Below, piece after piece: positions 1-64,000 of a stretch of DNA of 64,000 nucleotides. The stretch is from the sequence record OP114734.1. One strand, written 5' to 3'. This stretch comes from Escherichia phage vB_ESM-pEJ01. Under the pieces are notes generated by a model. That model made no database searches. It was not told the DNA's origin and saw nothing but the letters and a program-made list of their open reading frames with translations. The position numbers were made by a program, and so were the translations under genes. How positions within the stretch are numbered: the first letter of the stretch is position 1; the number at the start of each line of letters is the position of its first letter.

Positions 1-81
1 TTCTTAGTAAACTGCAAAGAGTGAGTACCGACCGAAAACATTTTCTTTAGTGCTTCACGAGGTGCGATATTATCAATTTGT

Positions 82-588
82 TCAGTCATTATCAATACCA
101 TTCAAATCTGTCAATAATGCTTTTGGAATACGCGTGATCGTAATATCTGCATTATTCAGAATATCAGCCCAATCACGCCCACCATTTCGATCATATGTGT
201 CGCAATAGTATAGATGTTTAATTCCACTGTTTGCAATTGCTTTAGCGCAATCTGGACACGGTGAAGCAGTACACCACATACTAGCGCCTTCAATCGATAC
301 ACCGCTACGGGCAGCAAACAAAATAGCATTTAATTCAGCATGGATTTCGTTTTTCTGTGACCATGCACTATGCTCTGGTCGTTTTTCTGGGATCATTTTG
401 CCGTCATCATCCAGCCAACCGCTTTTATGTGCATGACAGCTACAATTTACTTGCCCTGCTGGAGTTCCGTTAAATCCAGTAGAAATGATTCGCCCGTCTT
501 TTTCGATCAGTGCTCCTACCTTCCACGAAACACATTTAGAGTTCTTTGCGATCAGATAGGCGATCTGCATGTAAGTTTGTGACAACAT
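82..588 (-). CDS. cd: dCMP deaminase
   Basis: 168 aa; zinc-binding deaminase motifs (HAE..., PCxxC); aligns with remembered T4 Cd; sits downstream of pseT as in T4. Confidence 0.9.
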   Translation of the reverse strand: MLSQTYMQIAYLIAKNSKCVSWKVGALIEKDGRIISTGFNGTPAGQVNCSCHAHKSGWLDDDGKMIPEKRPEHSAWSQKNEIHAELNAILFAARSGVSIEGASMWCTASPCPDCAKAIANSGIKHLYYCDTYDRNGGRDWADILNNADITITRIPKALLTDLNGIDND

Positions 589-609
589 AATATAATCCTC
601 ACATATTAA

Positions 610-813
610 TTAACCGTATACGCGAAAGTATTCTACTGATCCGTCGCTATACTGTTTTACATTGAATGTATTCACACCATGATTATTTCTCATGATGACA
701 TATACACTGCGACGTTCATCGCTAAACGGCATAACTGGCGCTGGTTCAATATCAACACTAAAACCACGTTTAGCAAGTGCTTCGCCTAATTGCTTGATTT
801 TATCGGTAAACAT
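610..813 (-). CDS. hypothetical small protein
   Basis: 67 aa track ORF tightly packed between pseT and cd in the same orientation. Confidence 0.4.
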   Translation of the reverse strand: MFTDKIKQLGEALAKRGFSVDIEPAPVMPFSDERRSVYVIMRNNHGVNTFNVKQYSDGSVEYFRVYG

Positions 814-1712
814 TAAAAGTCTCCGTAGTTAACCTGAAAACATTCTACACCAATTGAGCGGTACATGTCAACCACTTGATCACGGTCATCTACCGCCAAA
901 ACAACATGATAACGCGGTGCAATTTCAGAGAAGAAAATCTCTTTCTTCACTTCATGATCAGGACGACGATCATTAGTTTCACGTTGAAAGTGATCACTCG
1001 GTTCAATACCCTGTTCACGCAACCATTGCAGAGTATCTTCTTCGCAAACATCCTCACGCCCTGAGCATGTAATGATACGATAACCATTATCACGATACAG
1101 TTTAAGCATTTCGATCACTTGCGGACGCGGTTTATCTTCTTTGACCTTTGTCCAGTCAAACGGATGACGACCGCCCTTATCCGCTAATGTTCCATCAATA
1201 TCAAAGATCACTGCCTTCGGCAGCATGGTATTCGGTTTGTATACTTCTTGACCCATATATTCCTGGGTCAGATAAAATTGGTTACGCAAATGAGAAAGTG
1301 GAATTGCTTTCTCGCCTCGATAGAAATTACGTTTCTTTAGTGTCTCAAATGATTCATTGAACACTTGTTCAGTATACACCGCGTTAAATTCTTTTGCAAG
1401 TTCTTTGTAGAATACACGATGTTTTTCTTTCAGGTTAGTATCAGAGATAATGATACTTAATCCGCGTGATAGAGTCTCACGAGCAATCATTCTCTGAATA
1501 GACTCTACCAGTTTTTCTTTTTCCTTAGTATACTTGTATTTCAAATGTGAGTCAACACCAAACAACATAAGACGAAGATCATCGCGATTCACATTACGAT
1601 AATTACTAAACCGTTTACACGTTTCCATAGCCCATGTAGTTTTACCGGACCCAGAACAACCAACGGTTAAAATCACTTCACATTTCGGCATTATTTCTCC
1701 TTCGGTTTGCAC
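813..1712 (-). CDS. pseT: polynucleotide 5'-kinase / 3'-phosphatase
   Basis: 299 aa; P-loop GCSGSGKTT at N-terminus, HAD motif DIDGTL, C-terminus VECFQVNYGDF matches remembered T4 Pnk end. Confidence 0.9.
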   Translation of the reverse strand: MQTEGEIMPKCEVILTVGCSGSGKTTWAMETCKRFSNYRNVNRDDLRLMLFGVDSHLKYKYTKEKEKLVESIQRMIARETLSRGLSIIISDTNLKEKHRVFYKELAKEFNAVYTEQVFNESFETLKKRNFYRGEKAIPLSHLRNQFYLTQEYMGQEVYKPNTMLPKAVIFDIDGTLADKGGRHPFDWTKVKEDKPRPQVIEMLKLYRDNGYRIITCSGREDVCEEDTLQWLREQGIEPSDHFQRETNDRRPDHEVKKEIFFSEIAPRYHVVLAVDDRDQVVDMYRSIGVECFQVNYGDF

Positions 1713-2143
1713 CGTTCCTCATTAAGTTCTTTTCGATAATAACACATGATCAACTTACTTTCAAGTGTATATCTCTTAATATCCGCAAGCCAGACTCTAA
1801 ATTTTTGGGAGTCCTCCCACGACATAGAAACTCTAGGTTTACCGTCTATTGTATCCACTTTCAGGTCAATGTCAACTTTTTCTATTGGTGCTGGTAGTGA
1901 AGGATGTAATTTCGGTTCCTGTGAATAATGGTCCAGTGTACACGAAGAAAGCGCAAATACAATAGGCACAGCGAATACATGGATTATGGCGGTCTGAAAA
2001 TTCTTATGTGCTTTCTTAAACATCCAGTGTATCGCAAAAATTGAAAACACCATCAGGATAATAATGCTTGCACCTATCCCCAGATAATCAACCAGATTAA
2101 AATTGCTTATCTGCTCTTGCGTAGGCAATATTTCTATGCTCAT
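1691..2143 (-). CDS. membrane protein with lipoprotein-like signal (candidate spanin partner)
   Basis: 150 aa; strong SD AAGGAGG 8 nt before the ATG; hydrophobic segment followed by KKAHK...AVPIVFALSSC lipobox-like motif; position equals T4 pseT.2/pseT.3 spanin locus. Confidence 0.35.
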   Translation of the reverse strand: MSIEILPTQEQISNFNLVDYLGIGASIIILMVFSIFAIHWMFKKAHKNFQTAIIHVFAVPIVFALSSCTLDHYSQEPKLHPSLPAPIEKVDIDLKVDTIDGKPRVSMSWEDSQKFRVWLADIKRYTLESKLIMCYYRKELNEERCKPKEK

Positions 2144-2463
2144 TTAGTAGCCTCCTTTAATTCTTCGGTAAACTCCTTAAATGAGTCATTAAGCTGTTTC
2201 TCTACCAACTTGGGTTTTTGTGCTACTACATAGCCTCGTGTAGCGTCTTTCATTGCTTTGTTTTGTTCTTCTGCAAACTTAGTTCTTATTCCGTACATCT
2301 CCTTTTGTAGTGAGTCTACGACCTTCATCTTCTCATCTGTCTTTTTCTTATACTCTGTAAATTCCTGATTCAGTCGATCTACCTCCTTTTTATTTTCCCA
2401 CCACATATTTCCACCTACCCCCAGCAACACAGAGATGATAACAATGTATACCAGCTTTGACAT
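2140..2463 (-). CDS. i-spanin-like protein (N-terminal TM plus coiled coil)
   Basis: 107 aa from MSKLVYIVIISVLLGVGG; single N-terminal TM then charged coiled-coil region; start re-set to ATG at 2463 to avoid overlap with rnlA. Confidence 0.4.
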   Translation of the reverse strand: MSKLVYIVIISVLLGVGGNMWWENKKEVDRLNQEFTEYKKKTDEKMKVVDSLQKEMYGIRTKFAEEQNKAMKDATRGYVVAQKPKLVEKQLNDSFKEFTEELKEATK

Positions 2464-2507
2464 ATTACCCCCAACGACAAAAGGCGGGGAACTAGCCCCG
2501 CTTATTA

Positions 2508-3677
2508 TTACCAATCAATCTTATCAGCCGGAATCAGTTTCTTATAATTCCGTAGATAGTAAGTTTTCATTGAATCCAGAATACGGTCATAATCAAGACC
2601 ATCAAATGCAATCATCAGACACATGAAAATATATGCTTGTGCATCACCATGTTTACGTGATTCGATAGTCGCATTTGATGCATATGTCTTTCTGTCTTCT
2701 CCCGCGTGTGCGTTATAAAATTCTGTTGCTGTCGTGAAGGCATTGCGAAGAATAGACCTGAATGCTTCCTCGAATAACTCGATTCGTTCCAGTGCTTCTG
2801 GTTCGCCTTCATATGCAGCACGCAAATCATCGGTTTCGCTTTCTACGACATAGTAGATCAGGTTATTAGGAAACATCGATGTGTTTTTAATGTTATGCAC
2901 ACCAATATACCATTCACTCTTCACCTTGAACAGTTGACCGTCTTTAGTGCGTGCAACAATTCCTTCGATACCTTCTGCGGTCCGAACTTCATCAAGAATA
3001 TTGCTAAAACGCGCTGAATCAACCTGTAGCGCATTTACCAGATGAGGACGTAGGATTGCGTCAGCAAATAGCATTTGATGCGGTACGTACTCTCCTGTGA
3101 CGTTATGGCGTACATTCAGAAGTGTTAGCGACGGTTCAGAATATTCTACAACAATTCGGTTGCTGGGTGCTGTATATTCAAAGTTGAAAGTATAATCAGA
3201 CCCAATATCAGCAATCTTAGCGCGTAGATCCGCATACTTCTCTGAATACAGAAGACCGTTTGCTCTCTCTGCCTGGCTTGAGTACAAGGCCGCTTTAGAC
3301 TTCAACTGAACATAGCCGGTATCAATGTATGTGCTTACTAGACTACCGTCCATTTTGTCCATGACCATTTCCACATCTTCCGGCTTAAAGCGAGCGCGAT
3401 CATTCTCACCCAAATTAAAAAACTTCTCCATAGGACGAGATGCAATGCGGACCGGACGACCTTTATCGTCAATTTCAAACATGATCCCGCGACACTCTAA
3501 CGCATCTGGTTTATTCCACATTTCAGGTTTGCTCAAGTACAGATAGCTAAAAATGCGCATACGGGTTTGCATCGCCGTAATTTCATCTTTGTAGTAGAAC
3601 GTATCAGATCCGTCACATAGTGCCATCAGATTTTTGAACAATACTAAAACTTTTTTGTTGTTTTCTTTTGTTGACAT
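2508..3677 (-). CDS. rnlA: RNA ligase 1
   Basis: 389 aa track ORF; strong colinear match to remembered T4 gp63 (LFKNLMALC, ECRGIMFE, RIASRPMEKFFNL); the track 5' end overlaps denA by 65 nt so the true start is probably downstream. Confidence 0.85.
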   Translation of the reverse strand: MSTKENNKKVLVLFKNLMALCDGSDTFYYKDEITAMQTRMRIFSYLYLSKPEMWNKPDALECRGIMFEIDDKGRPVRIASRPMEKFFNLGENDRARFKPEDVEMVMDKMDGSLVSTYIDTGYVQLKSKAALYSSQAERANGLLYSEKYADLRAKIADIGSDYTFNFEYTAPSNRIVVEYSEPSLTLLNVRHNVTGEYVPHQMLFADAILRPHLVNALQVDSARFSNILDEVRTAEGIEGIVARTKDGQLFKVKSEWYIGVHNIKNTSMFPNNLIYYVVESETDDLRAAYEGEPEALERIELFEEAFRSILRNAFTTATEFYNAHAGEDRKTYASNATIESRKHGDAQAYIFMCLMIAFDGLDYDRILDSMKTYYLRNYKKLIPADKIDW

Positions 3678-4074
3678 AATTTGTGTTCCATTCTGGTTTA
3701 AATTTGGTGATCAAAACAGGTTCTTCGATATCGGCAGTGCTTATAATATCCTTACCCGTTGGATTCTCAATATATAACTCAAAGCACTGACGGTAATAGA
3801 ATGTTACTGTCTTACCTTCCTCTAGCGCCTTATGAATATTCTTACTCTTGCGAGTATCCGCCGTTGGTGTTTGTCTGTTAATGCTAGTCCGGTAATAATT
3901 GATCCGCTTTCTGAGATTGACAGTCTGTCCAATATATACCAGTTCATCATCAACCACAATAGCATAAAGAACATTTAAACGGTTCTTCTGAGGCGGTAGA
4001 ATCACATCACCATCTTTACACTCTAAACATGAATATTTAACGAATCCATAGTTTTCTATTAGCTCATTAATCAT
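3613..4074 (-). CDS. denA: endonuclease II (GIY-YIG)
   Basis: 153 aa; NVLYAIVVDDELVYIGQTVNLRKRINYYRT matches remembered T4 EndoII almost residue for residue; SD GAGGAAAGG upstream. Confidence 0.85.
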   Translation of the reverse strand: MINELIENYGFVKYSCLECKDGDVILPPQKNRLNVLYAIVVDDELVYIGQTVNLRKRINYYRTSINRQTPTADTRKSKNIHKALEEGKTVTFYYRQCFELYIENPTGKDIISTADIEEPVLITKFKPEWNTNYVNKRKQQKSFSIVQKSDGTM

Positions 4075-4090
4075 TATCCTTTCCTCACGT

Positions 4091-4117
4091 CACAACAAAG
4101 GCGGGATTTCTCCCGCC
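4091..4117 (-). terminator. rho-independent terminator after ORF 4125..4523
   Basis: hairpin GGCGGGAGAAATCCCGCC followed by T-rich tract on the minus strand. Confidence 0.55.
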
Positions 4118-4124
4118 CACCTTA

Positions 4125-4523
4125 TTAACTTTCCAGAATATCGCGAGCTTCGTTACGCTCCTTGATGATTTTCAGGACAAATTCCAGTTTTTCTTTGTTC
4201 AGCGTTCCATTTTCCATTGCTTCTTTGACGGTAAACACTCCGCCACCTTGCCCGTATACAGTGACAGTGATTTCACCTAACATCGTGGTATGAAAACCTC
4301 CAATTTTCGGTGATTCGAAAGAAACAATTACCTCGCGGACAGTATTACCGTCGTTGATTTCTGAGAGGGTAATGTCGTTTTTGTAGGCGGTTGCTTTAAC
4401 CATACGGATCAGCATAGTCTGATCTGGGGAGATGGTCATTTTGTCCATTGCATGTTGCAATGCAGCGTAACCGAAAACTTTAACGAAGTCCAGAACGTCT
4501 TTGCGAGTTTGAAATTTAATCAT
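4125..4523 (-). CDS. hypothetical protein
   Basis: 132 aa; own promoter (4557..4585) and SD AAGGAG 7 nt upstream; terminator downstream. Confidence 0.55.
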   Translation of the reverse strand: MIKFQTRKDVLDFVKVFGYAALQHAMDKMTISPDQTMLIRMVKATAYKNDITLSEINDGNTVREVIVSFESPKIGGFHTTMLGEITVTVYGQGGGVFTVKEAMENGTLNKEKLEFVLKIIKERNEARDILES

Positions 4524-4556
4524 CTTGATACTCCTTAGTTGTTTTGGTATGGGAGT

Positions 4557-4585
4557 ATCTTACTACTCCCGTGATATGCTGTCAA
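4557..4585 (-). promoter_or_regulatory. sigma70-like early promoter (TTGACA-17-TAAGAT) with -10 in hairpin loop
   Basis: minus-strand TTGACA at 4580-4585, 17 nt spacer, TAAGAT at 4557-4562; hairpin GGGAGTA/TACTCCC encloses the -10. Confidence 0.55.
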
Positions 4586-4593
4586 CTGCTTTT

Positions 4594-4743
4594 TTATGCA
4601 ACCGCAAACATCAACATTTGAACATTCTTGGCTGTCTGGCTTTCAAAGTTCTGACATTCTTTGATAATGTCCTCTACTTTCTCGCCGGAGATCTCCGCGT
4701 AAGTTTCGATTGCCATTTTCAGTACCGAGTCAAAGTTGTTCAT
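4594..4743 (-). CDS. small protein (49 aa), not in ORF track
   Basis: ATG at 4743 preceded by AAGGAG; own upstream promoter; translates MNNFDSVLKMAIETYAEISGEKVEDIIKECQNFESQTAKNVQMLMFAVA. Confidence 0.4.
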   Translation of the reverse strand: MNNFDSVLKMAIETYAEISGEKVEDIIKECQNFESQTAKNVQMLMFAVA

Positions 4744-4783
4744 TTGATTCTCCTTAAAGTGTATTTCGTTTCGATGGGGGGGT

Positions 4784-4812
4784 ATATTACTACCCCCGTT
4801 TCATGCTGTCAA
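4784..4812 (-). promoter_or_regulatory. sigma70-like early promoter (TTGACA-17-TAATAT) with GGGGG/CCCCC hairpin
   Basis: same cassette architecture as 4557..4585. Confidence 0.5.
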
Positions 4813-5031
4813 CTACTTTTTAATGACAAGTTCGAATTTTGCTACCTTGCGTCCTCGTTTATTGAAAGCAACCCACGGACGGTTTTCAATGTAGAACAAT
4901 TCTTCGCCAATAATGAATACTGGCTGATTGTAAAGGCGACCCATCAGGTCACGCTGGCGAATGGTAGTAGATTCGTATACTTCGCCTACTACAAAGTGCT
5001 TGCTGATAGAGTCGGTGCAAGTAAATTTCAT
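4813..5031 (-). CDS. small protein, member of a paralog pair (see 32267..32473)
   Basis: 72 aa; SD AAGGAG; C-terminal ...VAKFELVIKK resembles ...VAKFEIIE of ORF 32267..32473. Confidence 0.5.
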   Translation of the reverse strand: MKFTCTDSISKHFVVGEVYESTTIRQRDLMGRLYNQPVFIIGEELFYIENRPWVAFNKRGRKVAKFELVIKK

Positions 5032-5064
5032 TTTGATTCTCCTTTGTTTCGTTTCGATGTGGGT

Positions 5065-5093
5065 ATATTACTACCACCGTTATTCAGTGTCAA
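5065..5093 (-). promoter_or_regulatory. sigma70-like early promoter (TTGACA-17-TAATAT)
   Basis: third copy of the promoter cassette. Confidence 0.5.
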
Positions 5094-5100
5094 CTACTTT

Positions 5101-5319
5101 TTACTTGTTGTATTCATTCCACCATTGGGTTAGCTTATCAATTATTTTTGTGTTTCTATCCAACTTCTCCCACCGTTTTCTAGGGTTTATCAACCGGAAT
5201 AGGTAAGGTGTACTTGTTAAGTGAACTCGGTCAATGTAGTGATTGATGTACTGCTTTTCGATTCTAAGTTTCATCTTTTTACGATGAAAATATGCAATGA
5301 CTTGTTCTTCTGTTTCCAT
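5101..5319 (-). CDS. hypothetical small basic protein
   Basis: 72 aa; SD GGAGG; promoter 5344..5372 upstream. Confidence 0.5.
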   Translation of the reverse strand: METEEQVIAYFHRKKMKLRIEKQYINHYIDRVHLTSTPYLFRLINPRKRWEKLDRNTKIIDKLTQWWNEYNK

Positions 5320-5343
5320 ATGTTCCTCCGTTTCGATGTGCGT

Positions 5344-5372
5344 ATTATGCTATGGCAAGATCAGATTGTCAA
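5344..5372 (-). promoter_or_regulatory. sigma70-like early promoter (TTGACA-17-CATAAT)
   Basis: fourth copy of the promoter cassette. Confidence 0.5.
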
Positions 5373-5383
5373 CACCCAATAAC

Positions 5384-5409
5384 AAAAAAAGTCGCCACTA
5401 TGGGCGACT
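5384..5409 (-). terminator. rho-independent terminator after HAD-family gene
   Basis: hairpin GTCGCC-CATAGT-GGCGAC followed by TTTTTTT on the minus strand. Confidence 0.6.
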
Positions 5410-5420
5410 TTGAACAAACA

Positions 5421-5897
5421 TTAATCATGACCGTGATTTGCAATATCCGCTCGCGTCTTATCTTTGTGATTTCCTACGTCAAAGACACGATAACCATTTT
5501 CACGCAAAACTTTAATCACTTCTGGGTTATCCTCAAAGACTCCGACAACTTCATCTTTATCAAAGGATTTAATTACCTCTAATTTGATGTGATAGTCTTT
5601 ACGGGAATCGGTACGGCCTCTCATAAAGATTTTATCAAAACACACCCCGTTAGAAATTAACCAATCAATTGTTTCCATGTAAGCATGTGAACTTCGTCCG
5701 GTGAGGATGTAAATCAAATGCCCGTTGTCGGAAAGAGCATTAATAACACGAATTACATCGTAAATGGGGGAATCTCCCCCACATGCCTTGTTATATTCGA
5801 TCCATGACTCGACTTTATCAAGATTTTCGGTTGGCATCTTTGCTAGTCGATGTGTTGGATCTGTGATCGTAAAATCTAAATCGACAAAATATATCAT
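5421..5897 (-). CDS. HAD-family phosphatase (putative nucleotidase)
   Basis: 158 aa; N-terminal DLDFTITD (DxDxT) HAD motif; sits just after nrdB. Confidence 0.55.
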   Translation of the reverse strand: MIYFVDLDFTITDPTHRLAKMPTENLDKVESWIEYNKACGGDSPIYDVIRVINALSDNGHLIYILTGRSSHAYMETIDWLISNGVCFDKIFMRGRTDSRKDYHIKLEVIKSFDKDEVVGVFEDNPEVIKVLRENGYRVFDVGNHKDKTRADIANHGHD

Positions 5898-7081
5898 AGA
5901 TATTTCCCGAATCGGTTGTAGTCATCGTCTGTTAAATCGGTATTAACCTGAGATACCAGATACATAATCTCTACTTCCTGCGCTGCATTCTGTACTTCGT
6001 CAGAGTTCAACCATTTACGCATCCACGGTAACGGATGACGACGAACACTAAACTGGCTTTTCAGTCCGGCAGCACGCATACGGGAATCTGCCAGGTATTC
6101 TACATAGGTTTTCAGAATTTCCGGCGACAGGTTAGGAATTGCCCCCATTGCGAATAAGTGATCTACCCATTCTTTTTCTTGCTCGACAACATCCAGAAAG
6201 ATTTTCGTTGCTTCGCCTTCAAGTTCTTCCGCAATCTGTTTCCACTCATCACCATCAGCCCCCGTTTGCCATTGACGAATAATGTATTGTGTGCCTTTTA
6301 AGTGAAGTTGTTCATCACGCGCAATAAATTTCATGATCTTCGCGTTACCTTCCAGTAAACCACGTTCGGCAAAGCTGAAAGTACATGCAAAGGACACATA
6401 AAAACGTATTGCTTCCAGTGCATTTACGCAGTGTGCACACAGATAAATCGAAGCCATCAGATCTCGTTTTGTATCTTCAAAAAATCTTCTTGCATCATCT
6501 AATTCTGTCTGATCGTCTCGTTCTTCCCAATAGTGGTGGAGAACTTCTTCTTCCCAATAGCGGAGATCTTCTTTTGCATTCTCATACTTACGAATCCAAT
6601 AGAGAACATCATCATAATATTTCCCGATAGATTCCGCTCGCTTCATGATAGCAGGGTTATCGATGATCTGGTCGAACTCACTAGCCGGATCAATGAAACA
6701 GTTACGCATAATGTGTGTATAGCTTCGGCTATGAATCGTTTCGCTGAATGTCCATGTTTGCAACCATGTATCGAGAGTTGGATCAGATACAATTGGACCA
6801 AATGCTGCGGACGGTGCGCGACCTTGAATAGAATCAAGTAATGTCTGATACTTCAAGTTTTCGGTAAAGAAACGCTTTTCAACGTCACCCATATTAAGAT
6901 ATTGAATGCGGTCGGTTGCAAGTGAAATCTCTTCTGGACGCCAGAAAAATGACAATTGCTTTTCGATCAGTTCTTCAAATACTTGATGACGCTGAATATC
7001 ATAGCGAGCGATACCCAACCCACTACCCAGAAACATTGGTTCGTTCATAATATCAACATGTTCGCGGTTAAATACGCTCAT
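5894..7081 (-). CDS. nrdB: ribonucleotide reductase beta subunit
   Basis: 395 aa; di-iron RNR small-subunit features; downstream of nrdA as in T4; SD GTGAGGTG. Confidence 0.9.
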   Translation of the reverse strand: MSVFNREHVDIMNEPMFLGSGLGIARYDIQRHQVFEELIEKQLSFFWRPEEISLATDRIQYLNMGDVEKRFFTENLKYQTLLDSIQGRAPSAAFGPIVSDPTLDTWLQTWTFSETIHSRSYTHIMRNCFIDPASEFDQIIDNPAIMKRAESIGKYYDDVLYWIRKYENAKEDLRYWEEEVLHHYWEERDDQTELDDARRFFEDTKRDLMASIYLCAHCVNALEAIRFYVSFACTFSFAERGLLEGNAKIMKFIARDEQLHLKGTQYIIRQWQTGADGDEWKQIAEELEGEATKIFLDVVEQEKEWVDHLFAMGAIPNLSPEILKTYVEYLADSRMRAAGLKSQFSVRRHPLPWMRKWLNSDEVQNAAQEVEIMYLVSQVNTDLTDDDYNRFGKYL

Positions 7082-7096
7082 TAATTCACCTCACTA

Positions 7097-7264
7097 TCAC
7101 TTTTTAACACAAAAGAACTTAGTATTTCTGTTTATTTCGCTATCCTGCTGCAATTCCTGCACAGCTTCAAAACAATTTTGATATGATGAAAACTCTACGC
7201 TGGTAACAGTTCCTTTATTATATACGCCTACGCTAACGGAAAGCAATAACCATAATGTAGCCAT
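7097..7264 (-). CDS. small protein with hydrophobic N-terminus (55 aa), not in ORF track
   Basis: ATG at 7264 overlaps stop of upstream paralog (TAATG); MATLWLLLSVSVGVY...; paralog of 7264..7437. Confidence 0.45.
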   Translation of the reverse strand: MATLWLLLSVSVGVYNKGTVTSVEFSSYQNCFEAVQELQQDSEINRNTKFFCVKK

Positions 7265-7437
7265 TAGTTCACCTTTTGTTTTTCAACACAGTACAGATTC
7301 ATAAAGCGTTTATTGTCTTCACGGATAATCTCGCGAGCTTTAACGCAATCCTGCTTTGTTGCAAACTCAATGCTTGACATATTTCCGTAATTATACATTG
7401 AATTGCTTATTGCAATCAATAACCATACAGTAGCCAT
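7264..7437 (-). CDS. small protein with hydrophobic N-terminus (57 aa), not in ORF track
   Basis: MATVWLLIAISNS...; shares SVEF...C...CV.K pattern with 7097..7264; TAATG coupling on both sides. Confidence 0.45.
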   Translation of the reverse strand: MATVWLLIAISNSMYNYGNMSSIEFATKQDCVKAREIIREDNKRFMNLYCVEKQKVN

Positions 7438-7634
7438 TATCCGACAACCTCAAAACATTTATCATCAGGAAGAATCGCCCATTCTACACCGTATTCATCC
7501 TCGACGTAGTAGCAAGTCCCATCATGTCGAGCATCATATTCATCACCAACAACAAAGCTATCAGCTAGTTCAAAATCTACAGCAACACATTTAATTTGGT
7601 CATAATAAAATCCTCACTTGTTTTTGATGGTTGT

Positions 7635-7663
7635 ATTATAGCGGGGATTTCTCCCCGCGTCAA
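7635..7663 (-). promoter_or_regulatory. sigma70-like promoter (TTGACG-17-TATAAT) with hairpin in spacer
   Basis: spacer is the hairpin GCGGGGAGAAATCCCCGC; immediately downstream of nrdA stop. Confidence 0.5.
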
Positions 7664-7671
7664 CACTTATT

Positions 7672-9915
7672 TTACAGCTTGCAAGATGAGCACTCGCTAG
7701 CGTCTTCCGTACCATCAGCACCATCACGCACGTTAGCGTAATACAGGGTTTTCAGACCGTAATATTGAGCAAACAACATATCATCTAACACATCAGCAAT
7801 ATCGACTTTACCAGTCTTATAAGTGCTTGGATCGTATGATGTATTGGAACTAATCGCCTGATCCACAAACTTCTGCATGATCGCTGCCAGTGTGAGATAA
7901 GGCTTGTTACCTTTCTTGATCAGTGTCCAAAGCAGGTCAATAACATCAGCATTATTCTCTACGTTCGGAATAACCTGATTAAATTGCCCTTCTTTCGATC
8001 CTTTAACCGATACAATCCCGCGAGGCGGTTCAATACCGTTTGTGCTGTTAGATACCTGAGAAGACGACTCACAAGGCATCAGCGCCGACAGTGTACTGTT
8101 ACGAATGCCATATTTTTTCAGGTCTTCGCGCAGTTCTTCCCAATCCATCTCATACACCGGATCAACCAGTTCATCTACTGTCTTTTTGTACCAGTCGATA
8201 GGAAGTTCACCGCGACCATAGCGTGTTTCGTGCATCAGTTCGCAAGCACCCTTCTCTTTAGCCAGTCGCACACTAGCCTTAATCAGAGCATATTGCAAGC
8301 GTTCAAACGTTTTATGCGTAAACTCGTTAGCGTCTTCATATGTGAAGAAATTATCTGCTAGATATGATGCAAAGTTAGTAACACCAATACCCAGAGAGCG
8401 ACGTTTTTTGGCTGTCAGAGCTTGTTCTACAGGATAATCCTGATAATCTAACAGGTTGTCAAGTGCACGCACCATAACCATAGCAATGCGTTCTACTTCT
8501 TCCATATTTTCGATATCGAAATTACCTAAAACATATGCTGCCAAAGTACATAGGCTGATCTCTGAATCATCACGCCCCATCGGTTTTGTTGGCAGCGCAA
8601 TTTCACAACACAGGTTAGATTGTTTAATCGGTGCTACATTACGAATAAACGCCCCGTGATTGTTCATGTTGTCTGTGAACGTTGGGTAGATTCGACCTGT
8701 GTTAAAACGTTCAATTGCCACCGCTAAAAACAGGTCTTCGGCTTTAACACGAGTTTTACGAACACTCGGATCTTTTTCCAGTTTTTCGTAAAGCTGGCGG
8801 AAACCTTCCTCATCTCGGAAGTATAGATCCCACAATAAGCCACCCGCAACATCTGGACTAAACAGAGTAATGTAATCCCGTTTAAGGAATCGCTCTACCA
8901 TCAGGTTATTAATCTGTACGCCGTAATCAAGATGACGAATGCGGTTATCTTCCACCCCCTTATTGTTCTTTAACACAATCAGACTTTCAAACTCTAAATG
9001 CCACATTGGGTAATAGAGAGTAGCTGCCCCGCCACGAATACCGCCTTGTGAGCATGACTTAACGGCAGTCTGAAAATGTTTCCAGAATGGGATAACGCCA
9101 GTATGACGAACTTCACCATGCCCGATCTTAGATCCTTCCGCGCGAATCATACCAGCATTGATACCGATACCAGCACGCTTGCTAATATACTTGATGATTG
9201 CATTTGCTGTTTCGTTGATGCCCTGCAATGAGTCATCACTTTCAATCACCACACACGAACTAAATTGGCGTGTTTGGGTACGCACACCTGCCATAATCGG
9301 AGTAGGCAGAGAGATTTGCTTATTCGCAACAGCATTATAAAAATCAATCACATGTTCAAGTCGATTTTCTGTCTCTTCTTGATGCAAGCACATACCGATC
9401 AGCATATACGCAAATTGCGGTGTTTCGATGATTTTCTTAGTGCTGCGATCCTGAACAAGATATTTCTCTTTTAACTGCATCGCACCAGCATAGGTCATTT
9501 TAAAATCAAGTTTATGGTCGATGAATTTCTCCAGATATTCCACTTCTTCACGGGAATATTTTTGCAGAATTTCGCGATCATATTTTCCGGTTGCAATATT
9601 ACGCTCAATATGGCTATAAAAATCAATAGGTTGGAATTGACCGTATACTGATTTACGAAGCGCGAACATTGCAAGGTTACTTGCTACATATTGATAATCA
9701 GGTGTTTCTACAGTAATGTTATCTGCGGCGACCTTAATCAATACTTTCTGGATATCATTGGTAGACATACCTTCTGTCAGAAGTGGTTCAACCATATCAA
9801 ACAATTCATATGGATCAACGTTATGACCTTCGGCTGCCGCTTCCAGAATTTTCATTACTTTTTCTTTTTCAAACGGAACAGTCAGACCGGAAGACTTAAC
9901 AACATTTTTAATCAT
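7672..9915 (-). CDS. nrdA: ribonucleotide reductase alpha subunit
   Basis: 747 aa; class I RNR large subunit with ATP-cone N-terminus; T4 NrdA-like length. Confidence 0.92.
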   Translation of the reverse strand: MIKNVVKSSGLTVPFEKEKVMKILEAAAEGHNVDPYELFDMVEPLLTEGMSTNDIQKVLIKVAADNITVETPDYQYVASNLAMFALRKSVYGQFQPIDFYSHIERNIATGKYDREILQKYSREEVEYLEKFIDHKLDFKMTYAGAMQLKEKYLVQDRSTKKIIETPQFAYMLIGMCLHQEETENRLEHVIDFYNAVANKQISLPTPIMAGVRTQTRQFSSCVVIESDDSLQGINETANAIIKYISKRAGIGINAGMIRAEGSKIGHGEVRHTGVIPFWKHFQTAVKSCSQGGIRGGAATLYYPMWHLEFESLIVLKNNKGVEDNRIRHLDYGVQINNLMVERFLKRDYITLFSPDVAGGLLWDLYFRDEEGFRQLYEKLEKDPSVRKTRVKAEDLFLAVAIERFNTGRIYPTFTDNMNNHGAFIRNVAPIKQSNLCCEIALPTKPMGRDDSEISLCTLAAYVLGNFDIENMEEVERIAMVMVRALDNLLDYQDYPVEQALTAKKRRSLGIGVTNFASYLADNFFTYEDANEFTHKTFERLQYALIKASVRLAKEKGACELMHETRYGRGELPIDWYKKTVDELVDPVYEMDWEELREDLKKYGIRNSTLSALMPCESSSQVSNSTNGIEPPRGIVSVKGSKEGQFNQVIPNVENNADVIDLLWTLIKKGNKPYLTLAAIMQKFVDQAISSNTSYDPSTYKTGKVDIADVLDDMLFAQYYGLKTLYYANVRDGADGTEDASECSSCKL

Positions 9916-9963
9916 ATTACCTCACTTCATATTTTAGTAGGAACAAGTTTTATCCTCCATATT

Positions 9964-9979
9964 GGGGGCTTTCGCCCCC
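9964..9979 (-). other. stable GNRA-loop hairpin GGGGGCGAAAGCCCCC (minus-strand sense) between td and nrdA
   Basis: perfect 6 bp G/C stem with GAAA loop; identical 16-mer occurs in plus-strand sense at 21997..22012. Confidence 0.5.
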
Positions 9980-9985
9980 CTTTGT

Positions 9986-11206
9986 TTATACTGCCATTTG
10001 AGCGGTGATCGCTGGATGGCTTTGATAGTTGTGAATTTTAAAATCTTTCGGAGTCTTTGTCAATACCTCATCTAAAGATTTAAATTCCGGCAACTCAATT
10101 GTTGGTTTATCAAACGGAACACGGCTTAACTGTTCCATAACTTGATCAAAATGGTTTTTGTAAATGTGAGTATCTCCACCAGAGAAAATCAGTTCTCCTA
10201 CCTCAAGATCACACATTTTCGCTATGATGTGAGTTAACAGCGCATAGCTGGCGACGTTAAAGGGCAAGCCCAAAAAGCTGTCTACGCTTCGCTGAAACCA
10301 CATACAAGACAGTTTACCTTCATTGACGTAGAATTGTACGAACGGATGACATACACCCAATACAGCATTATGTGTTCCTTGTACGTTCCATGAGTCAATG
10401 ATGATACGTCGATCCGTTGGATTGTTTTTAATTTGTTCAATCACGTTTTGTAACTGGTCTTCCCAAATCTTCGGGCGATAGACATATTCTTCATCGTCTT
10501 TAGTGCTTGATGTGTCTACGTCCATACTAACAAACATCGTGGTATCCGGTGCTATAATATCCCCACCCAGATAATCACTATCAAGCAGATAACCGAAATA
10601 ACCATCATCTACCCATTCCTGGAATCCCCACAAGCAATATGCATCATTAACAAAATTAGATTGAGTCTTCCAGTGGTCTGCTACCAGAATATAATCAAAC
10701 TCTTCATAACGCATACCACGCCAGATAGCACATAAACGGTCTTCTGTGTCATTGGTTGGCGTAAAGTCTTCTACCCACGGGTGCTTAAATGTATGTGTAT
10801 ATTTGCTCTTAACGCGCTTAATTTTGATTTCACCATGTGGATGAATCGGTTTGCGTCTCCACGCCATACCATACATATTGCCGACATTATAACCATTGAA
10901 TCGCAAGGGATTCTTTTCTTTCATATCAAGACAGTTGCCGCGCCAAATATCAAAGGCTTCCTCGTCAAACTTGCCGCGTGTAATTTCCTGTAAGCGACGG
11001 CGGTCAAGTGATCCCTCCATAAACCATAGCAATTCGCCAATTACAGAGGCTGTAGCCATCTTTTTAGTGGTCAGTAATGGGAAACCCTTGCTTAAATCAA
11101 TTCGCATCTCTGCGCCGAATTTAGAGAGCGTACCTACCCCCGTGCGGTCTTCACGAGGACAGCCATTATCAAGAACATCACGCAATAGTTTCAAATATTC
11201 TTTCAT
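9986..11206 (-). CDS. td: thymidylate synthase with ~115 aa in-frame insertion
   Basis: 406 aa; N- and C-terminal thirds match remembered T4 Td (C-terminus HPAITAQMAV vs T4 HPPIKGKMAV); extra segment between the WR motif and the ...DRRIIIDSWN block. Confidence 0.85.
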   Translation of the reverse strand: MKEYLKLLRDVLDNGCPREDRTGVGTLSKFGAEMRIDLSKGFPLLTTKKMATASVIGELLWFMEGSLDRRRLQEITRGKFDEEAFDIWRGNCLDMKEKNPLRFNGYNVGNMYGMAWRRKPIHPHGEIKIKRVKSKYTHTFKHPWVEDFTPTNDTEDRLCAIWRGMRYEEFDYILVADHWKTQSNFVNDAYCLWGFQEWVDDGYFGYLLDSDYLGGDIIAPDTTMFVSMDVDTSSTKDDEEYVYRPKIWEDQLQNVIEQIKNNPTDRRIIIDSWNVQGTHNAVLGVCHPFVQFYVNEGKLSCMWFQRSVDSFLGLPFNVASYALLTHIIAKMCDLEVGELIFSGGDTHIYKNHFDQVMEQLSRVPFDKPTIELPEFKSLDEVLTKTPKDFKIHNYQSHPAITAQMAV

Positions 11207-11447
11207 CCCACATCACCTTTTTCTTATTGATTGCTTTCTTACGCAGTTTTGCTACTGTCTCGTCAATGTCTATAAAGATAACACCACGGTCGAATATAGT
11301 AGCAGGTCTTGATATATCGCTATTTTCTTGCACAGGAAGCCATGATGCGCTCGCTTCATCATAGAGATATTGTAAACCGTAATAATCTACGGCTACTGCG
11401 TAGTTTTCACTGGTAGCTGACCATAATTGAATAATACCGACTTTCAT
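11178..11447 (-). CDS. hypothetical protein
   Basis: start re-set to MKVGIIQ ATG at 11447, which overlaps the stop of the upstream micro-ORF (TAATG). Confidence 0.45.
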   Translation of the reverse strand: MKVGIIQLWSATSENYAVAVDYYGLQYLYDEASASWLPVQENSDISRPATIFDRGVIFIDIDETVAKLRKKAINKKKVMWDERIFETIA

Positions 11448-11539
11448 TATTGTTCCCGTCCGCAATGTAAACACCGACTACCAGCAAACATCAAAGATTC
11501 ACCACAATGTTTGCACTCATAATCTGTCAGAATTTTCAT
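11447..11539 (-). CDS. zinc-ribbon micro-protein (30 aa, CxxC...CxxC), not in ORF track
   Basis: MKILTDYECKHCGESLMFAGSRCLHCGREQ; SD GAAGG inside the frd 3' end; stop overlaps next gene start. Confidence 0.45.
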   Translation of the reverse strand: MKILTDYECKHCGESLMFAGSRCLHCGREQ

Positions 11540-11540
11540 G

Positions 11541-12122
11541 TTACGCCTTCTTACGTTCTAAAATTTGTTCGCTGATCAGGTAATCATCAAGGAAGTAATT
11601 ATGTTCTTCTTTTGTTGCAAAGTCAAAATATAATTCCTGAATCATTTCCTTAGAGATGCCAACATCATATTCAAACAGATCATTAATTCCTGATCGTTGA
11701 ACATACGTTAACACAATACGGTCCGCAAAGTCAACTGCTTTTTCAATCAGGGAAGGTCCGCCAATAACGCTTACCAAACCTTGCAATTTCTCTATGACTT
11801 CTAATAATTCCTTCAATCCACCATCATTAGTAATCTCGGTATACACATCTGGTTGGTCGCCGTTTTTTGCTTTCGGTGCTGGCTTACTGGTATCGGTGCT
11901 AACAACCACATTCACACGACCTTCCAGTGCTTTAGGGAGACTTTCAAAGGTATTACGTCCCATTACAACCGCCGCAAGATCAACATCTCCCATAGTGCGC
12001 ATTTTAAAGTTTTCCATGTCCTTTTTGATTGGACGTCCCCACGGTAAACCGCCTTTAAAACCAAAAGCCCAATTTTCATCTGACATTTTAGTATCACCAA
12101 TCGCAAATACACATTGAATCAT
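11541..12122 (-). CDS. frd: dihydrofolate reductase
   Basis: 193 aa; DHFR fold motifs (...GLPWGRP...); upstream of td as in T4. Confidence 0.85.
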   Translation of the reverse strand: MIQCVFAIGDTKMSDENWAFGFKGGLPWGRPIKKDMENFKMRTMGDVDLAAVVMGRNTFESLPKALEGRVNVVVSTDTSKPAPKAKNGDQPDVYTEITNDGGLKELLEVIEKLQGLVSVIGGPSLIEKAVDFADRIVLTYVQRSGINDLFEYDVGISKEMIQELYFDFATKEEHNYFLDDYLISEQILERKKA

Positions 12123-12137
12123 AATATAAATCTCCCA

Positions 12138-12467
12138 TCAAATCAGTTTGAAATAGTTTTCGTTTACATTTTCTTCTGTGATTGCTGTCTTAAATTCTTG
12201 ACCGTTATCCGGTGTGATGAAATAACGGTCTGAATAATCACGAAAACGTTTTAAGTGAGATACCCCAACATTAACACCATGTTCCCAAAAACGAAAGGTA
12301 ATCATTTTTGGTTCATATCGATAGTCGCTGGTTAACACAGTACCATCACCGCGACGGGCTTCATAAACCGTAATACATTCACGATTAGCGGCTTTAAGGC
12401 ATTCTTCAATAGTGCCGCACGAGATAATACTTACTTTTTCATCTACGATTTGTTCTACAGTCCACAT
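12138..12467 (-). CDS. hypothetical protein
   Basis: 110 aa from MWTVEQ; promoter 12499..12527 and SD AGAGAGGA upstream; track ORF start at 12527 lies inside the promoter. Confidence 0.5.
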   Translation of the reverse strand: MWTVEQIVDEKVSIISCGTIEECLKAANRECITVYEARRGDGTVLTSDYRYEPKMITFRFWEHGVNVGVSHLKRFRDYSDRYFITPDNGQEFKTAITEENVNENYFKLI

Positions 12468-12498
12468 AATATAATCCTCTCTTTGTTTCGATATGTGC

Positions 12499-12527
12499 AT
12501 TATACTTTGATTCTTACAAACTTGCAA
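12499..12527 (-). promoter_or_regulatory. sigma70-like promoter (TTGCAA-17-TATAAT)
   Basis: canonical spacing; drives ORF 12138..12467. Confidence 0.5.
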
Positions 12528-12937
12528 CCTAATTCTTTTTCAATTTGTTTCTGGCGCTCTATGTCCTGAGTAATTTTGTATTTGTGTTCCGGTTCGTCGA
12601 TTTCATAAGCAACGTTATTAACCGGATCATAACCATCAATTCTATACCCCAATATAGGGTATTGTCGTTTTAATTTTATATTCAAAAGCTGTTCTATTGT
12701 GTCTAGTGCAATCTTTTCGGCAGCTGATAATCCAAAACGTATTCCAAAATATTGTTTCCTCACCGCTTCCGCAAGTTCTTCTGTTAAAATTATTTGCTTC
12801 TGTTTTCTACCATACACATCAAAATATTCACTATAATCATAACACAGACCTGTGTTTCTTGCAACCTTTTTTATGTCTCTAGTTACATGGGCATGACGTT
12901 TATTAAATTCTTTCGCAATATCCAGTGAGCTAATCAT
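12500..12937 (-). CDS. Rha-like regulatory protein with C-terminal nuclease-like segment
   Basis: 145 aa; N-terminus ISSLDIAKEFNKRHAHVTRDIKK resembles phage Rha family; C-terminus GYRIDGY...AYEIDEPEH acidic motif; occupies the T4 frd.1-frd.3 slot. Confidence 0.45.
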   Translation of the reverse strand: MISSLDIAKEFNKRHAHVTRDIKKVARNTGLCYDYSEYFDVYGRKQKQIILTEELAEAVRKQYFGIRFGLSAAEKIALDTIEQLLNIKLKRQYPILGYRIDGYDPVNNVAYEIDEPEHKYKITQDIERQKQIEKELGCKFVRIKV

Positions 12938-12964
12938 TTTATCCTCCGTTGCTTAGATGAGTGT

Positions 12965-12992
12965 ATTATACATTACCACATCATCATGTCAA
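12965..12992 (-). promoter_or_regulatory. sigma70-like promoter (TTGACA-16-TATAAT)
   Basis: upstream of ORF 12500..12937 with SD GGAGG. Confidence 0.45.
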
Positions 12993-13015
12993 CACCTTTT
13001 CATAAAATTTTAGGC

Positions 13016-13044
13016 AATAAAAAAGCCTCCCCTAAGGAAGGCTT
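13016..13044 (-). terminator. rho-independent terminator after gene 32
   Basis: GC-rich imperfect hairpin followed by T-run on the minus strand, just after the gp32 stop. Confidence 0.5.
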
Positions 13045-13053
13045 TAAAATTCA

Positions 13054-14028
13054 TTACATCCCTAACAGAGCGTCAAGATCATCCAGATCAGAAGCGGAGG
13101 AAGTACCGCCACCCAGGTCCAGAGATGCCATCAGGTCATCAGCGGAAGAACTCGACGCTGCGATAGCTGCGGTAGAAACAGACGCGGCGATAGCTGAGGT
13201 AGTGCCAGCATCGAATGCATTCATCTGTGCGTCAAAATCGTCAAGCTGGCTGTTAATCGCTGCCGCAGCACTGGAAGCCGCCGCACCAGCTACCATAGAA
13301 ACGCCCATAGTTTTCTTAAATTTGGTTTCCAGTTCATCGAACGGTTTAAACTGGCTAGGCGCTACAATCTCACCCAGATCAACCATGTTTTCCATCAGAT
13401 ATTTCTGATATGCTTCGTCTTCAATCTTCGGAAGCTGTGATTGCTGCATGAAACGAGAATCATCATAGTTCTGGTGTTTATCAACCTTCTTAGCTTTCAG
13501 GAGGAAGTTAGCACCGGAGAACACACAAGTTACATCTACAGGAACTTCGCCCATATCGGTATTCACGTTCACCATTGCAACGATCTTATCATAAATTTTC
13601 TGACCGAAGCGGAATTTGAATACATTACCTTCATTTTCTGGTGCTTGAGGATCTTTCAGTACCAGAATATTTGCGTAGTAAGAGGCTTTACGCTTAATCA
13701 GTTGCCATTCGGTTTTATCGGTATTGTACAGGTCTTTTTCGTTAATATATTTGCACACAGGGCAAGAATCAAAATCACCGTGGGTGCTTGAGCAGTTTTC
13801 CCAATACCATTTACCATTAACTTTGAAGGAATGGTTTACCAGTTTCACAATCGGCAGACCGTCTTCTGTCTTAGACGGCAGGAAGCGAATCAGGGCTTCA
13901 CCGTTACCTGCTGCATCAGTCTTAATCTTCCACTCTTTCGGATCTTCTTTGGAGAAACCGTTGCCACCTTTCAGTGCGGCCAGTTGAGCTTGCAGTTTGG
14001 AAGAATCTTGACGACGAAACATGTTCAT
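13054..14028 (-). CDS. 32: single-stranded DNA-binding protein gp32
   Basis: 324 aa; GNGEALIRFLPSK, WYWENCSSTHGDFDSCPVC zinc site and acidic Ala/Ser-rich C-tail match remembered T4 gp32. Confidence 0.93.
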   Translation of the reverse strand: MNMFRRQDSSKLQAQLAALKGGNGFSKEDPKEWKIKTDAAGNGEALIRFLPSKTEDGLPIVKLVNHSFKVNGKWYWENCSSTHGDFDSCPVCKYINEKDLYNTDKTEWQLIKRKASYYANILVLKDPQAPENEGNVFKFRFGQKIYDKIVAMVNVNTDMGEVPVDVTCVFSGANFLLKAKKVDKHQNYDDSRFMQQSQLPKIEDEAYQKYLMENMVDLGEIVAPSQFKPFDELETKFKKTMGVSMVAGAAASSAAAAINSQLDDFDAQMNAFDAGTTSAIAASVSTAAIAASSSSADDLMASLDLGGGTSSASDLDDLDALLGM

Positions 14029-14088
14029 AATTATACCTCTTTATACATTAACTATTGATTAATTTACGTTTTATACTATATCAGATAC

Positions 14089-14685
14089 TTAATTGCTTGT
14101 CAATACTTTATCAATTATATCTAACAGTTTTGGCTTTCTATTTTCAAATTCTAACATCTCTTCGGGAGAAATGTCAACTACTTCTGTTTTGTTGAAAAAG
14201 TTTGGGTCTATAGCATCAGCAACAAAGTTTCTCGCAAGTGCTGCCGCTTTCTCATGAACATATATTCCCAAATATATCAACTTCTTTCTTTCGACCTGAA
14301 TATTGGCAACATATTTACCATCTCGTTTATAAAGACTAACACCGATATATTCAGACGATCGACCTTTCTGTTTACCCATATTTCTTGAGTTTTGTTGCTC
14401 GTTCGCATCTCTCAAGTTTTCAATCCGATTATCTGTTATAATTCGGTTAACATGGTCAACGTATTTTGGCATGTATCCATGATGCATAAAGAAAATTATT
14501 CTATGCTCTTTATGATGTTTACCATCGATACACACCAATCTGTATCCATGACTAGGATTAACTCCACCCGCTCTAGATCCGACTTTATGCTTTCGGTTTG
14601 TCGATATCTTGCGAATCAGCTTACCGTTATCATATTTAAAGAGTTCATGACAACGAGCATACAATTCAGGATCATATGTTTTCAC
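14089..14685 (-). mobile_element. freestanding HNH homing endonuclease with AP2-like DNA-binding domain
   Basis: 198 aa; HNH core ...KEHRIIFFMHHGYMPKYVDHVNRIITDNRIENLRDANEQQNSRN followed by YIGVSLYKRDGKYVANIQV AP2-like module; inserted between genes 32 and 59. Confidence 0.8.
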
Positions 14686-15349
14686 CTTTTAACCTCGATA
14701 TTTCTTTACACTCTTTAACTACTTTAACAAATAATGCTCTTGCTTTTGCGGCGTCAATAACAAGTAGTTTCTTGTACGCCTTCATTTTAACACTATAAGT
14801 TTGCCAAATCAAGTCTTTGGCTACCTTGTCGTGTGCGTCGATTATATTTAGAAAGCTATCTAACAACATAAACGACTCAAACGATATAATCCGATTTTGC
14901 AGTAGTTTAAAGATACCGCTAGTTTCGGTTGCGGGATTGTATGTAATTAGCTCTTTAAGAGTAACCCCGCGTTTCTCTGAGAAGTATACCAGACTTTTAA
15001 TGTCATCGTCAAATCGTGTTGCTGCATCGGTTATCTTTCCTATGTATTCCATATAAAAGCCGTATGCGTCAACATCAGTGATTTCACCTACCCATGCATC
15101 GGTATTAGCTACCAGATTGCTTAGGAATAGGAAGTATAATTCTCTTAGATTGTACTTTTCCGCTAATTTTGCGAAATAATACTTATCTCTGCGTTTATTG
15201 AATGCGGCATCAGACAACCGCATCCTCCAATTGTATTTTACGCAATCATAACGCCCGTTCATGTGAGCTTTCATCATGCAATATAACATATACACAGATT
15301 TAGCATTAATTCGCATATCTGGATCTGGAGGAAGACGGTTTCTGATCAT
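14672..15349 (-). CDS. 59: helicase loader gp59
   Basis: 225 aa; KSVYMLYCMMKAHMNGRYDCVKYNW and LVANTDAWVGEI match remembered T4 gp59. Confidence 0.88.
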   Translation of the reverse strand: MIRNRLPPDPDMRINAKSVYMLYCMMKAHMNGRYDCVKYNWRMRLSDAAFNKRRDKYYFAKLAEKYNLRELYFLFLSNLVANTDAWVGEITDVDAYGFYMEYIGKITDAATRFDDDIKSLVYFSEKRGVTLKELITYNPATETSGIFKLLQNRIISFESFMLLDSFLNIIDAHDKVAKDLIWQTYSVKMKAYKKLLVIDAAKARALFVKVVKECKEISRLKGENI

Positions 15350-15358
15350 ACATACCCC

Positions 15359-15628
15359 TTAAATATCGAGAGTGTTTGTCGGTTCGTCGATCACTCCCTT
15401 CCTGAGCGTTCTATTTACTATACATTCTTGTGTGATCTTGTCAATAATGGACACCGGAATATATTTCTGATAGTGACCATATTCGATAGAGTTTTCCTCT
15501 ACAAACTGCGTTGTCGCTTCAAGATAAGTCAATCCATCTTCAACAACCAGTTTTTCGATTGCAAGACCGTTTGCTGTTTTGTTCGCGGCTTTTACCGCAT
15601 GTTCATTAAGCATTGAACACCCGATCAT
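15359..15628 (-). CDS. 33: late transcription co-activator gp33
   Basis: 89 aa; ...TYLEATTQFVEENSI... resembles remembered T4 gp33; position between 59 and dsbA. Confidence 0.55.
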   Translation of the reverse strand: MIGCSMLNEHAVKAANKTANGLAIEKLVVEDGLTYLEATTQFVEENSIEYGHYQKYIPVSIIDKITQECIVNRTLRKGVIDEPTNTLDI

Positions 15629-15881
15629 AGAGTTCTACCGCTTCATCGCGTTCTGCTTCGAAGGTTTCGCGCTGTTGCTGGTGATACAGTTTAAACAGAA
15701 TACCCCACATTTTACCGTCTACGCCCAATTCTTCTTTAGCACGCTGTTTGATCTCTTTGATCTTATCGCCGTATGCTTCTTGAATGGTTTTCTGATCGCT
15801 GGCTTCTTTAATCAGTTGTGCCAGGGTATTTCCGTGCACTGCTTCGTCAAATACTACTTTTTCTTTTTTCTGTTCAGTCAT
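15606..15881 (-). CDS. dsbA: dsDNA-binding protein DsbA
   Basis: 91 aa; FDEAVHG...LIKEASD...ELGVDGKM resembles remembered T4 DsbA; position upstream of rnh. Confidence 0.65.
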   Translation of the reverse strand: MTEQKKEKVVFDEAVHGNTLAQLIKEASDQKTIQEAYGDKIKEIKQRAKEELGVDGKMWGILFKLYHQQQRETFEAERDEAVELYDRVFNA

Positions 15882-15885
15882 AATA

Positions 15886-16482
15886 TTAACCCTCTTTCGT
15901 CATTAATTGAAAACCACGTTCAGCTTTTGAAATTTCGCTAGGACTTAAATCGTCACCCACATATTCTAGCATCATTTCTCGGATAATGTCAAGTGCTTTT
16001 TCATCACCTGATTTTAACTCGAACTTAAGTTCATAGTGAGCATCTCCCATGACTTCGCCGACTTTGCAATAATAGAAAGTGTCTTTGCACATTTCCACTA
16101 TAGCACCCTCAAGGTCAAGTGTCAATGACTTGCGGTATGTCATTACTTGCAATAAAGGAACGATAAGGTCGGAGTTTACGCCTAGACTATCAACATAGTG
16201 ATAGAAATCATCCATTGTTGAAAAAGTAATTTCTTCTCGGTTGAATAGTCCAGATTCACCATCACCTATTTTGACCATGATCAATGATCTATTAACGTCA
16301 AGTCGAGCATAAATTCCTTTTCGACGCAGTGCATGATCTTCGGTATCATAATAAAATTCGTGTTTTAGTGTGTTAGCATGATCTACGATATTGTACCCGT
16401 CATACATTGCTACCCACAAATCACAGATTGTTTCGACGCCAATTTGTGAGTGTGCATAGTATTTTAATTCAAGTTCTTTCAT
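15886..16482 (-). CDS. CYTH-like (triphosphate tunnel metalloenzyme) protein
   Basis: 198 aa; N-terminal ELELK (ExExK), YYDTEDHALRRKGIYARL, HYELKFELK acidic/basic motifs typical of the CYTH fold; no T4 counterpart at this junction. Confidence 0.45.
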   Translation of the reverse strand: MKELELKYYAHSQIGVETICDLWVAMYDGYNIVDHANTLKHEFYYDTEDHALRRKGIYARLDVNRSLIMVKIGDGESGLFNREEITFSTMDDFYHYVDSLGVNSDLIVPLLQVMTYRKSLTLDLEGAIVEMCKDTFYYCKVGEVMGDAHYELKFELKSGDEKALDIIREMMLEYVGDDLSPSEISKAERGFQLMTKEG

Positions 16483-16492
16483 ATGTCAACCC

Positions 16493-17440
16493 TTAGAACT
16501 CACCAATTTTCTGCAACATTTTAACTAACGCATTTGTTACAAAATAGTTATAAATTTTACCGCGTGGTGCTGGTTTAGATTTTTCCCATGACTCCAGAAT
16601 CTGATTCTGAATATCATCTGGGATGTAATCGAAATCAATAAGTTCGCGGTTTTCGTCAAAGCGTCGTGCTTCTTCCTCTGTCATCAAAGACTTTGGATCT
16701 TCGGCATCGAAAATTTGCTCTAACCATTTGGTCGCAATTGGTTTAGCTCGTTCCCCTTCCAGTCGTGAGATAATGAAATCACTACGGCACTTGACAGAAG
16801 CTACACCGTCTTTTGCGTCACCCTTAACACATTTTACCATAAGGTCTTTGTAAGGGCTACCATATTTGCATTTCTTCCATGCTTTCTGTACTGGCGCCCA
16901 CTGTTTCACGTTTTTGTATTTGTGCAACTGTGTGTAGTCACCATCGCCGGAGTTGATCAGCACCTGACGACCTTCTACAGAAAACTTTTTAGTTAACACA
17001 GCGATTATATCATCTGCCTCAACTTTGTCAACCTTAATAACGTGATAAGGCATGTTCTCTTTAAACTCTTCGGTGATCTTATTGATCGCGGCAAAGATCA
17101 TCTCCCAATCACGCGGATCTGCGTCTCGTTTTTCCTTACGGTTGCGTTTATAGTAAGGGGCGATATCACGTCGCCAGTAACCTTTACTTGAATCAAAAGC
17201 AAGTACCGTAATTGGGTATTGTTCTTTGAATTTTGTCATATTATAACGCATGGTGTCAAGGATAAGATGACGGATCATGCCTTCATTAATAGGATCTTCC
17301 GGTTTAAAGGTATGCGAGATAGTAGCAATCATAAGCTGCGACATATCAATCAAATGCACACCTTCCGGTAGTTTATCTTCTGGATCATCGAAGAAATCAT
17401 TAAGTGTAGCGGTAGTTTTTGTAAACGGGTTATACGTCAT
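16493..17440 (-). CDS. rnh: RNase H (FEN-like 5'-3' exonuclease)
   Basis: 315 aa; colinear with remembered T4 RNase H (GYWRRD, YKKNR, HLILD, KGDKKDNVASVK-like, RGKIYNYF...EF end). Confidence 0.9.
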   Translation of the reverse strand: MTYNPFTKTTATLNDFFDDPEDKLPEGVHLIDMSQLMIATISHTFKPEDPINEGMIRHLILDTMRYNMTKFKEQYPITVLAFDSSKGYWRRDIAPYYKRNRKEKRDADPRDWEMIFAAINKITEEFKENMPYHVIKVDKVEADDIIAVLTKKFSVEGRQVLINSGDGDYTQLHKYKNVKQWAPVQKAWKKCKYGSPYKDLMVKCVKGDAKDGVASVKCRSDFIISRLEGERAKPIATKWLEQIFDAEDPKSLMTEEEARRFDENRELIDFDYIPDDIQNQILESWEKSKPAPRGKIYNYFVTNALVKMLQKIGEF

Positions 17441-17442
17441 AA

Positions 17443-17628
17443 TTAAGTTCTCTCCACTCTCACAACAACATATTCGCCAAACGAGTTAGATACTTCACGA
17501 TCATACCCGTACTTCTCCATAACTCGCAGAATTGCATTGTTTAGTTCTGCGCGAAAATAATTATAATCCTTATCAGGGATTCTGTCAACTACCCATTTTG
17601 CACCATCAGACAAATCAAATTTAACCAT
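17443..17628 (-). CDS. hypothetical small protein
   Basis: 61 aa track ORF directly upstream of rnh in the same orientation. Confidence 0.35.
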   Translation of the reverse strand: MVKFDLSDGAKWVVDRIPDKDYNYFRAELNNAILRVMEKYGYDREVSNSFGEYVVVRVERT

Positions 17629-17634
17629 AATATA

Positions 17635-18216
17635 TCATCCTCTTTTTGGAAAATTTAAATAAGCATACTCGCCAACTATTTCATGTGCTGCACGGTCATA
17701 AGCCTTAGCCGCCTCAACTTCTGTCTCAAAGTATCCTAGATGTATATTCTTTCGATTGATAACAATATACGCCTTCCACGGCTTTTTCTTGCTTGGTGAT
17801 AATGATACACCTTTATATTTGCTATGGCAAGCCTTTTTCTTTGAGACGTTAAACTGATTTTGCTGTTCGGTTGCTTCTCTCATGTTTGACGGTCTATTGT
17901 TAGTTTTGTCTTGGTCTATGTGATCTATTCGTTCAACCTGAGTACCATACTCTAAAAACCAGACAACTCTATGTACAAACAGATTAAGTTTATGACCATT
18001 GTTGTAAAATGTAAAGTATAAATATCCTTCTTTATGGAGACATACCCTTACCACATCACCTTTTTTGTATATGGACCCTTCTTTTCGGAATCCAGCAGCT
18101 ACAGAATCCTTTAAATGGTATAATATTCCATCGACATGATAGAATCTACCTTTTATCGCTTTCTGTGTCTCGATATCCCAAAATTTTGTTTTTGCCACAA
18201 CAAACACCTCACACAA
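17635..18216 (-). mobile_element. freestanding HNH-AP2 homing endonuclease
   Basis: 193 aa; VVWFLEYGTQVERIDHIDQDKTNNRPSNMREATEQQN HNH core plus YKGVSLSP...WKAYI AP2-like domain; paralog of 39976..40539. Confidence 0.8.
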
Positions 18217-18222
18217 TAAATA
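18215..18222 (+). promoter_or_regulatory. T4 late-promoter-like element (AATAAATA)
   Basis: 7/8 match to TATAAATA, ~30 nt upstream of gene 34 start. Confidence 0.35.
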
Positions 18223-18250
18223 ATTTCATATTATAACAGGAGACCCAATA

Positions 18251-21200
18251 ATGGCAGATTTTTCTCAACATTTCAAGGCCACCTTTGGCTTTGACGCTGG
18301 TAATGAAAAGGTCGTCAATGTAGCATACGCAGATAAAAACACATCAACGGATGCGGTCAACGTTGAATTTTTCAATTACCATAATGGTATTACTCAGTAT
18401 GACACAACTCGCGGTTATGATCAATACGGAACTACAATCTATCAAAACCGTCCGTATTATGCAAAAGAAGATATCACAAAGCCAGCAGGTGATTTTGACC
18501 CGACTAAATGGCAAGCACTGCGCACGGACCCACGTTGGGATTATGTTGCAGCAACTTCCGGCGATACTCCTTTAAAGTCTGGTGATTATATCGCAGCGGA
18601 CTGTCAGTTTGCAAACTTGACATTCTCAATGCCTACTAATCCGGCAGAGGGAGACACTATAACAGTAAAAGATATCGGTGGCAAGTGTGGTGTTAACGAA
18701 TTATCGTTCTTGAGTACAGGACATGAGTTTTACCATAACGGTAATGTGTACAACCGAAAATGGTATTGCACTACCCCGTATGCAATGAACTATTTCATCT
18801 TTGTTCGTAATCGTTGGCATGTTTATCAGACAGGAACAGAGCCACGCGGTGTGTACGCACAGCCAGCGATTGATGCTATTCAAATGCAGAATGGTGATCA
18901 GGTATTTCGTCGTAGTTCGTTGGGTAATATTACCTTAGTGCTTCCTAAGTTTGCCAACAATGGCGACATGATCCAGACTACAGACCTTGACGGATTAACC
19001 GCAACCAACCACGTTACGGTTAAAGTTCATGAGCACGCAGAAGAACAATCAATTGGCACGTCCGGTCTAAAAGAGATTATCGGTAAGCGTAGCGGTCATG
19101 GTGTATTCATCTTTGACAAGACGGAAAACTTATGGCGTTTGTGGGATGGTGATCAGTCTGTTCGTCTTAAACCGATCATCGATGACACTCGCTTGCAACC
19201 TAATAGCTATGTTGCTGTATTTGGTGATCGTGATGTTACTCTGACGCTGCCGACCAATGTCGAGCCGGGTGATCGTATTCAAGTTTCTATGCAGTATATG
19301 AACGGAAACCAGAATTGCCGTATTATCACCGCCACAGAGGATACAAAAATCCTTATGCAGAAAAACATGGTTCAGTTTCCTAAGCGTAGCGAGTACCCAT
19401 TCAATGGGACCGATACATGGACGGGAGTATCTGAATTGTCTTTCAACGCTGCAAATGATTATGTACCTTATGTGGAGTTCTCTTATTCAGAAGGTGATGA
19501 TGGTAAGAAATACTGGTTGGTGGCACATGCTCACCCGATTGTAGAACGAGTAGATCCGACTCGTAAAGATCGTGTTGGTGTAATTGCACTGGCTACCCAA
19601 ACTGAAACGAATAAAAACCATGAAGAGAATCCTAGCGACGAAGTTGCAGTAACACCAAAAATGCTGGCTAATAAAACCGCCAACGAAACTCGACGCGGTA
19701 TTGCTCGCATTGCGACTCAAGCGGAAACGCATCAAGATACTGGTTCCAACTTCCTGGATGATGTTATCGTTACGCCTAAAAAGTTAAATGACTGTGTTGC
19801 TACCGAAGCCCGTCGTGGTGTGATGGAAATTGCAACCCAGCACGAAACCAATGAAGGTTTAGACGATACCCGCGCTATTACTCCTAAGAAATTAGAAGAA
19901 CGTCGCGCTTCCGAAGATCTCGCTGGTATTGCTGAAATTGTTCAGGCTGGCGGCAGTGCTGCCGCTCGACGTGGCGAAGCTGGTACAGGGATCTATAACA
20001 TCAATGACCATGCTAAAATTGTTACGCCAAAAAACATCAACGAAGTCAAGGCGACCGAAACTTCCCGTGGTGTTGGCTATCTGGCAACTGACGCGGAAGT
20101 GCAAGGGGCTACAGAATCAACCCCGCAAGATGCTTTACTCATCACGACTCGCACGCTAACGAAACGTACTGCTACCGAATCGCGCACTGGTATCGCTGAA
20201 ATTGCAACTCAGGAAGAAACAAACTTAGGTCAAAGTGATAACCATATCATCACGCCTAAAAAGCTGCATACTCGCCGAGCAACGGAAACTTTACACGGTT
20301 TAGCAGAAATTGCAACTCAACCGGAGTTTGACGCAGGTCGTGACGATTCTCGCATTTCTACCCCATTGAAGATTAAAACCTTCTTTGAGAATGCACAGCG
20401 TTTGAAAGTAGATCCGACTCAGGGGCTTAACCTTACTGGTGATTTGTGGCAAGGTATCATGATCAGCGGTCTGGATGCAACCGAAGACACAAAAGGTGTC
20501 GCTAAAGTTGCGACTACTCAGCTTACTGACGCTGGTCAAGATGATACTACAATCATCACGCCTAAAAAGCTGCAAGGCAAGAAGGCCACCGAAGGTAAAG
20601 AAGGCATTATCCGAGTTGGTACTCAAGCCGAAACCGTGGCTGGTATTATGGACAATGTAGCAATTTCTCCGAAGAACTTCAAATATGTTGTTCAGACAGA
20701 GGATACATGGAAAGCAACCGAAGCGCGTCGTGGCTTCTTGAAAGTTGCTACTCAGGAAAACTGTTTTGTTGGTGATAATCTGCAAGGTTCTACTCAAGAA
20801 CTAGGAAACTACCAGCATGACGGAATTGCTGTTACCCCTAAAGGATTAAACTACGCACTTGCTAATTTCTTACCTAAGATGGCAACCGCTCAGAATAGTT
20901 TGAAATTAGGTAACGTAGAGGCCGCTAAATGGGCGCGTAGAGACATTGACCAGACCATAGAGAGCAATTACACGTTTAATAAAAACGTTAACGTGAAGGG
21001 CGATTTAGAGTGCTTAAAATCAGGTTCCTTTGAAACTCTGTCTGTGACTAAGAACTCGACCGATGTTCCGAGTAATGGTCATCTGGTGTTGGGTGAGCGT
21101 GGAGTTGACGGTCACACCGGAATTACTCTGCATGGCACAACCGCATCGGAAGGCATGAAAAACTCTTGGTCTATTATCGTTGGTGGTACTGGAACAGCGC

Positions 21201-21991
21201 AAGTTGTTGATAGTGATGCTATCGCTTTCGGTAAAATCAATGATGGTGGAGTCGTTCAGCATTACGCCTTTGCTATGAAACACAATGGCGATGTGACAGC
21301 ATATAGAGACTTTATTGCAGGTCGTAACCTGTATGCGAAACAAGGCGGGTTATACATTGTTGACCAGTCTAATCCGGCAATGACTCGTTCCCCAGATGGT
21401 ATGCTGAATATCGGTCACGGTGGAAGTGTTAACATCAAGGCAGGTCATCAAACGTTAACTACAGAGATCGCCGGACAGAAATATCAGATCGTACACGCAG
21501 GAAACGCTGACGAAGTTCTTAACCGTCAGTTTGTTAAGAATGCTGGCGATACAATGGTCGGTAAGCTGACTATGGATAATGCGCCTATTGTTTCCGTTAA
21601 GCATGAAGCTAGCGCGGCAACCGCTCCGGCAATCGGTAACATCGGTTTCTGGAATATGCGAGTTACTACCCAGAACATCAAAGAAACTTATCCAGAGAAG
21701 AAAAACGGTACTCTGATGCAATGGGGTACTGACGCGGACGGGCTTACCCAGCTTTGGTCCCCTGATGGTACTCATAAACATTATATCCGTTCCGGTACTG
21801 GTGGTCAATGGACAGCATGGGGTGAAATTTACACCAAACAGAATAAGCCTACCGCTCAGGAAATCGGGGCAGTAGTTGCAGAAGGTGGTTTAATGAACTC
21901 TATGACGGTTCGTGATTGGATCAAAGTTGGTAATGTTAAAATCATCGCCAATAATCTGACTCGTACCGTAGACTTTATCTGGGAAGACTAA
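18251..21991 (+). CDS. 34: long tail fibre proximal subunit gp34
   Basis: 1246 aa; colinear with remembered T4 gp34 including repeated ...ITPKKL...ATE.RRG... motifs and C-terminal ...VDFIWED. Confidence 0.93.
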   Translation: MADFSQHFKATFGFDAGNEKVVNVAYADKNTSTDAVNVEFFNYHNGITQYDTTRGYDQYGTTIYQNRPYYAKEDITKPAGDFDPTKWQALRTDPRWDYVAATSGDTPLKSGDYIAADCQFANLTFSMPTNPAEGDTITVKDIGGKCGVNELSFLSTGHEFYHNGNVYNRKWYCTTPYAMNYFIFVRNRWHVYQTGTEPRGVYAQPAIDAIQMQNGDQVFRRSSLGNITLVLPKFANNGDMIQTTDLDGLTATNHVTVKVHEHAEEQSIGTSGLKEIIGKRSGHGVFIFDKTENLWRLWDGDQSVRLKPIIDDTRLQPNSYVAVFGDRDVTLTLPTNVEPGDRIQVSMQYMNGNQNCRIITATEDTKILMQKNMVQFPKRSEYPFNGTDTWTGVSELSFNAANDYVPYVEFSYSEGDDGKKYWLVAHAHPIVERVDPTRKDRVGVIALATQTETNKNHEENPSDEVAVTPKMLANKTANETRRGIARIATQAETHQDTGSNFLDDVIVTPKKLNDCVATEARRGVMEIATQHETNEGLDDTRAITPKKLEERRASEDLAGIAEIVQAGGSAAARRGEAGTGIYNINDHAKIVTPKNINEVKATETSRGVGYLATDAEVQGATESTPQDALLITTRTLTKRTATESRTGIAEIATQEETNLGQSDNHIITPKKLHTRRATETLHGLAEIATQPEFDAGRDDSRISTPLKIKTFFENAQRLKVDPTQGLNLTGDLWQGIMISGLDATEDTKGVAKVATTQLTDAGQDDTTIITPKKLQGKKATEGKEGIIRVGTQAETVAGIMDNVAISPKNFKYVVQTEDTWKATEARRGFLKVATQENCFVGDNLQGSTQELGNYQHDGIAVTPKGLNYALANFLPKMATAQNSLKLGNVEAAKWARRDIDQTIESNYTFNKNVNVKGDLECLKSGSFETLSVTKNSTDVPSNGHLVLGERGVDGHTGITLHGTTASEGMKNSWSIIVGGTGTAQVVDSDAIAFGKINDGGVVQHYAFAMKHNGDVTAYRDFIAGRNLYAKQGGLYIVDQSNPAMTRSPDGMLNIGHGGSVNIKAGHQTLTTEIAGQKYQIVHAGNADEVLNRQFVKNAGDTMVGKLTMDNAPIVSVKHEASAATAPAIGNIGFWNMRVTTQNIKETYPEKKNGTLMQWGTDADGLTQLWSPDGTHKHYIRSGTGGQWTAWGEIYTKQNKPTAQEIGAVVAEGGLMNSMTVRDWIKVGNVKIIANNLTRTVDFIWED

Positions 21992-21996
21992 TTAAA

Positions 21997-22012
21997 GGGG
22001 GCGAAAGCCCCC
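21997..22012 (+). other. stable GNRA-loop hairpin GGGGGCGAAAGCCCCC between genes 34 and 35
   Basis: same 16-mer as 9964..9979 but in the opposite genomic orientation; no following T-run. Confidence 0.5.
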
Positions 22013-22024
22013 TATGGGGTTATT

Positions 22025-23164
22025 ATGACACAAGATATAGAATTACGCAACACTGGAATTAGGTTTGCGCATTTCGACGAAGACTCTGCGACATTTACCA
22101 GCATTTCAGAAAATAACTCTGTGATGTATAAGCTGGAAGTGCGCGGATCTAATGCGGATTCTACCAAACCAGCAAGGATTAGATTTAATGGAGTGGAGAT
22201 CGTTGGCACTGGCTATGAAAATGGCCTAAATTTTAAAGTTCTTACTCCAACTGGACAACTACACGAAGAAAAGGTATTCTATGGTCGCGGTGCTGTTTTG
22301 GCAATGCGTGATTATCTTTCTTTGCTGAAAGGTGACTATATCATTGCGATGGCAACGCATGGAGAATTGTTTGCAGATCCGATCAGTGATGGTGTATTCT
22401 CTAAGCTGGGATCTGTATCATTCCCGAATCACATTTTGCTACAGCAAATGCCTCGTGTATCATATGCAGCAATTTATTCTACTAAAATGGGTAAAATTGT
22501 GTGCGAAGGGATGCAAGCAACTCACGGGGAAGGACAAGATTCATCTATACAAATTGAGAAAGTCTATGATACTATAGATGATCTTGCTATAACAGGAACA
22601 CCACAACGATTTTTAGATTATCCGGTTGAGTATGTTAGCGAAGATGCCGAACATTTCGAGCTAATACAATGGCCTCATGATGAGACCAGCGCCCCACTTG
22701 AGGATTTTAACATAAAGGCAGGTGACAAACTATCAATATCCTTTGAATTGTTCCGTGATAGTGCCGCAGCCGCAGCCAACGTAACAGCGCGTTTCTATCA
22801 CAACTACTTCACCGATGGACAATATCAAACTGGTGTTCGATACAATGCCAGCAAAAAAGACCAATGGGAAAAGTTTGAAGCCGTCTATACCGTACCGGAA
22901 GGAGTTGATAGTGTAGTAACTGGTTGTATCAGATATCCAACCAACTCCAATGAAGGTATTGTTAAAATTAGAAACATACTAATAACGCCGATCAGTGGAG
23001 TCGTCAAAACTACTGGTCCTACTTCATTTGGTGTTAATGGTGTTAGAACAACTCATATTCAGGATAACGGTGATTTTACTAACCCTGTAATGAGTCTTCT
23101 TAAACTACCCAGAGATAATAAACACATCACATCCAACAACTTTAAAGAGTTCGATGTTGATTAA
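22025..23164 (+). CDS. 35: long tail fibre hinge connector gp35
   Basis: 379 aa; position between 34 and 36; T4 gp35-like size. Confidence 0.8.
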   Translation: MTQDIELRNTGIRFAHFDEDSATFTSISENNSVMYKLEVRGSNADSTKPARIRFNGVEIVGTGYENGLNFKVLTPTGQLHEEKVFYGRGAVLAMRDYLSLLKGDYIIAMATHGELFADPISDGVFSKLGSVSFPNHILLQQMPRVSYAAIYSTKMGKIVCEGMQATHGEGQDSSIQIEKVYDTIDDLAITGTPQRFLDYPVEYVSEDAEHFELIQWPHDETSAPLEDFNIKAGDKLSISFELFRDSAAAAANVTARFYHNYFTDGQYQTGVRYNASKKDQWEKFEAVYTVPEGVDSVVTGCIRYPTNSNEGIVKIRNILITPISGVVKTTGPTSFGVNGVRTTHIQDNGDFTNPVMSLLKLPRDNKHITSNNFKEFDVD

Positions 23165-23174
23165 CATTTTTAAC

Positions 23175-23206
23175 AAGCCGATCCATGTGGTCGGCTTTAT
23201 TTTTAT
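23175..23206 (+). terminator. rho-independent terminator after gene 35
   Basis: hairpin AAGCCGA...TCGGCTT followed by TATTTTTAT. Confidence 0.6.
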
Positions 23207-23325
23207 ACAGTTGGTTAAATTGTAACCAAAACGAAGAAAGATCTTTAGAATAATAGAAAATTTGTTTCGGTTAAAAAATAGCCAGTGCCTACGGCACGTC
23301 GCGAAGCGATATTTTGTTAACATTC

Positions 23326-23333
23326 TATAAATA
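23326..23333 (+). promoter_or_regulatory. T4-type late promoter TATAAATA
   Basis: exact TATAAATA 34 nt upstream of gene 36 ATG. Confidence 0.6.
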
Positions 23334-23366
23334 CTCGGAACTATAACTAATTTTTGAGGTTACTTT

Positions 23367-24857
23367 ATGGCAGATTTGAAATATGGATCTACTGTAGGTG
23401 GATCTCCCATTTGGACGCAAGGAAACTTGACGATCCAGCCAGCAGGGGATCAGCTTTTCTACAAAGGTCATAAAATCTATACCGCTTTTGATAGACCTTC
23501 GGCTACCGATTTTGATGCTGTTAGTGCATCCGAAGGTGGCACATTTCAAAAGCAAGTTCATTTCGAGGAAGGTTTAAGCGTAGGTAGCGCATCGGCAGGT
23601 GAAACCAAAAAGAATGGTATCTTTAAAGGTCAGAGCGACGCTGCTAATTTTGACGGCGTAAGCTGGGGTTTGCATTCATGGAAGTCAATCGGCTTTGTTA
23701 ATGCCCGTGATGGCGTTATTATGGCGTATATTGACACCACAACGGGCGAATTTAAGTCTAAAGGGACTATCGAAGGGACAACCATTAAAGACACAGGTCA
23801 ACGCGTCTATAGCCCTGTTAATAAACCAACGAATAATGATTTGGATTTAGTTTCCCGTCGCGGTGATACTCTCTCAGGAACGTATAATTTAAACACTGTC
23901 ACTGTTAAACTATCGGTTGATTCGAAATTAATTGCAAGGGAACGTGATTTAATTAATTTTGATGCGACTAAGATCTATTATGGTAACGTTCTTGATACGT
24001 TGGTCTTCCGAAGTAAAGATGAGCCTACCATTTTTGTTAATGGCAAAGAAGGTCGTTTTTATCACACCAACAATAAACCAACTAAAGCCGATGTTGGGCT
24101 AGGCAATGTCACCAATGATGCACAGGTTAAACGTGCTGGTGATATTATGGAAGGTAACTTGCAAGCGCCTAGAATGTTGGCGACAAACGATCCTGCTGGT
24201 CCTAATGAATTGGTTCGTTTGAGCTACTTTGAGAGAAAATCAATGGTAGCAAATCCAACCATCATTGGAAACGTTGATTGGAACACTCTTATTAATCGCG
24301 GTATCTATCGTGTGGAAAATGCTGGGTCGGGTACTAATAAACCGTCTGATAGCTATTATAATGGCGTTTTGATGGTATATCGCCCAGAAGATGCGGTCGG
24401 TACTCGTCGAATTGTTCAGGTGTATTATCCTGAATCTATTGACCATCCGATGTGCTGGCGTTCGTGTTCTAATGAATCATGGACTGCATGGAACTATGTA
24501 GATCACCGTAAATTAGCCGATATTCGCTATGTTAACGTAACTGGCGATACCATGACAGGACCGTTAACTGTTCCGGCTGTAAACGGTGTTAGAACAGCTA
24601 AAACTAACTATAACGGGGATAACTGTTATGCGGCGTTAAGCGGTGCTGATGGTACTGCTATGATTCACCGCATTAGTGATATTAAAGGGACCGAAAAGCT
24701 GGGGATCACCCACGACTCAAAGGTCGTGTTTTTCCGTTCTCGAAACAATACTCAAACCGTGGACCGCTATCAGCTTTATCATGAAGGTAATAAACCTACT
24801 CCGGCTGATGTTGGAGCGGTTCCACTTAATGCGGTGATTGATTTTGGTACTTTCTAA
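23367..24857 (+). CDS. 36: long tail fibre distal-half subunit gp36
   Basis: 496 aa; N-terminus MADLKYGSTVGGSPIWTQGN matches remembered T4 gp36 start; longer than T4 gp36. Confidence 0.85.
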   Translation: MADLKYGSTVGGSPIWTQGNLTIQPAGDQLFYKGHKIYTAFDRPSATDFDAVSASEGGTFQKQVHFEEGLSVGSASAGETKKNGIFKGQSDAANFDGVSWGLHSWKSIGFVNARDGVIMAYIDTTTGEFKSKGTIEGTTIKDTGQRVYSPVNKPTNNDLDLVSRRGDTLSGTYNLNTVTVKLSVDSKLIARERDLINFDATKIYYGNVLDTLVFRSKDEPTIFVNGKEGRFYHTNNKPTKADVGLGNVTNDAQVKRAGDIMEGNLQAPRMLATNDPAGPNELVRLSYFERKSMVANPTIIGNVDWNTLINRGIYRVENAGSGTNKPSDSYYNGVLMVYRPEDAVGTRRIVQVYYPESIDHPMCWRSCSNESWTAWNYVDHRKLADIRYVNVTGDTMTGPLTVPAVNGVRTAKTNYNGDNCYAALSGADGTAMIHRISDIKGTEKLGITHDSKVVFFRSRNNTQTVDRYQLYHEGNKPTPADVGAVPLNAVIDFGTF

Positions 24858-24861
24858 TTTT

Positions 24862-24888
24862 AGCGGGGATTATCTCCCCGCTTTTCTA
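24862..24888 (+). terminator. rho-independent terminator after gene 36
   Basis: hairpin AGCGGGGA-TTATC-TCCCCGCT followed by TTTTCT. Confidence 0.55.
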
Positions 24889-24927
24889 AATAATATTATT
24901 CTAATAACCGTTTAAGGATTTTATAAA

Positions 24928-27834
24928 ATGGCAGATTTAAGCAGAATCCAATTTAAACGCACTAGCACTAAAGGTCGTAAACCGGATGCTAGTACGATGA
25001 ATCCGGGGGAATTGGCAATCAACCTTGCGGATCAATATCTTCTTACTAAAAATGATTCCGGTACTATTATCAATTTAAGTTGTCCTCCGGTTTATGACCG
25101 CGATGTTACAATGGCGGGTAAGGTTAAAGGTAATAATTATATCTTAAGTAAAACCGCTAACTATCTGGAAGATCAGACAGCGAGAGATCTTAACTACTTT
25201 GGCGCTTTCCGTACCAATGGTCTTGATGGTCTTCTCGAACTCACGCTAAACGTTCCTCACTCTTCCGGTGTCCAGCATGGTCGAGGATTTACTTTCCAGT
25301 ATGGACATACTGGATCACGAGTAGAAACCTATGGATACAATAAAGAAGGTCAAAAAGCATTTAGCTATAAAATGTATCACGAAGGTGATAAACCTACTCC
25401 CTCAGAATTGAACGTTTATAGCAAACAAGAAATTGACAGAATGTTTATTAAAAACGTTAAAATGTCTGTTCCTTCCGGTGACGCAACTCGTGGTTACTTT
25501 AAGATCGCGACCGCAATGATTCCGCAGAATGGTCGAATGGCATTTTTACGGATTTACGGCGGAAACGGATATAATGTTAACTCCTACGATCAGGTGGATT
25601 TCCTTGAAATTGTGATTCGTGGTGGTAATAATAACCCTAAAGGTGTTAGTATTGCTGCATATCGTCGTAATTCTTTGAACGTCCATGAAGTATTTGCAAT
25701 TAATACTTCCGGTGATAACTATGACATTTATGTTAACTATGGTCGTTACACCGATAACGTTATTGTAGAGTTTGGAAAAACTGTTGATGTTGCATTGACT
25801 GTTCACGATGTTCCTGAATTTTCGGCGACTAAACCCGCAACCGGAACTAAATTTGATGCTCGTGTTATTACGATGTTCAACACCGAAAACAAAGCCGGAA
25901 CGTTGATGTTTGATAATAACGGTCAAGGAACATATGATATTATCAGCTTGAATAACTCGACTGATAGCAATAAAAAATATCTTCGTAAGTTTCGTAGCAA
26001 ATCCGCAGAAACAATATGGCATGAGGTTGTCGAGGGTAGCGTATATCGTTTAGCTACTGGTTTTACTGATACAGCGGATCAATTAAAAATTGATTTTAAT
26101 GGTGTTACTGTAAACCGCCTTTTTGTTAAGGGTAATAACGCTATTAGAATGGAACGCCGCGACGGGCAAAGTAACTATATCGAATTCTTTGATTATCGTT
26201 CTGGTGCTAATCGTCGTCAGGGTTATCTAGGTTATGGTGATGGTACTACTAACACTGTACAGTTAGTAAATGAATTAACGGAAGGTAATAACTCTGTAAG
26301 ACTGGATGAGAACGGTCAAGTTTCATTATCCACAGGTAAAACAAAAATTGTATACACAAACGGCGAATATGTTGCTGCATACGCTAACGCATTCCGTATG
26401 ATCTACGGAAACTATGGTGCATTCTGGCGTAATGATGGTGGTAAAATTTATCTTCTGTCTACTGCCGAAAATGATAAATTTGGTAGCTGGAACGGCAACC
26501 GACCATTCATTTATTATTTGACTACCGGTAAAGTTACTTTAGGTGGTGATGGTAACGAAGGTGCATTAGTTCTCGAAAGAGATAGCCGTGCGGCTAGATT
26601 TGCAGGTGACATTTACGTCGGTAAAGGAATGCTAACCTTTGATGCTGGTCGATTAAATTCCCGCGATTACTTCCGGTTTAACCATTGGGGCGATAGCAAT
26701 AACGGTCGCGATAACATCCTACAGATTGAAGACAGTCAGGGCGCACATTTTATCACTGAACGTGCTATGGGTACTGGTAACATAACAGCACGTTTTAAAG
26801 GCTTTGTACGTGTAGAATCTGGTGAAATTGCATTTGATGCTAATCGGGGGTCGCAGTCTCAATTTACCTTACATACATGGGGTAACGAGCAACGCAAACA
26901 GGTTTTTGAATGTAAGGATGCTACAAGTTATCACTGGTATACTGAACGTACTCAGGGTGGCACTGGACCTATTCTGTTCTCTATGGCGGGTAGTCTAAAC
27001 GTTGGTAGCAATATCACAACAACTGGTGCTGATATTACGTTTAAACGCGCTGGCAATAAGCACATCTGGTTTAGAGATCCAGACGGTTTAGAGTTAGGCT
27101 TGATGTACTGCGATGATGCTGGTGTTATTCGCTTCCGTGGTCAGAAACAAGCCCAGGCGTGGAAACTTGCGGATAAGATGATTCATCTTGAATCTGGTAG
27201 CGTCGGCGGGTCTGATAAAGGTTTGATTCGTGGTAGTGTTGCTGGTGGTAGTTGGGCTGGCTGGCGTGACCGTGCTTCCGGTTTACAAGTTGATTGTCCT
27301 CAATCAACCAATTCCGCTCATAACATCTGGAAAGCTACTCATTGGGGTCAATATCATATTGCGGCAATGGGTGTACACGTTCCTGATGGTACTATCGGAA
27401 ATGCTATGGTGCGTATGCACGTACACGATGCAACTTTTGACTTTAGCGCAACTGGTGATTTCCAAGCAGGTCGTAACGGTAATTTTAACGATGTTTACAT
27501 TCGCTCTGATGCTCGCCTGAAAATCAATAAGGAAGAGTATAAGGAGAATGCCACCGATAAAGTTAATCGCTTGACGGTATACACCTATGACAAGGTTAAA
27601 TCTTTAACCGACCGTACTGTCATTGCCCATGAAGTTGGCATTATCGCACAGGATCTTGAGAAAGAATTGCCGGAAGCAGTAACAACTTCTAAGGTTGGCG
27701 ATCCAGATAAACCAGAAGAGATCTTAACAATTTCTAACTCTGCTGTCAACGCTCTTTTAATTAAGGCGTTTCAGGAAATGAGCGAAGAATTGAAAGCCGT
27801 TAAAGCTGAACTAGCGGAACTTAAAAAGAATTAA
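24928..27834 (+). CDS. 37: long tail fibre distal subunit gp37 with C-terminal intramolecular chaperone (S74-like) domain
   Basis: 968 aa; N-terminus IQFKRTSTKGRKPDASTMNPGELAINL matches remembered T4 gp37 start; C-terminal ~120 aa (ARLKINKEEY...coiled coil) resembles self-cleaving chaperone domains. Confidence 0.85.
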   Translation: MADLSRIQFKRTSTKGRKPDASTMNPGELAINLADQYLLTKNDSGTIINLSCPPVYDRDVTMAGKVKGNNYILSKTANYLEDQTARDLNYFGAFRTNGLDGLLELTLNVPHSSGVQHGRGFTFQYGHTGSRVETYGYNKEGQKAFSYKMYHEGDKPTPSELNVYSKQEIDRMFIKNVKMSVPSGDATRGYFKIATAMIPQNGRMAFLRIYGGNGYNVNSYDQVDFLEIVIRGGNNNPKGVSIAAYRRNSLNVHEVFAINTSGDNYDIYVNYGRYTDNVIVEFGKTVDVALTVHDVPEFSATKPATGTKFDARVITMFNTENKAGTLMFDNNGQGTYDIISLNNSTDSNKKYLRKFRSKSAETIWHEVVEGSVYRLATGFTDTADQLKIDFNGVTVNRLFVKGNNAIRMERRDGQSNYIEFFDYRSGANRRQGYLGYGDGTTNTVQLVNELTEGNNSVRLDENGQVSLSTGKTKIVYTNGEYVAAYANAFRMIYGNYGAFWRNDGGKIYLLSTAENDKFGSWNGNRPFIYYLTTGKVTLGGDGNEGALVLERDSRAARFAGDIYVGKGMLTFDAGRLNSRDYFRFNHWGDSNNGRDNILQIEDSQGAHFITERAMGTGNITARFKGFVRVESGEIAFDANRGSQSQFTLHTWGNEQRKQVFECKDATSYHWYTERTQGGTGPILFSMAGSLNVGSNITTTGADITFKRAGNKHIWFRDPDGLELGLMYCDDAGVIRFRGQKQAQAWKLADKMIHLESGSVGGSDKGLIRGSVAGGSWAGWRDRASGLQVDCPQSTNSAHNIWKATHWGQYHIAAMGVHVPDGTIGNAMVRMHVHDATFDFSATGDFQAGRNGNFNDVYIRSDARLKINKEEYKENATDKVNRLTVYTYDKVKSLTDRTVIAHEVGIIAQDLEKELPEAVTTSKVGDPDKPEEILTISNSAVNALLIKAFQEMSEELKAVKAELAELKKN

Positions 27835-27875
27835 GGAAAATTCCCAGGGAAGGGAACTACTAAGGAGAAACGGCT

Positions 27876-28115
27876 ATGGTCTATAATATCGTCATTGGTG
27901 CTTTGTCTAATTTCGGAATGAAATTATTGTCAAAGTTAATTAGTGAAAAGATGCTCACTAAAATTTTCTTCTATTGCGCTCGTCGTCTTGCGGCTTATAC
28001 CAATACGCCAATTGATGATCGTTTTGTGGAAGAACTTTATAAGGAGTTTAATAAAGATCAGTCAGAAGATAGTAACGAGCAAGATAAACCTAGTGATAGT
28101 CAACTACCTAAATAA
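27876..28115 (+). CDS. hypothetical small protein in the gene 38 position
   Basis: 79 aa; strong SD AAGGAG; hydrophobic N-terminus, acidic C-terminus; no resemblance to T4 gp38 noted. Confidence 0.45.
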   Translation: MVYNIVIGALSNFGMKLLSKLISEKMLTKIFFYCARRLAAYTNTPIDDRFVEELYKEFNKDQSEDSNEQDKPSDSQLPK

Positions 28116-28148
28116 GAGTACACTGTCATAGTTATCTTAGGGCATTAT

Positions 28149-28805
28149 ATGCAAGTTTCTGAAAAAGGGAAAGACTTTGCTATCTCAAATGTCCTGCGCG
28201 CTATTTTCACAACTAAAAGCACGGAGTTGCTCGTACTTCGTGTTTTTGCTGCCGTCGTGTTGTCCATATTAGCATTTGTCGTTTATAGTAAAAACGAGTT
28301 ATTTGCGCTTTATAAAGAGACTCGTTATGAGACTTATGCTCACATTCTCCAGGTAGAGAAAGACCGCAATTTTGATAATGCAGCACAGGAGCAGTTACAG
28401 ATAGTTCATGTGTCGGCTGATGCCGATTTTTCTGCTGTTTTTAGCTTTCGTCCGAAAAACCTAAACTATTTTGTTGATTTGGTGGCATATGAAGGAAAGC
28501 TACCGCATACGATCGATGAAAAGAATTTAGGCGGGTTCCCTATCAATAAAACGAGTGAAGAATATCGTAGGCATCTTTTAGGTAAATCATATTTTACCGA
28601 TAAAGATTTCCAGTATATTCCATCGAGGGAGAAAAAATTAGAGAATATCGATATAGGGTTTATGTATTCTTGTCCTATATTCAATCTCGATAATGTCTAT
28701 TCTGGTAGTATCGCCATTGCATGGAAGAATAAACCGGATATTGACATTGAGAATTTGGATACTCTTTGCAATCAATCTGCCAGAATCCTCGGAAGGATTA
28801 GATAA
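28149..28805 (+). CDS. t: holin
   Basis: 218 aa; LQIVHVSADADFSAVFSFRPKNLNYFVDLVAYEGKLP and C-terminal ARILGR match remembered T4 holin T. Confidence 0.9.
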   Translation: MQVSEKGKDFAISNVLRAIFTTKSTELLVLRVFAAVVLSILAFVVYSKNELFALYKETRYETYAHILQVEKDRNFDNAAQEQLQIVHVSADADFSAVFSFRPKNLNYFVDLVAYEGKLPHTIDEKNLGGFPINKTSEEYRRHLLGKSYFTDKDFQYIPSREKKLENIDIGFMYSCPIFNLDNVYSGSIAIAWKNKPDIDIENLDTLCNQSARILGRIR

Positions 28806-28810
28806 CTTAA

Positions 28811-28844
28811 AGGGGAAGCCTTTCGGCCTCCCCTTCTTTTTTAT
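28811..28844. terminator. bidirectional rho-independent terminator between convergent genes
   Basis: hairpin AGGGGAAGCC-TTTC-GGCCTCCCCT with T-run on plus side and A/T-rich tract on minus side. Confidence 0.6.
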
Positions 28845-29089
28845 TGGCGCATAGAAGCCCCTGAATCACATTTTGACGCTGTATGATGAAAACAGGTAGC
28901 GTACCAGTCATCGGCTTGTTTGTCTTCGTCAGAAAACGCGTAATTGCGTTGTATGCCGTTTTCTACTTTGACCAGTGCAATAGCTGTTTCTGGAAGATCA
29001 ATCAATCGGACAAAATCGCCATCTTCCCATTCTACACGAGCAATATCATAACCCATCTCAAAATAAACAATCGCTTGTTCTAATTTCAT
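28841..29089 (-). CDS. DUF2829-like small protein (candidate Tad2-like signal sponge)
   Basis: 82 aa; pattern ...FEMGYDIARVEW.DG.FV ... YAFSDEDKQADDWYA resembles the DUF2829 arrangement as remembered; last gene of the accessory island. Confidence 0.35.
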   Translation of the reverse strand: MKLEQAIVYFEMGYDIARVEWEDGDFVRLIDLPETAIALVKVENGIQRNYAFSDEDKQADDWYATCFHHTASKCDSGASMRQ

Positions 29090-29418
29090 TCTGGAAACTT
29101 CCCGTAAATGTTCTCTGCCAACATACGCGCATCGCTAATGATATCTTTCATGCTATGACCGTAGTGTTCAGCCATTGAGTTGACACAATCAACAAAGAAA
29201 TTATAACGGCGACGGTTTAAGATTTCTTCTCTGCTATAGTTTTCATATTTGACGGTCGAGTGTGCTTTCTCGATTGCCTTGATTGCTATATTGACTTCAT
29301 TGATAATGGTTTTAGCATTGTATGCGCCACGACGGATCAGGATATTTGTCAATTCTCTTGCAATATCTTGCAATTCTTCATATTCATGTTCAAACATAAT
29401 CAACCTCTCAAAATACAA
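29086..29418 (-). CDS. hypothetical protein
   Basis: 110 aa track ORF, tightly packed in island. Confidence 0.4.
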   Translation of the reverse strand: MYFERLIMFEHEYEELQDIARELTNILIRRGAYNAKTIINEVNIAIKAIEKAHSTVKYENYSREEILNRRRYNFFVDCVNSMAEHYGHSMKDIISDARMLAENIYGKFPE

Positions 29419-29421
29419 TCC

Positions 29422-29754
29422 TTACAGATGAAAACCTGTTACGATCACCGCATCGATCTTACCGCTAGGAATAAACGGTTCGCCCTCTTTTATTTCAACT
29501 TTGAATTGATGCCATTTCGCTAATACTTCTTCCGGTACACCCAGCGATTCGGCGTCTGCTTTAGTTTCATCCATAATCCAACTAGGCTGCATGAGAGCAT
29601 AGTTTACATAGTCCATTTCTGGGGTCATGTCATCAATGTTAATATATTTGCAGTTGACGCGTTTCAGAATTTCAAATTCTTTATTGTCAACCTGTACCAT
29701 GTATAATTCAGTAGTTTCTGGAATCAGTTCCCACACAATCAGTACATTTTTCAT
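29422..29754 (-). CDS. hypothetical protein
   Basis: 110 aa track ORF. Confidence 0.4.
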   Translation of the reverse strand: MKNVLIVWELIPETTELYMVQVDNKEFEILKRVNCKYINIDDMTPEMDYVNYALMQPSWIMDETKADAESLGVPEEVLAKWHQFKVEIKEGEPFIPSGKIDAVIVTGFHL

Positions 29755-29762
29755 AGTTCACC

Positions 29763-30131
29763 TCACTTAACAAAGATTTTCTTTAATGCTTTCAGGATCG
29801 TTGCTTCCGGCGCTTCTTCCGGTGGAGGAAGCAATTCTACCACTTCCTCTTCCAACTCGATATAGTCTACCAGATATTCTACATAGAATGCAAGTGCTTC
29901 CATGAAATTAGATGCTACATCCGATTCACCACAAGCGCCTACATGCATTGTATAAACATCACTGCGATCAAGTTTGTGGATGCTTCCCAGATAGTTTCGG
30001 TTATACCAGACTTCCCACACTTTCAGCTTTCCGGTTTTGGTTGCTGTTTTATAATCGGTTTCGTAATGATGCAATTGACGTTGCAAATCATTGATAATAA
30101 CACATTTTTCGTAATTGTTTTGAATTTCCAT
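29763..30131 (-). CDS. hypothetical protein
   Basis: 122 aa track ORF. Confidence 0.4.
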   Translation of the reverse strand: MEIQNNYEKCVIINDLQRQLHHYETDYKTATKTGKLKVWEVWYNRNYLGSIHKLDRSDVYTMHVGACGESDVASNFMEALAFYVEYLVDYIELEEEVVELLPPPEEAPEATILKALKKIFVK

Positions 30132-30141
30132 GATGTAATCC

Positions 30142-30333
30142 TCACTTATCGTTAAGAAGTTCTAAAACTTTCTGTCGTACTTTGTCAATATTAGTTGATT
30201 CAAAAACTGTACGGTATCCCCAGCTTTGACCGTATGATCGGTTGCAATCTCCATATCCCCATTGTTCAACCTGATAGTATTCAAGGAATGGATGCTGCCG
30301 AACTATGATACCATCTCTATTAAAAATTACCAT
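30142..30333 (-). CDS. hypothetical small protein
   Basis: 63 aa track ORF. Confidence 0.35.
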   Translation of the reverse strand: MVIFNRDGIIVRQHPFLEYYQVEQWGYGDCNRSYGQSWGYRTVFESTNIDKVRQKVLELLNDK

Positions 30334-30355
30334 AATATAATCCTCACGTCAAAAC

Positions 30356-30643
30356 TTATTTTCGGTTGTGGTCACGATATGTTTTAAAATATCCCTCGTA
30401 CCACGGTAAAACATCTGGATTTTTACCACTATACAGACCTTTAACCATCATGTCAATAAGGCCATCTGGTGTTTGATAGTTTCCAGCTTTTATAAGCTCT
30501 CTGATTAAAATCTCTCTGTATATGTCTTTCGGATCTTCGTAATCAACTTGTATTGTGGTTGTGGTCTCATTCAATTTGGTTTCTGGATTATCTCGCATTG
30601 CATCCCACCAATCTTTTGTGACCTTCATGTTATTGAATTGCAT
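30356..30643 (-). CDS. hypothetical protein
   Basis: 95 aa track ORF. Confidence 0.4.
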   Translation of the reverse strand: MQFNNMKVTKDWWDAMRDNPETKLNETTTTIQVDYEDPKDIYREILIRELIKAGNYQTPDGLIDMMVKGLYSGKNPDVLPWYEGYFKTYRDHNRK

Positions 30644-30654
30644 AATTTAACCTC

Positions 30655-31413
30655 TTACTTGCAAACGTATTGATCTACATCAATTGCTCCACCGAATGTA
30701 GGATGACGTTTTTCAAATCGAATAGTTCCGTCGTTTGGTTCGAAAACGGAGTATTCATATAGATCTTTCTTGCCAACATTCTTATAAAACCCGCCTTTAG
30801 TCATAACGGTTTCTTGTACGTTTGCTTTGTGTACGTTGTATTCGTCAATGTATACAAAATCAACCATCTTCCCATTTTTAATGGTTACTTTAAGATCTCC
30901 TGGTTGATTTCCATATTTGGCATACAGTGGCGCTTCTTTAATTTTTGTGGAAATTCCATCTTTCATACTCCACTCATAACGAACGGTGCATTGATAGGTA
31001 AAAGTTTCGACCTTCGGTTCTTCCACCACTTTTTCTTCCTGTTTCGGTTGTTCTTCTTCAACCTTCGCAGAAGTCTCTGAATCGCTTTCTGACGCGGTTT
31101 CTTCTTTAGGTAATACATTCATCAAGTTTTGGATTTGAGCGTTGTATACAGCCTCCAGTGGCTGAATCTGCCCGATATTGATCATTGTATCACGAACAGT
31201 TTTATTCCAGTTGCGTTGCTCTTGTTTAAGAGACGGATCAATCTTAACAGCCTTAACATACACCTCATGAAGTTTCGAATCCAGTGCTGAGATTGACTCA
31301 TTAGCACAAATAAACTTCTCTGATTTGGTAGTGGCTTTAGCGCAATCAAAGGACGCAGCATTAGCACCGAAAGCAGTAGCGGAAATAACGATAGCAGCGA
31401 TAATGTTTTTCAT
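30655..31413 (-). CDS. secreted protein with LprI-like (DUF1311, lysozyme-inhibitor-like) N-terminal domain
   Basis: 252 aa; signal peptide MKNIIAAIVISATAFGANA; FDCAKATTKSEKFICANESISALDSKL...QRNW motif; SD GAGGAA and promoter 31448..31476. Confidence 0.5.
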   Translation of the reverse strand: MKNIIAAIVISATAFGANAASFDCAKATTKSEKFICANESISALDSKLHEVYVKAVKIDPSLKQEQRNWNKTVRDTMINIGQIQPLEAVYNAQIQNLMNVLPKEETASESDSETSAKVEEEQPKQEEKVVEEPKVETFTYQCTVRYEWSMKDGISTKIKEAPLYAKYGNQPGDLKVTIKNGKMVDFVYIDEYNVHKANVQETVMTKGGFYKNVGKKDLYEYSVFEPNDGTIRFEKRHPTFGGAIDVDQYVCK

Positions 31414-31447
31414 AATATATTCCTCAATGTTTTGTCTTGATGGGAGT

Positions 31448-31476
31448 ATCTTACTACTCCCTTAATCCGGTGTCAA
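31448..31476 (-). promoter_or_regulatory. sigma70-like promoter (TTGACA-17-TAAGAT) with -10 in hairpin loop
   Basis: hairpin GGGAGTATCTTACTACTCCC identical to the one at 4551..4570. Confidence 0.55.
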
Positions 31477-31483
31477 CTACTTT

Positions 31484-31696
31484 TTAATTTTTACCCGCTC
31501 GTGCATTAATACGCATTTTCTGCATAGCCATAATCTGGTTTACTGCTTCTTCTTTGCGTTTTTGCGTGATAACGTGACCAGATTCCGCAAACTCTCCCGC
31601 AACTTCTTCTACGATCTCGCGAACTTGAGAACGTCCAAAGATGCGGTTTCCTTCGTAGCTCATAAATTCAGTCACTACTTGCTCAATAGATTTCAT
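31484..31696 (-). CDS. hypothetical small protein
   Basis: 70 aa; promoter 31731..31759 upstream. Confidence 0.4.
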   Translation of the reverse strand: MKSIEQVVTEFMSYEGNRIFGRSQVREIVEEVAGEFAESGHVITQKRKEEAVNQIMAMQKMRINARAGKN

Positions 31697-31730
31697 GTGA
31701 TTCTCCTTCTTTCGTTTCGGTGTGGGAGTA

Positions 31731-31759
31731 TGTTAATACTCCCATTTCTTTACGTCAAC
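31731..31759 (-). promoter_or_regulatory. sigma70-like promoter (TTGACG-17-TAACAT) with hairpin
   Basis: hairpin GGGAGTATGTTAATACTCCC around the -10. Confidence 0.5.
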
Positions 31760-31761
31760 AA

Positions 31762-31923
31762 CTATTTTAAATTATTTTCGACCTTCATCCATTCCGCGTA
31801 TTCTTGCGCGGCTACTTTCGGATTTAGTCCGTCTTCGTACATTGCTTCAAGTAATTCTTCGTCGGTGGGCTTATACCCTAGATAAGCCTCCACCTGATTT
31901 TTCCAAATTTTATACCAGTTCAT
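31762..31923 (-). CDS. hypothetical small protein
   Basis: 53 aa from MNWYKIW; ATG at 31923 follows the stop of the upstream gene; track ORF 5' extension overlaps that gene. Confidence 0.35.
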   Translation of the reverse strand: MNWYKIWKNQVEAYLGYKPTDEELLEAMYEDGLNPKVAAQEYAEWMKVENNLK

Positions 31924-31927
31924 ATTA

Positions 31928-32200
31928 TCACCAGTCAAGAGCGCGTGTCTCTGCGTCTTCCCATGCTTGATCCATAACAGCCTTGAAAACATATTCTAAA
32001 GTATCATCTTTAGAGAATCCGAAGACCTTAGACGGAATATCTTCAATTGCTACTCCCGCGACTTCTGCATTACGCGCTTGGCAATAATGCAACTCTAAGT
32101 TATCGAGATAGCGACCGCCTAATTTCTCCATATCATCCCAGCATTTCCAGTAACCTACTTTATTTGCAATCGCTAACACCTTGCTGTTTTCGTTGTTCAT
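31928..32200 (-). CDS. hypothetical protein
   Basis: 90 aa from MNNENSKV; SD AAGGAG; promoter 32232..32260 upstream. Confidence 0.45.
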   Translation of the reverse strand: MNNENSKVLAIANKVGYWKCWDDMEKLGGRYLDNLELHYCQARNAEVAGVAIEDIPSKVFGFSKDDTLEYVFKAVMDQAWEDAETRALDW

Positions 32201-32231
32201 CTTTGATTCTCCTTTTGTTTGGTATGGGAGT

Positions 32232-32260
32232 ATGTTACTACTCCCTTGTTCTGGTGTCAA
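32232..32260 (-). promoter_or_regulatory. sigma70-like promoter (TTGACA-17-TAACAT) with hairpin
   Basis: hairpin GGGAGTATGTTACTACTCCC around the -10. Confidence 0.5.
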
Positions 32261-32266
32261 TAGACT

Positions 32267-32473
32267 TTATTCGATTATTTCAAATTTTGCTACCGGATCA
32301 CCGTTTCGTTTGGTTGCAGTAAGTTGTTGTTTGTCAAAGTAAAACCAAATATAGTCACCATGAACTACATCAAATGTGTTTCCGCTATTGTCCGTGAATA
32401 AATCAACATCATAATCACACCCAACACTAAAGCTATAATTGATGTGATCGGTTTCAATGCAACGTACTTTCAT
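32267..32473 (-). CDS. small protein, paralog of 4813..5031
   Basis: 68 aa from MKVRCIETDH; C-terminal ...GDPVAKFEIIE similar to ...GRKVAKFELVIKK; promoter 32505..32533. Confidence 0.45.
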   Translation of the reverse strand: MKVRCIETDHINYSFSVGCDYDVDLFTDNSGNTFDVVHGDYIWFYFDKQQLTATKRNGDPVAKFEIIE

Positions 32474-32504
32474 TTTTGAATCTCCTTTTTGTTTCACTGT
32501 GTGT

Positions 32505-32533
32505 ATTATGCAATGCTGGATTATGGAAGTCAA
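32505..32533 (-). promoter_or_regulatory. sigma70-like promoter (TTGACT-17-CATAAT)
   Basis: canonical spacing upstream of ORF 32267..32473. Confidence 0.45.
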
Positions 32534-32586
32534 ACAACTTTTTAAAATAAAAAAAAGCCGACCACAAGGATCGGCTTAATAATCAG

Positions 32587-32982
32587 TTACTTACTAAATT
32601 TCTTTTTGGCTTCGTCTACTGCATGAGATGCTAGTACCGCTGCCGCATGTGCACTTTTATCTGTGTTGCAGAGAACACCCAGATAAACATCACGCCAAAG
32701 TTTAATCATCTCATAGATCATATCAATATCATTTTCTTGTTTGTTGGCGATGCTATTCGTTGTTATCTGGTAAGGTAACGGCTTTATCTGTACTGGTTCC
32801 GCCATCGGGCTAATCGGTTTCGGATCAGTCATAATAGGTGCTGTTGTGGGTGGTGTTTTCCATACGTCATTATTCCACGGTTTAATCGTTGTATCGTAAA
32901 GTTTATAAGGATTTTTGTCTGGATCAACCATCCATGCATGATGGATACCTAAACCATTTGAAGTGATGCGTCGTTCATTCAT
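32587..32982 (-). CDS. hypothetical protein
   Basis: 131 aa track ORF. Confidence 0.4.
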   Translation of the reverse strand: MNERRITSNGLGIHHAWMVDPDKNPYKLYDTTIKPWNNDVWKTPPTTAPIMTDPKPISPMAEPVQIKPLPYQITTNSIANKQENDIDMIYEMIKLWRDVYLGVLCNTDKSAHAAAVLASHAVDEAKKKFSK

Positions 32983-33187
32983 GTTTTACCCCCTCTGATA
33001 ATTCTTTCATCAAGCTGTCGATCTTTGCTCTGTGTTCTGGCGTGTTTGTCATCTCTGCTAATTTGCTCAGAGATTCACTGGTGATCCGGTTGGATTCTTC
33101 CAGTGTTTCAACGACAATTGGAACAATCTTTTTATTGTTGTACAGAAATGCAATATAACCGTCTTCTGGATATTCTTTCATAATCAA
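32975..33187 (-). CDS. hypothetical small protein
   Basis: 70 aa track ORF immediately downstream of gene 52. Confidence 0.4.
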   Translation of the reverse strand: MIMKEYPEDGYIAFLYNNKKIVPIVVETLEESNRITSESLSKLAEMTNTPEHRAKIDSLMKELSEGVKHE

Positions 33188-34545
33188 CCCTTCTTAAGTT
33201 CTTTAAGATCTTTCTTATATTCCTTCATTGCGGTCGTCTTTGTCCAATACTCATATTCACTATGATGTTTCTCGGCATCTTTGACCAGTCGATCATACTC
33301 TTCTTGAGTAACGCTATACAATGGCATAGAAACTAGCTTATCGGCGTATGGACGCAGTTTTTCATGTCCATTGATGGATTGCATTACCTCGTCCTTTTTC
33401 TTTCCCTGTAGCTCGATTTCGCCCTTAATTACGCGATCGATAAATTCGGCTTTAGCCATTGCATAATTGTATGCTTCCAGCGTTTCCGCTTGCATCAATT
33501 CAATGCGTTTATCGACATACCCTAATCGGATTTCGACGAATCGACGGATCAGATCGCTCGCTTTCTCGAATACTTCTACTAAACCACGTTCGTTAACTAC
33601 TACGATATTCTGGGCTACTAACTGCGTTAGTTTAAAATCCTTCATGATTTGCTCATGTCGAGCGGATTCATCTTCGCTTTTGAAATAATCGCGTTTCAGT
33701 GTTACTTCAAATCTGAATCCGTCCTTAGAGCAACGGTCATTATACGATACAATCAGATCTTTTTCTTCCAGTGCATCCAGTACCGCTACATATTCTTCAC
33801 GGTCGAACTTATAAGGAACTTCTGATATTGTCAGTTTAGTCTTGCCGTTTAGTTCATATGTACCCTCAAGAATCACACCATCGCGATCATCTCGCGGGAT
33901 AACTTTACCTGTGAATTTCGGGAATTGAACACTAGGTTCTTTATCCAGTTTTCCGGTAAGTGCTAGCTCTGTGCATTCAATAAGGCTTTCCAGTGAATGC
34001 GGTAAAATGTCAGTTTTATACCCTGTAGCAATACCACTAATACCATTAGCCAATACCATTGGCACAACTGGCAAGTAGAAAGCTGGCGGGATGTGTTCCA
34101 GATCTTCGTGCTTAGGTGCGCAATTCATATCTTTATAGATTTTAAAGAAGTTTTCATGCACACGAGCAAAGATATAACGTGCCGCACCTGCTTTCTGGAC
34201 TAAACGCGATCCGAAGTTACCTTGACCGTCAAGCAGTGGAGTATTATTGCTCCATGTATTCGCCATGAGTGATCCGGCTTCTACGGCATTAGTTTCGCCG
34301 TGGTGATAACCCAACTCGGCAACACCAGATCCAATATCTGCCATCTTACGGAATTTCTTACGGTCGCCTTTACTCTTTTGAAGTGCGCACTCCATAACAA
34401 AGCGTTGCACTGGTTTAAGCCCATCCACTAATTGAGGAATCCCGCGTTCCTCGGCAGAATAGATCGCATATTCCTTAGCTTCATTATGTACAATGCTTTC
34501 AAGGCTGCGGTAAGTAACTGATTTATTCATCTTCACCTCATACAC
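33184..34545 (-). CDS. 52: DNA topoisomerase II medium subunit gp52
   Basis: 453 aa; GyrA-like N-terminal domain (QLVDGLKPVQRFVM..., active-site Tyr region), T4 gp52-like size. Confidence 0.88.
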   Translation of the reverse strand: MYEVKMNKSVTYRSLESIVHNEAKEYAIYSAEERGIPQLVDGLKPVQRFVMECALQKSKGDRKKFRKMADIGSGVAELGYHHGETNAVEAGSLMANTWSNNTPLLDGQGNFGSRLVQKAGAARYIFARVHENFFKIYKDMNCAPKHEDLEHIPPAFYLPVVPMVLANGISGIATGYKTDILPHSLESLIECTELALTGKLDKEPSVQFPKFTGKVIPRDDRDGVILEGTYELNGKTKLTISEVPYKFDREEYVAVLDALEEKDLIVSYNDRCSKDGFRFEVTLKRDYFKSEDESARHEQIMKDFKLTQLVAQNIVVVNERGLVEVFEKASDLIRRFVEIRLGYVDKRIELMQAETLEAYNYAMAKAEFIDRVIKGEIELQGKKKDEVMQSINGHEKLRPYADKLVSMPLYSVTQEEYDRLVKDAEKHHSEYEYWTKTTAMKEYKKDLKELKKG

Positions 34546-34900
34546 GCTTACAAATCACATTCTTTACTTTATCAGATTTATCAGCCCAATCCAATAGCCA
34601 TTTTAACGGAAGGATTGAAACAATAAACGGGGCAGCAATCAAAGCAAACATGATACACCGGATAATCAGGAAAGTGCAAGTAACAAAGCTAGCGATACTG
34701 ATCCCGACAAAACAAAATACCATAGAAAACAGAGTAATGATATAGAAAGGCCAGAATACCCACTCCCGCATCTTAACGCCTTTGTATTCCCTGAATTGCT
34801 TAAAATCTACAAACAACTCTCGGATAGACGCGTACAGGACCGAAAAATCATCTTTCATTGCTCTGAATGAGCAATCTTCTATTTTAGAATGACCTAGCAT
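34538..34900 (-). CDS. membrane protein
   Basis: 120 aa; two to three predicted TM helices. Confidence 0.4.
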   Translation of the reverse strand: MLGHSKIEDCSFRAMKDDFSVLYASIRELFVDFKQFREYKGVKMREWVFWPFYIITLFSMVFCFVGISIASFVTCTFLIIRCIMFALIAAPFIVSILPLKWLLDWADKSDKVKNVICKRV

Positions 34901-34902
34901 TA

Positions 34903-35196
34903 TTAACCGCCTTTCATCATTGATACTGGAATTGTTTTCTGATTTGTGTATAATTGGCCTACTTCAATTTTTTCTTGAATCACCACGACGTTACAATATC
35001 CACTGTCTTTAAGTTTTCTGATAATGACTCGCTTTTGTTCGTCGGTGATAGGATTGACTGTTCTCACCAATTCACCGCAAATAATAGCACCATCTTTACA
35101 ATTACCAGTAACTTTCATGCTACGACCGTGAACAACAACCACGTCACCGTAAATCACATTTTCGTCGTCGTATTTGGTAATAACCGTGACCGTCAT
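34903..35196 (-). CDS. hypothetical protein
   Basis: 97 aa track ORF. Confidence 0.4.
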   Translation of the reverse strand: MTVTVITKYDDENVIYGDVVVVHGRSMKVTGNCKDGAIICGELVRTVNPITDEQKRVIIRKLKDSGYCNVVVIQEKIEVGQLYTNQKTIPVSMMKGG

Positions 35197-35241
35197 AATG
35201 TATTCCCTCTAAGAAAGGCCGCGCAAAGCGGCCTATGTTGA

Positions 35242-35574
35242 TTATTGTTCTACAGTATAACCGTTGTTTTCAAGCCATGCAATAACAATCTTTTCGCCAA
35301 TTTCATCGAGCATTTCATCAGCGCCATATTCTTTAATGAAAGTCGATGGATCATTATTGCTTACTACGTGCTGGATCACAACATGTTCAGGAATTGCGTC
35401 TAGTAGTTCGCTATGATCATACTCATTAACGATATCTTCAACACTAACATTATTAACCAAATCAACATCATCCATAGTCACAGTAACGCGACCGGACGGA
35501 CGCAATGAATATTGGCTACTTTCAACTTCAACATGTGCACTTTCGCAAGTAACTTTCATATCAACCATAATCAA
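35242..35574 (-). CDS. hypothetical acidic protein
   Basis: 110 aa track ORF just downstream of rIIB. Confidence 0.4.
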   Translation of the reverse strand: MIMVDMKVTCESAHVEVESSQYSLRPSGRVTVTMDDVDLVNNVSVEDIVNEYDHSELLDAIPEHVVIQHVVSNNDPSTFIKEYGADEMLDEIGEKIVIAWLENNGYTVEQ

Positions 35575-35582
35575 TTCCTCTG

Positions 35583-36575
35583 TTAGTAATGGCTAAAACC
35601 TTCGGTCACATCTTCAACCACATAGTAACGATGACAGCGCATTTTGGCATTTGCATAATCTTTCGGGATACTTACAACGTGACGCGGATCAACTTTGCAT
35701 TTAATGATTCGGCCTCGTCCACCGCCATAGTGCGGAATATAGTGTTTCGCTGCAACGTGGAGGCCATTAGAGCAAGTGCGATCATCATCTGGGTCCACGT
35801 CTTTACGCTTCATTTTAACCGTGCGACCTGGGCTATTATCAAACGTATGCGTAAAGAAATCTTTATAATCAACATCAACACGTTTCCATGCATAGAAACA
35901 ACCATCTTCCACGATCTCAATGTCGTTGTGCTCTAAGAAGTCAAATAGACGATCTACGGCCTTACGGCTAGGGTTTTTCTTGCACTTCTCAAAGAAGTTA
36001 AGATAGTGCGTATATGGCTTATTCTCTTTAATCGACTCCACAACTCGACGAGTCAGATTATTATCAAGAACAATATTATGATAATACACAATACCATTTT
36101 CGATACGGAAAGCGCCGTGATAATATACTTCAACCGCTTTCTTAATGTCAATCAGCGTAATAGCTTTGATGAAATCATTATGTTTAATCGCTTCCAGTGC
36201 TTCCTTAAAGTTAACATGTGATGGATCAGCAGTATAAACAATGTCACCACATGTAATAGTAATAAACTTAGTTGAGGCTATGGCTACGATTTTTGAGGAA
36301 GTAGTCACGGGCTTTTTTGCGCGTTCACCGCCTTTTCCTTTACTGGTTTTACGGCGTGCTTTACGTTTTTCTAGTGCCTTGCGGCCTTCCGCTACTGCGT
36401 CTTTCTGAATCAGTAATACACGGGAAGCAGTGCGACGAGATACACCAAATGCTGCCGCAAGTGCTTCGCGGGTAGTAAACTTACCTTCGCCCCACTGTTT
36501 AGCCAGTTTGATTTGTTTCGCAGAATCCAGACATTGAACGTTACGGTCAGAGACGGTGATTTTTGCTTTAGTCAT
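35583..36575 (-). CDS. rIIB: rIIB protein
   Basis: 330 aa from MTKAKI; strong match to remembered T4 rIIB (AVDRLFDFLEHNDIEIVEDGCFYAWK, TFDNSPG, CSNGLHVAAKHYIPHYGG, PRHVVSIP.DYANAKMR); start re-set to the ATG 9 nt after SD AGAGGA. Confidence 0.9.
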   Translation of the reverse strand: MTKAKITVSDRNVQCLDSAKQIKLAKQWGEGKFTTREALAAAFGVSRRTASRVLLIQKDAVAEGRKALEKRKARRKTSKGKGGERAKKPVTTSSKIVAIASTKFITITCGDIVYTADPSHVNFKEALEAIKHNDFIKAITLIDIKKAVEVYYHGAFRIENGIVYYHNIVLDNNLTRRVVESIKENKPYTHYLNFFEKCKKNPSRKAVDRLFDFLEHNDIEIVEDGCFYAWKRVDVDYKDFFTHTFDNSPGRTVKMKRKDVDPDDDRTCSNGLHVAAKHYIPHYGGGRGRIIKCKVDPRHVVSIPKDYANAKMRCHRYYVVEDVTEGFSHY

Positions 36576-36625
36576 AGTATTCATTCCTCTATTAGTTGGG
36601 CGACTATCGCCGCCCGATTCACATC

Positions 36626-36654
36626 ATTATACCAGAATTATTTTGCTTCGACAA
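36626..36654 (-). promoter_or_regulatory. promoter with extended -10 (TTGTCG-17-TGG-TATAAT)
   Basis: TGnTATAAT extended -10 with 17 nt spacing to TTGTCG; followed by a 5 bp G/C hairpin in the rIIB leader. Confidence 0.45.
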
Positions 36655-36769
36655 CCTTGCGGATTGTGCGGTCTGATACATTATAGATTCGTGCCAGTTC
36701 GCCTTTAGTCAAACCGCGAGCGTATTGTTTACGGATGGTTTCTTTCTGGATGGCGGTCAGTTTAGTCAT
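36638..36769 (-). CDS. small helix-turn-helix protein (43 aa, rIIA.1-like), not in ORF track
   Basis: ATG at 36769 with SD GAGGTGA 7 nt upstream; MTKLTAIQKETIRKQYARGLTKGELARIYNVSDRTIRKVVEAK has an HTH pattern. Confidence 0.55.
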   Translation of the reverse strand: MTKLTAIQKETIRKQYARGLTKGELARIYNVSDRTIRKVVEAK

Positions 36770-36780
36770 AATATCACCTC

Positions 36781-38889
36781 TTAAAATTTAACATTCTTAA
36801 CCAGTTTCATAAAGTCTTGTGCGCGTTTGTCATTATGCAGAATACGATACCAGTTATCGACAATATCATACAGTAACGGGCTATTCTCTTTAAACTTCGC
36901 ACAAACTGCTTTAATTCGTTCGTTTGCTACCGTGAATTTTTCATCACAAATCTTTTTAGTTTCTTCGTCCATAACCCAACGAGTACGAAGGAGTAACTTG
37001 GAAACCTCTTTATTATAATGACGACCGTACAGTCTGTCAATAAATTCTGGAACACAGCGTTCTAGTTCATCGTCATGAAACAACATAGTGATCACACCCA
37101 GATATTCGCCATACCCCAGATGATTGGTCTTAACCTTCTTAGCCAGACCAGCCAGCTTACCGCGAACAAATTCTAGCGCACATTCCAATTGTTCGTCAAC
37201 GAGATATTTTTGTGTCTCGTTTCGAGTAATAATATACTTTGTTACCCCGAAGTAGTCAAGCGCCGTGTGTAATGTATTTTCACTATGGATCGATTTACGA
37301 CTACGGCTTTCGAATGCATCACCTACGCGGAACATGTGCAAGCCTGATAACTCGCGAATCTCTGCCGCTTTCATGTGATGGCTGGTTTTATGCCAACTGT
37401 CACCAATCTTTTCCATGATATACACGTTAGGCAGCTTGGGAGTAGCTTCACGTTGTGTACGCTCGGTCTTCTCCGGTTTAACTGCTTTAGCACGCAGATC
37501 ATCGGCCTCAGACACTTTAATCACGGTCATTTCAGAATCATCATAATACTGTTTGATGTACTCGAAAGTCTCCATATGTTTTTCGTTGCGCTGACGGAAC
37601 ACAAGTACCTTTTTATTGATGCCGTATTCCTGGACCATACCGTTAAGAGTCAGTGCACGCAGTTTCGGTTTATCGGTATCATCAATAAGACACGTAATAT
37701 CTTCTTTATGCATCCATACAAAATGCGTAATGTTGTATTGACTGCTAACGAAAGCAGGGCGCAATTTACTGATTGTGTGACGAGTACGATACAGAGTATA
37801 CACCTGACCTTCTACGTCATTAGGCGAATCTTTACCCGCATTCACAAACTTATTATAGATTGCTACCGGATCATCCCACTGCCCGATCTTACCCATCTTG
37901 CTAATAATATTGCGTTGAGTCGATGAATACTCGCTCATAAATTGCGCAAGTTTACGCTCTGTTTTAATGTTGGCGATCTTCTCTTTAACCTTTTCCAACA
38001 TCATTTCATTGATTTCTGCAATGCGTTTTTCGATGTTCGCTTTAGTCTCAATTGACAAGTGAACTTCTTCACGCGATGGCATCAGGTCCAGATCACCCAA
38101 CTCAAAATTAATGTAAATGGTCTGGTGCTGGCGGTTTACAGCTTCTAACCATGTTCCGCGAACATATTCATACGGGATCGGGTACTGGATCTTACCCATG
38201 ATTGCATATACCACATAGGAATCGTTATCACGCCCATTACAAACATAATAATTATCAAAGCTAGGGAAATAATTAATTTCGATTGCATTGATATTAGGTT
38301 TGTGTTCCCCAAAATGACGCAGTACAAACTGTGCTTCTCGATGCCATGTCTGAATATCTTTCTCTTTCACCGGAATAGTGATTTTCAGACCATTGTCTTC
38401 ATAGGTCGGTTCGTCGAAAATCTGCACCATTTTAGGCATAGAGTTTTGCACAAATGCCGTAAAGCCATAAGCGCGACCATTGTAATAGTTTACGATTGTA
38501 AAGGTGTCAGTGTAGCTATAAGCAGATTTCGCACCTAAACCAAAAGATCCGATATAATCATTAGTCTGGTCTTTGGTTGATTCAAAGTAAACCGTAAACA
38601 GTTGTTCTAATTCTTTCTTAGACGGAATACCAGTACCATAATCACGCACAGAAAAATACGGTTCGATTGCAGTCGGTAAATGAATATCAAACGGACGATC
38701 TAAGGTTCCTGCTTCTTTGTGAGTGTCGGTAGCATTACATGAATACTCACGGACGCAAGCACGCTCACAATATTGATAAGTGTTCTTAGAAAGCACCATA
38801 AAAGCCTTGCTACTTGCTTTCAGAGAAAAATCAACCGCACCGCTCAAGTCACTGCCAAATACTTCCTCATTATCGATATGCATTTTCAT
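36781..38889 (-). CDS. rIIA: rIIA protein
   Basis: 702 aa; N-terminal GHKL-type ATPase-like region; T4 rIIA-like size; directly upstream of rIIB. Confidence 0.88.
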   Translation of the reverse strand: MKMHIDNEEVFGSDLSGAVDFSLKASSKAFMVLSKNTYQYCERACVREYSCNATDTHKEAGTLDRPFDIHLPTAIEPYFSVRDYGTGIPSKKELEQLFTVYFESTKDQTNDYIGSFGLGAKSAYSYTDTFTIVNYYNGRAYGFTAFVQNSMPKMVQIFDEPTYEDNGLKITIPVKEKDIQTWHREAQFVLRHFGEHKPNINAIEINYFPSFDNYYVCNGRDNDSYVVYAIMGKIQYPIPYEYVRGTWLEAVNRQHQTIYINFELGDLDLMPSREEVHLSIETKANIEKRIAEINEMMLEKVKEKIANIKTERKLAQFMSEYSSTQRNIISKMGKIGQWDDPVAIYNKFVNAGKDSPNDVEGQVYTLYRTRHTISKLRPAFVSSQYNITHFVWMHKEDITCLIDDTDKPKLRALTLNGMVQEYGINKKVLVFRQRNEKHMETFEYIKQYYDDSEMTVIKVSEADDLRAKAVKPEKTERTQREATPKLPNVYIMEKIGDSWHKTSHHMKAAEIRELSGLHMFRVGDAFESRSRKSIHSENTLHTALDYFGVTKYIITRNETQKYLVDEQLECALEFVRGKLAGLAKKVKTNHLGYGEYLGVITMLFHDDELERCVPEFIDRLYGRHYNKEVSKLLLRTRWVMDEETKKICDEKFTVANERIKAVCAKFKENSPLLYDIVDNWYRILHNDKRAQDFMKLVKNVKF

Positions 38890-38903
38890 AATATAATCCT
38901 CAC

Positions 38904-39161
38904 TTAATTAAAATCTTCTTCGTCCATCTCTGCGTAGATTACATCCCACGCCCATAAATCAATAAACGCATTATATGTCACGGTGCAATCGTTGTCAATC
39001 ACTTCTTTCGCATATTTCTTGATGTTTTCGTAGGAAACTTGCGGATCAATTTTGTGTTTACGAAGGTGTGCATATTCATACCTCAAACATTTCATAAACA
39101 GGTTCATCGATTTCTTTTCTCGATGACACTTGGCGATCAGAAAATCAAAACTTCGACTCAT
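38904..39161 (-). CDS. hypothetical protein
   Basis: 85 aa track ORF. Confidence 0.4.
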   Translation of the reverse strand: MSRSFDFLIAKCHREKKSMNLFMKCLRYEYAHLRKHKIDPQVSYENIKKYAKEVIDNDCTVTYNAFIDLWAWDVIYAEMDEEDFN

Positions 39162-39171
39162 TTTCTACTCC

Positions 39172-39366
39172 TTATACATTTTCAATCACCCATTGCAGAT
39201 GGGCTTCTGCGTCAACCAGTTCAGCGCGGCTTTTCTCTAAGCACTTGCTGTATTCTTTACGTTCCCAATCAGCAATTTCGTTTTTCAGGACTTCTTCATA
39301 GTAAGCAATTACGCCTTTCAGGTCTGAAACTTTACGGCTTGCCAGTTCGATGTAATGGTTACGCAT
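39172..39366 (-). CDS. hypothetical small protein
   Basis: 64 aa track ORF. Confidence 0.4.
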   Translation of the reverse strand: MRNHYIELASRKVSDLKGVIAYYEEVLKNEIADWERKEYSKCLEKSRAELVDAEAHLQWVIENV

Positions 39367-39535
39367 TTTGATTCTCCTTTGTTACTAGATAACGAATTTG
39401 GTCTTGCATTGCGATCAGTTCCCAGCGTGCTACTTTCATCATGGAAACCGACTCTTTGAACATAATATTAGCCTTTTCCTTATTCCCTGTCAAGTAGATT
39501 TCTGCAATTTTCACAAAATTTTTGAGTTTCTTCAT
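39359..39535 (-). CDS. possible small ORF (58 aa), not in ORF track
   Basis: ATG at 39535; stop overlaps start of 39172..39366; weak SD, so uncertain. Confidence 0.25.
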   Translation of the reverse strand: MKKLKNFVKIAEIYLTGNKEKANIMFKESVSMMKVARWELIAMQDQIRYLVTKENQNA

Positions 39536-39581
39536 TCTTAAACGGTTTCATATAAGTCAACCTTTTGTTTTCGATGGGGAC

Positions 39582-39610
39582 ATTATGATATATCCCCGAT
39601 CCAATGTCAA
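39582..39610 (-). promoter_or_regulatory. sigma70-like promoter (TTGACA-17-CATAAT) with hairpin
   Basis: hairpin GGGGATATATCATAATGTCCCC encloses the -10. Confidence 0.5.
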
Positions 39611-39617
39611 CAGATTT

Positions 39618-39953
39618 TTAATCTTTTTTCAGTGCATCCATTACTCGCTCTGCGATCAGTTCTCGTAAGCACTGATAACCATGATATTTGATGGCAATGT
39701 CACGCAGATCATTAACCAGTTCCCGTACTTCATGGTCTTTCAGATCGTCTCTGTATTTCGATTTAACCGTGTCTTTAGGTGGATTGTGGATAACCTGAAA
39801 ACCTTGTTCTGCAATCACTGCGGCTTCGCGCTGGCGTTCATGTTGTACTGTATTTTTGATCAGGTCTGCTTCCATGAACTTTGCCATACTCATCATCATG
39901 TTATTCTTTTTGCTCATTATTAAATCCTCATAAAAGAAAAGGGAGACTCCCAT
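39618..39953 (-). CDS. hypothetical protein
   Basis: 111 aa track ORF; likely starts at the internal MSKKNN. Confidence 0.4.
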   Translation of the reverse strand: MGVSLFFYEDLIMSKKNNMMMSMAKFMEADLIKNTVQHERQREAAVIAEQGFQVIHNPPKDTVKSKYRDDLKDHEVRELVNDLRDIAIKYHGYQCLRELIAERVMDALKKD

Positions 39954-39975
39954 TATAGAGAATCTCCCTTGTATG

Positions 39976-40539
39976 TCAACTAAAATTTAAAGATGCAAAC
40001 TCCCCGTGATGAATTTTTGCATATTCATCATATGCTCTAGCGGCTTCCTCCTGAGTAGCAAACGATCCTATGTATTTTCTGTATCCGTTTATCCTTATTT
40101 GTGCTTGCCACGGTCTTTTGCTAGATCCTTTGCGATGAGTAACACCATTATATATGCTCGTGCACCCGTCCATTTTCTTTTTATTGTACATGTTTTGTTG
40201 TTGTGTTGCCTCCCGTAAATTTGGTGGATTGTTGTTTTCTGGATTCCCGTCTATGTGGTCTATTACCTTAACCTGTGTTCCATATTCAAGAAACCAGACA
40301 ATTCTATGTACAAGATATGTAGATGTTCTCTTTTTAACCTTATTGTAAACATCTATTGCCAAATGACCGTAATTTAACTTTTTTGTTTTTACTTTATCAC
40401 CGACTCGGTAGAAATATCCCTCTGGTAGACCATTAAAAGACGGACTATTTGTTTTGTGATATAGAACACCTTCCGTGTGTTCAAATCTGCGTTTTAATTC
40501 CTCTTGAATTTCAGTATTCCAAAATTTCGCACTTTTCAT
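39976..40539 (-). mobile_element. freestanding HNH-AP2 homing endonuclease
   Basis: 187 aa; IVWFLEYGTQVKVIDHIDGNPENNNPPNLREATQQQN plus AP2-like YNGVTHR...WQAQIRINGY; ATG 1 nt after the gene 39 stop. Confidence 0.8.
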
Positions 40540-40540
40540 A

Positions 40541-42364
40541 TTATGACGCCATCCATGCCTTCCTCATGTCTGAATCTTCGCTATAGAGCAAATCGAATAG
40601 CTCTTTATAGTTTTCCGGTAACGTGATGATCTCCATGACAGGATCGTTGATCACGCGATGATAGTCTGATTCTGTGAGCGATGCTAAACCTTTGATATAT
40701 CGAATGTTGTAACCTTTGATATTATCTCGGTCGTTCTCGAAATCTTCTAGGTCATAATACCATCGAACATCATCACCTTTCTTTGGTTCAGCAATGATAA
40801 TAGGTGTTTTGATAAACCGGATTCGTCCATCTTCGAACAATTCAGGCCAACGTGCAAAGAAAGAGATCAGACTAGGTTTAATAGACCCGATCCCGTCGGT
40901 ATCAGCGTCTGTCATAATCGCAATATTTTTGTATTGCATAACTTCCAATGCATCAACACCAAATTGCAAGCCAGTGATCGCCATGATGTTAAAAATTTCG
41001 GCGTTATTAACGATCTTTGCCTCCGGTTGTTCCCACGTTGTAAGAGTTTTGCCTCGCAACGGGAAACCTCCATGTAAATCTTGATCGCGTACAGAGATCA
41101 GATAGTTGATCGCGGAATCACCTTCCGTCAAAAACAGGGTAGTTTCTGCGTCAGTTCCAATAAGGTTAGCTTTAACGTGTTTTGCCACCTTAGCCCGTTT
41201 CGCTGCCTTTGCTGCCTTAGTCGCTGCCGCTTTATCTGCTGCCTCTTTGCGTGCCAAGACTACAGCAATAATAGGCATGATAATGTTTTCTTTCTTCGCA
41301 ATGACTTTAGCCAGCTTTTTAAAATCAAGATCAATATGACGCTTGATATCACCAGTCGGGTTAGTCAAGCGTTCTTTTGTCTGTGAATCAAAACGAAGGT
41401 TAGGCAATTCACGAACAATAAGAATACAGGTCAATCCAGATTTAACCGCAGCTTTAGTAACATCAACCTTATATTCTTTCTTGATTCGTTTTACAATCTC
41501 TTCACAAAGATCATCTGTCACATAATCAACGTGTGTTCCCCCGTTTTTGGTAAACAGACCGTTAGCAAAGGATACTGATTTAAAACCTTCTCCCTCGACC
41601 GCCGGAACTAGGGCAAGTGAAAAGTTTTTATCTTCAATGACAAACGGATCATCATTGTATAGTTTAGCATAATCCTTGAACTTACTAACAATACGTTTAC
41701 CATTAAACTTAAACGTGATCTTAGGAAATATTACGCTCAATGATTGCAGACGATCATGAACAATATCTAAAACAGAGTTGTCCATCATATAACCTTCGAA
41801 GTGGTCGAAGTCTGGACAAAATGTAACCTTCGTTCCCTTCAATTTTGATGGTTTTGATGACCATGTGACATTTTCAGCACCGTTTGTGCATTGAACGGTC
41901 ATTTCTGTTTCGCCGTCACAGGTCACACCAGTAAACCAATCGCTAAAGAAATTTGATAACGACGACCCAACACCGTTCATCCCTTGCGTTAATCGATTGG
42001 TATCATCAAAGTTAGACCCTGCTTTTGTTCGTGTCCATGCGGCTACAGGTTGCGGAATCTGCGTACCCTCTGGGGTAGTAACCATATGTTGAGGAATACC
42101 GCGACCATTGTCTGTTACCGTAACAATATTGTTTTGGATATCGACGCTAATCACATTGGCAAATTCAAAGTTAGTGCGGATCGCCTCGTCTACAGAGTTG
42201 TCGATGATCTCATCAATGATTTTAACCAGTCCAGGAACGTATGAAATTTTTGTCCATTTACCGAACAGGAAACGTTGATGTTCTTCGTAAGTTGTTGATC
42301 CTATATACATTCCTGCACGCTTAAGGACATGTTCACGATCAGATAAAATGCGAAACTCACTCAT
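40541..42364 (-). CDS. 39: DNA topoisomerase II large (ATPase) subunit gp39, unsplit
   Basis: 607 aa; GyrB-like GHKL ATPase and TOPRIM motifs; one continuous ORF covering the region that T4 splits into genes 39 and 60. Confidence 0.88.
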   Translation of the reverse strand: MSEFRILSDREHVLKRAGMYIGSTTYEEHQRFLFGKWTKISYVPGLVKIIDEIIDNSVDEAIRTNFEFANVISVDIQNNIVTVTDNGRGIPQHMVTTPEGTQIPQPVAAWTRTKAGSNFDDTNRLTQGMNGVGSSLSNFFSDWFTGVTCDGETEMTVQCTNGAENVTWSSKPSKLKGTKVTFCPDFDHFEGYMMDNSVLDIVHDRLQSLSVIFPKITFKFNGKRIVSKFKDYAKLYNDDPFVIEDKNFSLALVPAVEGEGFKSVSFANGLFTKNGGTHVDYVTDDLCEEIVKRIKKEYKVDVTKAAVKSGLTCILIVRELPNLRFDSQTKERLTNPTGDIKRHIDLDFKKLAKVIAKKENIIMPIIAVVLARKEAADKAAATKAAKAAKRAKVAKHVKANLIGTDAETTLFLTEGDSAINYLISVRDQDLHGGFPLRGKTLTTWEQPEAKIVNNAEIFNIMAITGLQFGVDALEVMQYKNIAIMTDADTDGIGSIKPSLISFFARWPELFEDGRIRFIKTPIIIAEPKKGDDVRWYYDLEDFENDRDNIKGYNIRYIKGLASLTESDYHRVINDPVMEIITLPENYKELFDLLYSEDSDMRKAWMAS

Positions 42365-42467
42365 TATTAAACCTCTTCATAACATAACCATAACTTACTG
42401 CAACCGCCACAAAGACGGCTGCAACAATCATATTAAAAATTGAGTGATTGTCAAGTATATGACTCAT
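42357..42467 (-). CDS. possible hydrophobic micro-protein (36 aa), not in ORF track
   Basis: ATG overlaps stop of the Zn-ribbon gene (ATGA); MSHILDNHSIFNMIVAAVFVAVAVSYGYVMKRFNNE; stop overlaps gene 39 start. Confidence 0.3.
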   Translation of the reverse strand: MSHILDNHSIFNMIVAAVFVAVAVSYGYVMKRFNNE

Positions 42468-42637
42468 GACACGCGCACATTTTTATCATAGTACCCGCCA
42501 TTAATCCCGCGCGGGGCAGTTAATCCCTGTTTGCATTCTTTACCACATTCAGGGCATTCTGCCTTTTCACGCTCGGAAATTTTGCGGATTTTCTGAAATT
42601 GACCGTGTTCTTCACAAGAATAATCATATAATGGCAT
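42464..42637 (-). CDS. FmdB-like zinc-ribbon protein
   Basis: 57 aa from MPLYDYSCEEHG...ECPECG (CxxH...CxxC); start re-set to avoid overlap with dexA. Confidence 0.5.
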   Translation of the reverse strand: MPLYDYSCEEHGQFQKIRKISEREKAECPECGKECKQGLTAPRGINGGYYDKNVRVS

Positions 42638-42638
42638 A

Positions 42639-43307
42639 TTATCCCCTTTGTTTCTTAACTGAATTTGGATCTGGATTTTCTGGTAGGTCTTCCAGACCCA
42701 TAGCATAACGTTGTGCATAGATTAGCATAAGAATATCGCGAGCGCAATCATGAATTGCATCATGTGCGATAAAACCATCTAGCGTACCCATTGGTAACGG
42801 GCATTCACACATACCACGATGCATCAATGTACGCTCAATGGCGGTGCGAACATCTCGGATGTTCCAGAATCGCACAGGTTCAAGATTGAACGTCTCACGG
42901 GTATTGTGTGCACGGCGGATCATATCAACCAGTAACGGAATATCAAACGCATTACCGCGTGACCACATTACGGATTTAACCGGATCTACTCCTACAGATT
43001 CACAGAATGCGTTAAAACGCGCTAAACCTTCTTTAGTTGATACTTCCGTACCATTTGTGATTAATTGCTTTCTCATGCCTTCTGAGGCGGTATTCTTCCA
43101 CCATTCAACCACACCATGATCAAACACCCTTACACCTTTCTGGGAAGGAATATCAAATTTTACCAGAAAGGAATTGTCAACCAGTTCTTTAAATGTAGGT
43201 GGGTTGTGCGGATCTTCTTTAAATCCGATTGCCGCCATATTGATCACCGCCCCATCAGGCGGATAACCTAAACTTTCAAAGTCAATCATTAAATCCACTG
43301 GAAGCAT
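42639..43307 (-). CDS. dexA: exonuclease A (DnaQ-like 3'-5' exonuclease)
   Basis: 222 aa; colinear with remembered T4 DexA (LEPVRFWNIRDVRT, GTLDGFIAHDAIHDCARDILM, YAMGLED). Confidence 0.88.
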   Translation of the reverse strand: MLPVDLMIDFESLGYPPDGAVINMAAIGFKEDPHNPPTFKELVDNSFLVKFDIPSQKGVRVFDHGVVEWWKNTASEGMRKQLITNGTEVSTKEGLARFNAFCESVGVDPVKSVMWSRGNAFDIPLLVDMIRRAHNTRETFNLEPVRFWNIRDVRTAIERTLMHRGMCECPLPMGTLDGFIAHDAIHDCARDILMLIYAQRYAMGLEDLPENPDPNSVKKQRG

Positions 43308-43308
43308 T

Positions 43309-43554
43309 TTAAATATCCTCCGCTATATGCCGGAACAACTCCAGATCGTTTTTATCTAGAATGAAACCGCTACAATCAATAATCCCTTTACCGTAATTAT
43401 CAGTTAACAGTCGGTCCGTTGCCATGTATGCGCGTACTTTGTTGTTAAAATTAATTACATGTTGTGCATAATCACAATGAATCTTTTGACGGTTCCACGC
43501 GACAATTGATTGTAGATGTATTACATTAGCCACATTATTAATAACAACCATATC
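43309..43554 (-). CDS. hypothetical protein
   Basis: 82 aa from the internal ATG (DMVVINN...); the track start at 43614 is a GTG inside a duplicated segment. Confidence 0.4.
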   Translation of the reverse strand, partial: DMVVINNVANVIHLQSIVAWNRQKIHCDYAQHVINFNNKVRAYMATDRLLTDNYGKGIIDCSGFILDKNDLELFRHIAEDI

Positions 43555-43603
43555 AAAACCCTCGCTTAGTGGAATGTTCTGGCATTTTATTGATACATTC
43601 AGC
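43548..43603. repeat. direct repeat copy A (~56 bp) of gene-junction sequence
   Basis: near-identical to 43725..43790 (catatcaaaa[a]cctc[g/t]cttagtg[g/a]aatg...cattttattgatacat[t/g]cagc). Confidence 0.6.
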
Positions 43604-43724
43604 TTGGTAGTCACGAGATTTTTTTGACGAATTAAGAGCTACAGCCAAAAATCCTGTAACTGTTCGTTTGTCATTTTTGGCTTACACCGCGTATCTAAAC
43701 CCTTCGTTCTTCTAGCTTCATTAG

Positions 43725-43790
43725 CCATATCAAAAACCTCTCTTAGTGAAATGCTCGATCATTTTATTGATACATGCAGCCTCACTATCG
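43725..43790. repeat. direct repeat copy B
   Basis: second copy, covering the 3' end of small ORF 43730..43897. Confidence 0.6.
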
Positions 43791-43897
43791 CCGGACACGT
43801 TCCAGCCGTATAGACCCCATCTAAAGCACATGGTAACAGTTCCATTGTGACGGCTTACCGTCACATCATTAAATTCTGGGATACTTCGCATAATCAT
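43730..43897 (-). CDS. small protein (55 aa), not in ORF track
   Basis: ATG at 43897 with SD GAGGAAA; MIMRSIPEFNDVTVSRHNGTVTMCFRWGLYGWNVSGDSEAACINKMIEHFTKRGF; first gene after dda. Confidence 0.45.
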   Translation of the reverse strand: MIMRSIPEFNDVTVSRHNGTVTMCFRWGLYGWNVSGDSEAACINKMIEHFTKRGF

Positions 43898-43907
43898 AAT
43901 AATTTCC

Positions 43908-45299
43908 TCAAATATAGTCTACTCGATACCTCGCACGGGTAACACCCACATATAATAACTGCATTGCCAATTCAAAGTCAACATTGTCTGTACACATGCA
44001 AGGAGTATACAGGAACACGCGGTCTACGCTGATCCCTTGTGACTTATGAATGGTGCAAGCTGGTAATGCTTTTACATTCAAGAACATACGCTTCATCGTC
44101 CAGAATGAATCCCAATCTGGTTTAAATTTTGGATTCTCTTTCTTCATTTCGCGATATTGTCCGGCGACCGTATTCAGATAGATAGAGAAAATGTTCTTCT
44201 GACGTTGTTCTGTCAGAATGTTGATTTCTACTAAATCTGGTTTATCTGTAGTGATTCCGACTGCATCTAAACCTACTTTCTGATTTAGGATTTCTTTGTC
44301 TTCGTCATCATCGACGCTTTCCACTTTCAGAGTATATCCTAAAACTGGTTGCGGATCTACCCCCGTGCAACGTAATGTAAATTCACGCGGGATGACCTCT
44401 TTAACTCGGATCATCTCACCATTGTTAAAAATAACATTGGGAATCTTCTTCCCGCGTTCATCTCGCAGATATTCGATCAATGGTTCCTGAGTAACCAGAA
44501 TTTCATCTACAATCACTGGTTCATCGGTGTTATAAACGCGCTTACGTACAATTTCATTGAGTTTTTCGACGCTCTTGTTAGTGTAGGCCAGAATACGGTT
44601 TTCTAGAAGGTCTTCCGGCGTTTTAACGGTTTCGAAATAATGCTTCATAAACTCCGGCAGAGTTGAGCTATGGAATACACCCTCGTTGCCGCACTGCTTT
44701 TCGAATACCCATTTACCATTACGGACAGCGGTCGCCACATCAATTATTGGCGCATTAGATCGTTTAATCTCTGTAAGTTCTACATTCTGAAACCTTTCAT
44801 CGGTGAAGAAAGGAGAGATCGACGTTGCACCGCTCGGATCAACTGGTCGTAACTGGTACAGATCACCCACGGCAATAATAACAATTCGACCGTTGATACT
44901 CTTCATGAGAATATCAAATAGTTTCTTATCGACCATACTCGCTTCATCAACAATGATGATCTGAACATCATCTAGCTTAGGAGTATCTTTTTGCTCAAAT
45001 ACTTGAGTATCTTCATAGTTGGTCGGGTTTAGTCGCAGTAGTGCATGTAAAGTAAATGCTTGACGACCTACCGCTTTACTCAAAACTTTTTTAGCCTGGT
45101 GGGTAGGCGTTGCCAAAACCACACCAGTTACACCACGACGGACCATTTCCTGAACAATGAATTTCATCATTGCGGTTTTACCAGTACCCGCCGCACCACG
45201 GACAGTTGTATGCTTCTTTTGTTCAATGCGTTTCATTAGAACATCAAAAGCATGTTTTTGCCCGTCTGTTAACATATCGAAAGTTAATACTCTGCTCAT
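43908..45299 (-). CDS. dda: Dda DNA helicase (SF1)
   Basis: 463 aa; Walker A GAAGTGKT, colinear with remembered T4 Dda (FTEIKRSNAPIIDVATAVRNGKW, YVGVTRARY). Confidence 0.9.
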   Translation of the reverse strand: MSRVLTFDMLTDGQKHAFDVLMKRIEQKKHTTVRGAAGTGKTAMMKFIVQEMVRRGVTGVVLATPTHQAKKVLSKAVGRQAFTLHALLRLNPTNYEDTQVFEQKDTPKLDDVQIIIVDEASMVDKKLFDILMKSINGRIVIIAVGDLYQLRPVDPSGATSISPFFTDERFQNVELTEIKRSNAPIIDVATAVRNGKWVFEKQCGNEGVFHSSTLPEFMKHYFETVKTPEDLLENRILAYTNKSVEKLNEIVRKRVYNTDEPVIVDEILVTQEPLIEYLRDERGKKIPNVIFNNGEMIRVKEVIPREFTLRCTGVDPQPVLGYTLKVESVDDDEDKEILNQKVGLDAVGITTDKPDLVEINILTEQRQKNIFSIYLNTVAGQYREMKKENPKFKPDWDSFWTMKRMFLNVKALPACTIHKSQGISVDRVFLYTPCMCTDNVDFELAMQLLYVGVTRARYRVDYI

Positions 45300-45613
45300 T
45301 ATCCTAAAATCCTCACCTTGCGAACACAGATAGTATTGAGTTCTCGCCGTACCCGTTCTTTTTCATATTCAGGAATTTTATATTCGATACCATCCCGAAC
45401 AATTTCAGAAGACCGGATTATGCCAAATTTTCGTTTAGGTACAACCTTGTATTTCGGTTCACCCGCCAATAGACTCTCACAATAATCTATCTGATCACAC
45501 ATTGACGCTAACGCAGCATCATGTGTTTCGCAAGTTAGGACGCGACCTTTCGCGTCCACTGAGTATTGAAAGAATCCGTCTTTATCACGATAACATACAG
45601 CAAATACATGCAT
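45299..45613 (-). CDS. hypothetical protein
   Basis: 104 aa track ORF upstream of dda. Confidence 0.4.
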   Translation of the reverse strand: MHVFAVCYRDKDGFFQYSVDAKGRVLTCETHDAALASMCDQIDYCESLLAGEPKYKVVPKRKFGIIRSSEIVRDGIEYKIPEYEKERVRRELNTICVRKVRILG

Positions 45614-46368
45614 TATAAACCTACCTTCGCTTTCATCAATTCAATCCACGACGCATCAATCGGAAGCCCGTATTTCACGCGTTCTTTTTGTGCTGGCGTT
45701 AAGTTCTCATACTTAGAAAGAGATTCAATCAAAACGCTGGTATATTTTAGCACGACTTCGGTATTGTTTGCAATAGCCTTAAGTTTTTCTTCTTTCTTGT
45801 TGATTTCGCTAAGGGCTTGCTTGAGATCTGCAATTTTCTGATAACGTTCTTCCATACGGAAGAGAGTATTTTTAATCGCTCGCTCGGCTGCCTCTGCTTT
45901 CTCCGGTTCGTTGTGCTTTTTGTGGCGCTCGATTGCTAACTTCTTTTCTTCGATTGCCATTTCCTGATTTTTGATGCGATTCTCGTTAAGTTCGATCCAC
46001 TCGATGTACTTCGCACGTAGGGCAATTTCATCATCAGAAAGTTTACCGTTAGTTCCTAGTTCCTGGATCTCTTTAAGAGATTCGATAGTGTGATTGCCAC
46101 GGAAAGAATTGTATTTCAGTTTAACCGGAATTACACTGCCATCAACATATCCTAGATTGCAATCAATGCGCTCTAAGGAGAGTCCATCATCACCTTCACC
46201 GAACGCTTCACCGGAATAGGCGCAATGAGTCTGACGGTAAATGTTGCGCACAGTGACTAAGCTCATAGAGAAGTCTTTGTTGCGACGTGAAGCGCCAGCC
46301 ATGATAGAGTTCAGACGGAAAACAACCAGCGCCAATTCTTCGTTAGATTTAAAAGCAAACAGTTTCAT
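45613..46368 (-). CDS. hypothetical protein with C-terminal coiled coil
   Basis: 251 aa; promoter 46398..46426 and SD AAGGAG; position corresponds to the T4 srd/mod region but identity not established. Confidence 0.4.
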   Translation of the reverse strand: MKLFAFKSNEELALVVFRLNSIMAGASRRNKDFSMSLVTVRNIYRQTHCAYSGEAFGEGDDGLSLERIDCNLGYVDGSVIPVKLKYNSFRGNHTIESLKEIQELGTNGKLSDDEIALRAKYIEWIELNENRIKNQEMAIEEKKLAIERHKKHNEPEKAEAAERAIKNTLFRMEERYQKIADLKQALSEINKKEEKLKAIANNTEVVLKYTSVLIESLSKYENLTPAQKERVKYGLPIDASWIELMKAKVGL

Positions 46369-46397
46369 AATTGATTCTCCTTAGTTGGCATGTGTGT

Positions 46398-46426
46398 ATT
46401 ATTGTCTATCTGGTTTGTGCTGTCAA
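46398..46426 (-). promoter_or_regulatory. sigma70-like promoter (TTGACA-17-AATAAT)
   Basis: canonical spacing upstream of ORF 45613..46368. Confidence 0.4.
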
Positions 46427-46429
46427 CAC

Positions 46430-46933
46430 TTAAATTAAAGAAAATTTGTAAATCTCTATCAGATCGCCATTACACGCGTAAACTTCCTCGATCTCATCAA
46501 GGATCATGGTCGTCCCTGTCTTGTATATGCACTCGCGCTCATCTGCCAACATAGCATACAAAGACAGTCGAGTAGTCGGATTGTCATACTCTTTAGACAC
46601 CACTCGGTCAATAGCATGTTCGTAATAATTCATGCAAGGCTTGGTAGGTTTTATTGCAATAATCTTTCCTGTTGCATAAACATCGGTTGCAAAGTCCTCT
46701 GCTGTTGATTGCAGTGGCGTAAAGCTCATAGGACGCTCTACAACGAAAGAATCGCCTACAATTAAGGTATCCAGCTTACGGCCTTCTCTTTTGCTCACAC
46801 CGCGATACAAGGCTTCATGATGCACTAACCGCTCAGTCTTTTCAATCAATCCATTAAGGATCGACATATCGATATTTTCTTTAGAGTTCATCACCTCATC
46901 AATGATGTTAAGTTCTTCTGGTGTAAATTGCAT
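46430..46933 (-). CDS. hypothetical protein (weak ADP-ribosyltransferase-like R/S-T/E-x-E pattern)
   Basis: 167 aa; YRG..., ...QSTAEDF..., ...ADERE... in the order expected for an ART triad; located where T4 carries modA/modB; speculative. Confidence 0.3.
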   Translation of the reverse strand: MQFTPEELNIIDEVMNSKENIDMSILNGLIEKTERLVHHEALYRGVSKREGRKLDTLIVGDSFVVERPMSFTPLQSTAEDFATDVYATGKIIAIKPTKPCMNYYEHAIDRVVSKEYDNPTTRLSLYAMLADERECIYKTGTTMILDEIEEVYACNGDLIEIYKFSLI

Positions 46934-47002
46934 AATAAAAAAGCCTCCAATCTTTCGACGGGAGGCATAATAAAACCATGATAGAGTAGTGTCAACTAAT
47001 TT

Positions 47003-47527
47003 TTAGTAGCCTCGTTCTTGACGGGCGAAGTTTTCAGCATTTTTCAGATAGTACAGAATAAAGAGTTCTTGAGCGTCAATACCCAGCGGGATCATCTTTG
47101 ACAGAATGAAGTGGATCGCGTCCACAAATTCAAATTTCACTTCAAGCTGATCTTCCGGTGACAGTTCAGAGAATTTACGCGCTCGCGCTTCTCCGTGGTT
47201 CTTTTTCCACATTTTCCAGATTGCACTTGCATCTTTACCATTGGACATTCCACCCAGCGATGTGTAAAGCTCTCGTGTTTCGTCTGCGATAGCGTCATCC
47301 ATCCGCTGCATCCAATCCAGCATTTCACCGCAAGTCTCTAGCTTAGTTGGATTTGGGACCCAATCAAATTTTTCGGATAATGCAACCTGCAAACCAGTTT
47401 GCATTTCGAGCATCACCTGAAACGGATCTTTACCTTCTGCAATAGCGTGATGATATGCGGCGATAGCCGCGTTAATATCTTTTTCGTTAACCAGACCAGC
47501 ACAAGAATTAAATTCTGACATATTCAC
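47003..47527 (-). CDS. 56: MazG-like dCTP/dUTP pyrophosphatase
   Basis: 174 aa; KDPFQVMLEMQ, SPEDQLEVKFEFVDAIHF and C-terminal LYYLKNAENFARQERGY fit the T4 gp56-type enzyme; adjacent to gene 61 as in T4. Confidence 0.7.
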   Translation of the reverse strand: MNMSEFNSCAGLVNEKDINAAIAAYHHAIAEGKDPFQVMLEMQTGLQVALSEKFDWVPNPTKLETCGEMLDWMQRMDDAIADETRELYTSLGGMSNGKDASAIWKMWKKNHGEARARKFSELSPEDQLEVKFEFVDAIHFILSKMIPLGIDAQELFILYYLKNAENFARQERGY

Positions 47528-47535
47528 CTCATTAA

Positions 47536-48564
47536 TTAAAATTTACAATATTTCATAAACCGCATTTTAGCCATCAGACCTTGTACGGTGTTCTCTTTGA
47601 TATATTCCATGATCTGGTCGCGTGTAGCGCCCTCGTCCTGAATCATGGCGTTGACGTCTTTAGAATGCCACGGGCAACGATCCCACAATACAATCTTTTC
47701 CCCTGCATTGATAAACTTTTCCAGTCGGTGCATTGTATCGGCAGACCGTGGTTCCGCATCAAGTACAAACACTCGCTGATCAGGGAAAGGAATTTCATCT
47801 AATCCCAAAGTACCGCCAGTAATTGCACACCCGTTATCAATAAACAATGAATCGATCGGACCTTCTAAGAAATACACTGGCCTACTCGGATCGGCGCGTT
47901 CAAGACCATAGACCTTACTCGCTAACTCATGAGTTTTAATCGTCATATATTTGGTCTTTCCGTAATCCTTTCTCAATGCTCGCCCCTGAATGGATTCTAT
48001 CTTGTTCTCGCGGTTAAAGATAGGAATCACTAAACGCGGTTCAGGTTGTGGATTCTTGAAAGTATCAGCCTTAATGTGATTTGCTACCTTTTGCCATTCT
48101 CTCGTGAAATACAGAAGATCCCATTTATCGTGGGGAATGCAACGATCACTGACATACTTTATTATAGGATGATTAGCCGGAAGAGTATCTAACCTCTCGC
48201 AGAAAGGCAATGTTTGCACTTTCTTAATCTCCGGCTTTTCTACCTTTTTCAGTGGCTTGAACGTGGTGTTCTTGTGGTCGCCTTGTTCCTTCCGTCGTTC
48301 CATAAGCCATTCCCTGAATAGGTCCGGCTTATATTGTTTAAGAAATTCACCTAACGGCTGATTATAGTTACAGTTGAAGCAACCACAACGCAAACTATCT
48401 TTATAGGTATAGATACGGAATCGCGCTTGAGTATGATTTTTCTTTGAGTCACCGCAGATCGGACAACTACACACCAGCGTAAATGAGCTAGTATGCAACC
48501 GTTTAAAATTTCGTTCGCCGTATATGGCTTTTTCCGCTATTTCATAATCTGCGTAGTAAATCAT
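47536..48564 (-). CDS. 61: DNA primase gp61
   Basis: 342 aa; N-terminal zinc ribbon (CSCPICGD...CGCFNC), TOPRIM-like core, T4 gp61 size. Confidence 0.88.
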   Translation of the reverse strand: MIYYADYEIAEKAIYGERNFKRLHTSSFTLVCSCPICGDSKKNHTQARFRIYTYKDSLRCGCFNCNYNQPLGEFLKQYKPDLFREWLMERRKEQGDHKNTTFKPLKKVEKPEIKKVQTLPFCERLDTLPANHPIIKYVSDRCIPHDKWDLLYFTREWQKVANHIKADTFKNPQPEPRLVIPIFNRENKIESIQGRALRKDYGKTKYMTIKTHELASKVYGLERADPSRPVYFLEGPIDSLFIDNGCAITGGTLGLDEIPFPDQRVFVLDAEPRSADTMHRLEKFINAGEKIVLWDRCPWHSKDVNAMIQDEGATRDQIMEYIKENTVQGLMAKMRFMKYCKF

Positions 48565-48573
48565 AATAACCTC

Positions 48574-48777
48574 TTATAGCTCAAATTTCATGAAAGTTCC
48601 CACACTTTCATTTTCATTCTCTCCGTTTTCATCTAAGCCAAATTTGTAGACACTACCATCTGGCGATGTGTAAGAGAATACACGAAAACGGCCTACCGGA
48701 TCAAGTTCTGTAAATTCATATTCTTTTCCGGCTTCAAAAAGTGAATATGTGCTTTTAAGACATTTCATCGTGATCAT
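48574..48777 (-). CDS. hypothetical small protein
   Basis: 67 aa track ORF. Confidence 0.4.
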   Translation of the reverse strand: MITMKCLKSTYSLFEAGKEYEFTELDPVGRFRVFSYTSPDGSVYKFGLDENGENENESVGTFMKFEL

Positions 48778-49040
48778 TTAAGCGCCACCGACAACAGAAT
48801 GAGAACTACACCAACATACATTGTGATCTCGGATAACTTTTCTGTTTTTGTTTTGTGTCCAGATAATCCGAAAACAACAACACCGACAATAGCGGACAGC
48901 AAGCCAACGATAAACATGATGATACTAAGCACCGTCTTTCTCCTTTTTGCGTTTTTCTTTACCCGATATACTAGGTCCACGATTGGTAATAGATCCGCTC
49001 GTTTCACCTGCTGCGATCTTCTCAGGATTGCCGCCAGCAT
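48774..49040 (-). CDS. small membrane protein (two predicted TM helices)
   Basis: 88 aa; hydrophobic stretches IIMFIVGLLSAIVGVVVFGL and MYVGVVLILLSVAL. Confidence 0.4.
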   Translation of the reverse strand: MLAAILRRSQQVKRADLLPIVDLVYRVKKNAKRRKTVLSIIMFIVGLLSAIVGVVVFGLSGHKTKTEKLSEITMYVGVVLILLSVALK

Positions 49041-49097
49041 CGCCAGCGGTCATATCTTCTTTGAGTTTATTTTCTTCAACAAACTGTTTAAAGCCAA

Positions 49098-49472
49098 TCA
49101 TAGAATAATCTCTTTCAGTAAGTCAACAATCTGGTCTTTCGTCAGTTTATCCTGATTCTCTACAATCTTGATAACACAAGCGTTAACATCTTTTCGAGTA
49201 ACGCGGGAGATCGTTTTAATACGATGAAACGGTTCGTAGAAATATACTGCTTCATTATAGAGCGCAGCAATTTTTCGACGCATTTGATCTTTATCAGCCA
49301 GAAAAACAATTGCAGTTTTCGGATCTACACCAGCCACATCATAAAGTTCGGCGACTCCCCAGCGTCCTTCCGGTTCAACCATCCCAGCGTGTTTACCGTT
49401 AATAAAGATAAGAACGTCTCCGTTATTTGCGGTTTTAAATGCTACATCTTCCGGTGTAATCATATTTTTCAT
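49098..49472 (-). CDS. hypothetical protein
   Basis: 124 aa track ORF. Confidence 0.4.
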   Translation of the reverse strand: MKNMITPEDVAFKTANNGDVLIFINGKHAGMVEPEGRWGVAELYDVAGVDPKTAIVFLADKDQMRRKIAALYNEAVYFYEPFHRIKTISRVTRKDVNACVIKIVENQDKLTKDQIVDLLKEIIL

Positions 49473-49502
49473 AATATAGTCTCCTTAGAGTTTCATTATA
49501 GG

Positions 49503-50138
49503 TCAAGCGAACGTAGAAAGCAAATGTTTTGTTTCTTTCAGTTGTCTTTCAAGATCTTTGCGTTTCTCTTTAAGTTGCATTTTAGCATTATTTCGCTCTC
49601 TTGAAACCTCTCTATCAATGCTCTTAGTCCAATTATCAATATCAGAATAAGTTGGCATACCCAATTCTAAGCCTAATGCGGTTGGATACAGGGTAACAGT
49701 CCATAAACCGCTAATCTTCTTAAATAGGTCGGGGTGTAGTGTACTATCTACATCTTCCGGTGTCAACTCTTTTTCTTCTTTCAGTGGTGGGATCTCGTCA
49801 TATGGTTCCAGTGCATTTACTTTAATATCAGATACCTCATCAAAGAATCCGCGTACATCCGCAGGAAATACACAAGCAATTTCCCAACCGTGGTCACGCA
49901 GAGAAGTAATATTTTTCACTCCCCCACCATGTGTGATGATTGATGTGACATTGCCATCAAGGTCCACCGAATTTACGAGAAATGGCTTATCGTCTGTCAG
50001 ATCATTATAAAACTGTGCTTCGGCTGTAGTCATCTCCAGAAACAGATCTCGGATCGGACGACCATCAGGTGCGTTACCTTCCTTGAGAGTATAAAAACGA
50101 CTTACGATCCATTTTGGCGGTAAAGCATTAGCGATCAT
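49503..50138 (-). CDS. hypothetical protein
   Basis: 211 aa track ORF immediately downstream of gene 41 (T4 61.x slot). Confidence 0.4.
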   Translation of the reverse strand: MIANALPPKWIVSRFYTLKEGNAPDGRPIRDLFLEMTTAEAQFYNDLTDDKPFLVNSVDLDGNVTSIITHGGGVKNITSLRDHGWEIACVFPADVRGFFDEVSDIKVNALEPYDEIPPLKEEKELTPEDVDSTLHPDLFKKISGLWTVTLYPTALGLELGMPTYSDIDNWTKSIDREVSRERNNAKMQLKEKRKDLERQLKETKHLLSTFA

Positions 50139-50188
50139 GTTATATCTCCTATCAAATCATTCACCAGCGCCCCGCAGGGCGCATTTTA

Positions 50189-51601
50189 TTAGAAAGTCAT
50201 GTTATTTGCTAGCTCGTCGAGTTTTTCTCGTTTCTCGGCTTGCTGTGCGCTTTGTGGTTTAACTTGTGCATTCTCCTGATCTGCGATCTGGTTTGGTACT
50301 TCATACCAACGCTGATTGCCTTTTTTCACACCAACGTTAAACCGTGAATAATAGTTCTTATCACCGTAACGAGACTTGATCTGCTTCATGAGTTGGACGC
50401 CCATTTTAGCCAGGTCTTCGGTTTCGATAACACCCAACATAAAGTCGGCAGTAGCCGGAAGACCTGCCGATTCAGCGGTATCACTCATGTTAAGGTCGGA
50501 AGCATCCCAACCCGCGCGGGTAGTCTGTGCCGCAGTCCAACCAACAACATCCCACTTAACAAAAAATCCTCGCAGTTCTTCCGCAATCGCCTTAACTAGT
50601 GTGTAACTATTTTCAGAGTATACACGCAAGCGAGACGATGCGCAAATCCCAAGATAGTCAACAATCACAACATCAGGTTTAAACTGTTTCTTGAGTCGCA
50701 ATTCATTCATTAACGCCTCAAAGTGATTGGAGTTCGCGCCACCAGTCGGATACTGCTTGATCATCAATTTTCCAACCGGACGATCTCCGATCTTCTTATT
50801 CTTAACACGCTTCATACGTGCGGAATATTCCGCAAAAGAAACATTACCATTATCCAATTCATCTAATGTAATGTCAAGCAAGTTTGCGTCAATACGTTTG
50901 GCTACGACATGCTCTGCCATCTCCATTGAGATATACAATACATCATAACCACATTCCATATAATCCGCAGCAAGAGAACACAGTCCAAGCGATTTGCCAA
51001 CGTTTACACCAGCAAGCAACACGTTTAGCGTTTTTCTTTCCGCCCCTCCTTTCGTGATTTTATTCAACATCGGCAGCTTAAATGGGATCTTATTCGCCTT
51101 AGTCTGATATAACAGGAATCGTTTTTCAAAGTCATTAAACCAGTCATGACCTACATCAGAATCAAACGTAATGGATAGTGCTTCCTGCATAATTTCAGGA
51201 ATAGCGCCCTCACTAGGCAATTTCTTATTCTGTTTCTCTTTTGGTAGTTGTGCGTTCGCCTGAATCTCTAGCGCCCGTGACATTGCATTGTACATAGCAC
51301 GGTCACGAATAAATTTTTCGGTTTCCTTCATTAACCAATCAAGGTCTTCCGGTGTATTCTCCAGCGAATCGAGAAGAGTTTTAGCCCCTTCATATGTTGT
51401 CTGATTGCCTCTCTCCTTGTCTAAAGCAATCTGTAATGCAGTTGGCGTAGGAATATTGGAATATTCGTCTACGTGCTTTTTAATCAGCTTATAAATCAGT
51501 TTTTCTTCGTCTTCGGTGAAGTAGTCCGCTTTAAGGTGAGGCCATACATTCGTAAAGAATGCGCCATTGTAAATCAACTGTGAAAAGATAGTTTTAATCA
51601 T
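50189..51601 (-). CDS. 41: replicative DNA helicase gp41 (DnaB-like)
   Basis: 470 aa; N-terminus colinear with remembered T4 gp41; Walker A ...AGVNVGKS... Confidence 0.9.
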   Translation of the reverse strand: MIKTIFSQLIYNGAFFTNVWPHLKADYFTEDEEKLIYKLIKKHVDEYSNIPTPTALQIALDKERGNQTTYEGAKTLLDSLENTPEDLDWLMKETEKFIRDRAMYNAMSRALEIQANAQLPKEKQNKKLPSEGAIPEIMQEALSITFDSDVGHDWFNDFEKRFLLYQTKANKIPFKLPMLNKITKGGAERKTLNVLLAGVNVGKSLGLCSLAADYMECGYDVLYISMEMAEHVVAKRIDANLLDITLDELDNGNVSFAEYSARMKRVKNKKIGDRPVGKLMIKQYPTGGANSNHFEALMNELRLKKQFKPDVVIVDYLGICASSRLRVYSENSYTLVKAIAEELRGFFVKWDVVGWTAAQTTRAGWDASDLNMSDTAESAGLPATADFMLGVIETEDLAKMGVQLMKQIKSRYGDKNYYSRFNVGVKKGNQRWYEVPNQIADQENAQVKPQSAQQAEKREKLDELANNMTF

Positions 51602-51915
51602 ACGTAGCCCCCAACTACACGCATAACAAAGGTCTTGAGTTTATACCAGAAAGTTTCTTTTTTCAACTTTTCTTCTGCTTCTTTGATCTGCGCGGTTAAC
51701 GCCTTAATGACGTGTGGATATACCACATCACGATCTGACGGCGTGGAGTAGTCGACCACAATACCTTTAGTGTCTGGATCGTATTCAACATTATGAATAT
51801 AGACAATATGATGTTCTCCCTCTTCATCAACAATTATCAGTTCCTGAATAACTGTCTTCATTGCTTCTTGAATCAAGCTGTGTGCTTCTTCTAAACTTGT
51901 TGGTTTCTTATCCAT
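51598..51915 (-). CDS. hypothetical protein in the gene 40 position
   Basis: 105 aa; hydrophobic C-terminal tail; call is positional only. Confidence 0.3.
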   Translation of the reverse strand: MDKKPTSLEEAHSLIQEAMKTVIQELIIVDEEGEHHIVYIHNVEYDPDTKGIVVDYSTPSDRDVVYPHVIKALTAQIKEAEEKLKKETFWYKLKTFVMRVVGGYV

Positions 51916-51956
51916 AATATAATCCTCTCAGTCAAAATATCATTTTACTACTTTAA

Positions 51957-52733
51957 TTATTCTATGTCAACAAATTTCCAATTTGGAAAGTCTGGACTCA
52001 TACAACGACGCCGAACGGTTCCGCGCTCGTTTCCTAGTACCTTAGATACTTCCGATACAGATTTATAAATCACACCATCAACAAATACAGCCTTTCGGTC
52101 TTTCCTGTTTTGGTTTTTGCTCTTTTCTCTTCTGGCTTCTACGTTATCCGAATCATTCCATTGTCTCTTTGCTGTCTCTCTGGAAGATATTGCCTTTTGT
52201 TCTTTAACAATATCTTTAACGAGTTGTTCTTGTCCTGTTATCTTCGCCCACACATTAACAGACTGGATAGCATTAGCCTCACTCATTCCCCAGCGTTTGC
52301 CGGATATATTCTTACGACGCACGCGTAGAAATTCGTTAAAGACTTCTTCGCATTGGTGCATATAATCACGAAATCCATATTTCTTAGCCCATGCCTCTTT
52401 AATTGCATCAGACATATTTTCGGCAATACGTCTACGCATCCATGCATACTCCTTATTATTGCGACCGTGACTGGTCATGCACATCATACGCGAAGCCATA
52501 ATAAGACCCACATGTTTAGGATACATTTTAGCTAAAAGTAGATGTGCTGTAAAGTGTTCCTCTGGAGTCAATGGAACGAGATTTTCGTGGTCATCGGTTC
52601 CACCCATACAACGTGGTTTAACGTGATGGATCTCTACATATCCGGTCGGCTTCTCGCGGGTTCTTGCTCGTTCAATCAATTTTTTGTAATGTGCTTTGTA
52701 GTTCATGTGATCCTCCATATGAAAAAGGGGCAT
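51957..52733 (-). mobile_element. freestanding HNH homing endonuclease (basic C-terminal DNA-binding region)
   Basis: 258 aa; HNH core GYVEIHHVKPRCMGGTDDHENLVPLTPEEH; lysine/arginine-rich C-terminal half; inserted between uvsX and gene 40/41. Confidence 0.75.
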
Positions 52734-52757
52734 AACGCCCCTTAACTGTCACTGATA

Positions 52758-53828
52758 TTATGCTAACATATCTTCGATTTCTTTGTCAACTGCTTCGTCG
52801 CTGATAATCTGGCCTAACTGATAATGATCGTTGATTGCTTTCTGGAAGTGCTCATTGGTCAGTAGAGGTTTCCAGAACTCCACACTGTCAGTGTCTTTTG
52901 CACGCACCTTGCGGTCTTCAACTTCCATTTCTCCGGTCTCCTCGTTAAGAATAGCGCGAGAATACCAGCCATTTGATGGTTTAACTACCCAACCCAACTC
53001 CACCGCAAGATCCAGCAATCCAGAATAAGGATCGATGCCACCACTAAACGTTACGCTAATCGGGAACTTTGATCCCTCTCTAACCGTTCGTGATTTCTCG
53101 GCTTTCAGAATAAAGTCATAACCCGTAACCTCGGTTCCTTCTTTCTGCTGGCGACGCCCAATGATGAAAATTTCATTGGAAGAGTAAACGCCACCAGTAC
53201 CGCCACCCATGATATCTTTCGGGTAAAGATCCATTGAGCTATAAACGTGGTTAATCGCAATGCACGGAATATCATTCATGGTCAGATACGGCGTAATCAT
53301 ACGGAACAAGCCTTTAAGTGCTTTAGCTCTCGTCATATCCTGTGCCGATTTCTCATTAATCGCGTCTTCAACTTCTTTTTTACTTGCCAAGTTACCGATT
53401 GAGTCAATAAAGATGATCACTTTATCTTCACGGGTAATTTGCTCAAGCTGGTTCATGATCTCAAATTTAAGTTCTTCGATGTTCTTGATTGGAACGTGCA
53501 CCACTCGATCAGGATCTACACCCATAGATGACAGATACGCGGAAGTAATGCCAAATTCTGAATCAAAGAACAAACAAGCCGCATCTGGATTCTGTTTCAT
53601 GTATGCACTAACACAAGTTAATCCCATGTTTGATTTAAAGTGCTTAGACGGACCAGCAAAGAAAATCAGACCAGATTGAAAGCCTTTTTTAAGATCACCA
53701 GAAAACGCAATATTCAGCATCGGGATCTTAGTGCGAGTATTTGTTTTTTCGTTAAAGAAGCTGGATTTAGACAGTACCGCAGTAGTTTTCAGGGTAGAGT
53801 TCTTTTTCAGTTTTTCCAGTACAGACAT
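52758..53828 (-). CDS. uvsX: UvsX recombinase (RecA-like)
   Basis: 356 aa; colinear with remembered T4 UvsX (GPSKHFKSNMGLT, FFDSEFGIT, IDSIGNLASKKE, CIAINH). Confidence 0.9.
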   Translation of the reverse strand: MSVLEKLKKNSTLKTTAVLSKSSFFNEKTNTRTKIPMLNIAFSGDLKKGFQSGLIFFAGPSKHFKSNMGLTCVSAYMKQNPDAACLFFDSEFGITSAYLSSMGVDPDRVVHVPIKNIEELKFEIMNQLEQITREDKVIIFIDSIGNLASKKEVEDAINEKSAQDMTRAKALKGLFRMITPYLTMNDIPCIAINHVYSSMDLYPKDIMGGGTGGVYSSNEIFIIGRRQQKEGTEVTGYDFILKAEKSRTVREGSKFPISVTFSGGIDPYSGLLDLAVELGWVVKPSNGWYSRAILNEETGEMEVEDRKVRAKDTDSVEFWKPLLTNEHFQKAINDHYQLGQIISDEAVDKEIEDMLA

Positions 53829-53839
53829 TATTAATACCT

Positions 53840-54067
53840 CTATTCAGTTAATCCGTAATACTTTAATTGCTTCATTGTTATTCGATCTTTGTAGTGCTCT
53901 TGAATTAACTTTTTCATCACATCAACATCGATCGTCACAAATACTTCGTTGCTGTGATTTCCGTGAACTTTCTTGAAATGCTCTATGCCTTCCTCACGTT
54001 CACGTTTAATCTTTTCAATGTCTCTCATAATATATTTCTCACATTGGCGGGTATCGTAACCCAACAC
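53840..54067 (-). CDS. hypothetical small protein
   Basis: 75 aa; the only ORF between gene 43 and uvsX. Confidence 0.4.
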   Translation of the reverse strand: MLGYDTRQCEKYIMRDIEKIKREREEGIEHFKKVHGNHSNEVFVTIDVDVMKKLIQEHYKDRITMKQLKYYGLTE

Positions 54068-54089
54068 CCGCCATTATACACACTTTATC

Positions 54090-56768
54090 TTAAATGTCAA
54101 ACAGGTCCGTAAGCGATGCCACCTTTTCATATTGCAGCTTTGCAGCCGTGGTAATGTTCTCCAGTGGTTTGACGAAAGTCTTATTAAACAACAAAGGCCA
54201 GTCCAACCACTTCAACACCTCTGATTCAATTTCTGGAGGAATACGAGTACCAGACAACCAACCAAAACAGATTTCTCCAAACGGATTTCGATCTTTAAGC
54301 GGTACAATCATAACCTTCTCGCCTTCACGAATCGGATCTAGTCCGAATTTTCGAGCATTACGATTATAACACAATACACTCTTAACCGCATACGGACAAC
54401 CCTTAATCGGATACCCGTTTGAATCGCTGTATTTCTGTAGGTTGTTTGCAGATGATACCGCAGCAACATCAAGATAGTCAAGTTTTCTAAATTCTTGCTC
54501 AAAAATACCGTAGTATTCCTGCAATGACTCTTCACCTTCCTGCAACATACGGCGAATACATTCTTTCAGTGATTTCTGACATGCTTTAGGGGTGGAGCTA
54601 CGTTGCGTTTCCAAGCCCATGATTTTTAGCTTAGGTTCAGCAAAGCGCGTTCCTTCCATATCCCAAACATTAAGAGCATAACGCTTTTTGCCAGTCCAGA
54701 ATCCACCGATACCCGCAGATTTCAACGGAGGACCAGCAATTGCCTCACGGTCCATAAACATCAAGTGCTCATAGTTGTTCATGTACTCGCATAACTCGCG
54801 ATATCCCTTGTCGATAATAGGTTCCATTCGATGTTTACCGAAATTATCAAGGAAGTCAACAAGTTTTTCGGTATCGTCGAAACGATCTTCCCCGCCAACC
54901 TTATCAACAACATTGTTAACCAGCACATAAACGGAGTCAGTATCACAATAACGAACATATGCAAAATCGGTTGTTCCGCAAAGCTCGTTTAAGTATTCGT
55001 TAATCTTACGCTCAATCCACTGAATTGCAAGCTGACCGAACAGTGTGATCGCACTAGCGTTACGGAGATCATAAAAACGGAATTTAGGATTCCCCAACGC
55101 ACCATAAAGTGAGTTGATCAAAACTTTTCGAGAAAGCTGGTTTGTATTGCACAAGATCGACTCGTCTTTACATTCTTCCAGCAATTTCTCTAAGGTATCT
55201 TTGCTTAATTCAGAAAGCATCGATTTAAACGCTTCATCGAAGTCGTGACGCACTTCAACGCTATAGCTAATGGTTCCCCCATAAACATGATTTTCATCGT
55301 GTAGAATCGCTTTACATAGTTCAGCATTGCGATCACATGCCAACATCATGTTTTTGTACTGCTTACGCTGATCGAATACCTTTTTAATCTCAATCGGTAC
55401 GATACCATGAATATCTTTTCTATACATCCATCCGTTAGGCGAGCAAGAATACTCATCACTCGGACGTGGTGCAGTTTTATTGATATACTCGTGCATCGGT
55501 GCAGCATCAAAAGATCCAGCGATTGTTTCAGGAGAAATATTAACCTGTCGAATAATAGATGGGTACAGACTTGTTAAGTCAAAGCTCATCATCCAACGGT
55601 AAGCATTTGGCACAGGTTCTTTTACAAATGCGCCTGGATACGTCTGCTTAGGCTGTATCTTATTTTCCGGTACTACTTTACCCTCAGCTTTCAGAGATCC
55701 GAAGATAATAGCATCCCATACTTTCATCGGGTTATAAACATGGTTAAATTTAATCTTTGCATAGAAACATAGACTATACACAAGATCGATAAATCCACGC
55801 TTTTTATCAATCGCCAGCACACGATCAACGTCGCCGATGTTATAATCGATGTAAAGTTGATGGTTGTCATCACGCAATTTCTTTAACGGACCATCATAAT
55901 CAACCTTACCGATTCCTGTCTCATATTCAGCAACATAATCTAACGCATATGTTGGTTGAGTCGTAAAGCTAAATTTCTTGTACAGGTCAATATAATCAAG
56001 GCTTTCGATCCCCATGATCGTAAATGCTTCACGCTCGTTGCCAAAATCATCCTGTGAGATTCTGGATTTAATCTTACCGCACGGGCTTAGACGGTTAGCG
56101 GTTCTACTTCCGAACTTATTACTGATACGTTTAATGATATATGGAATATCGAATGTTTCTGTGTTCCAGCCAGTGAAACCAACGGGTCGGTTTTCCTCAA
56201 AGAATCGGATGTATTCTAACAGCAATTCATCTTCTGTGTCATAGACGTTATAAACAACGCGCTCTACAATATCAGGTCGAAGAATAGACTTGCTTGCTTC
56301 CCAGATTTCACCGTTTTTTCCTTTCAAATCAAATACAAAGAAACGATCATGTACGGAATCATAATGCGTAATTGCATCGATAGGATATTTCGCTTCTTCT
56401 GGTTTAGGAAATTCTGGGGCAGTGACCTCAATATCAACCCATGCTACACGGATTTTATTTCGGTCATATCGAATCTCGCCTTTATACGTATCAGACAGAT
56501 AGGAGATGATAAAATCATCCATCCCTAGTGCCTCCTGCCCCATTTCTCCCATCTTTTTACGCCATTTGTTGGCCTCGTTCATAGATGGGAATTTTTTAGC
56601 AATGCAAGGCTTGCCATAGATATCTTTATAATTCGTAACCATACCAGGCGCGGCATGATGAAATAATGTTGGCGTATATTCAACGTAACGCTCTTGTTCT
56701 TGTCCAGCATCATCAATATAACGCTCGTAGATCTTATCACCTACTCGCTCACATGACAGAAAATACAT
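54090..56768 (-). CDS. 43: DNA polymerase gp43 (family B)
   Basis: 892 aa from ATG at 56768 (SD GAAGGAG; the track ORF starts at an upstream GTG); colinear with remembered T4 gp43 including exo and pol motifs (FDIE, YGDTDS, KILINSLYGALG). Confidence 0.93.
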   Translation of the reverse strand: MYFLSCERVGDKIYERYIDDAGQEQERYVEYTPTLFHHAAPGMVTNYKDIYGKPCIAKKFPSMNEANKWRKKMGEMGQEALGMDDFIISYLSDTYKGEIRYDRNKIRVAWVDIEVTAPEFPKPEEAKYPIDAITHYDSVHDRFFVFDLKGKNGEIWEASKSILRPDIVERVVYNVYDTEDELLLEYIRFFEENRPVGFTGWNTETFDIPYIIKRISNKFGSRTANRLSPCGKIKSRISQDDFGNEREAFTIMGIESLDYIDLYKKFSFTTQPTYALDYVAEYETGIGKVDYDGPLKKLRDDNHQLYIDYNIGDVDRVLAIDKKRGFIDLVYSLCFYAKIKFNHVYNPMKVWDAIIFGSLKAEGKVVPENKIQPKQTYPGAFVKEPVPNAYRWMMSFDLTSLYPSIIRQVNISPETIAGSFDAAPMHEYINKTAPRPSDEYSCSPNGWMYRKDIHGIVPIEIKKVFDQRKQYKNMMLACDRNAELCKAILHDENHVYGGTISYSVEVRHDFDEAFKSMLSELSKDTLEKLLEECKDESILCNTNQLSRKVLINSLYGALGNPKFRFYDLRNASAITLFGQLAIQWIERKINEYLNELCGTTDFAYVRYCDTDSVYVLVNNVVDKVGGEDRFDDTEKLVDFLDNFGKHRMEPIIDKGYRELCEYMNNYEHLMFMDREAIAGPPLKSAGIGGFWTGKKRYALNVWDMEGTRFAEPKLKIMGLETQRSSTPKACQKSLKECIRRMLQEGEESLQEYYGIFEQEFRKLDYLDVAAVSSANNLQKYSDSNGYPIKGCPYAVKSVLCYNRNARKFGLDPIREGEKVMIVPLKDRNPFGEICFGWLSGTRIPPEIESEVLKWLDWPLLFNKTFVKPLENITTAAKLQYEKVASLTDLFDI

Positions 56769-56800
56769 AATATAAACTCCTTCATTTACGAAAGACACTC

Positions 56801-56829
56801 ATTATAGGGGAATCGACCTAGTTTGTCAA
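56801..56829 (-). promoter_or_regulatory. sigma70-like promoter (TTGACA-17-TATAAT) upstream of gene 43
   Basis: GGGG...CCCC inverted repeat flanks the -35. Confidence 0.5.
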
Positions 56830-56850
56830 TACCCCTATCCCATCAGTATC

Positions 56851-57213
56851 TTAGCGTCCGATCTGATATTTCTCGATCAGCGTCCACTCTTCTTTCTGTT
56901 TGAAAGACAGTACACGGAAATTATTAACTTCGGTAGTTTCAAAATCACTATCAATCAGGGTACACAGATTCCACTGCGCCAGAAGTTTTGCAATGTTATT
57001 ACGGCGTAATTCATCTTCCCACGTCATTTTAACACTACGACCATCTAATTTCAACAACTCCTTGAAATGAACGATGTAATAGCGCCCCTTCTTCTGGAGA
57101 ATATGACAAGACTGATACAGTGTCTTGTCTCGATTGTTGGCAATGCCGCAGCGGGTTAAAGTCTCCTTAATTTTAAGGAAGTTTTCAGGACTAATCAAAT
57201 TAATTTCAATCAT
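56851..57213 (-). CDS. regA: translational repressor RegA
   Basis: 120 aa; MIEINLISPENFLKIKETLTRCGIANNRDKTLYQSCHILQKKGRYYIVHFKE almost identical to remembered T4 RegA. Confidence 0.92.
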   Translation of the reverse strand: MIEINLISPENFLKIKETLTRCGIANNRDKTLYQSCHILQKKGRYYIVHFKELLKLDGRSVKMTWEDELRRNNIAKLLAQWNLCTLIDSDFETTEVNNFRVLSFKQKEEWTLIEKYQIGR

Positions 57214-57214
57214 T

Positions 57215-57793
57215 TTACCACCTTTCTATAATCTTTTTAAGTCGTTTCCTTTCTGTCTGATTCTTAGTAACACCCGCCAAAAGTTCATCGGTCGCATACG
57301 GTTTAATGTGCTTCAATAACTTGTCCATATATCCCTTTTCATTAGCCAAATCGAGATAAAACCGGGCGTCATCCATATTTACACAATATGCTTTCGCCAC
57401 TGCCATTAAAACCAATTTTTGGTCCAATTCTTCTGTTAGTTTAGCCCATTTACCGTATCGTTTCCCCTTAGAAATACTCTGTAAGAGATAATCAAAATGC
57501 ATTTGATCTGGGAGGCCATGACCGATTAAATTCATCACATACGCGCTATATAGGCAATCTGCGTGCTGGGAAAGAGCGGTGTTAATCCATCTCTGGTTAT
57601 ATGCAGAATTGTTTCCCACATTAACGCGCTGTTTATCTAAGGTGATATGATCCATCAGAGCAAATAATGCATTGTCGGTTTTCTCGGTGAATGTATCCGC
57701 TAATTCAGACACCTTTTCCCAATCACGAGAACGCCATGCAATTTCATGCTCGTTTAATTGTGTATCATCTTCACCGAAAAATTGACCTAACAT
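57215..57793 (-). CDS. 62: clamp loader small subunit gp62
   Basis: 192 aa; colinear with remembered T4 gp62 (QLNEHEIAWRSRDW, YVMNLIGHGL, GKRYGKWAKL). Confidence 0.85.
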   Translation of the reverse strand: MLGQFFGEDDTQLNEHEIAWRSRDWEKVSELADTFTEKTDNALFALMDHITLDKQRVNVGNNSAYNQRWINTALSQHADCLYSAYVMNLIGHGLPDQMHFDYLLQSISKGKRYGKWAKLTEELDQKLVLMAVAKAYCVNMDDARFYLDLANEKGYMDKLLKHIKPYATDELLAGVTKNQTERKRLKKIIERW

Positions 57794-58767
57794 TATACGA
57801 ACTCCAATTCAACCATTAATTGCATTAACAAAAAGACAATGTGAATCTCTTTATCAGCCGCGTGCGCAAACATCTGATTATTTTCACCGATAATCTCGGT
57901 CAGACGAATAATAGAAGCTGGCTTAACTTGAGTATACAACTCATTATAAAGTTTCTTGACAAATTGAGCGTATGTATTGGTATAGCGTGGTGCGAGTTTA
58001 CGCACATTAGCAAACTGTTTAGTTTTAAGTGCTTCCACCACATCGGTTACTTCGGTATTGCTACTTTCGATAACCATGCTCAATACGCCAGCATCAATTT
58101 TACCATGTTTAGCGTAGCGGTCCAAAAGTTTCATTACGCGTCGGAAGTCTGGGAAGTTCTGCTTAACCAATTCCGCTAATACGCGCATTTCTTCTACTGG
58201 CACACCTTCTTTATCAAGAATTGCTTTACACCGGACGATCATTTCTTTCATCATGCGAAGCTGATCATCTTTAGTCGGAGATCCAAACGTGATGGGGTCA
58301 AATCGAGATCGTAACGCTGGGATAATACCTTCTAGATCGTTTGCTGTGATAATGAATGTCACGTTGTTTGAGTATGCCTCAGAGAAACTACGCAAGTGTC
58401 TTTGAGCATCAGCTAGCCCCGCTCGGTCATACTCATCGATAATAACAACTTTGCCTTTTTCTCGTTTTTCTTCATCGAGTGATACACTCTGCGCAAAGCG
58501 TGTAATCTCATCGCGGATAAAATCAATCTTACAATCTGCGCCGTTAACAAACAGATAATCAACACCCACATCTTCGCAAAGCGCCTTAGCAACGGTTGTT
58601 TTACCAGTACCCGGCGATGGGCTATGCAGTATCATAGAAGGGATTCGGCCTTGCTTAACAATCTGCGCGAAGATCTTTTTATCTGCTTCCGGCAGAATAC
58701 ATTCAGAAATTGATTTCGGACGGTATTTCTGTTCCCACTGAAACTCATTTTCATTAACACTCAGCAT
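57793..58767 (-). CDS. 44: clamp loader large subunit gp44 (AAA+)
   Basis: 324 aa from ATG at 58767 (SD GAGGTGA; the track ORF starts at an upstream GTG); Walker A SPSPGTGKTT; EQKYRP motif as in T4 gp44. Confidence 0.88.
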   Translation of the reverse strand: MLSVNENEFQWEQKYRPKSISECILPEADKKIFAQIVKQGRIPSMILHSPSPGTGKTTVAKALCEDVGVDYLFVNGADCKIDFIRDEITRFAQSVSLDEEKREKGKVVIIDEYDRAGLADAQRHLRSFSEAYSNNVTFIITANDLEGIIPALRSRFDPITFGSPTKDDQLRMMKEMIVRCKAILDKEGVPVEEMRVLAELVKQNFPDFRRVMKLLDRYAKHGKIDAGVLSMVIESSNTEVTDVVEALKTKQFANVRKLAPRYTNTYAQFVKKLYNELYTQVKPASIIRLTEIIGENNQMFAHAADKEIHIVFLLMQLMVELEFV

Positions 58768-58832
58768 ATAATCACCTCTCACAAATTACATCATTAAAAC
58801 GGGGAGTATTTACACTCCCCACAAACATTATA

Positions 58833-59522
58833 TTAGTCGGTGTAGCTGGAGTCAAGGTCACACGCGATCATATAAGATACGGTTTCACTTGCCAGCCATA
58901 CAGCCTTACGGCGAGTGAAGCTCAGTTTGTAATCGCCGAAGTCAGTAGCAACCAGTTTCATGTTATCTTTACGAATAAAGAAATGGAAGTCTGCGGTTCC
59001 GGTATATTCGCCCATATCAAGACAAAACATCTCATTCGGATTATTTTTGTCAATCTCTTCCCAGCCTTTGATCATCAGACGACCATCAATCGGAAGAAAT
59101 TCAAGGCGATCCACTTTAAGCTGATTGCTCATTTTCATAAGCTGTTTCAGATCGTCGTTGCTCAGTTCGTAATCTACATCGCTTGCAGGTGGAGTAACTC
59201 GGCCTTTCGGTGATACGATAGCAGCAGCACTAGCACCAGGATAATTAATTTTCAGACGATCATTAGACACACGAATGTTTCCGGTGCGGTCATCAACCGT
59301 AATATCTGCTTCATCGCCTACCAGATTCAGAATACCCAGGAAAGAGTTAAGATCATAGATCCCAATTTCGTGTTCCAGTTCTTGATTCAGAGTCGCTTCA
59401 CCATATACAACGTTTGTCATGTTTTTGGTGATCAGGACGTTTCCTTTTTTCAGGATGATACCTGGGTTAATAGCGGAAAAGTTTTTCAGGGTAGCAATGG
59501 TTTCTTTAGTCAGTTTCATCAA
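58833..59522 (-). CDS. 45: sliding clamp gp45
   Basis: 229 aa; N-terminus LTKETIATLKNFSAINPGI matches remembered T4 gp45; T4-like size. Confidence 0.85.
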   Translation of the reverse strand: MMKLTKETIATLKNFSAINPGIILKKGNVLITKNMTNVVYGEATLNQELEHEIGIYDLNSFLGILNLVGDEADITVDDRTGNIRVSNDRLKINYPGASAAAIVSPKGRVTPPASDVDYELSNDDLKQLMKMSNQLKVDRLEFLPIDGRLMIKGWEEIDKNNPNEMFCLDMGEYTGTADFHFFIRKDNMKLVATDFGDYKLSFTRRKAVWLASETVSYMIACDLDSSYTD

Positions 59523-59549
59523 ATCACCTTTATCATGTTAATCAATTAA

Positions 59550-59948
59550 TTACGGGTTTACTGCGTGTTCGTTACGAATCTTGAGCATTTTGTTTTGAAA
59601 GTTTTCCGCAGCTTGCTCATCAATAGCATGAGTATACTTAAATCCAATGTATGCTGTCAAGTATTGTTGCAGAGCATAGACAGTAACAGGATTCTTTGCG
59701 GTCTTCTTGCCTTCGAGATATATCAGATCACCACGAACATCAAACGCAAGTTTACGACGAATCACATTATCAACAAACTCATCAACAACAAAATGCCAAA
59801 TGTTGCTATCGGTTCCAATATCAAAATTAATCACAAATCCTTGTTTGACATAATCAAACGGTATCGGGAATAGTTTATAGTCAAGTTCGATAAACATTAA
59901 TTGTTCTTTTAGGCTCATACGTTTCATTCTATCACTTCCCATCAGCAA
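59550..59948 (-). CDS. rpbA: RNA polymerase-binding protein RpbA (positional)
   Basis: 132 aa; located between genes 45 and 46 as T4 rpbA; sequence identity not verified. Confidence 0.45.
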   Translation of the reverse strand: MLMGSDRMKRMSLKEQLMFIELDYKLFPIPFDYVKQGFVINFDIGTDSNIWHFVVDEFVDNVIRRKLAFDVRGDLIYLEGKKTAKNPVTVYALQQYLTAYIGFKYTHAIDEQAAENFQNKMLKIRNEHAVNP

Positions 59949-60324
59949 TTGCGATCAGACGAGTTACTACTACGCTAGCGGCTTCAATCAGCAGTTCATC
60001 AGTGTCAATCTGATAACCTTTTTCGAGAATATCTTTACCTCGAATAGTTTTAGCGCCTTTAGCAATTGAATCATCGTAATACTTGCGCATTGCAGCGATC
60101 CATTCTTTTTGCACCATATCATCAATATGCGCGTACAGTTCAAAGCGTGCTTGCTGCGGGATAACCTTCATTTTAGCTTTCTCGCTTTCTGGCATTTGTA
60201 GTACCCACGCTTTACGGATCTTGTTCATTGCTCGGTCAAATTCGAGGCTGGTTTTCTTGTTCTGAATGTCTGCTACAGTAATTTTAGCCAGGTTTGCGGA
60301 AGTAGTCATAATATTAATCTCCAA
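59932..60324 (-). CDS. hypothetical protein
   Basis: 130 aa track ORF. Confidence 0.4.
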   Translation of the reverse strand: MEINIMTTSANLAKITVADIQNKKTSLEFDRAMNKIRKAWVLQMPESEKAKMKVIPQQARFELYAHIDDMVQKEWIAAMRKYYDDSIAKGAKTIRGKDILEKGYQIDTDELLIEAASVVVTRLIAIADGK

Positions 60325-60339
60325 AATAAAATCAGTATA

Positions 60340-60570
60340 TCACGTTCTAAAGTTTGTTGCAACCCCAGCATCAGGGTAATCAAGTTTATCAAAGTTGGGG
60401 ACCAGCATAAACTCATGATGACGACAAGACAACATTTTTGTTATGTCTGCATCGCTGTATATGCTGTTTTTCATATCCCCCATACTAACTACATATTCTT
60501 CACCGGAATATAGATTGATTAAGGTATACAATTCTAACTCCGGCTGCGTTACTCTGTCAAATGTTAACAT
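60340..60570 (-). CDS. hypothetical small protein
   Basis: 76 aa track ORF immediately downstream of gene 46. Confidence 0.4.
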   Translation of the reverse strand: MLTFDRVTQPELELYTLINLYSGEEYVVSMGDMKNSIYSDADITKMLSCRHHEFMLVPNFDKLDYPDAGVATNFRT

Positions 60571-62239
60571 TCATTTCAGTGAATCGCCCACGTTTAACCA
60601 TCTTGAGATGACGGCTAAAATCATCAGGGTTATGGTCACGATGGCTGATAATATACACGTTATCATCTAACTTGTCAATGATGGAATCAAGTGCTTTTAC
60701 GCCTTGAACGTCCGTAGCCCCATCATAAATTTCGTCGAGTACCAACAAAGAAATATTAGTACCAGATACTTTACCAGCAACATCACGCCATGTAAAGAGC
60801 ATCGCAAGGTCAATACGTGCCTTTTCGCCTTGACTGAACGATGTATACGAAAACGATTCACGCCCCCGTGATTTGATTGTTTCGTTAAACTCTTCATCTA
60901 GCGTAAAGATATAATCCGCTTCCATGATATCAAGATAATACGCAATCCGATCATTGAAATATGGAATATATTTCTTGACGATAGACGCCTTAACACCGGA
61001 ATCCTTCAACATTTCTGTTACAAATCCACGGTGATATTTTTCAAGAACTAGCTTTGATTTTTCATTAGTAATCTCTACCAGTTCGTGTTCCAGTTTAGCA
61101 AGTTCTTCGGAATTGTCAACCCTTTCTTTTTGTAATTCCTGAATTGCTTTCTGGATCTGTTTAGCCCGACCTACAGATGCCGTTAAATTCGCTCTCTGTG
61201 ACTCTATAGCGCGTTTAATTTCCAAGACCTTAGTTTGTGCTGTCTGGAAAGAATTGGCTTTCTCTGCGTATTCTACGCGTTTCTCGTCAATCAGAGACAG
61301 TTTATGTTCCGCTTGTGCTTTTTGTTCGCGTACAGCCTGATCATTACCCTGAATGATCGGTTGTGTGCACGTAGGACAGATCCCGCCTTTCTCATGCATA
61401 TGAATAACACGGTCAAAGTTCTGGATCTGCGCACCAATCTGTGCGATAGCCGTATTAATTTTAGCCAATGCCGCGCTAGGATCTTCCGGCATAACAACAG
61501 CCAATAGCTCATCGGTCAAGCGCGTTTCTTCGGCTTTAAACGCTTTAGCTGATTCTACTTCTTTCTCGTACATATTCTGCAAACGCTGTAGATTCTCGGC
61601 ACTCGCCTTGCTAGCGTCTTCTATGTACTTTTTATGAGTGTTGATTTGTTGCTGAACGTGATTAGCTTTCATTTCCTGCATTTGGATATTCTGGGTAATC
61701 TCGCGCACATACGCTTTATTCAGTTTATCCATTTCGCCTAGCGTAGCAATATCAAGCAAATCCTCAACCAGTTTACGGCGACCCGCTGCCGGAAGACTCA
61801 TAAACGGAACATAACCAGCAGTACCTAAAACAACGATCTGTTTAAAGCTGGCTAGGTTCATGCCTATGATACCTTCAAAATATTCCTGAAAGTCTTTGGT
61901 GCTTGCGCTCTCGTCGATCTTTTGACCGTCGCGATGCACTTCGAATACTTCCGGTTTTTGACCACGTTTGATATAAAACTCTTTCCCGTCCAGTTCAAAC
62001 CAGACTTCGACTAACAGTTTCTTTTTGTTGACGCTGTTAATCAATTGGCCTTTCTTGATACTACGAAACGGTTTACCGAACAACACAAAGCAAAGCGCCT
62101 CGATCATTGTTGATTTACCAGCACCGTTAACACCAGTGATTAGTGTCTTTTTGAATCCGTCTAGCTGAATCTCAACAGGTTCAGCACCCACGCTCATTAT
62201 ATTTTGATAGCGCAAGGTTTTAAAATTTAACTTTGCCAT
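60557..62239 (-). CDS. 46: recombination endonuclease ATPase subunit gp46 (Rad50/SbcC-like)
   Basis: 560 aa from ATG at 62239 (the track ORF starts at an upstream TTG); Walker A GVNGAGKST, zinc hook CPTC, C-terminal EEFNETIKSRGRESFSYTSFSQGEKARIDLA and LVLDE match remembered T4 gp46. Confidence 0.9.
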   Translation of the reverse strand: MAKLNFKTLRYQNIMSVGAEPVEIQLDGFKKTLITGVNGAGKSTMIEALCFVLFGKPFRSIKKGQLINSVNKKKLLVEVWFELDGKEFYIKRGQKPEVFEVHRDGQKIDESASTKDFQEYFEGIIGMNLASFKQIVVLGTAGYVPFMSLPAAGRRKLVEDLLDIATLGEMDKLNKAYVREITQNIQMQEMKANHVQQQINTHKKYIEDASKASAENLQRLQNMYEKEVESAKAFKAEETRLTDELLAVVMPEDPSAALAKINTAIAQIGAQIQNFDRVIHMHEKGGICPTCTQPIIQGNDQAVREQKAQAEHKLSLIDEKRVEYAEKANSFQTAQTKVLEIKRAIESQRANLTASVGRAKQIQKAIQELQKERVDNSEELAKLEHELVEITNEKSKLVLEKYHRGFVTEMLKDSGVKASIVKKYIPYFNDRIAYYLDIMEADYIFTLDEEFNETIKSRGRESFSYTSFSQGEKARIDLAMLFTWRDVAGKVSGTNISLLVLDEIYDGATDVQGVKALDSIIDKLDDNVYIISHRDHNPDDFSRHLKMVKRGRFTEMNVNI

Positions 62240-62483
62240 TAATCCACTCCGCAATCACACATTCCATAATATTAAATGCTAACACATCTTCATCAATATT
62301 GTAAACACTTGCCGCCTTCACTTTAACTAATGTGTCTCTGCGATCTGGCAACATGATCACATAATCCAGTGTCGCAGGATCATATGTCATAAAGGGATCA
62401 ACATAAATCCCTTTATTCAATGCCAGATATTCGCGAAGACCTTCTATAACCCTGTGTCTAAGGTAGGTCATCGATAGAATCAT
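62220..62483 (-). CDS. hypothetical protein
   Basis: 87 aa track ORF; 20 nt overlap with gene 46 start. Confidence 0.4.
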   Translation of the reverse strand: MILSMTYLRHRVIEGLREYLALNKGIYVDPFMTYDPATLDYVIMLPDRRDTLVKVKAASVYNIDEDVLAFNIMECVIAEWINGKVKF

Positions 62484-63076
62484 TTTAGTTTATGTTCCTC
62501 TAAAAATTCTTCAATTTCACCTTGCAGGTCTTCCGCTTGTTGTTCCAGAATATCGCGAAATTCACCTACAGTCAAGCGATAATCACACTTCACCAGTCGA
62601 TGTGGGAGAATATACCCTTTATACATCGTCTCTGACGCTTCCAGGAATACCCCACTATGCATGACAGAGATCCAACCTGTTAGCGTCAATGGAGTATTCG
62701 GAAAATAATACTTGCTGGATTGTTTCCACTGGACGAAAGCACCATATACAATCGGATTATATTCACCAACCACACTCTTAATAATGGATTCTACTTTGTC
62801 TTTTACAAAGTCGCCAATGCCCATAGTCACCATCAACTCTTGTGGGTGAATCACTTTAAGGTAACGACGGTAGCCGTCATCATACCACAGCTTAACCACT
62901 GGATGGCCCCACATTTTAGCAATACGCGCTTTCAGATAACCATAGATCGGATTCTTGTAATATGATTGTTTTATTGTGTATGCGTGCACCAATTCAATAA
63001 AATATTCCATTGCTATCGAATCAGGATCAGCCGCGACCATAGTCGTATTCATAATATGTTCCTCGTTCAATTTCAT
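62480..63076 (-). CDS. hypothetical protein
   Basis: 198 aa track ORF; the 5' end overlaps the upstream ORF so the true start is probably an internal Met. Confidence 0.4.
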   Translation of the reverse strand: MKLNEEHIMNTTMVAADPDSIAMEYFIELVHAYTIKQSYYKNPIYGYLKARIAKMWGHPVVKLWYDDGYRRYLKVIHPQELMVTMGIGDFVKDKVESIIKSVVGEYNPIVYGAFVQWKQSSKYYFPNTPLTLTGWISVMHSGVFLEASETMYKGYILPHRLVKCDYRLTVGEFRDILEQQAEDLQGEIEEFLEEHKLK

Positions 63077-63347
63077 ATTGTTTCAGGTCTTCTAAAAGTT
63101 CATCCACTGCTTGTTTCAGCACATGACGCAGCGTAAAGTAATAGCTTTCATCAAATTCTATTTCCGCGCGAGGAATAGAGCGAAACTTACACTTAACAGT
63201 AGTATCGGTGAGTCGCTTTTCGACCATCATCCGAACTTCTTCATGCTCTTTGGAATACCATACATCAACGGAGATTCCCTTACGGCGAGCGAACATAGGC
63301 AACGCTGCATTAAATTCCATTACTTTTTGTGTAAGTGTTTTCATCAT
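63027..63347 (-). CDS. hypothetical protein
   Basis: 106 aa track ORF. Confidence 0.4.
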   Translation of the reverse strand: MMKTLTQKVMEFNAALPMFARRKGISVDVWYSKEHEEVRMMVEKRLTDTTVKCKFRSIPRAEIEFDESYYFTLRHVLKQAVDELLEDLKQYEIERGTYYEYDYGRG

Positions 63348-63604
63348 ACAGACCCCATAGATCCACGCGCAATAACATTCTGGGTAATATCAGCAACCTT
63401 ACGGGATACGATGTTTGTTAGCCCCTCTTTGGTGATATTTTCACGATCAAATGGGATTTCGTCATGAGTCCACAAACCATAGTTAGACCGAAATGATAGC
63501 ATATACTGACCATCTCGCACAACCTCAAATACATGGATCTTAGTGAATTTCGATAAACCTTCGTTGATTTCTTTCAGTGCATTAGTAATCATAACAACCT
63601 CCAA
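63344..63604 (-). CDS. hypothetical protein
   Basis: 86 aa track ORF; promoter 63618..63646 upstream. Confidence 0.4.
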   Translation of the reverse strand: MEVVMITNALKEINEGLSKFTKIHVFEVVRDGQYMLSFRSNYGLWTHDEIPFDRENITKEGLTNIVSRKVADITQNVIARGSMGSV

Positions 63605-63617
63605 TCAATTTTTAGAG

Positions 63618-63646
63618 AGTATAACGGGGATTTCTCCCCGCGTCAA
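63618..63646 (-). promoter_or_regulatory. sigma70-like promoter (TTGACG-17-TATACT) with hairpin in spacer
   Basis: spacer hairpin CGGGGAGAAATCCCCG, same family as 7641..7658. Confidence 0.45.
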
Positions 63647-64000
63647 CTAACTTTTTGCGTTATTTACTTCGGCTAAAAGTTCATCAGAAATACGCTTGAC
63701 CGCCGCAAGTTCTTCCGGTTCTAGGTTTTGTTCTTCCAGATATTCATAGACCATCTGAATAGTGCTTTTAACTTCAATAACACCTGTTTCCTGTGATGCG
63801 CTACTCTCCAGTTTATGGACCACCTTTAGCTTGTGTACAACGGCCTCTAACGCGCTTTCTAACTTAGTTAACCCATTATCAGCGACCGTTGCGATAAGAC
63901 GCACACTAAGCCCTTTAAAGCGTTCGACATCGATTTTATCGTCTGACGGGTAAGTGATACGCACATGATAAGTTTTGTCATTCTGAATAAACTCTTTTTT
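63647..64000 (-). CDS. 47: recombination endonuclease nuclease subunit gp47 (Mre11/SbcD-like), 3' part only
   Basis: reading frame is open to the window edge; ...YHVRITYPSDDKIDVERFKGLSVRLIATVADNGLTKLESALEAVVHKLKVV matches the remembered C-terminal region of T4 gp47; 5' end lies beyond position 64000. Confidence 0.75.
   Translation of the reverse strand, partial: KKEFIQNDKTYHVRITYPSDDKIDVERFKGLSVRLIATVADNGLTKLESALEAVVHKLKVVHKLESSASQETGVIEVKSTIQMVYEYLEEQNLEPEELAAVKRISDELLAEVNNAKS

Follow-up and report, generated by a model that had tools for sequence, protein, structure and literature searches.

The DNA between rnlA and pseT of the Escherichia phage vB_ESM-pEJ01 (record OP114734.1, of which the window analysed here is a stretch of 64,000 nucleotides) raises the question of how an ordinary spanin lipoprotein might be made from a precursor that places a second hydrophobic segment ahead of the lipobox. 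An earlier note on this DNA had pointed to a spanin-like gene pair adjoining pseT, with an atypical second component. Both parts of that description hold: the two products match PHROG families 739 and 812, the genes follow the T4 order and pseT lies directly 3' of the second gene, coupled to its stop through a TAATG overlap; the family profile of the second product spans only residues 53–150, and its N-terminal extension is conserved.

The gene pair between rnlA and pseT

An RB49-like phage (Krischvirus) is the source of the window, which shows 98% nucleotide identity and synteny with RB49, and comparison with the RB49 annotation indicates that the T4 gene order rnlA-pseT.3-pseT.2-pseT is also kept here. 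Both spanin ORFs are encoded by the minus strand and have the coordinates that the earlier note had given (Table 1). The architecture is the separated one of T4, in which the i-spanin gene is followed by an o-spanin gene that is not embedded in it, and the o-spanin ATG overlaps the i-spanin stop by 4 nt as ATGA, a junction present in all lineages. The strong Shine-Dalgarno sequence that had been noted for the second ORF is indeed there (AAGGAGG). Upstream of the pair, a GC hairpin separates the rnlA stop from the i-spanin start and is kept upstream of the i-spanin gene in 8/8 related lineages.

Table 1. Features of the spanin locus in the window, listed in the direction of transcription of the pair
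Feature	Coordinates	Strand	Basis
Terminator-like GC hairpin GCGGGG-CTAGTT-CCCCGC, then CTTTTG	2484..2501	-	terminator scan
Shine-Dalgarno-like GGGGG, 4 nt upstream of i-spanin ATG (GGGGG-TAAT)	2468..2472	-	sequence; conserved in all lineages
pseT.3 homologue, i-spanin, 107 aa	2140..2463	-	phrog_739, BLASTP, AF2
Shine-Dalgarno AAGGAGG, 7 nt before o-spanin ATG, within i-spanin 3' end	2151..2157	-	sequence
pseT.2 homologue, o-spanin precursor, 150 aa + stop	1691..2143	-	phrog_812, BLASTP
Extension N-tail, residues 1-20, acidic (net -3), predicted periplasmic	2084..2143	-	alignments, invariant columns
Helix 1, residues 21-42 (L21-F42), LGIGASIIILMVFSIFAIHWMF, strongly hydrophobic, 22 residues	2018..2083	-	hydrophobicity sums, Kyte-Doolittle, AF2
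Basic loop KKAHK, residues 43-47, n-region of lipoprotein signal, predicted cytoplasmic	2003..2017	-	charge
Helix 2, residues 48-67, h-region and lipobox A-L-S-S directly before Cys68	1943..2002	-	lipobox pattern, AF2
Mature o-spanin, Cys68-Lys150, 83 aa: disordered tether, beta-hairpin, long helix	1694..1942	-	AF2, alignment, sequence
pseT (polynucleotide kinase/phosphatase), context gene outside the spanin pair	813..1691	-	phrog_505 E = 2.6e-114; RB49 annotation

The i-spanin layout that had been proposed for ORF 2140..2463 is borne out. The product matches PHROG 739 ‘Rz-like spanin’ (E = 8.7e-27) and aligns to the T4-type PseT.3 of RB14 (BLASTP E = 3e-13); it has a single N-terminal hydrophobic segment at residues 4–20 (nt 2404–2454, a hydrophobic 17-mer at residue 4), followed by a rod, and is predicted to be almost wholly helical (H3–81 and H85–105 by AF2, pLDDT 80). 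Homology, one N-terminal transmembrane domain, a helical periplasmic domain (alpha1, short linker, alpha2) and the lack of any cysteine are the features of a T4-type i-spanin. The limit of 2514 in the earlier note corresponds to a mechanical TTG-start version of this ORF, which would cross the hairpin (2501–2484). For annotation of Krischvirus genomes, pseT.3 is to be started at the upstream ATG, so that the transmembrane domain is included.

The product of 1691..2143 matches PHROG 812 ‘Rz-like spanin’ (E = 1.1e-31) and is 48% identical to the T4-type PseT.2 of RB14 (BLASTP E = 7e-24). Its close homologues carry PF26831 (Phage_T4_Spanin), a domain that was not returned for the window's o-spanin by the Pfam copy searched. 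Cys134 (1742–1744) and Cys145 (1709–1711) are invariant and align to C87 and C98 of T4 PseT.2, both of which are essential for lysis (PMC6139136). The T4 PseT.3/PseT.2 pair complements a lambda Rz/Rz1 defect, and the predicted i- and o-spanin structures here agree with the published description of the T4 spanins (PMC6139136). Together with the gene order, this makes the two ORFs almost certainly a T4-type spanin pair. As such it is nothing unusual: the published spanin database already contains it for RB49, Phi1 and JSE, entered as ‘sep, -4’.

Layout of the o-spanin precursor and a model for its processing

The o-spanin precursor differs from other members of its family in the position of the lipobox. 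The lipobox cysteine is at residue 68 here and at residues 68–73 across the clade, but at residues 16–23, and at most 37, in the other family members examined, which have a single hydrophobic stretch. The segment that had been called lipobox-like (KKAHK...VFALSSC) matches a PROSITE-type lipobox pattern at C68, and the roughly 40 residues with another hydrophobic stretch that had been seen ahead of it are 42 residues that include L21–F42 and are conserved in the clade. The sequence KKAHK-NFQTAIIHVFAVPIVFA-LSS-C68-T conforms to [LVI][ASTVI][GAS]C after a basic n-region and an h-region, with no Asp at +2; the pattern matches in 7/7 lineages, with L-S-S-C invariant and Thr or Ser at +2. The cysteine lies beyond the roughly first 15–35 residues expected for an N-terminal signal, and the full-length protein accordingly falls outside the positional rule of PROSITE, by which the Cys must be among residues 1–35. 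For the spanin-database curators, the RB49-type o-spanin gave a LipoP score only if it was started at MFKKA, with no LipoP match on the full length, and its ‘too long signal sequence’ is remarked upon once in the database table, without explanation. If the processing proposed below is right, predictors that demand an N-terminal lipobox would miss a precursor of this kind.

The segments ahead of Cys68 have a consistent layout. The N-tail, about 20–25 residues long in the clade, has a net charge of -1 to -3 in 7/7 lineages, although the tails of L004 and L007 include one or two basic residues, and it carries the conserved motif L6-P7 ... F15-N16-L17. Helix 1 opens with an invariant G-x-G and has hydrophobicity sums of -0.5 to -4.1, exceeding the i-spanin anchor in hydrophobicity in every lineage; it is too hydrophobic for a SAR-type (membrane-escaping) helix. 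The basic loop has a net charge of +2 to +4 in all lineages, and helix 2 is of marginal hydrophobicity, like an ordinary signal peptide. AF2 predicts a helix-turn-helix across residues 17–67 (helices 17–44 and 47–67), with a moderate mean pLDDT of 67 from 10 sequences.

We propose that helix 1 would insert as a reverse signal-anchor with the N-tail in the periplasm, that the basic loop would remain cytoplasmic, and that helix 2 would re-cross the membrane and present the lipobox at the periplasmic face. Lgt would then lipidate Cys68 and signal peptidase II (LspA) would cut before it, which would send an ordinary 83-aa lipoprotein to the outer membrane via Lol and leave a two-helix peptide (67 residues here, 67–72 aa in the clade) in the inner membrane. 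Since residue +2 is Thr, sorting to the outer membrane is expected, and the o-spanin is probably an outer-membrane lipoprotein. PseT.3, anchored once at its N-terminus and extending a helical rod into the periplasm, would be its inner-membrane partner, and the pair would bridge the periplasm. Membrane fusion as the last step of lysis is established for lambda Rz/Rz1; by analogy, after holin and endolysin have removed the peptidoglycan, the pair here would fuse the inner and outer membranes and complete lysis. On the distribution of charge, hydrophobicity and lipobox residues, the balance leans toward the hairpin topology with LspA cleavage. Full-text search of the literature found no documented natural LspA substrate with an upstream transmembrane helix. 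Our preferred explanation of the locus as a whole, a T4-type pair in which a translated, extended o-spanin precursor is processed from a membrane hairpin, has in our estimate a probability of about 0.6.

Two other readings bear directly on this processing. If the extension were a targeting device only, its very hydrophobic helix 1 would bring in SRP/YidC so that insertion is co-translational, and the peptide left over would be degraded, consistent with a helix 1 that far exceeds ordinary lipoprotein h-regions in hydrophobicity. However, this leaves the invariant tail motif (L-P ... F-N-L) and the G-x-G unaccounted for, and about 90 other family clusters do without an extension; we consider this reading unlikely. 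It is quite unlikely that the precursor stays uncleaved as a full-length two-helix inner-membrane protein with its PseT.2 domain in the periplasm, in a complex that would not operate like a classical spanin, for instance because neither partner leaves the inner membrane before a trigger. As a membrane anchor, helix 1 is stronger than the N-terminal segment of the i-spanin, and standard predictors, as run by the database curators, call no lipoprotein on the full-length sequence, but L-S-S-C and a small uncharged +2 residue are invariant while flanking residues have diverged, which is hard to explain without lipidation of Cys68. Moreover, the mature domain, the tether length and both essential cysteines are as in an ordinary outer-membrane PseT.2.

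Coding status, distribution and possible role of the extension

The extension is very probably translated and held under selection. The ATGA overlap and Shine-Dalgarno sequence are found in 7/7 extended lineages, and also in an un-extended relative (L011). Frame 0 of the extension is open in all lineages, while the other forward frames contain 2–6 stops, and its indels are in-frame only. We used Nei-Gojobori counts over codons 2–42, pooled over three independent pairs, and found that pS was 0.73 compared to a pN of 0.20 (Fisher p = 9e-20); between L009 and L010, for example, 21.5/27.7 synonymous sites had changed but only 4.5/98.3 nonsynonymous sites. Changes are also in excess at third positions (p = 5e-10), and the synonymous and third-position biases together rule out a non-coding spacer. 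The residues L6, P7, F15, N16, L17, G22, G24, M31 and F42 are invariant. The first 67 residues are intact in 58/58 cultured Krischvirus records, and the 150–155 aa architecture is shared by these 58 phage records with five metagenomic lineages that are more diverged; judged by this recurrence of the same architecture, the extended ORF is not a product of chance. Because the extension appears to be under selection, it would be expected to do something, either before or after cleavage.

Neither of two internal methionines is a convincing start. Codon 41 is ATG in five lineages including the window, but ATT or ATA (Ile) in two and TTG (Leu) in JSE; Met31 is invariant but lies in mid-helix, and the signal of a protein started at it would be atypical. 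Neither codon 31 nor codon 41 has a Shine-Dalgarno sequence ahead of it. These observations bear on the reading, which we regard as improbable, that the gene has two starts, with a long membrane-anchored form from codon 1 that would regulate a short form from codon 41 as a kind of ‘anti-spanin’. The ATG at codon 41 in 5/7 lineages directly precedes a canonical n-region, and phage lysis genes are known to use dual starts, but the internal start varies within the clade whereas the extension is conserved, and the known motifs have starts a few codons apart, not 40. The o-spanin gene thus does not contain two conserved, usable in-frame starts. That the long ORF is an annotation artefact, in which the true start is Met41 (MFKKAHK...), the lipoprotein signal has 27 residues and the upstream 40 codons are an untranslated, fortuitously open spacer, is highly improbable, since, although the Met41 product fits the lipoprotein rule (Lys at 3–4, Cys at 28), gives the only good LipoP match and resembles other family members with signals of 15–23 residues, codon 41 varies as described, the upstream 40–46 codons show the synonymous bias, conserved motifs, in-frame indels only and no stop in 7 lineages or 58 phage records, and the perfect Shine-Dalgarno sequence and ATGA coupling are located at codon 1. 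The 150-aa ORF is therefore to be retained in annotating the Krischvirus o-spanin. At least one deposited Krischvirus genome carries no gene call for the extended o-spanin.

As far as sequence searches can tell, the extension is confined to the Krischvirus clade, with no homologue outside it. When 1.84 billion representative proteins were searched with a profile of 48 positions built from the extension, only its own clade was recovered, besides P0015 (E = 5e-5), a four-fold repeat protein that shares the motif FRGFNLTDPLGxGAS in a soluble repeat, which we judged coincidental. Similarly, tblastn searches of 50,697 phage records (E ≤ 10), with the extension from the window and with the most diverged one as queries, returned only the same 58 Krischvirus records, scans of IMG/VR and metagenome contigs returned only near-identical relatives, a Pfam search with the first 67 residues gave only sub-threshold noise, and no paralogue of the extension was found in the 64-kb window (best tblastn E = 0.36). 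A 63-aa ‘membrane protein’ of phage vB_EcoM_005 was matched by Foldseek (E = 5e-3), and we treat this as generic two-helix similarity because sequence searches did not recover it. The extension is not a fusion of alc, pseT.1 or RB32ORF217c, T4 neighbours whose proteins are soluble and unrelated, nor a duplicated signal peptide, as helix 1 and helix 2 score against each other no better than shuffles. Other candidates for an extended PseT.2 also failed: Sf25 (150 aa) owes its length to a duplication of 51 residues within the protein, P0084 (140 aa) combines a long n-region with a single hydrophobic stretch, and CkP1 and ESCO47 are ordinary 96-aa proteins. The literature that we found on an o-spanin N-terminal extension or on Krischvirus spanins consisted only of supplementary curator notes. 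What the present analysis adds is evidence, from conservation and substitution patterns, that neither noise nor a wrongly called start accounts for the ‘too long’ signal of the RB49-type o-spanin, which is a translated, clade-specific feature maintained by selection, with the predicted form of a membrane hairpin.

A more speculative possibility, which we hold only tentatively, is that Krischvirus pseT.2 is a two-in-one gene, in which the LspA cut at Cys68 would free both an ordinary o-spanin and a conserved two-helix inner-membrane peptide of ∼7.5 kDa, with a periplasmic N-terminus and a function of its own. Such a peptide may, for example, check spanin activity or lysis timing, or may act on the envelope like the colicin release signal peptide. 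If the two-in-one reading is true, no phage lysis protein before this one would have had a functional transmembrane pro-region, and LspA would be seen to act in nature on a signal that is internal and follows a membrane helix. If the processing alone is right, the notion of a lipoprotein precursor would be widened, a natural substrate would be at hand for asking whether Lgt and LspA act on an internal signal, and the last lysis step may be subject to additional control in a group of phages now widely isolated for therapy.

Comparison with known systems

The closest known system is the PseT.3/PseT.2 pair of T4 (‘separated’, Kongari et al. 2018, PMC6139136; PF26831; PHROGs 739 and 812), to which the i- and o-spanin domains here are homologous. 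Both pairs have the position rnlA ... pseT, the 4-nt ATGA overlap, a cysteine-free i-spanin, two C-terminal o-spanin cysteines and a mature o-spanin of 83 aa. Unlike the T4 pair, the pair here has an acidic tail and a true transmembrane helix preceding the signal peptide, and the locus lacks alc and pseT.1. Like lambda Rz/Rz1, to which no sequence homology is expected, the pair would combine an inner-membrane type II protein with an outer-membrane lipoprotein across the periplasm in the last lysis step, but its genes are separated rather than embedded, its disulfide arrangement is different, and the signal of Rz1 is short and ordinary.

The unimolecular spanin gp11 of T1 also has a lipoprotein signal and a transmembrane helix in one polypeptide. 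However, the gp11 helix is C-terminal and stays attached, such that a single chain spans both membranes, whereas here the sole extra helix is N-terminal to the lipobox and its cleavage site, and would part from the lipoprotein; the C-terminus is hydrophilic, and a separate i-spanin is present. As with the lambda S107/S105 holin/antiholin, a lysis gene has two potential starts in the same frame, with products that would differ in membrane topology, but the internal one here is 40 codons downstream, varies within the clade and has no ribosome-binding site.

The nearest parallel for the leftover peptide is the colicin/cloacin lysis protein (bacteriocin release protein), also a small lipoprotein precursor, whose LspA-released signal peptide is, in the account given in PMC5727409, stable and functional (van der Wal et al. 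1994, 1995, as cited there), persisting in the inner membrane and permeabilising the envelope. As described in that account, this signal peptide is one short helix, with no homology to the two-helix peptide here. By analogy with it, the two-helix peptide left behind by the Krischvirus o-spanin may, hypothetically, have a function as well.

The spanin pair and its neighbourhood

The window comes from an RB49-like phage of the T4 family, and over bases 600-3700 it shares 98-99% identity with 58 Krischvirus genomes, among them RB49, Phi1, JSE and numerous phages isolated recently from E. coli and Shigella. As in T4, whose pseT.3 and pseT.2 are flanked by rnlA/alc on one side and pseT on the other, the two spanin ORFs sit ahead of pseT, but alc and pseT.1 are missing from this locus and from its clade.

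Features of the locus and of the N-terminus of the o-spanin precursor
Feature	Position	Strand	Remark
nrdB		-	first in gene order, before denA
denA	3613-4074	-	
rnlA	2508-3677	-	
i-spanin ORF	2140-2463	-	between rnlA and o-spanin ORF
o-spanin ORF	1691-2143	-	between i-spanin ORF and pseT
pseT	813-1691	-	
cd.2	610-813	-	
cd	82-588	-	last in listed order
N-tail	residues 1-20		MSIEILPTQEQISNFNLVDY; net charge -3
helix 1	residues 21-42		LGIGASIIILMVFSIFAIHWMF
loop	residues 43-47		KKAHK
helix 2 (h-region)	residues 48-64		NFQTAIIHVFAVPIVFA
lipobox	residues 65-68		L-S-S, then Cys68
+2, +3	residues 69-70		Thr-Leu

The 107-aa i-spanin matches PHROG 739 ('Rz-like spanin', E = 8.7e-27) and T4-type PseT.3 (32% identity, E = 3e-13). 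It has a single N-terminal hydrophobic segment (residues 4-20), zero cysteines and two predicted helices (3-81 and 85-105), which is the layout (TMD, alpha1, short linker, alpha2) given for the T4 i-spanin by Kongari et al. (PMC6139136). The 150-aa product of the next ORF matches PHROG 812 ('Rz-like spanin', E = 1.1e-31) over residues 53-150 only; it is 48% identical to T4-type PseT.2 (E = 7e-24), with C134 and C145 aligned to the two cysteines that are essential in T4 (PMC6139136). In the AF2 model, a disordered tether (68-93) is followed by a beta-hairpin (94-107) and then by a long helix (109-144), in agreement with the published T4 o-spanin (PMC6139136). Since T4 PseT.3/PseT.2 rescue a lambda mutant carrying amber mutations in both Rz and Rz1, and RB49, Phi1 and JSE are listed in the T4 i-/o-spanin families as 'separated, -4' (PMC6139136), this homology identifies a spanin pair that, as such, is already known. 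The earlier note had proposed a spanin-like pair next to pseT, the first ORF having an i-spanin layout, and both points hold.

Public records of the locus disagree, and some label both genes 'hypothetical'. In RB49 (NC_005066.1, 3041-3307) and JSE (546-812), pseT.3 is annotated from an internal Met, giving 88 aa without the TMD, while in vB-Eco-KMB43 the o-spanin (1292-1741) has no annotated CDS. The longest rnlA ORF (389 aa) shares 65 nt (3613-3677) with the end of denA, and relatives are annotated with 354, 372 or 389 aa, so the rnlA start is uncertain in Krischvirus. From pseT.3 to cd.2 (610-2463, minus strand) the stops and starts form an overlapping chain (ATGA, TAATG and a shared base at 813), a pattern suggestive of coupled translation between the spanin and RNA-repair genes. 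The gap from the rnlA stop to the ribosome-binding site of the i-spanin holds a GC-rich terminator-like hairpin (GCGGGG-CTAGTT-CCCCGC, then CTTTTG; 2484-2501, minus strand), which is kept in 8/8 related lineages, one of which has an ordinary o-spanin; upstream of the spanin genes there is thus a likely attenuator or RNA-stability element.

Translation and conservation of the extension

All other family members examined, including T4-type, Karamvirus and Mosigvirus proteins and the nearest un-extended relatives (P0010-P0014), have a single signal peptide of 15-23 residues. Across ~90 family clusters, the longest alternatives to the window form have a long n-region only. The one earlier mention of the RB49-type anomaly is in a supplementary spreadsheet to Kongari et al., whose main text is silent on it; the remaining entries marked 'too long' there are signals of 33-48 residues with long charged n-regions and without a second helix (PMC6139136). 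The T4-type PseT.2 of Shigella phage Sf25 (gp77) owes its equal annotated length of 150 aa to an internal 51-residue tandem duplication (ILSIGLLVGC...GKAWV) and not to an extension; the duplication may be genuine, creating two lipoboxes, or may arise from faulty assembly. A 108-aa protein from a 3087-bp ENA contig is 95% identical over residues 1-80, through extension and signal peptide, and then unrelated, probably because the contig is chimeric or frameshifted.

Metagenomes yielded five extended homologues that are more diverged (62-82% identical, 151-155 aa); with RB49 and the window they give seven lineages for comparison. In all seven, the o-spanin ATG overlaps the i-spanin stop (ATGA) and follows a Shine-Dalgarno sequence (AAGGAGG, AAGGAGA or AGAGAGG), and the extension frame is open, while the two alternative forward frames contain 2-6 stops. 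The identical coupling is found in the closest un-extended relative, straight before an ordinary signal peptide. Lengths of the extension differ by whole codons, and the first 67 residues are uninterrupted in 58/58 cultured-phage records (92-99% identity). Nei-Gojobori counts over codons 2-42 revealed a strong synonymous bias: between two extended relatives (L009 and L010), 21.5 of 27.7 synonymous sites are changed versus 4.5 of 98.3 nonsynonymous sites; dN/dS is 0.2-0.3 where dS is unsaturated; and pooled over three independent pairs pS is 0.73 versus a pN of 0.20 (Fisher p = 9e-20). Third-position differences exceed those at first and second positions (p = 5e-10), and L6, P7, F15, N16, L17, G22, G24, M31 and F42 are invariant. 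Judged by this substitution pattern, the extended precursor is under purifying selection.

A dual-start arrangement is possible in the window phage, but it is no conserved property of the clade. That the start is mis-called and the true o-spanin begins at an internal Met is essentially excluded: an ATG stands at codon 41 in five lineages, two others have ATT or ATA there and JSE has TTG, and neither this codon nor the invariant Met31 is preceded by a Shine-Dalgarno sequence. From the start signals, open frame, substitution bias, invariant residues and unconserved codon 41, we conclude that the 150-aa reading is the real product and the extended precursor is translated. The strong Shine-Dalgarno, the KKAHK...lipobox segment and the ~40 preceding residues with another hydrophobic stretch were all reported by the earlier note, whose interpretation, a spanin pair with an atypical second component, is supported by homology and by the extension itself.

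In the same gene pairs (window, L004, L006, L007, L009, L010), the mature domain has a lower pS (0.42-0.63) than the pooled value of the extension; a nucleotide-level constraint close to the start of pseT, or mosaic recombination inside the gene, may account for this difference.

Origin of the extension

In every search the extension was confined to its own clade. With the window extension and the most diverged one as queries, tblastn (E <= 10) returned the same 58 phage records only; a profile search of 1.84 billion representative proteins returned the clade plus one coincidental repeat protein; Pfam gave no match; and scans of IMG/VR and metagenome contigs gave close relatives only. No signal-peptide duplication was detectable, no paralogue was found within the window, and a fused neighbour gene was ruled out. 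The first residues of un-extended relatives, M-IWRGL, faintly resemble ..DLWNGL and ..ELWNFL of the two most diverged extended forms, a five-residue likeness that hints at, without being evidence for, a new segment inserted just behind the old N-terminus. Foldseek against BFVD (model mcc4f1b3e2e92) weakly matched a 63-aa 'membrane protein' of Escherichia phage vB_EcoM_005 (E = 5e-3, 38% identity across 61 columns); because neither tblastn nor the profile search recovered this protein, the match is probably generic two-helix similarity.

Predicted topology and processing

All lineages share one charge pattern, the tail being acidic (net -1 to -3) and the loop basic (+2 to +4); by the positive-inside rule, the tail would be periplasmic and the loop cytoplasmic. 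By a crude biological hydrophobicity sum, with scale values that are reportedly those of Hessa et al. 2005, helix 1 (-0.5 to -4.1) is more hydrophobic than the i-spanin anchor (+0.05 to +1.7), and helix 2 (+0.6 to +3.7) is akin to the ordinary signal peptide of the nearest un-extended relative (+3.1). AF2 predicts a helix-turn-helix across residues 17-67 with moderate confidence. L-S-S-C is invariant and the +2 residue is Thr or Ser across lineages, from which outer-membrane sorting of the mature protein would be expected.

Most likely, then, helix 1 would act as a reverse signal-anchor and helix 2 as an internal type-II signal peptide; Lgt and LspA would process the precursor at Cys68, sending an ordinary 83-aa o-spanin to the outer membrane and leaving a hairpin of 67-72 residues in the inner membrane, after which the pair would act like any T4-type spanin. 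A pure targeting role for the extension would leave the conserved tail motif unexplained, and the invariant lipobox fits poorly with a form that stays uncleaved in the inner membrane. Selection on the tail motif, on the G-x-G that starts helix 1 and on the unusual His55/Pro60 within the h-region argues that the putative hairpin has a role beyond targeting. As a clade-specific variant, the extended precursor had drawn notice before, and its analysis is new here; a functional released hairpin, if true, would raise its interest substantially. There is a precedent for an LspA-released peptide with activity: in the account that PMC5727409 gives of van der Wal et al. (1994, 1995), the cloacin DF13 release protein yields a stable signal peptide with its own activity on the envelope.

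Follow-up and report, generated by a model that had tools for sequence, protein, structure and literature searches.

Cassette shuffling at repeated regulatory elements is a known and well-supported mechanism in T4-like phages, published in 2010 as PeSL ('promoter-early stem-loop') by Arbiol, Comeau, Kutateladze, Adamia and Krisch for RB49 and phi1 (PMC2839356) and extended to PeSLs in other T4-like phages by Comeau et al. in 2014 (PMC4122927). In PMC2839356, a PeSL is defined by an AT-rich region, sigma70 boxes, a stem-loop that is often polyG/polyC, a Shine-Dalgarno (SD) sequence and a start codon. The stem-loop can take five positions relative to the promoter and most often lies between the two boxes or across the -10. 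RB49 has about 51 PeSLs, most of which precede ORFans and go together with indels, and a comparison of two genomes led to the proposal that they drive modular orphan-gene shuffling via recombination between repeats. Promoter activity, termination or mini-circles were shown there for PeSLs 193/192, 206/205 and 211/210 and for ORF192 and ORF210, not for ORF225-228; activity in vivo as a strong promoter or terminator/attenuator is described only for PeSL206/205 and the stem-loop of PeSL211/210, and encapsidated mini-circles are reported for ORF192 and ORF210. ORF225-228, the genes of the locus analysed here, are not named in the paper's text, and their PeSLs are probably included in the authors' list.

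The T-even IP-locus elements (Repoila et al. 1994) also place a repeated early promoter and a hairpin beside small, highly variable, non-essential genes, apparently confining shuffling to a locus, and are presented in PMC2839356 as analogues, not homologues, with T4-type early promoters and weaker AT-rich stems. Phage 'morons' (Hendrix et al. 2000, as cited there) are likewise lone accessory genes, inserted with a promoter and a terminator of their own between conserved genes, but according to that account their regulatory sequences are unrepeated and not thought to mediate mobility. In the present locus, by contrast, recombination would act on the repeated regulatory element itself, and every unit is co-directional with its neighbours.

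The window (the whole 64-kb stretch of DNA analysed) belongs to a Krischvirus, an RB49-type T4-like phage, and is 99% identical to RB49. The array region has 99% identity to RB49, Sf20 and Delraymugoa, and its four ORFs are RB49 ORF225c-228c and phi1p225-228. The locus is very probably a small hyperplastic region of this phage built from four PeSL cassettes. It agrees with the PeSLs of RB49 and phi1 in genus, in 99% identical DNA, in its place upstream of ORFans and in the association with indels and replacements between close relatives, as well as in the succession of an AT-rich part with the upstream stop, sigma70 boxes, a G/C hairpin at the -10, SD and start codon. We see no essential difference; the hairpins here have no U-tract. 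Crossovers at this locus fall at several sub-sites (-35/spacer, hairpin, +1 box and SD), while PMC2839356 suggested mainly the AT-rich part.

Anatomy of the array and its repeat family

As the sequence-only reading had proposed, four consecutive units lie here, each made of a sigma70-type promoter, a short and conserved leader, a GGAG Shine-Dalgarno and a small ORF (72, 72, 49 and 132 aa). They occupy the minus strand between a HAD/PNKP-like phosphatase gene and denA, and two canonical terminators bracket them (Table 1). The interval originally given, 4525-5420, holds the promoters and three of the genes, while the body of the 132-aa gene lies outside it. The order in the direction of transcription is terminator, P1, ORF228, P2, ORF227, P3, ORF226, P4, ORF225, terminator, denA, and the annotation of GEC-3S, made independently, has the identical four promoters and two terminators. 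The upstream terminator, 3' of the HAD/PNKP-like gene and within the AT-rich sequence that immediately precedes P1, is the array's upstream boundary; the 86-nt stretch that contains it (5330-5415) folds at -20.6 kcal/mol, which is unexceptional against shuffles (z -1.43), and the downstream terminator folds at -18.8 kcal/mol (z -4.78). No known RNA families were found in 3900-5600. A 202-aa ORF on the plus strand (4525-5133), antisense to three cassettes and their promoters, was set aside as spurious.

Table 1. Features of the array, and of a second cluster of the same elements, in the window
Feature	Position	Strand	Details
denA	3613-4074	minus	
Intrinsic terminator, canonical	4099-4118	minus	downstream end of array before denA; terminator scan; annotated in GEC-3S and G2494
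ORF225 (RB49 ORF225c; phrog_10173)	4125-4523	minus	132-aa orphan gene; pN/pS 0.08
PeSL-4 (P4)	4521-4599	minus	-35 TTGACA 4585-4580; -10 TAAGAT 4562-4557; SD AGGAG; ATG 4523
P4 hairpin	4570-4551	minus	perfect 7-bp GGGAGTA/TACTCCC; z -3.92; 0/200 shuffles as stable
ORF226 (RB49 ORF226c; phrog_21179)	4594-4743	minus	49-aa orphan gene; pN/pS 0.22
PeSL-3 (P3)	4741-4826	minus	-35 4812-4807; -10 TAATAT 4789-4784; CATCGAAACGAAA box; SD AGGAG; ATG 4743
P3 hairpin	4797-4778	minus	perfect 7-bp GGGGGTA/TACCCCC; centroid -12.9 kcal/mol; z -2.15
ORF227 (RB49 ORF227c; phrog_14957)	4813-5031	minus	72-aa orphan gene; pN/pS 0.05
PeSL-2 (P2)	5029-5107	minus	-35 TTGACA 5093-5088; -10 TAATAT 5070-5065; CATCGAAACGAAA box; SD AGGAG; ATG 5031
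P2 hairpin arms	within 5078-5059	minus	GGTGGTA/TACCCAC; degraded in this genome
ORF228 (RB49 ORF228c; phrog_18672)	5101-5319	minus	72-aa orphan gene; pN/pS 0.27
PeSL-1 (P1)	5317-5386	minus	-35 TTGACA 5372-5367; -10 CATAAT 5349-5344; CATCGAAAC box; SD GGAGG; ATG 5319
Intrinsic terminator, canonical	5388-5411	minus	9-bp stem then T-run; terminator scan; annotated in GEC-3S and G2494
Second cluster of same elements	31422-32545	minus	nhmmer E = 3.4e-10, 2.5e-10, 1.4e-6, 1.9e-3; pattern matches
Three P4-type PeSLs	31422-31487, 31698-31769, 32203-32263	minus	
P1-like unit	32475-32545	minus	own upstream terminator; ahead of gene for likely 68-aa paralog (32270-32473)

All four promoters have sigma70 -35 and -10 boxes, spaced by 17 nt and scoring 10-11 of 12 against the consensus, and each element closes at its 3' end with the SD (GGAGG or AGGAG) 5-8 nt from the ATG. 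Its AT-rich 5' part holds the stop of the upstream gene: the stop codons of ORF228, ORF227 and ORF226 lie within TAAAAAGTAG, TAAAAAGTAG and TAAAAAAGCAG, respectively, directly before the -35 box, and P1 is preceded by a T-run. P2-P4 are clearly homologous repeats with a 7-bp hairpin over the -10 box. That of P2 is degraded in this genome, where it is no better than shuffles (z +0.69), and is intact in G2494 and SSG23, while the RB49 version pairs with one G-T. No U-tract follows the hairpins of P2-P4, the terminator scan did not call them, and efficient termination at these copies is therefore unproven. P1 is a divergent subtype that has no hairpin over the -10 box, its own stem-loop being the upstream terminator; its likeness to P2-P4 is limited to TTGACA, a spacing of 17 nt, the CATCGAAAC box and the GGAG SD, and it resembles the unit at 32475-32545. 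To call the four promoters near-identical, as had been done from the sequence, was an overstatement, since P2-P4 have 61-73% identity over 75 nt and P1 is missed by a profile of P2-P4.

A pattern with 26 specified bases (-35, hairpin and -10), allowing up to 3 mismatches, had six matches in the window where 0 were expected, none of 100 shuffles giving a match. Leave-one-out nhmmer profiles recovered P2, P3 and P4 (E = 1.5e-11, 2.5e-12 and 9.8e-8, respectively), although not P1, and nhmmer found seven further copies at E < 0.01, every one on the minus strand. The 64 kb hold 11 related copies at this threshold, with clusters at 4.5-5.4 kb and 31.4-32.5 kb. Across 19 unique in-register copies, the fourth pair of the stem is A-T seven times, G-C ten times and G-T twice. 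A general sigma70 scan over 3000-8000 showed no enrichment (14 found versus 13.8 expected); the signal resides in the repeat and not in the hexamers alone.

Loss and replacement of cassettes among Krischvirus genomes

The sequence-only reading had called the interval a cassette-shuffling hotspot and had proposed comparing it across related phages. This comparison supports the idea: the locus is not invariant, since 18 of 58 Krischvirus records differ, and gain, loss and swap variants occur with junctions inside the repeats. Turnover is moderate, as the other 40 records are colinear with the window. ORF226 is absent from 13 records and ORF227 from two (ELT3 and AV108), in each case with two different junctions, and ORF228 is swapped for two unrelated 55-aa ORFs (55a+55b) in three (ELT4, E26 and 011D4), a replacement cassette that was not found elsewhere among 50,697 phage records. 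ORF225 was found in all relatives examined at the sequence level. Scans of IMG/VR and metagenomes with the HAD protein yielded three usable loci, all of the JSE type.

All junctions lie inside the repeated promoter/leader element (16 records and three metagenomic or IMG/VR loci examined at the sequence level). Where the flanked ORF is deleted or replaced, one PeSL remains, or a chimeric one. In several cases the junction element combines parts of two adjacent repeats, and chimeric PeSLs are seen in phiS, ELT3 and AV108. The crossover that removes ORF226 in phiS is in the shared AGTTGACAGCAT; in the JSE type, also without ORF226, the P3 promoter and hairpin are fused to the P4 SD, and 9 nt at the junction (ctaacttac) occur in neither window repeat; this junction may represent an older allele and not the outcome of a simple crossover. 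The ELT3 junction has the P2 upstream flank and a P2-type spacer, then a P3-type hairpin and leader, while that of AV108 is a patchwork unlike it. Both endpoints of the replacement in ELT4, 011D4 and E26 are at the CATCGAAAC box, and the replacement has the shape of a unit that runs from one predicted transcription start to another. Junctions occupy at least four sub-sites (-35/spacer, hairpin arm, leader box and SD). Phi1, GEC-3S, E26 and SSG23 have a P2-type spacer in P3, and the mosaic nature of the repeats between genomes indicates conversion between repeats.

The four small genes

All four products are orphans confined to the genus, and purifying selection acts on their genes (pN/pS 0.05-0.27). 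Pfam, PHROGs and PADLOC returned no match for them beyond PHROGs of unknown function; products of known structural function had been named in advance as evidence against a hotspot, and none of the four matches a structural or other known family. A search of 5.8 billion proteins retrieved only relatives at least 91% identical for ORF225 and at least 94% identical for ORF227. The AF2 model of ORF227 confidently predicts a small all-beta barrel (pLDDT 92.4), possibly of a rare type with six strands, and that of ORF225 (pLDDT 55) was too poor for use. An hmmsearch of PDB sequences gave no meaningful match for ORF227, for which Gp54 of phage Bas11 (PDB 9AXB; PMC11578894), a small beta-barrel protein whose fold ORF227 may share, was considered as a candidate relative.

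The product of 4813-5031 had also been said to have a far paralog. The two proteins do align over their full length (4816-5031 versus 32270-32473) with 31% identity (BLASTP E = 8e-6; tblastn against the whole window E = 0.005), with a cross-match to phrog_9122 (E = 0.0025); paralogy is not proven, and we regard them as likely distant paralogs. A joint profile of ORF227 and this relative found additional 65-68 aa proteins with a shared MKxxC...G..VAxFE pattern, and a profile search of 1.8 billion representatives with the ORF227 family added only three more small proteins and spurious repeat proteins. One of the three is on an unrelated ORFan-rich contig without PeSL-like promoters, and P0013 gave a weak match, with the Krischvirus paralog only. 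Our best guess is that ORF225-228 have accessory roles in host takeover or defence interaction and are dispensable in some hosts.

Mechanism and competing readings

We infer where transcription starts, what the hairpin does and how the units recombine as follows. Each unit would be an autonomous early transcription unit whose consensus sigma70 promoter could be read by unmodified host RNA polymerase, the sigma70-consensus promoters being what suggests early timing. The G/C-rich P2-P4 hairpin overlaps the -10 box and appears to stop just short of the predicted +1; because it ends before that position, it should not be in the cassette's own mRNA. It would instead sit at the 3' end of a read-through transcript from the upstream cassette, where it might act as an attenuator or 3'-end stabiliser. 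The two canonical terminators would insulate the array from nrdB/HAD upstream and from denA downstream. The 70-85-bp regulatory repeats between unrelated genes may serve as homology patches for the phage recombination machinery, in which case repeat-to-repeat exchange would delete, insert, replace or convert expression-ready cassettes and leave neighbouring genes undisturbed.

The units could instead be ordinary stacked early promoters that resemble one another only because each was selected for strong sigma70 activity and good ribosome binding, the repeats being non-causal and the indels arising via illegitimate recombination or 'moron' acquisition. The invariant P1-P4 columns are indeed chiefly functional ones (TTGACA, -10 positions and SD), P1 shares little else with P2-P4, and the generic promoter count of the region is not above chance. 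However, the likeness runs through spacer, hairpin and leader, beyond promoter needs, all junctions examined are within repeats, several as clean chimeras of neighbours, and the mosaic repeats speak for conversion, making this account very unlikely. It is about as improbable that the inverted repeat across the -10 works as the DNA operator at which a dimeric phage regulator silences early promoters, and not as a hairpin in RNA or ssDNA. Although P3, P4 and three copies between 31.4 and 32.3 kb each have a perfect 7-6-7 palindrome centred on the -10, its arms change on both sides with pairing kept (GGGAGTA/TACTCCC versus GGGGGTA/TACCCCC), other PeSLs have unrelated stems at other positions, and there is no palindrome in P1 or, in this genome, in P2. 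That a single promoter-plus-gene unit was duplicated in tandem and its gene copies then diverged is barely credible: the head-to-tail spacing of 227 and 281 bp and the equal length of two ORFs (72 aa) would suit it, but the four proteins have no detectable mutual similarity (best E > 0.07) and fall into four separate PHROGs, only the regulatory parts being repeated, and we reject gene duplication because the proteins are unrelated.

Integron cassettes resemble the PeSL array in forming arrays of promoter-served, exchangeable single-gene cassettes, and circular intermediates have been reported for PeSLs; unlike integrons, the PeSL array has no integrase or attC/attI, and every PeSL cassette brings its own promoter. 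Integron-like movement, with the hairpin and/or the CATCGAAAC box as the target of a dedicated structure- or site-specific recombinase, is extremely unlikely. The possibility was raised, alongside the report of mini-circles, in PMC2839356, both endpoints of the replacement in ELT4, 011D4 and E26 lie exactly at the box beside the hairpin, and the stem is preserved by two-sided change. Nevertheless, the junctions are spread over the repeat at no fewer than four sub-sites, fitting homologous recombination and unlike the single site of an integron. Neither a tyrosine-recombinase integrase, attI nor attC was found, no recombinase was recognised among the proteins of the interval or its immediate annotated neighbours, and T4-type recombination, according to PMC2839356, requires less than 50 bp of homology. 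We find it highly improbable that the hairpin and the adjoining CATCGAAAC box at the predicted +1 together form the structure that a dedicated, structure-specific recombination activity recognises; if they did, PeSL arrays would be the means by which a strictly lytic phage exchanges cassettes in integron-like fashion, each unit extending exactly between two successive transcription starts.

Read as an array of PeSL cassettes, the locus is a clean natural example of accessory-gene turnover in large lytic phages, in which repeated regulatory elements serve as exchange points for expression-ready orphan genes and the conserved nrdB-denA neighbourhood stays undamaged. At a single locus of 1.4 kb, the survey of 58 genomes adds to the published principle in four ways: it finds four to five probably independent events, places crossovers at several sub-sites within the repeat, gives evidence that repeats undergo conversion and brings to light a replacement cassette absent from all other phage records searched. 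For annotation, the PeSL reading explains the unusual density of consensus promoters, and it would mark ORF225-228 as dispensable accessory genes and candidates for host-takeover or defence-related screens.

Layout of the array and its promoter repeats

The minus strand encodes everything from 2.5 to 7.1 kb in the window, and the four promoter, Shine-Dalgarno (SD) and small-gene units that the sequence-only reading had placed between the HAD/PNKP-like phosphatase gene (HAD) and denA were confirmed, together with two flanking terminators. A GGAG-containing SD precedes all four ATGs.

Features of the array and its flanks (P1-P4, promoter elements; ORF numbering follows RB49)
Feature	Coordinates	Strand	Remarks
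nrdB	5894-7081	minus	upstream of HAD
HAD, 158 aa	5421-5897	minus	PF25109
Canonical terminator	5388-5411	minus	3' of HAD
P1, TTGACA-17-CATAAT	5372-5344	minus	serves ORF228 (72 aa, 5101-5319)
P2	5093-5065	minus	serves ORF227 (72 aa, 4813-5031)
P3	4812-4784	minus	serves ORF226 (49 aa, 4594-4743)
P4	4585-4557	minus	serves ORF225 (132 aa, 4125-4523)
Second canonical terminator	4099-4118	minus	downstream end of array
denA	3613-4074	minus	beyond second terminator

On the conserved flanks, the nrdB stop and HAD start overlap at 5894-5897 (ATGA), and denA shares 65 nt (3613-3677) with the start of rnlA; in ELT3, denA is annotated as truncated (255 nt). A homing-endonuclease gene adjoins nrdB in SSG23 (fetched locus L010, 5326-6000) and phiS (L011, 5311-5958), while none lies beside nrdB in E26, 011D4 and UPWr_E1, the other relatives annotated that far; this site is a further indel site adjoining the array. 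A 202-aa TTG-started ORF on the plus strand (window 4525-5133), antisense across three cassettes and their promoters, was taken as a mechanical artefact of ORF listing.

The promoters had been described as near-identical, which held in part. In a repeat search, P2-P4 were homologous, aligning at 61-73% identity over 75 nt, and leave-one-out profiles recovered P2 (E = 1.5e-11), P3 (E = 2.5e-12) and P4 (E = 9.8e-8). Because the P2-P4 profile does not recover P1, the set is really three related promoters and one of another subtype. A generic sigma70 promoter scan showed no enrichment in the 5-kb region 3000-8000 (14 found vs 13.8 expected); the combined pattern of -35 box, hairpin and -10 box gave six matches vs none expected from 100 shuffles.

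A 7-6-7 inverted repeat lies over the -10 box in P2-P4 (GGGAGTA-N6-TACTCCC or GGGGGTA-N6-TACCCCC) and is followed directly on its 3' side by CATCGAAACGAAA in P2 and P3, where P4 carries CATACCAAAAC. When folding was compared with shuffles, the hairpin was stable at P3 (z -2.2) and P4 (z -3.9), degraded at P2 in the window genome (z +0.69) and absent from P1. The -10 hairpins have no U-tract, and the terminator scan called none of them; they may be attenuators, 3'-end stabilisers or DNA-level structures. Given the usual -10 distance, the transcription start is predicted at the A right after the hairpin's 3' arm, so a cassette's own mRNA would lack the hairpin and read-through RNA alone would carry it.

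Cassette proteins and a second array

The four array products show no similarity when compared with one another, fall into four PHROGs, all of unknown function, and match nothing in Pfam or PADLOC. Searches of 5.8 billion proteins with ORF225 and ORF227 returned near-identical relatives only, and ORF227 occurs in 56 of the 58 Krischvirus records and is confined to them. Since pN/pS across sequenced genomes is 0.27 for ORF228, 0.05 for ORF227, 0.22 for ORF226 and 0.08 for ORF225, the array ORFs are real genes under constraint.

The proposal that ORF227 has a paralog elsewhere in the window proved reasonable: it aligns over its full length with the 68-aa product of 32270-32473 at 31% identity (pairwise E = 8e-6; E = 0.005 when searched against the window), and the two are likely distant paralogs. 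ORF227 also matches phrog_9122 (E = 0.0025), and a joint profile with the paralog found three more proteins of 65-68 aa with the signature MKxxC...G..VAxFE. The window has a third, weak candidate for the family in a 64-aa minus-strand ORF at 48573-48767 (MKCLKSTYSLFEAGKEYEF...GTFMKFEL; hmmsearch E = 0.024), which overlaps the stop codon upstream of it and lacks a promoter-early stem-loop (PeSL). One of the three proteins found with the joint profile, the 67-aa distant family member P0014, is encoded at 4001-4204 of a 13-kb Logan contig (SRR19631088, locus L017) that is densely filled with ORFans (36-155 aa, all on one strand) lacking Pfam matches, presumably another phage's accessory region; no Krischvirus-type PeSL was seen upstream of P0014.

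A four-element profile located seven more promoter copies in the 64-kb window (E < 0.01), every one of them on the minus strand; four form a second cluster at 31.4-32.5 kb laid out as in the first array. This second array (31380-32620, minus) has the same grammar. It starts with a terminator and a P1-like promoter serving the 68-aa paralog, followed by three P4-type PeSLs serving genes of ~89 aa (ATG 32200), 70 aa and 252 aa; a small ORF (ATG 31922) after the ~89-aa gene has no PeSL of its own. The GGGAGTA/TACTCCC hairpin of its PeSLs is identical to that of P4.

Variation among relatives and its junctions

The interval varies among relatives: in a sensitive BLAST search with 4075-5420 as query, only 40 of 58 Krischvirus records were colinear with the window, nine were ~220 bp shorter, two ~285 bp shorter and three longer or truncated, and in four the match was limited to query 658/704-1346, upstream of the ORF226 cassette. 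Comparison of the stretch between the HAD stop codon and the denA start codon in 16 fetched records and three metagenomic or IMG/VR loci revealed five architectures.

Architectures of the HAD-denA interval (L018 and L021, fetched comparison loci)
Type	Gene order	Genomes or loci
A	228>227>226>225	window, RB49, Phi1, GEC-3S
B1	228>227>225	JSE, UPWr_E1, SSG23, G2494, ECD7, Brandy, JK32, L018, L021
B2	228>227>225	phiS
C	228>226>225	ELT3, AV108
D	55a>55b>227>226>225	ELT4, 011D4, E26

At the B1 junction, the P3 promoter and hairpin are fused to the P4 SD, while in phiS (B2) the P3 flank runs into the spacer, hairpin and leader of P4, with the crossover inside the shared AGTTGACAGCAT. ELT3 passes from the P2 upstream flank and a P2-type spacer to a P3-type hairpin and leader, and AV108 carries a P2/P3/P2/P3 patchwork extending into the SD. 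In type D, two unrelated 55-aa ORFs replace ORF228 in an exchange that has its two endpoints at the CATCGAAAC box and introduces a new hairpin allele. Of 50,697 phage records, only the three type D genomes carry 55a. The repeats are mosaic between genomes, with the P3 spacer reading 'ctgaataac' (P2 type) in Phi1, GEC-3S, E26 and SSG23 vs 'gcatgaaac' in the window and RB49. Architectures, junctions and mosaic repeats therefore indicate a minimum of four or five distinct cassette events, which supports the cassette-shuffling hotspot that the sequence-only reading had proposed.

In AV108 (locus L016), the P4 promoter upstream of the ORF225 homologue has lost its -35 box in a rearrangement that also duplicated part of the hairpin (gcagttggggagtagtaagatacttagtaagatactccc), so the hairpin itself may be a site of slippage or recombination.

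Origin of the array and relation to known PeSL cassettes

Because the crossovers are spread over the repeat, general homologous recombination fits better than a single-site mechanism. A site-specific, integron-like system is very improbable: the junctions fall at no fewer than four sub-sites, and no recombinase was found among the proteins of the interval or its annotated neighbours. That promoter likeness reflects selection alone, with the indels arising illegitimately, is quite unlikely, as it is contradicted by the junction positions and chimeric repeats. We give little credence to the inverted repeat being a palindromic operator: stem positions are variable, and two-sided stem change speaks against it (at stem pair 4, 19 unique in-register copies comprise seven A-T, ten G-C and two G-T). 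Tandem gene duplication almost certainly does not account for the array, whose proteins are unrelated to each other.

The PeSL model is very probably the best explanation. According to Arbiol et al. 2010 (PMC2839356), who described these elements in RB49 and phi1, a PeSL comprises an AT-rich region containing the preceding gene's stop codon, sigma70 -35 and -10 boxes, an SD, a start codon and an often polyG/polyC stem-loop, whose most frequent locations are over the -10 box or between the two boxes. RB49 has ~51 copies, mostly ahead of ORFans, and modular shuffling by recombination between copies was those authors' proposal; promoter activity, terminator activity and mini-circles were demonstrated for copies other than these four (PMC2839356). 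Comeau et al. 2014 (PMC4122927) applied the concept to further T4-like phages. The array region shares 99% identity with RB49, Sf20 and other Krischvirus phages, its ORFs are RB49ORF225c-228c and phi1p225-228, and the four promoters and two terminators are likewise annotated in the GEC-3S record; the running text of PMC2839356 does not name ORF225-228. All sequence-level defining features of PeSLs are present in the window array, which has its phage genus and anatomy in common with the RB49/phi1 PeSLs. Under the PeSL model, the cassettes are predicted to be autonomous early transcription units, the two terminators would insulate them as one block, and the repeated regulatory parts would be recombination substrates. 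The cassette phenomenon is thus already known from RB49-type phages, and what is new is incremental: one locus viewed across 58 genomes, with its junctions mapped.

What the first reader, a model, noticed from the sequence alone, without database searches (positions are those of the whole stretch)
7097..7610. Tandem paralogous small hydrophobic-N-terminus genes and a start-less frame between nrdA and nrdB
Two overlapping-stop/start genes (57 and 55 aa, MAT[VL]WLL...SVEF...C...CV.K) lie in the nrdA-nrdB spacer. Upstream of them a ~60-codon open frame ends in the same TAATG coupling but has no ATG/GTG/TTG start; the only well-positioned ATG (after SD GTGAGGA) is in the -1 frame and stops after 8 codons. 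This is either a frameshifted pseudogene, a sequencing indel in a homopolymer, or a gene needing a programmed frameshift.
Basis: seen in the sequence. Interest (0 to 1): 0.35.

Follow-up and report, generated by a model that had tools for sequence, protein, structure and literature searches.

The report
One-base deletion kills small phage gene
The "start-less" frame is a small, dispensable gene of an RB49-like coliphage that has lost one A from a run of four, sitting beside two intact duplicated small genes in a known kind of phage accessory-gene cassette, so it is ordinary.

Summary
The window is an RB49-like T4-type coliphage (Krischvirus). All the genes concerned lie on the minus strand. 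Between nrdA (7672..9915) and nrdB (5894..7081) are two intact tandem paralogs of 57 aa (7264..7437) and 55 aa (7097..7264). They share 38% identity (E=6e-16) and are the orthologs of RB49 ORF232 and ORF231.

The open frame without a start codon is the ortholog of RB49 ORF233 (55 aa). Every relative examined reads ATGACCAAATTAAAATGT. The window reads ...TTAAATGT, so one A is missing from an A4 run (7590..7592). The normal ATG (7603) therefore gives MTKLNVLL-stop, and the other 50 codons are stranded in the -1 frame.

A programmed frameshift is not supported. There is no slippery heptamer, and no relative shares the two-frame layout.

The deletion is probably a real mutation, not a sequencing error. 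Against RB49, 11 of 14 net frame-changing indels fall in the 4.3% of aligned DNA that is intergenic. ORF233 is also broken in at least seven independent ways in related genomes.

The three genes follow a published kind of promoter/stem-loop element (PeSL). Their functions are unknown. ORF233 is predicted to be an acidic SH3-like barrel, and the paralogs a soluble beta-beta-alpha-beta fold with two invariant cysteines.

Interest is low.

The parts
7672..9915 (-). nrdA, the ribonucleotide reductase large subunit (747 aa). It is the upstream neighbour and its stop codon TAA lies at 7674..7672.
   Evidence: ORF list. RB49 annotation of the homologous stretch.
7635..7663 (-). PeSL-type element. It comprises a sigma-70 -35 box TTGACG (7663..7658), a 7-bp G/C stem-loop GCGGGGA-GAAA-TCCCCGC (7658..7641) filling the 17-nt spacer, and a -10 box TATAAT (7640..7635).
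   Evidence: Promoter scan scores 11 of 12. RNA fold shows the 7-bp hairpin. The element is invariant across window, RB49, kvi, FL04 and FL37. The same stretch is annotated as a promoter in GEC-3S and as a terminator in Makalu_001. It matches the PeSL description in PMC2839356.
7611..7617 (-). Shine-Dalgarno sequence GTGAGGA of the ORF233 ortholog, 7 nt upstream of its ATG.
   Evidence: Sequence.
7577..7603 (-). Truncated product of the ORF233 start: ATG (7603..7601), then MTKLNVLL, then TAG (7579..7577). The first four codons are those of the intact gene.
   Evidence: Translation. Alignment to RB49 and kvi.
7590..7592 (-). Site of the lesion. The run is AAA here and AAAA in all relatives examined, a 1-nt deletion at codons 4-5 of ORF233.
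   Evidence: Alignment A1. BLAST gap list: del_in_window of 1 at window 7590.
7437..7592 (-). Stranded remainder of the ORF233 ortholog (KCVAVDFELADSF...KCFEVVG then stop). It has no start codon in its frame and ends in the TAATG overlap with the next gene.
   Evidence: Translation. tblastn with RB49p233. phrog_16302 at E=3.6e-41 for the repaired protein.
7264..7437 (-). Ortholog of RB49 ORF232 (57 aa), intact. It is the upstream tandem paralog and belongs to phrog_5579.
   Evidence: pN/pS 0.06 over 14 distinct sequences.
7097..7264 (-). Ortholog of RB49 ORF231 (55 aa), intact. It is the downstream tandem paralog and belongs to phrog_5579.
   Evidence: pN/pS 0.30 over 15 distinct sequences.
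5894..7081 (-). nrdB, the ribonucleotide reductase small subunit (395 aa). It is the downstream neighbour and starts 16 nt after the ORF231 stop.
   Evidence: ORF list. RB49 annotation.

Best explanation
The nrdA-nrdB spacer of this RB49-like coliphage carries a three-gene cassette of small accessory genes, the orthologs of RB49 ORF233, ORF232 and ORF231. A PeSL-type element (early promoter plus stem-loop) lies just upstream of the cassette. The genes are chained by one-base stop/start overlaps (TAATG).

In this genome the first gene has lost one A from an A4 run at codons 4-5. Ribosomes that start at its normal SD/ATG stop after 8 codons. The remaining 50 codons are stranded in the -1 frame with no start codon. 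I read this as a strain-specific loss-of-function allele, a young pseudogene, of a dispensable gene. It is not a recoding site.

The two downstream paralogs remain intact. ORF232 has its own GAGG 10 nt upstream of its ATG, so it can probably still be translated without coupling to ORF233.

Shown: the lesion, the orthology, the absence of the lesion in relatives, and the repeated independent loss of this gene. Inferred: that the deletion is in the phage and not in the assembly, that the gene is dispensable, and that ORF232 and ORF231 are still expressed.
For: - The window is a Krischvirus. The spacer is 99.1% identical to RB49, at 641 nt against 642 nt.
- Alignment shows ATTAAAATG in RB49, kvi, FL04 and FL37 against ATTAAATG in the window.
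- RB49p233 is found in 58 GenBank records by tblastn. The A4 run is present in all 19 loci translated and all 10 contigs.
- The A3 allele is absent from IMG/VR and from JGI metagenome contigs.
- ORF233 looks like a real gene. pN/pS is 0.34, and 12 of 24 variable sites fall at third codon positions. AlphaFold2 folds it into a five-strand barrel at pLDDT 84.
- Relatives carry independent inactivations: T4->T5 (FL04, FL38, kaaroe), a 2-nt deletion (FL37, FL20), a +1 insertion (AV108), stop at codon 41 (JEP8), stop at codon 12 (G37-3, ELT3) and stop at codon 31 (metagenome contig L034).
- Over 60.2 kb aligned to RB49 there are 14 net frame-changing indel events. Eleven lie in the 4.3% that is intergenic (binomial P~3e-13). 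The three inside CDSs all hit small hypothetical ORFs. Indels in this assembly therefore look filtered by selection, as real differences would.
- The PeSL anatomy matches the published description.
Against: - The A3 allele is a singleton, seen in no other genome, and it sits in a homopolymer. That is where sequencing and assembly errors occur. Without reads, an error cannot be excluded.
- Dispensability of ORF233 is inferred from broken alleles in deposited genomes of viable phages. It has not been shown by a knock-out.
- Some of those other broken alleles could themselves be assembly errors. The three nonsense alleles are unlikely to be.
Confidence: 0.7

Rival explanations
1. The missing A is a sequencing or assembly error in a short homopolymer. 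The real phage has an intact 55-codon ORF233.
For: - The lesion is a 1-nt length change in a homopolymer.
- It is unique to this sequence among all genomes and contigs checked.
- Several other differences from RB49 are also homopolymer length changes.
Against: - Those other homopolymer indels are almost all intergenic: 11 of 14 net frame-changing events lie in 4.3% of the DNA. About 91% of homopolymer runs of 4 or more lie in coding DNA (P~1e-9). Random error would mostly have broken large essential genes, and none is broken.
- A run of 4 is short for platform-specific homopolymer error (general knowledge).
- The gene is demonstrably broken in other ways in other genomes, including by substitutions.
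Confidence: 0.24
2. ORF233 is expressed here by a programmed -1 ribosomal frameshift, or by transcriptional slippage, within the first 8 codons.
For: - A well-placed SD/ATG opens a short frame that overlaps a long open -1 frame.
- The -1 frame is open all the way back past the ATG.
Against: - ATG ACC AAA TTA AAT GTG TTG CTG TAG contains no X_XXY_YYZ heptamer in register (read from the sequence).
- The A run is only 3 nt, far shorter than the runs that support RNA polymerase slippage (general knowledge).
- No relative has the two-frame layout. All those with an intact gene encode it in one frame. Programmed sites are normally conserved.
- The fold of the region is dominated by the upstream PeSL hairpin, not by a downstream stimulator.
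Confidence: 0.02
3. A slightly shortened ORF233 protein is still made from the in-frame AUU codon at 7595..7593. It would start (M)KCVAVDF..., only 4 residues shorter than the intact protein.
For: ATT AAA TGT lies in the stranded frame just before the conserved KCVAVDF. AUU is a known rare bacterial start codon, as in infC (general knowledge).
Against: - The SD GAGGA ends 15 nt upstream of this AUU, well beyond the usual spacing.
- The strong AUG at 7603 competes for the same ribosomes.
- AUU initiates at a small fraction of AUG efficiency (general knowledge).
- At best this gives a strong hypomorph.
Confidence: 0.04

Closest known systems
RB49 ORF233 / ORF232 / ORF231 (RB49p233-231; NP_891804.1, NP_891803.1, NP_891802.1) and their orthologs in Phi1, JSE, GEC-3S and other Krischvirus genomes
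   Same: Same position between nrdA and nrdB, same order, and same TAATG overlaps. ORF232 and ORF231 have exactly the RB49 protein sequences. The stranded frame is identical to RB49p233 codons 6-55.
   Different: In the window ORF233 lacks one A of the A4 run and is therefore not a translatable gene.
PeSL (promoter-early stem-loop) ORFan cassettes of RB49 and phi1 (Arbiol et al. 2010, PMC2839356; Comeau et al. 2014, PMC4122927)
   Same: The layout runs as follows: stop codon of the upstream gene, AT-rich stretch, sigma-70 -35 and -10 boxes with a polyG/polyC stem-loop between them, then the SD and start of a small gene of unknown function. The locus is plastic in relatives, as PeSL loci are described to be. 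Examples are a homing endonuclease in AV108, a DNA methylase in metagenome contig L033, and loss of one paralog in G37-3 and FL20.
   Different: This particular PeSL is not named in the text I could search: the terms nrdA and ORF231-233 do not occur there. There is no second PeSL between ORF231 and nrdB. Promoter and terminator activity were not tested here.
T4 nrdA/nrdB intergenic insertion site (mobE free-standing homing endonuclease; Edgell et al. 2010, PMC2988022)
   Same: The same spacer between the two reductase subunit genes is used as a landing place for non-essential DNA. The inserted gene uses a one-base stop/start overlap (UAAUGA) with its upstream neighbour.
   Different: The window carries three small ORFan genes there, not an HNH endonuclease. 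Of the relatives examined, only AV108 has a homing endonuclease annotated in the spacer.
Gp54 of phage Bas11, a small non-essential beta-barrel protein that triggers the CapRelSJ46 defence (Zhang et al. 2024, PMC11578894; PDB 9axb)

Membership tests
RB49 ORF233 orthologs (phrog_16302) | Full-length sequence match to the family profile | tested here: met
   The repaired protein matches phrog_16302 over positions 1-55 of 55 at E=3.6e-41. The stranded frame is identical to RB49p233 residues 6-55.
RB49 ORF233 orthologs (phrog_16302) | Same genomic position: after nrdA and the PeSL, overlapping ORF232 in TAATG | tested here: met
RB49 ORF233 orthologs (phrog_16302) | Uninterrupted ATG-initiated reading frame of about 55 codons | tested here: not met
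   A 1-nt deletion at 7590..7592 means the ATG frame stops after 8 codons. The window therefore holds a disrupted allele, not a functional member.
phrog_5579 (ORF231/ORF232 small two-cysteine proteins) | Profile match plus the conserved W5, F25 and two Cys | tested here: met
   Both window ORFs match at E~6e-24. In the 33-sequence alignment L7, C31 and C50 are invariant, and W5 and F25 are conserved in at least 90%. A profile search found 53 cluster representatives at E<=1e-3.
PeSL (promoter-early stem-loop) element | Near-consensus sigma-70 -35 and -10 boxes downstream of the upstream gene's stop codon | tested here: met
   TTGACG, a 17-nt spacer and TATAAT score 11 of 12, and the -35 box starts 8 nt after the nrdA stop.
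PeSL (promoter-early stem-loop) element | Stable G/C-tract stem-loop in or next to the promoter, followed by the SD and start of a small ORFan | tested here: met
   [quoted passage not shown] SD and ATG lie 18-32 nt downstream. This is the commonest published sub-class.
PeSL (promoter-early stem-loop) element | Promoter and terminator/attenuator activity | not testable with these tools
   This needs reporter fusions or transcript mapping. The published tests were on other PeSLs.
Programmed -1 ribosomal frameshift site | Slippery heptamer X_XXY_YYZ in the zero frame before the zero-frame stop | tested here: not met
   ATG ACC AAA TTA AAT GTG TTG CTG TAG has none in register.
Programmed -1 ribosomal frameshift site | Two-frame arrangement conserved in related genomes | tested here: not met
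   Relatives with an intact gene encode it in a single frame with A4.
Programmed -1 ribosomal frameshift site | Stimulatory structure downstream of the shift site, or an SD-like element upstream of it | tested here: inconclusive
   The minimum-free-energy fold of 7560..7680 is dominated by the PeSL hairpin. The weak long-range pairing around the start shows no sign of being a stimulator.
Gp54(Bas11)-like defence trigger | Sequence or clear structural homology to Gp54 | tested here: inconclusive
Gp54(Bas11)-like defence trigger | Activates CapRelSJ46 or another defence system | not testable with these tools
   This needs co-expression or plaque assays.
   The maximum Kyte-Doolittle 19-residue mean is 0.61 for ORF232 and 1.07 for ORF231, against the usual threshold of about 1.6. 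Across the family the n-region is uncharged, or in one member acidic. AlphaFold2 models residues 4-10 as a beta-strand, at pLDDT 70.

The most novel reading that the evidence does not exclude
ORF233 may be lost repeatedly for a reason, rather than by neutral decay. At least seven independent inactivating events occur in a 168-nt gene across Krischvirus genomes. The gene encodes an acidic SH3-like mini-barrel that resembles Bas11 Gp54. It could be a small accessory protein that one host defence system senses, or that is costly in some hosts. On that reading, null alleles such as the window's A3 deletion would be escape mutants under positive selection.
Probability: 0.1. Interest if true: 0.5.

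Novelty: already known. Interest (0 to 1): 0.1.

Why it matters
It matters little for biology at large.

For annotation, the stretch 7437..7603 should be labelled as a disrupted ortholog of RB49 ORF233. It should not be called a new gene or a recoding site.

The survey also gave two modest by-products:
- ORF233 is one of the more frequently broken genes in this phage genus. That marks it as dispensable and as a candidate for a host-interaction or defence-related role.
- The ORF231/232 pair belongs to an uncurated family of small two-cysteine proteins, with 53 cluster representatives and no Pfam or NCBIfam model. The two copies recombine with each other to give single hybrid copies.

Tried and rejected
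- **Curated families.** Pfam, NCBIfam and PADLOC gave nothing significant for any of the three proteins (Pfam on 33 family members). The best was DUF7244 at E=0.03, below its cut-off.
- **RNA families.** Rfam on 6900..7900 gave only one sub-threshold chance hit.
- **Word-indexed protein searches.** These returned only close Krischvirus relatives.
- **Genomic contexts of distant ORF231/232 family members.** They sit in generic clusters of small phage ORFs, beside a GIY-YIG endonuclease and a Dam methylase. No functional association emerged.
- **PDB sequence searches.** Both family profiles gave no hit better than E=0.5.
- **The A3 allele elsewhere.** Exact-pattern scans of IMG/VR and JGI metagenomes found none.
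- **Unavailable resources.** The afdb50 fold library was not available. The RB49 genome paper (PMC135041) is not held.
- **Readings rejected.** A membrane-anchor or signal-peptide reading of the paralog N-termini. A programmed frameshift and transcriptional slippage (see rivals). The antisense plus-strand ORF 7403..7594 as a gene: the variable sites fit the minus-strand codon phase.

Full report
**What is in the sequence.**

All relevant genes are on the minus strand. nrdA is 7672..9915 and nrdB is 5894..7081. Between them lie a 57-aa ORF (7264..7437) and a 55-aa ORF (7097..7264). They share the base at 7264 in a TAATG stop/start overlap.

Upstream, the frame running from 7613 down to the TAA at 7439..7437 is open for 58 codons. 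It holds no ATG, GTG or TTG, and it ends in the same TAATG overlap.

A Shine-Dalgarno sequence GTGAGGA (7617..7611) lies 7 nt before an ATG at 7603..7601. That ATG is in a different frame and reads MTKLNVLL then TAG at 7579..7577.

**Identity of the window and of the three frames.**

The spacer is 99.1% identical to Escherichia phage RB49. It matches 58 records, all Krischvirus (RB49-like T4-type coliphages). The 641-nt query aligns to 642 nt in most of them. The best match over 25 kb of the window is 97.4%, so this exact genome is not in the phage collection.

RB49 annotates three hypothetical genes here:
- RB49p233, 55 aa
- RB49p232, 57 aa
- RB49p231, 55 aa

Phi1 calls them ORF233, ORF232 and ORF231.

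The alignment settles the matter. RB49, kvi, FL04 and FL37 read ATGACCAAATTAAAATGTGTT. The window reads ATGACCAAATTAAATGTGTT, so one A of an A4 run is missing at window 7590..7592 (also the BLAST gap list). With the base present the gene reads MTKLKCVAVDFELADSF...KCFEVVG. With the missing base restored, the protein matches phrog_16302 end to end at E=3.6e-41.

The two downstream ORFs both match phrog_5579 at E~6e-24. They are paralogs of each other: BLASTP E=6e-16, 38% identity, with 60% nucleotide identity.

**Are these real genes?**

Pairwise Nei-Gojobori estimates were made across the Krischvirus sequences I fetched:

| Gene | pN/pS | Distinct sequences |
|---|---|---|
| ORF232 | 0.06 | 14 |
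| ORF231 | 0.30 | 15 |
| ORF233 (intact copies) | 0.34 | 9 |

In all three, variable sites are concentrated at third codon positions of the minus-strand frames. All three therefore behave as coding sequence. ORF232 is under strong constraint and the other two are more relaxed.

**Programmed frameshift?**

A -1 shift would be needed within ATG ACC AAA TTA AAT GTG TTG CTG TAG. There is no X_XXY_YYZ heptamer in register. A run of three A is far too short for transcriptional slippage (general knowledge).

The two-frame layout is also not conserved. The A4 run is present in every genome or contig inspected:
- 19 loci
- 10 contigs
- 2 IMG/VR contigs

The A3 allele was not found in IMG/VR or in JGI metagenome contigs. 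I therefore reject recoding.

The in-frame AUU at 7595..7593 could in principle start a protein only four residues shorter. However, it lies 15 nt from the SD and must compete with the AUG. At best it would give trace expression (inference from general knowledge).

**Real mutation or sequencing error?**

This cannot be settled without reads, but two lines of evidence favour a real mutation.

The first is where the other indels fall. I aligned the whole window to RB49, giving 60.2 kb aligned of which 95.7% is coding by RB49's annotation. I grouped gaps lying within 45 nt of each other. That leaves 14 net frame-changing events, of which 11 lie in the 4.3% that is intergenic.
- Under a uniform placement, seeing 3 or fewer of 14 in coding DNA has P~3e-13.
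- Weighting by where homopolymer runs of 4 or more lie (91% in coding DNA), P~1e-9.

The three coding events all fall in small hypothetical ORFs:
- ORF233.
- The last codons of the RB49p268 ortholog.
- A 2-nt deletion in the RB49p004 ortholog. There an alternative ATG restores a 58-aa ORF with the same C-terminal part.

No large or essential gene is broken. That is the pattern of differences filtered by selection, not of random assembly noise.

The second line is that ORF233 is broken in relatives in at least six other independent ways:
- T4->T5 at codons 11-12 (FL04, FL38, kaaroe)
- A 2-nt deletion at codon 31 (FL37, FL20)
- A +1 insertion near codon 40 (AV108)
- A stop at codon 41 (JEP8)
- A stop at codon 12 (G37-3, ELT3)
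- A stop at codon 31 (metagenome contig L034)

In addition, GEC-3S carries an in-frame 7-codon duplication.

Nonsense substitutions are not homopolymer artefacts. At least 9 of the 58 GenBank records carry a broken ORF233. That is a lower bound, because tblastn does not flag stop codons in records I did not inspect. The gene evidently tolerates loss, so one more null allele is unsurprising.

**The setting.**

Directly after the nrdA stop comes TTGACG, then GCGGGGAGAAATCCCCGC, then TATAAT (the G of the -35 box is also the first base of the stem). The promoter match is 11 of 12. The 17-nt spacer is filled by a 7-bp G/C hairpin with a GAAA loop. The element is invariant among the five aligned genomes. 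It is annotated as a promoter in GEC-3S and as a terminator in Makalu_001.

This is the anatomy of the PeSL (promoter-early stem-loop) elements described in RB49 and phi1. Those are strong sigma-70-type early promoters fused to terminator hairpins. They are usually placed in front of small genes of unknown function and are associated with insertion, deletion and replacement of those genes (PMC2839356). That paper's text does not mention this particular locus.

The spacer is plastic in relatives:
- AV108 has a homing endonuclease in place of the paralogs.
- Metagenome contig L033 has a DNA methylase between nrdA and ORF233.
- G37-3 and FL20 have a single hybrid paralog. Its first 10 nt are ORF232-type and the rest is ORF231-type, with the crossover in an 11-nt identical stretch.
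- A 44-aa hybrid with a different junction also exists (P0004).

In T4 the same nrdA/nrdB spacer hosts the mobE homing endonuclease, which is likewise joined to nrdA by a UAAUGA overlap (PMC2988022).

**What the proteins might be.**

None of the three matches Pfam, NCBIfam or PADLOC.

Gp54(Bas11) is a non-essential small phage protein that triggers the CapRelSJ46 defence (PMC11578894). There is no sequence similarity between it and ORF233. This is a lead, not a classification.

The ORF231/232 family has 53 cluster representatives at E<=1e-3 in a full HMMER scan, nearly all 50-65 aa. The three much longer repetitive proteins in that list (P0019, P0035, P0050) look spurious to me; I inspected the first two. 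L7 and two Cys are invariant, and W5 and F25 nearly so.

The hydrophobic N-terminus is only about 9-11 residues long and uncharged. It is below any transmembrane threshold. It is modelled as the first strand of a beta-beta-alpha-beta fold at pLDDT 70. I therefore read these as soluble mini-proteins, though with only modest confidence.

Distant family members sit in generic small-ORF clusters of phage contigs. One diverged ORF231 ortholog is 47% identical yet sits next to an NrdB that is 93% identical. That shows how fast this position evolves.

**Verdict.**

The finding is real and correctly described, and its explanation is ordinary. It is a strain-specific one-base deletion in a dispensable ORFan within a known type of phage accessory cassette.

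My estimates for the rival readings are:
- Genuine null allele: about 0.7
- Assembly error: about 0.24
- Recoding or an alternative start: together about 0.06

The only mildly interesting residue is the unusually frequent, independent loss of ORF233 across the genus.

Noticed in passing
window 39359..39560 (-), indel near 39508: The RB49p004 ortholog differs from RB49 by a 2-nt deletion in an A6 run. RB49's ATG-frame (MKPFKNEETQKFCE...) stops early here. A second ATG 16 nt downstream, in the other frame, opens a 58-aa ORF (MKKLKNFVKIAEIYLTGNK...) that rejoins the same C-terminal sequence. This looks like a start-codon switch that rescues the gene.
   Followed up: partly
window 6521..6547 (within nrdB, minus strand): A 27-nt in-frame insertion relative to RB49, flanked by the repeat TTCTTCCCAA, makes NrdB 395 aa instead of 386 aa. 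Phage Skers also has a 1188-nt nrdB, so this is a shared length variant.
   Followed up: partly
window, minus strand: 7635, 12965, 17004, 17560, 21780, 37012, 38970, 39952, 54073, 56801, 58827: There are eleven exact TTGAC-N15-19-TATAAT sites, all on the minus strand, against 0.37 expected by chance. These are the early-promoter and PeSL-type sites of this phage. I did not check which of them carry stem-loops.
   Followed up: no
window 7390..7419 (-), inside ORF232: A second sigma-70-like site, TTGATT-18-TATAAT (10 of 12), lies within codons 7-16 of ORF232. It could be an internal promoter feeding ORF231 and nrdB, or simply a chance match.
   Followed up: no
L017 (G37-3) 768..935; L020 (FL20) 766..933; protein P0004: These carry single-copy hybrid genes made from the 5' end of ORF232 and the body of ORF231, with the crossover in an 11-nt identical stretch. 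A 44-aa hybrid with a different junction also exists. The tandem paralogs therefore recombine with each other.
   Followed up: yes
L018 (AV108) 839..1366; L033 126..965: Other genes are inserted in the same nrdA-nrdB spacer in relatives. AV108 has a homing endonuclease replacing the paralogs. A pig-gut metagenome contig has a DNA methylase (PF00145) between nrdA and ORF233.
   Followed up: partly
L022 (Enterobacter phage SDFMU_EhYP, Koutsourovirus) 2644..2802: There is an unannotated homolog of the ORF231/232 family (49% identity by tblastn, E=0.02) in the early region of an unrelated podovirus, between an AAA ATPase gene and the DNA polymerase gene.
   Followed up: no
L031 (Logan SRR10499554 contig) 1374..1545: ORF231 is itself disrupted in one metagenomic Krischvirus contig, by a stop at codon 39 and a shortened 3' end. 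ORF233 is therefore not the only gene of the cassette that can be lost.
   Followed up: no
L024 37..204 (protein P0017): A diverged ORF231 ortholog, 26 of 55 residues identical, sits directly upstream of an NrdB that is 93% identical to the window's. The small gene evolves much faster than its neighbour.
   Followed up: partly
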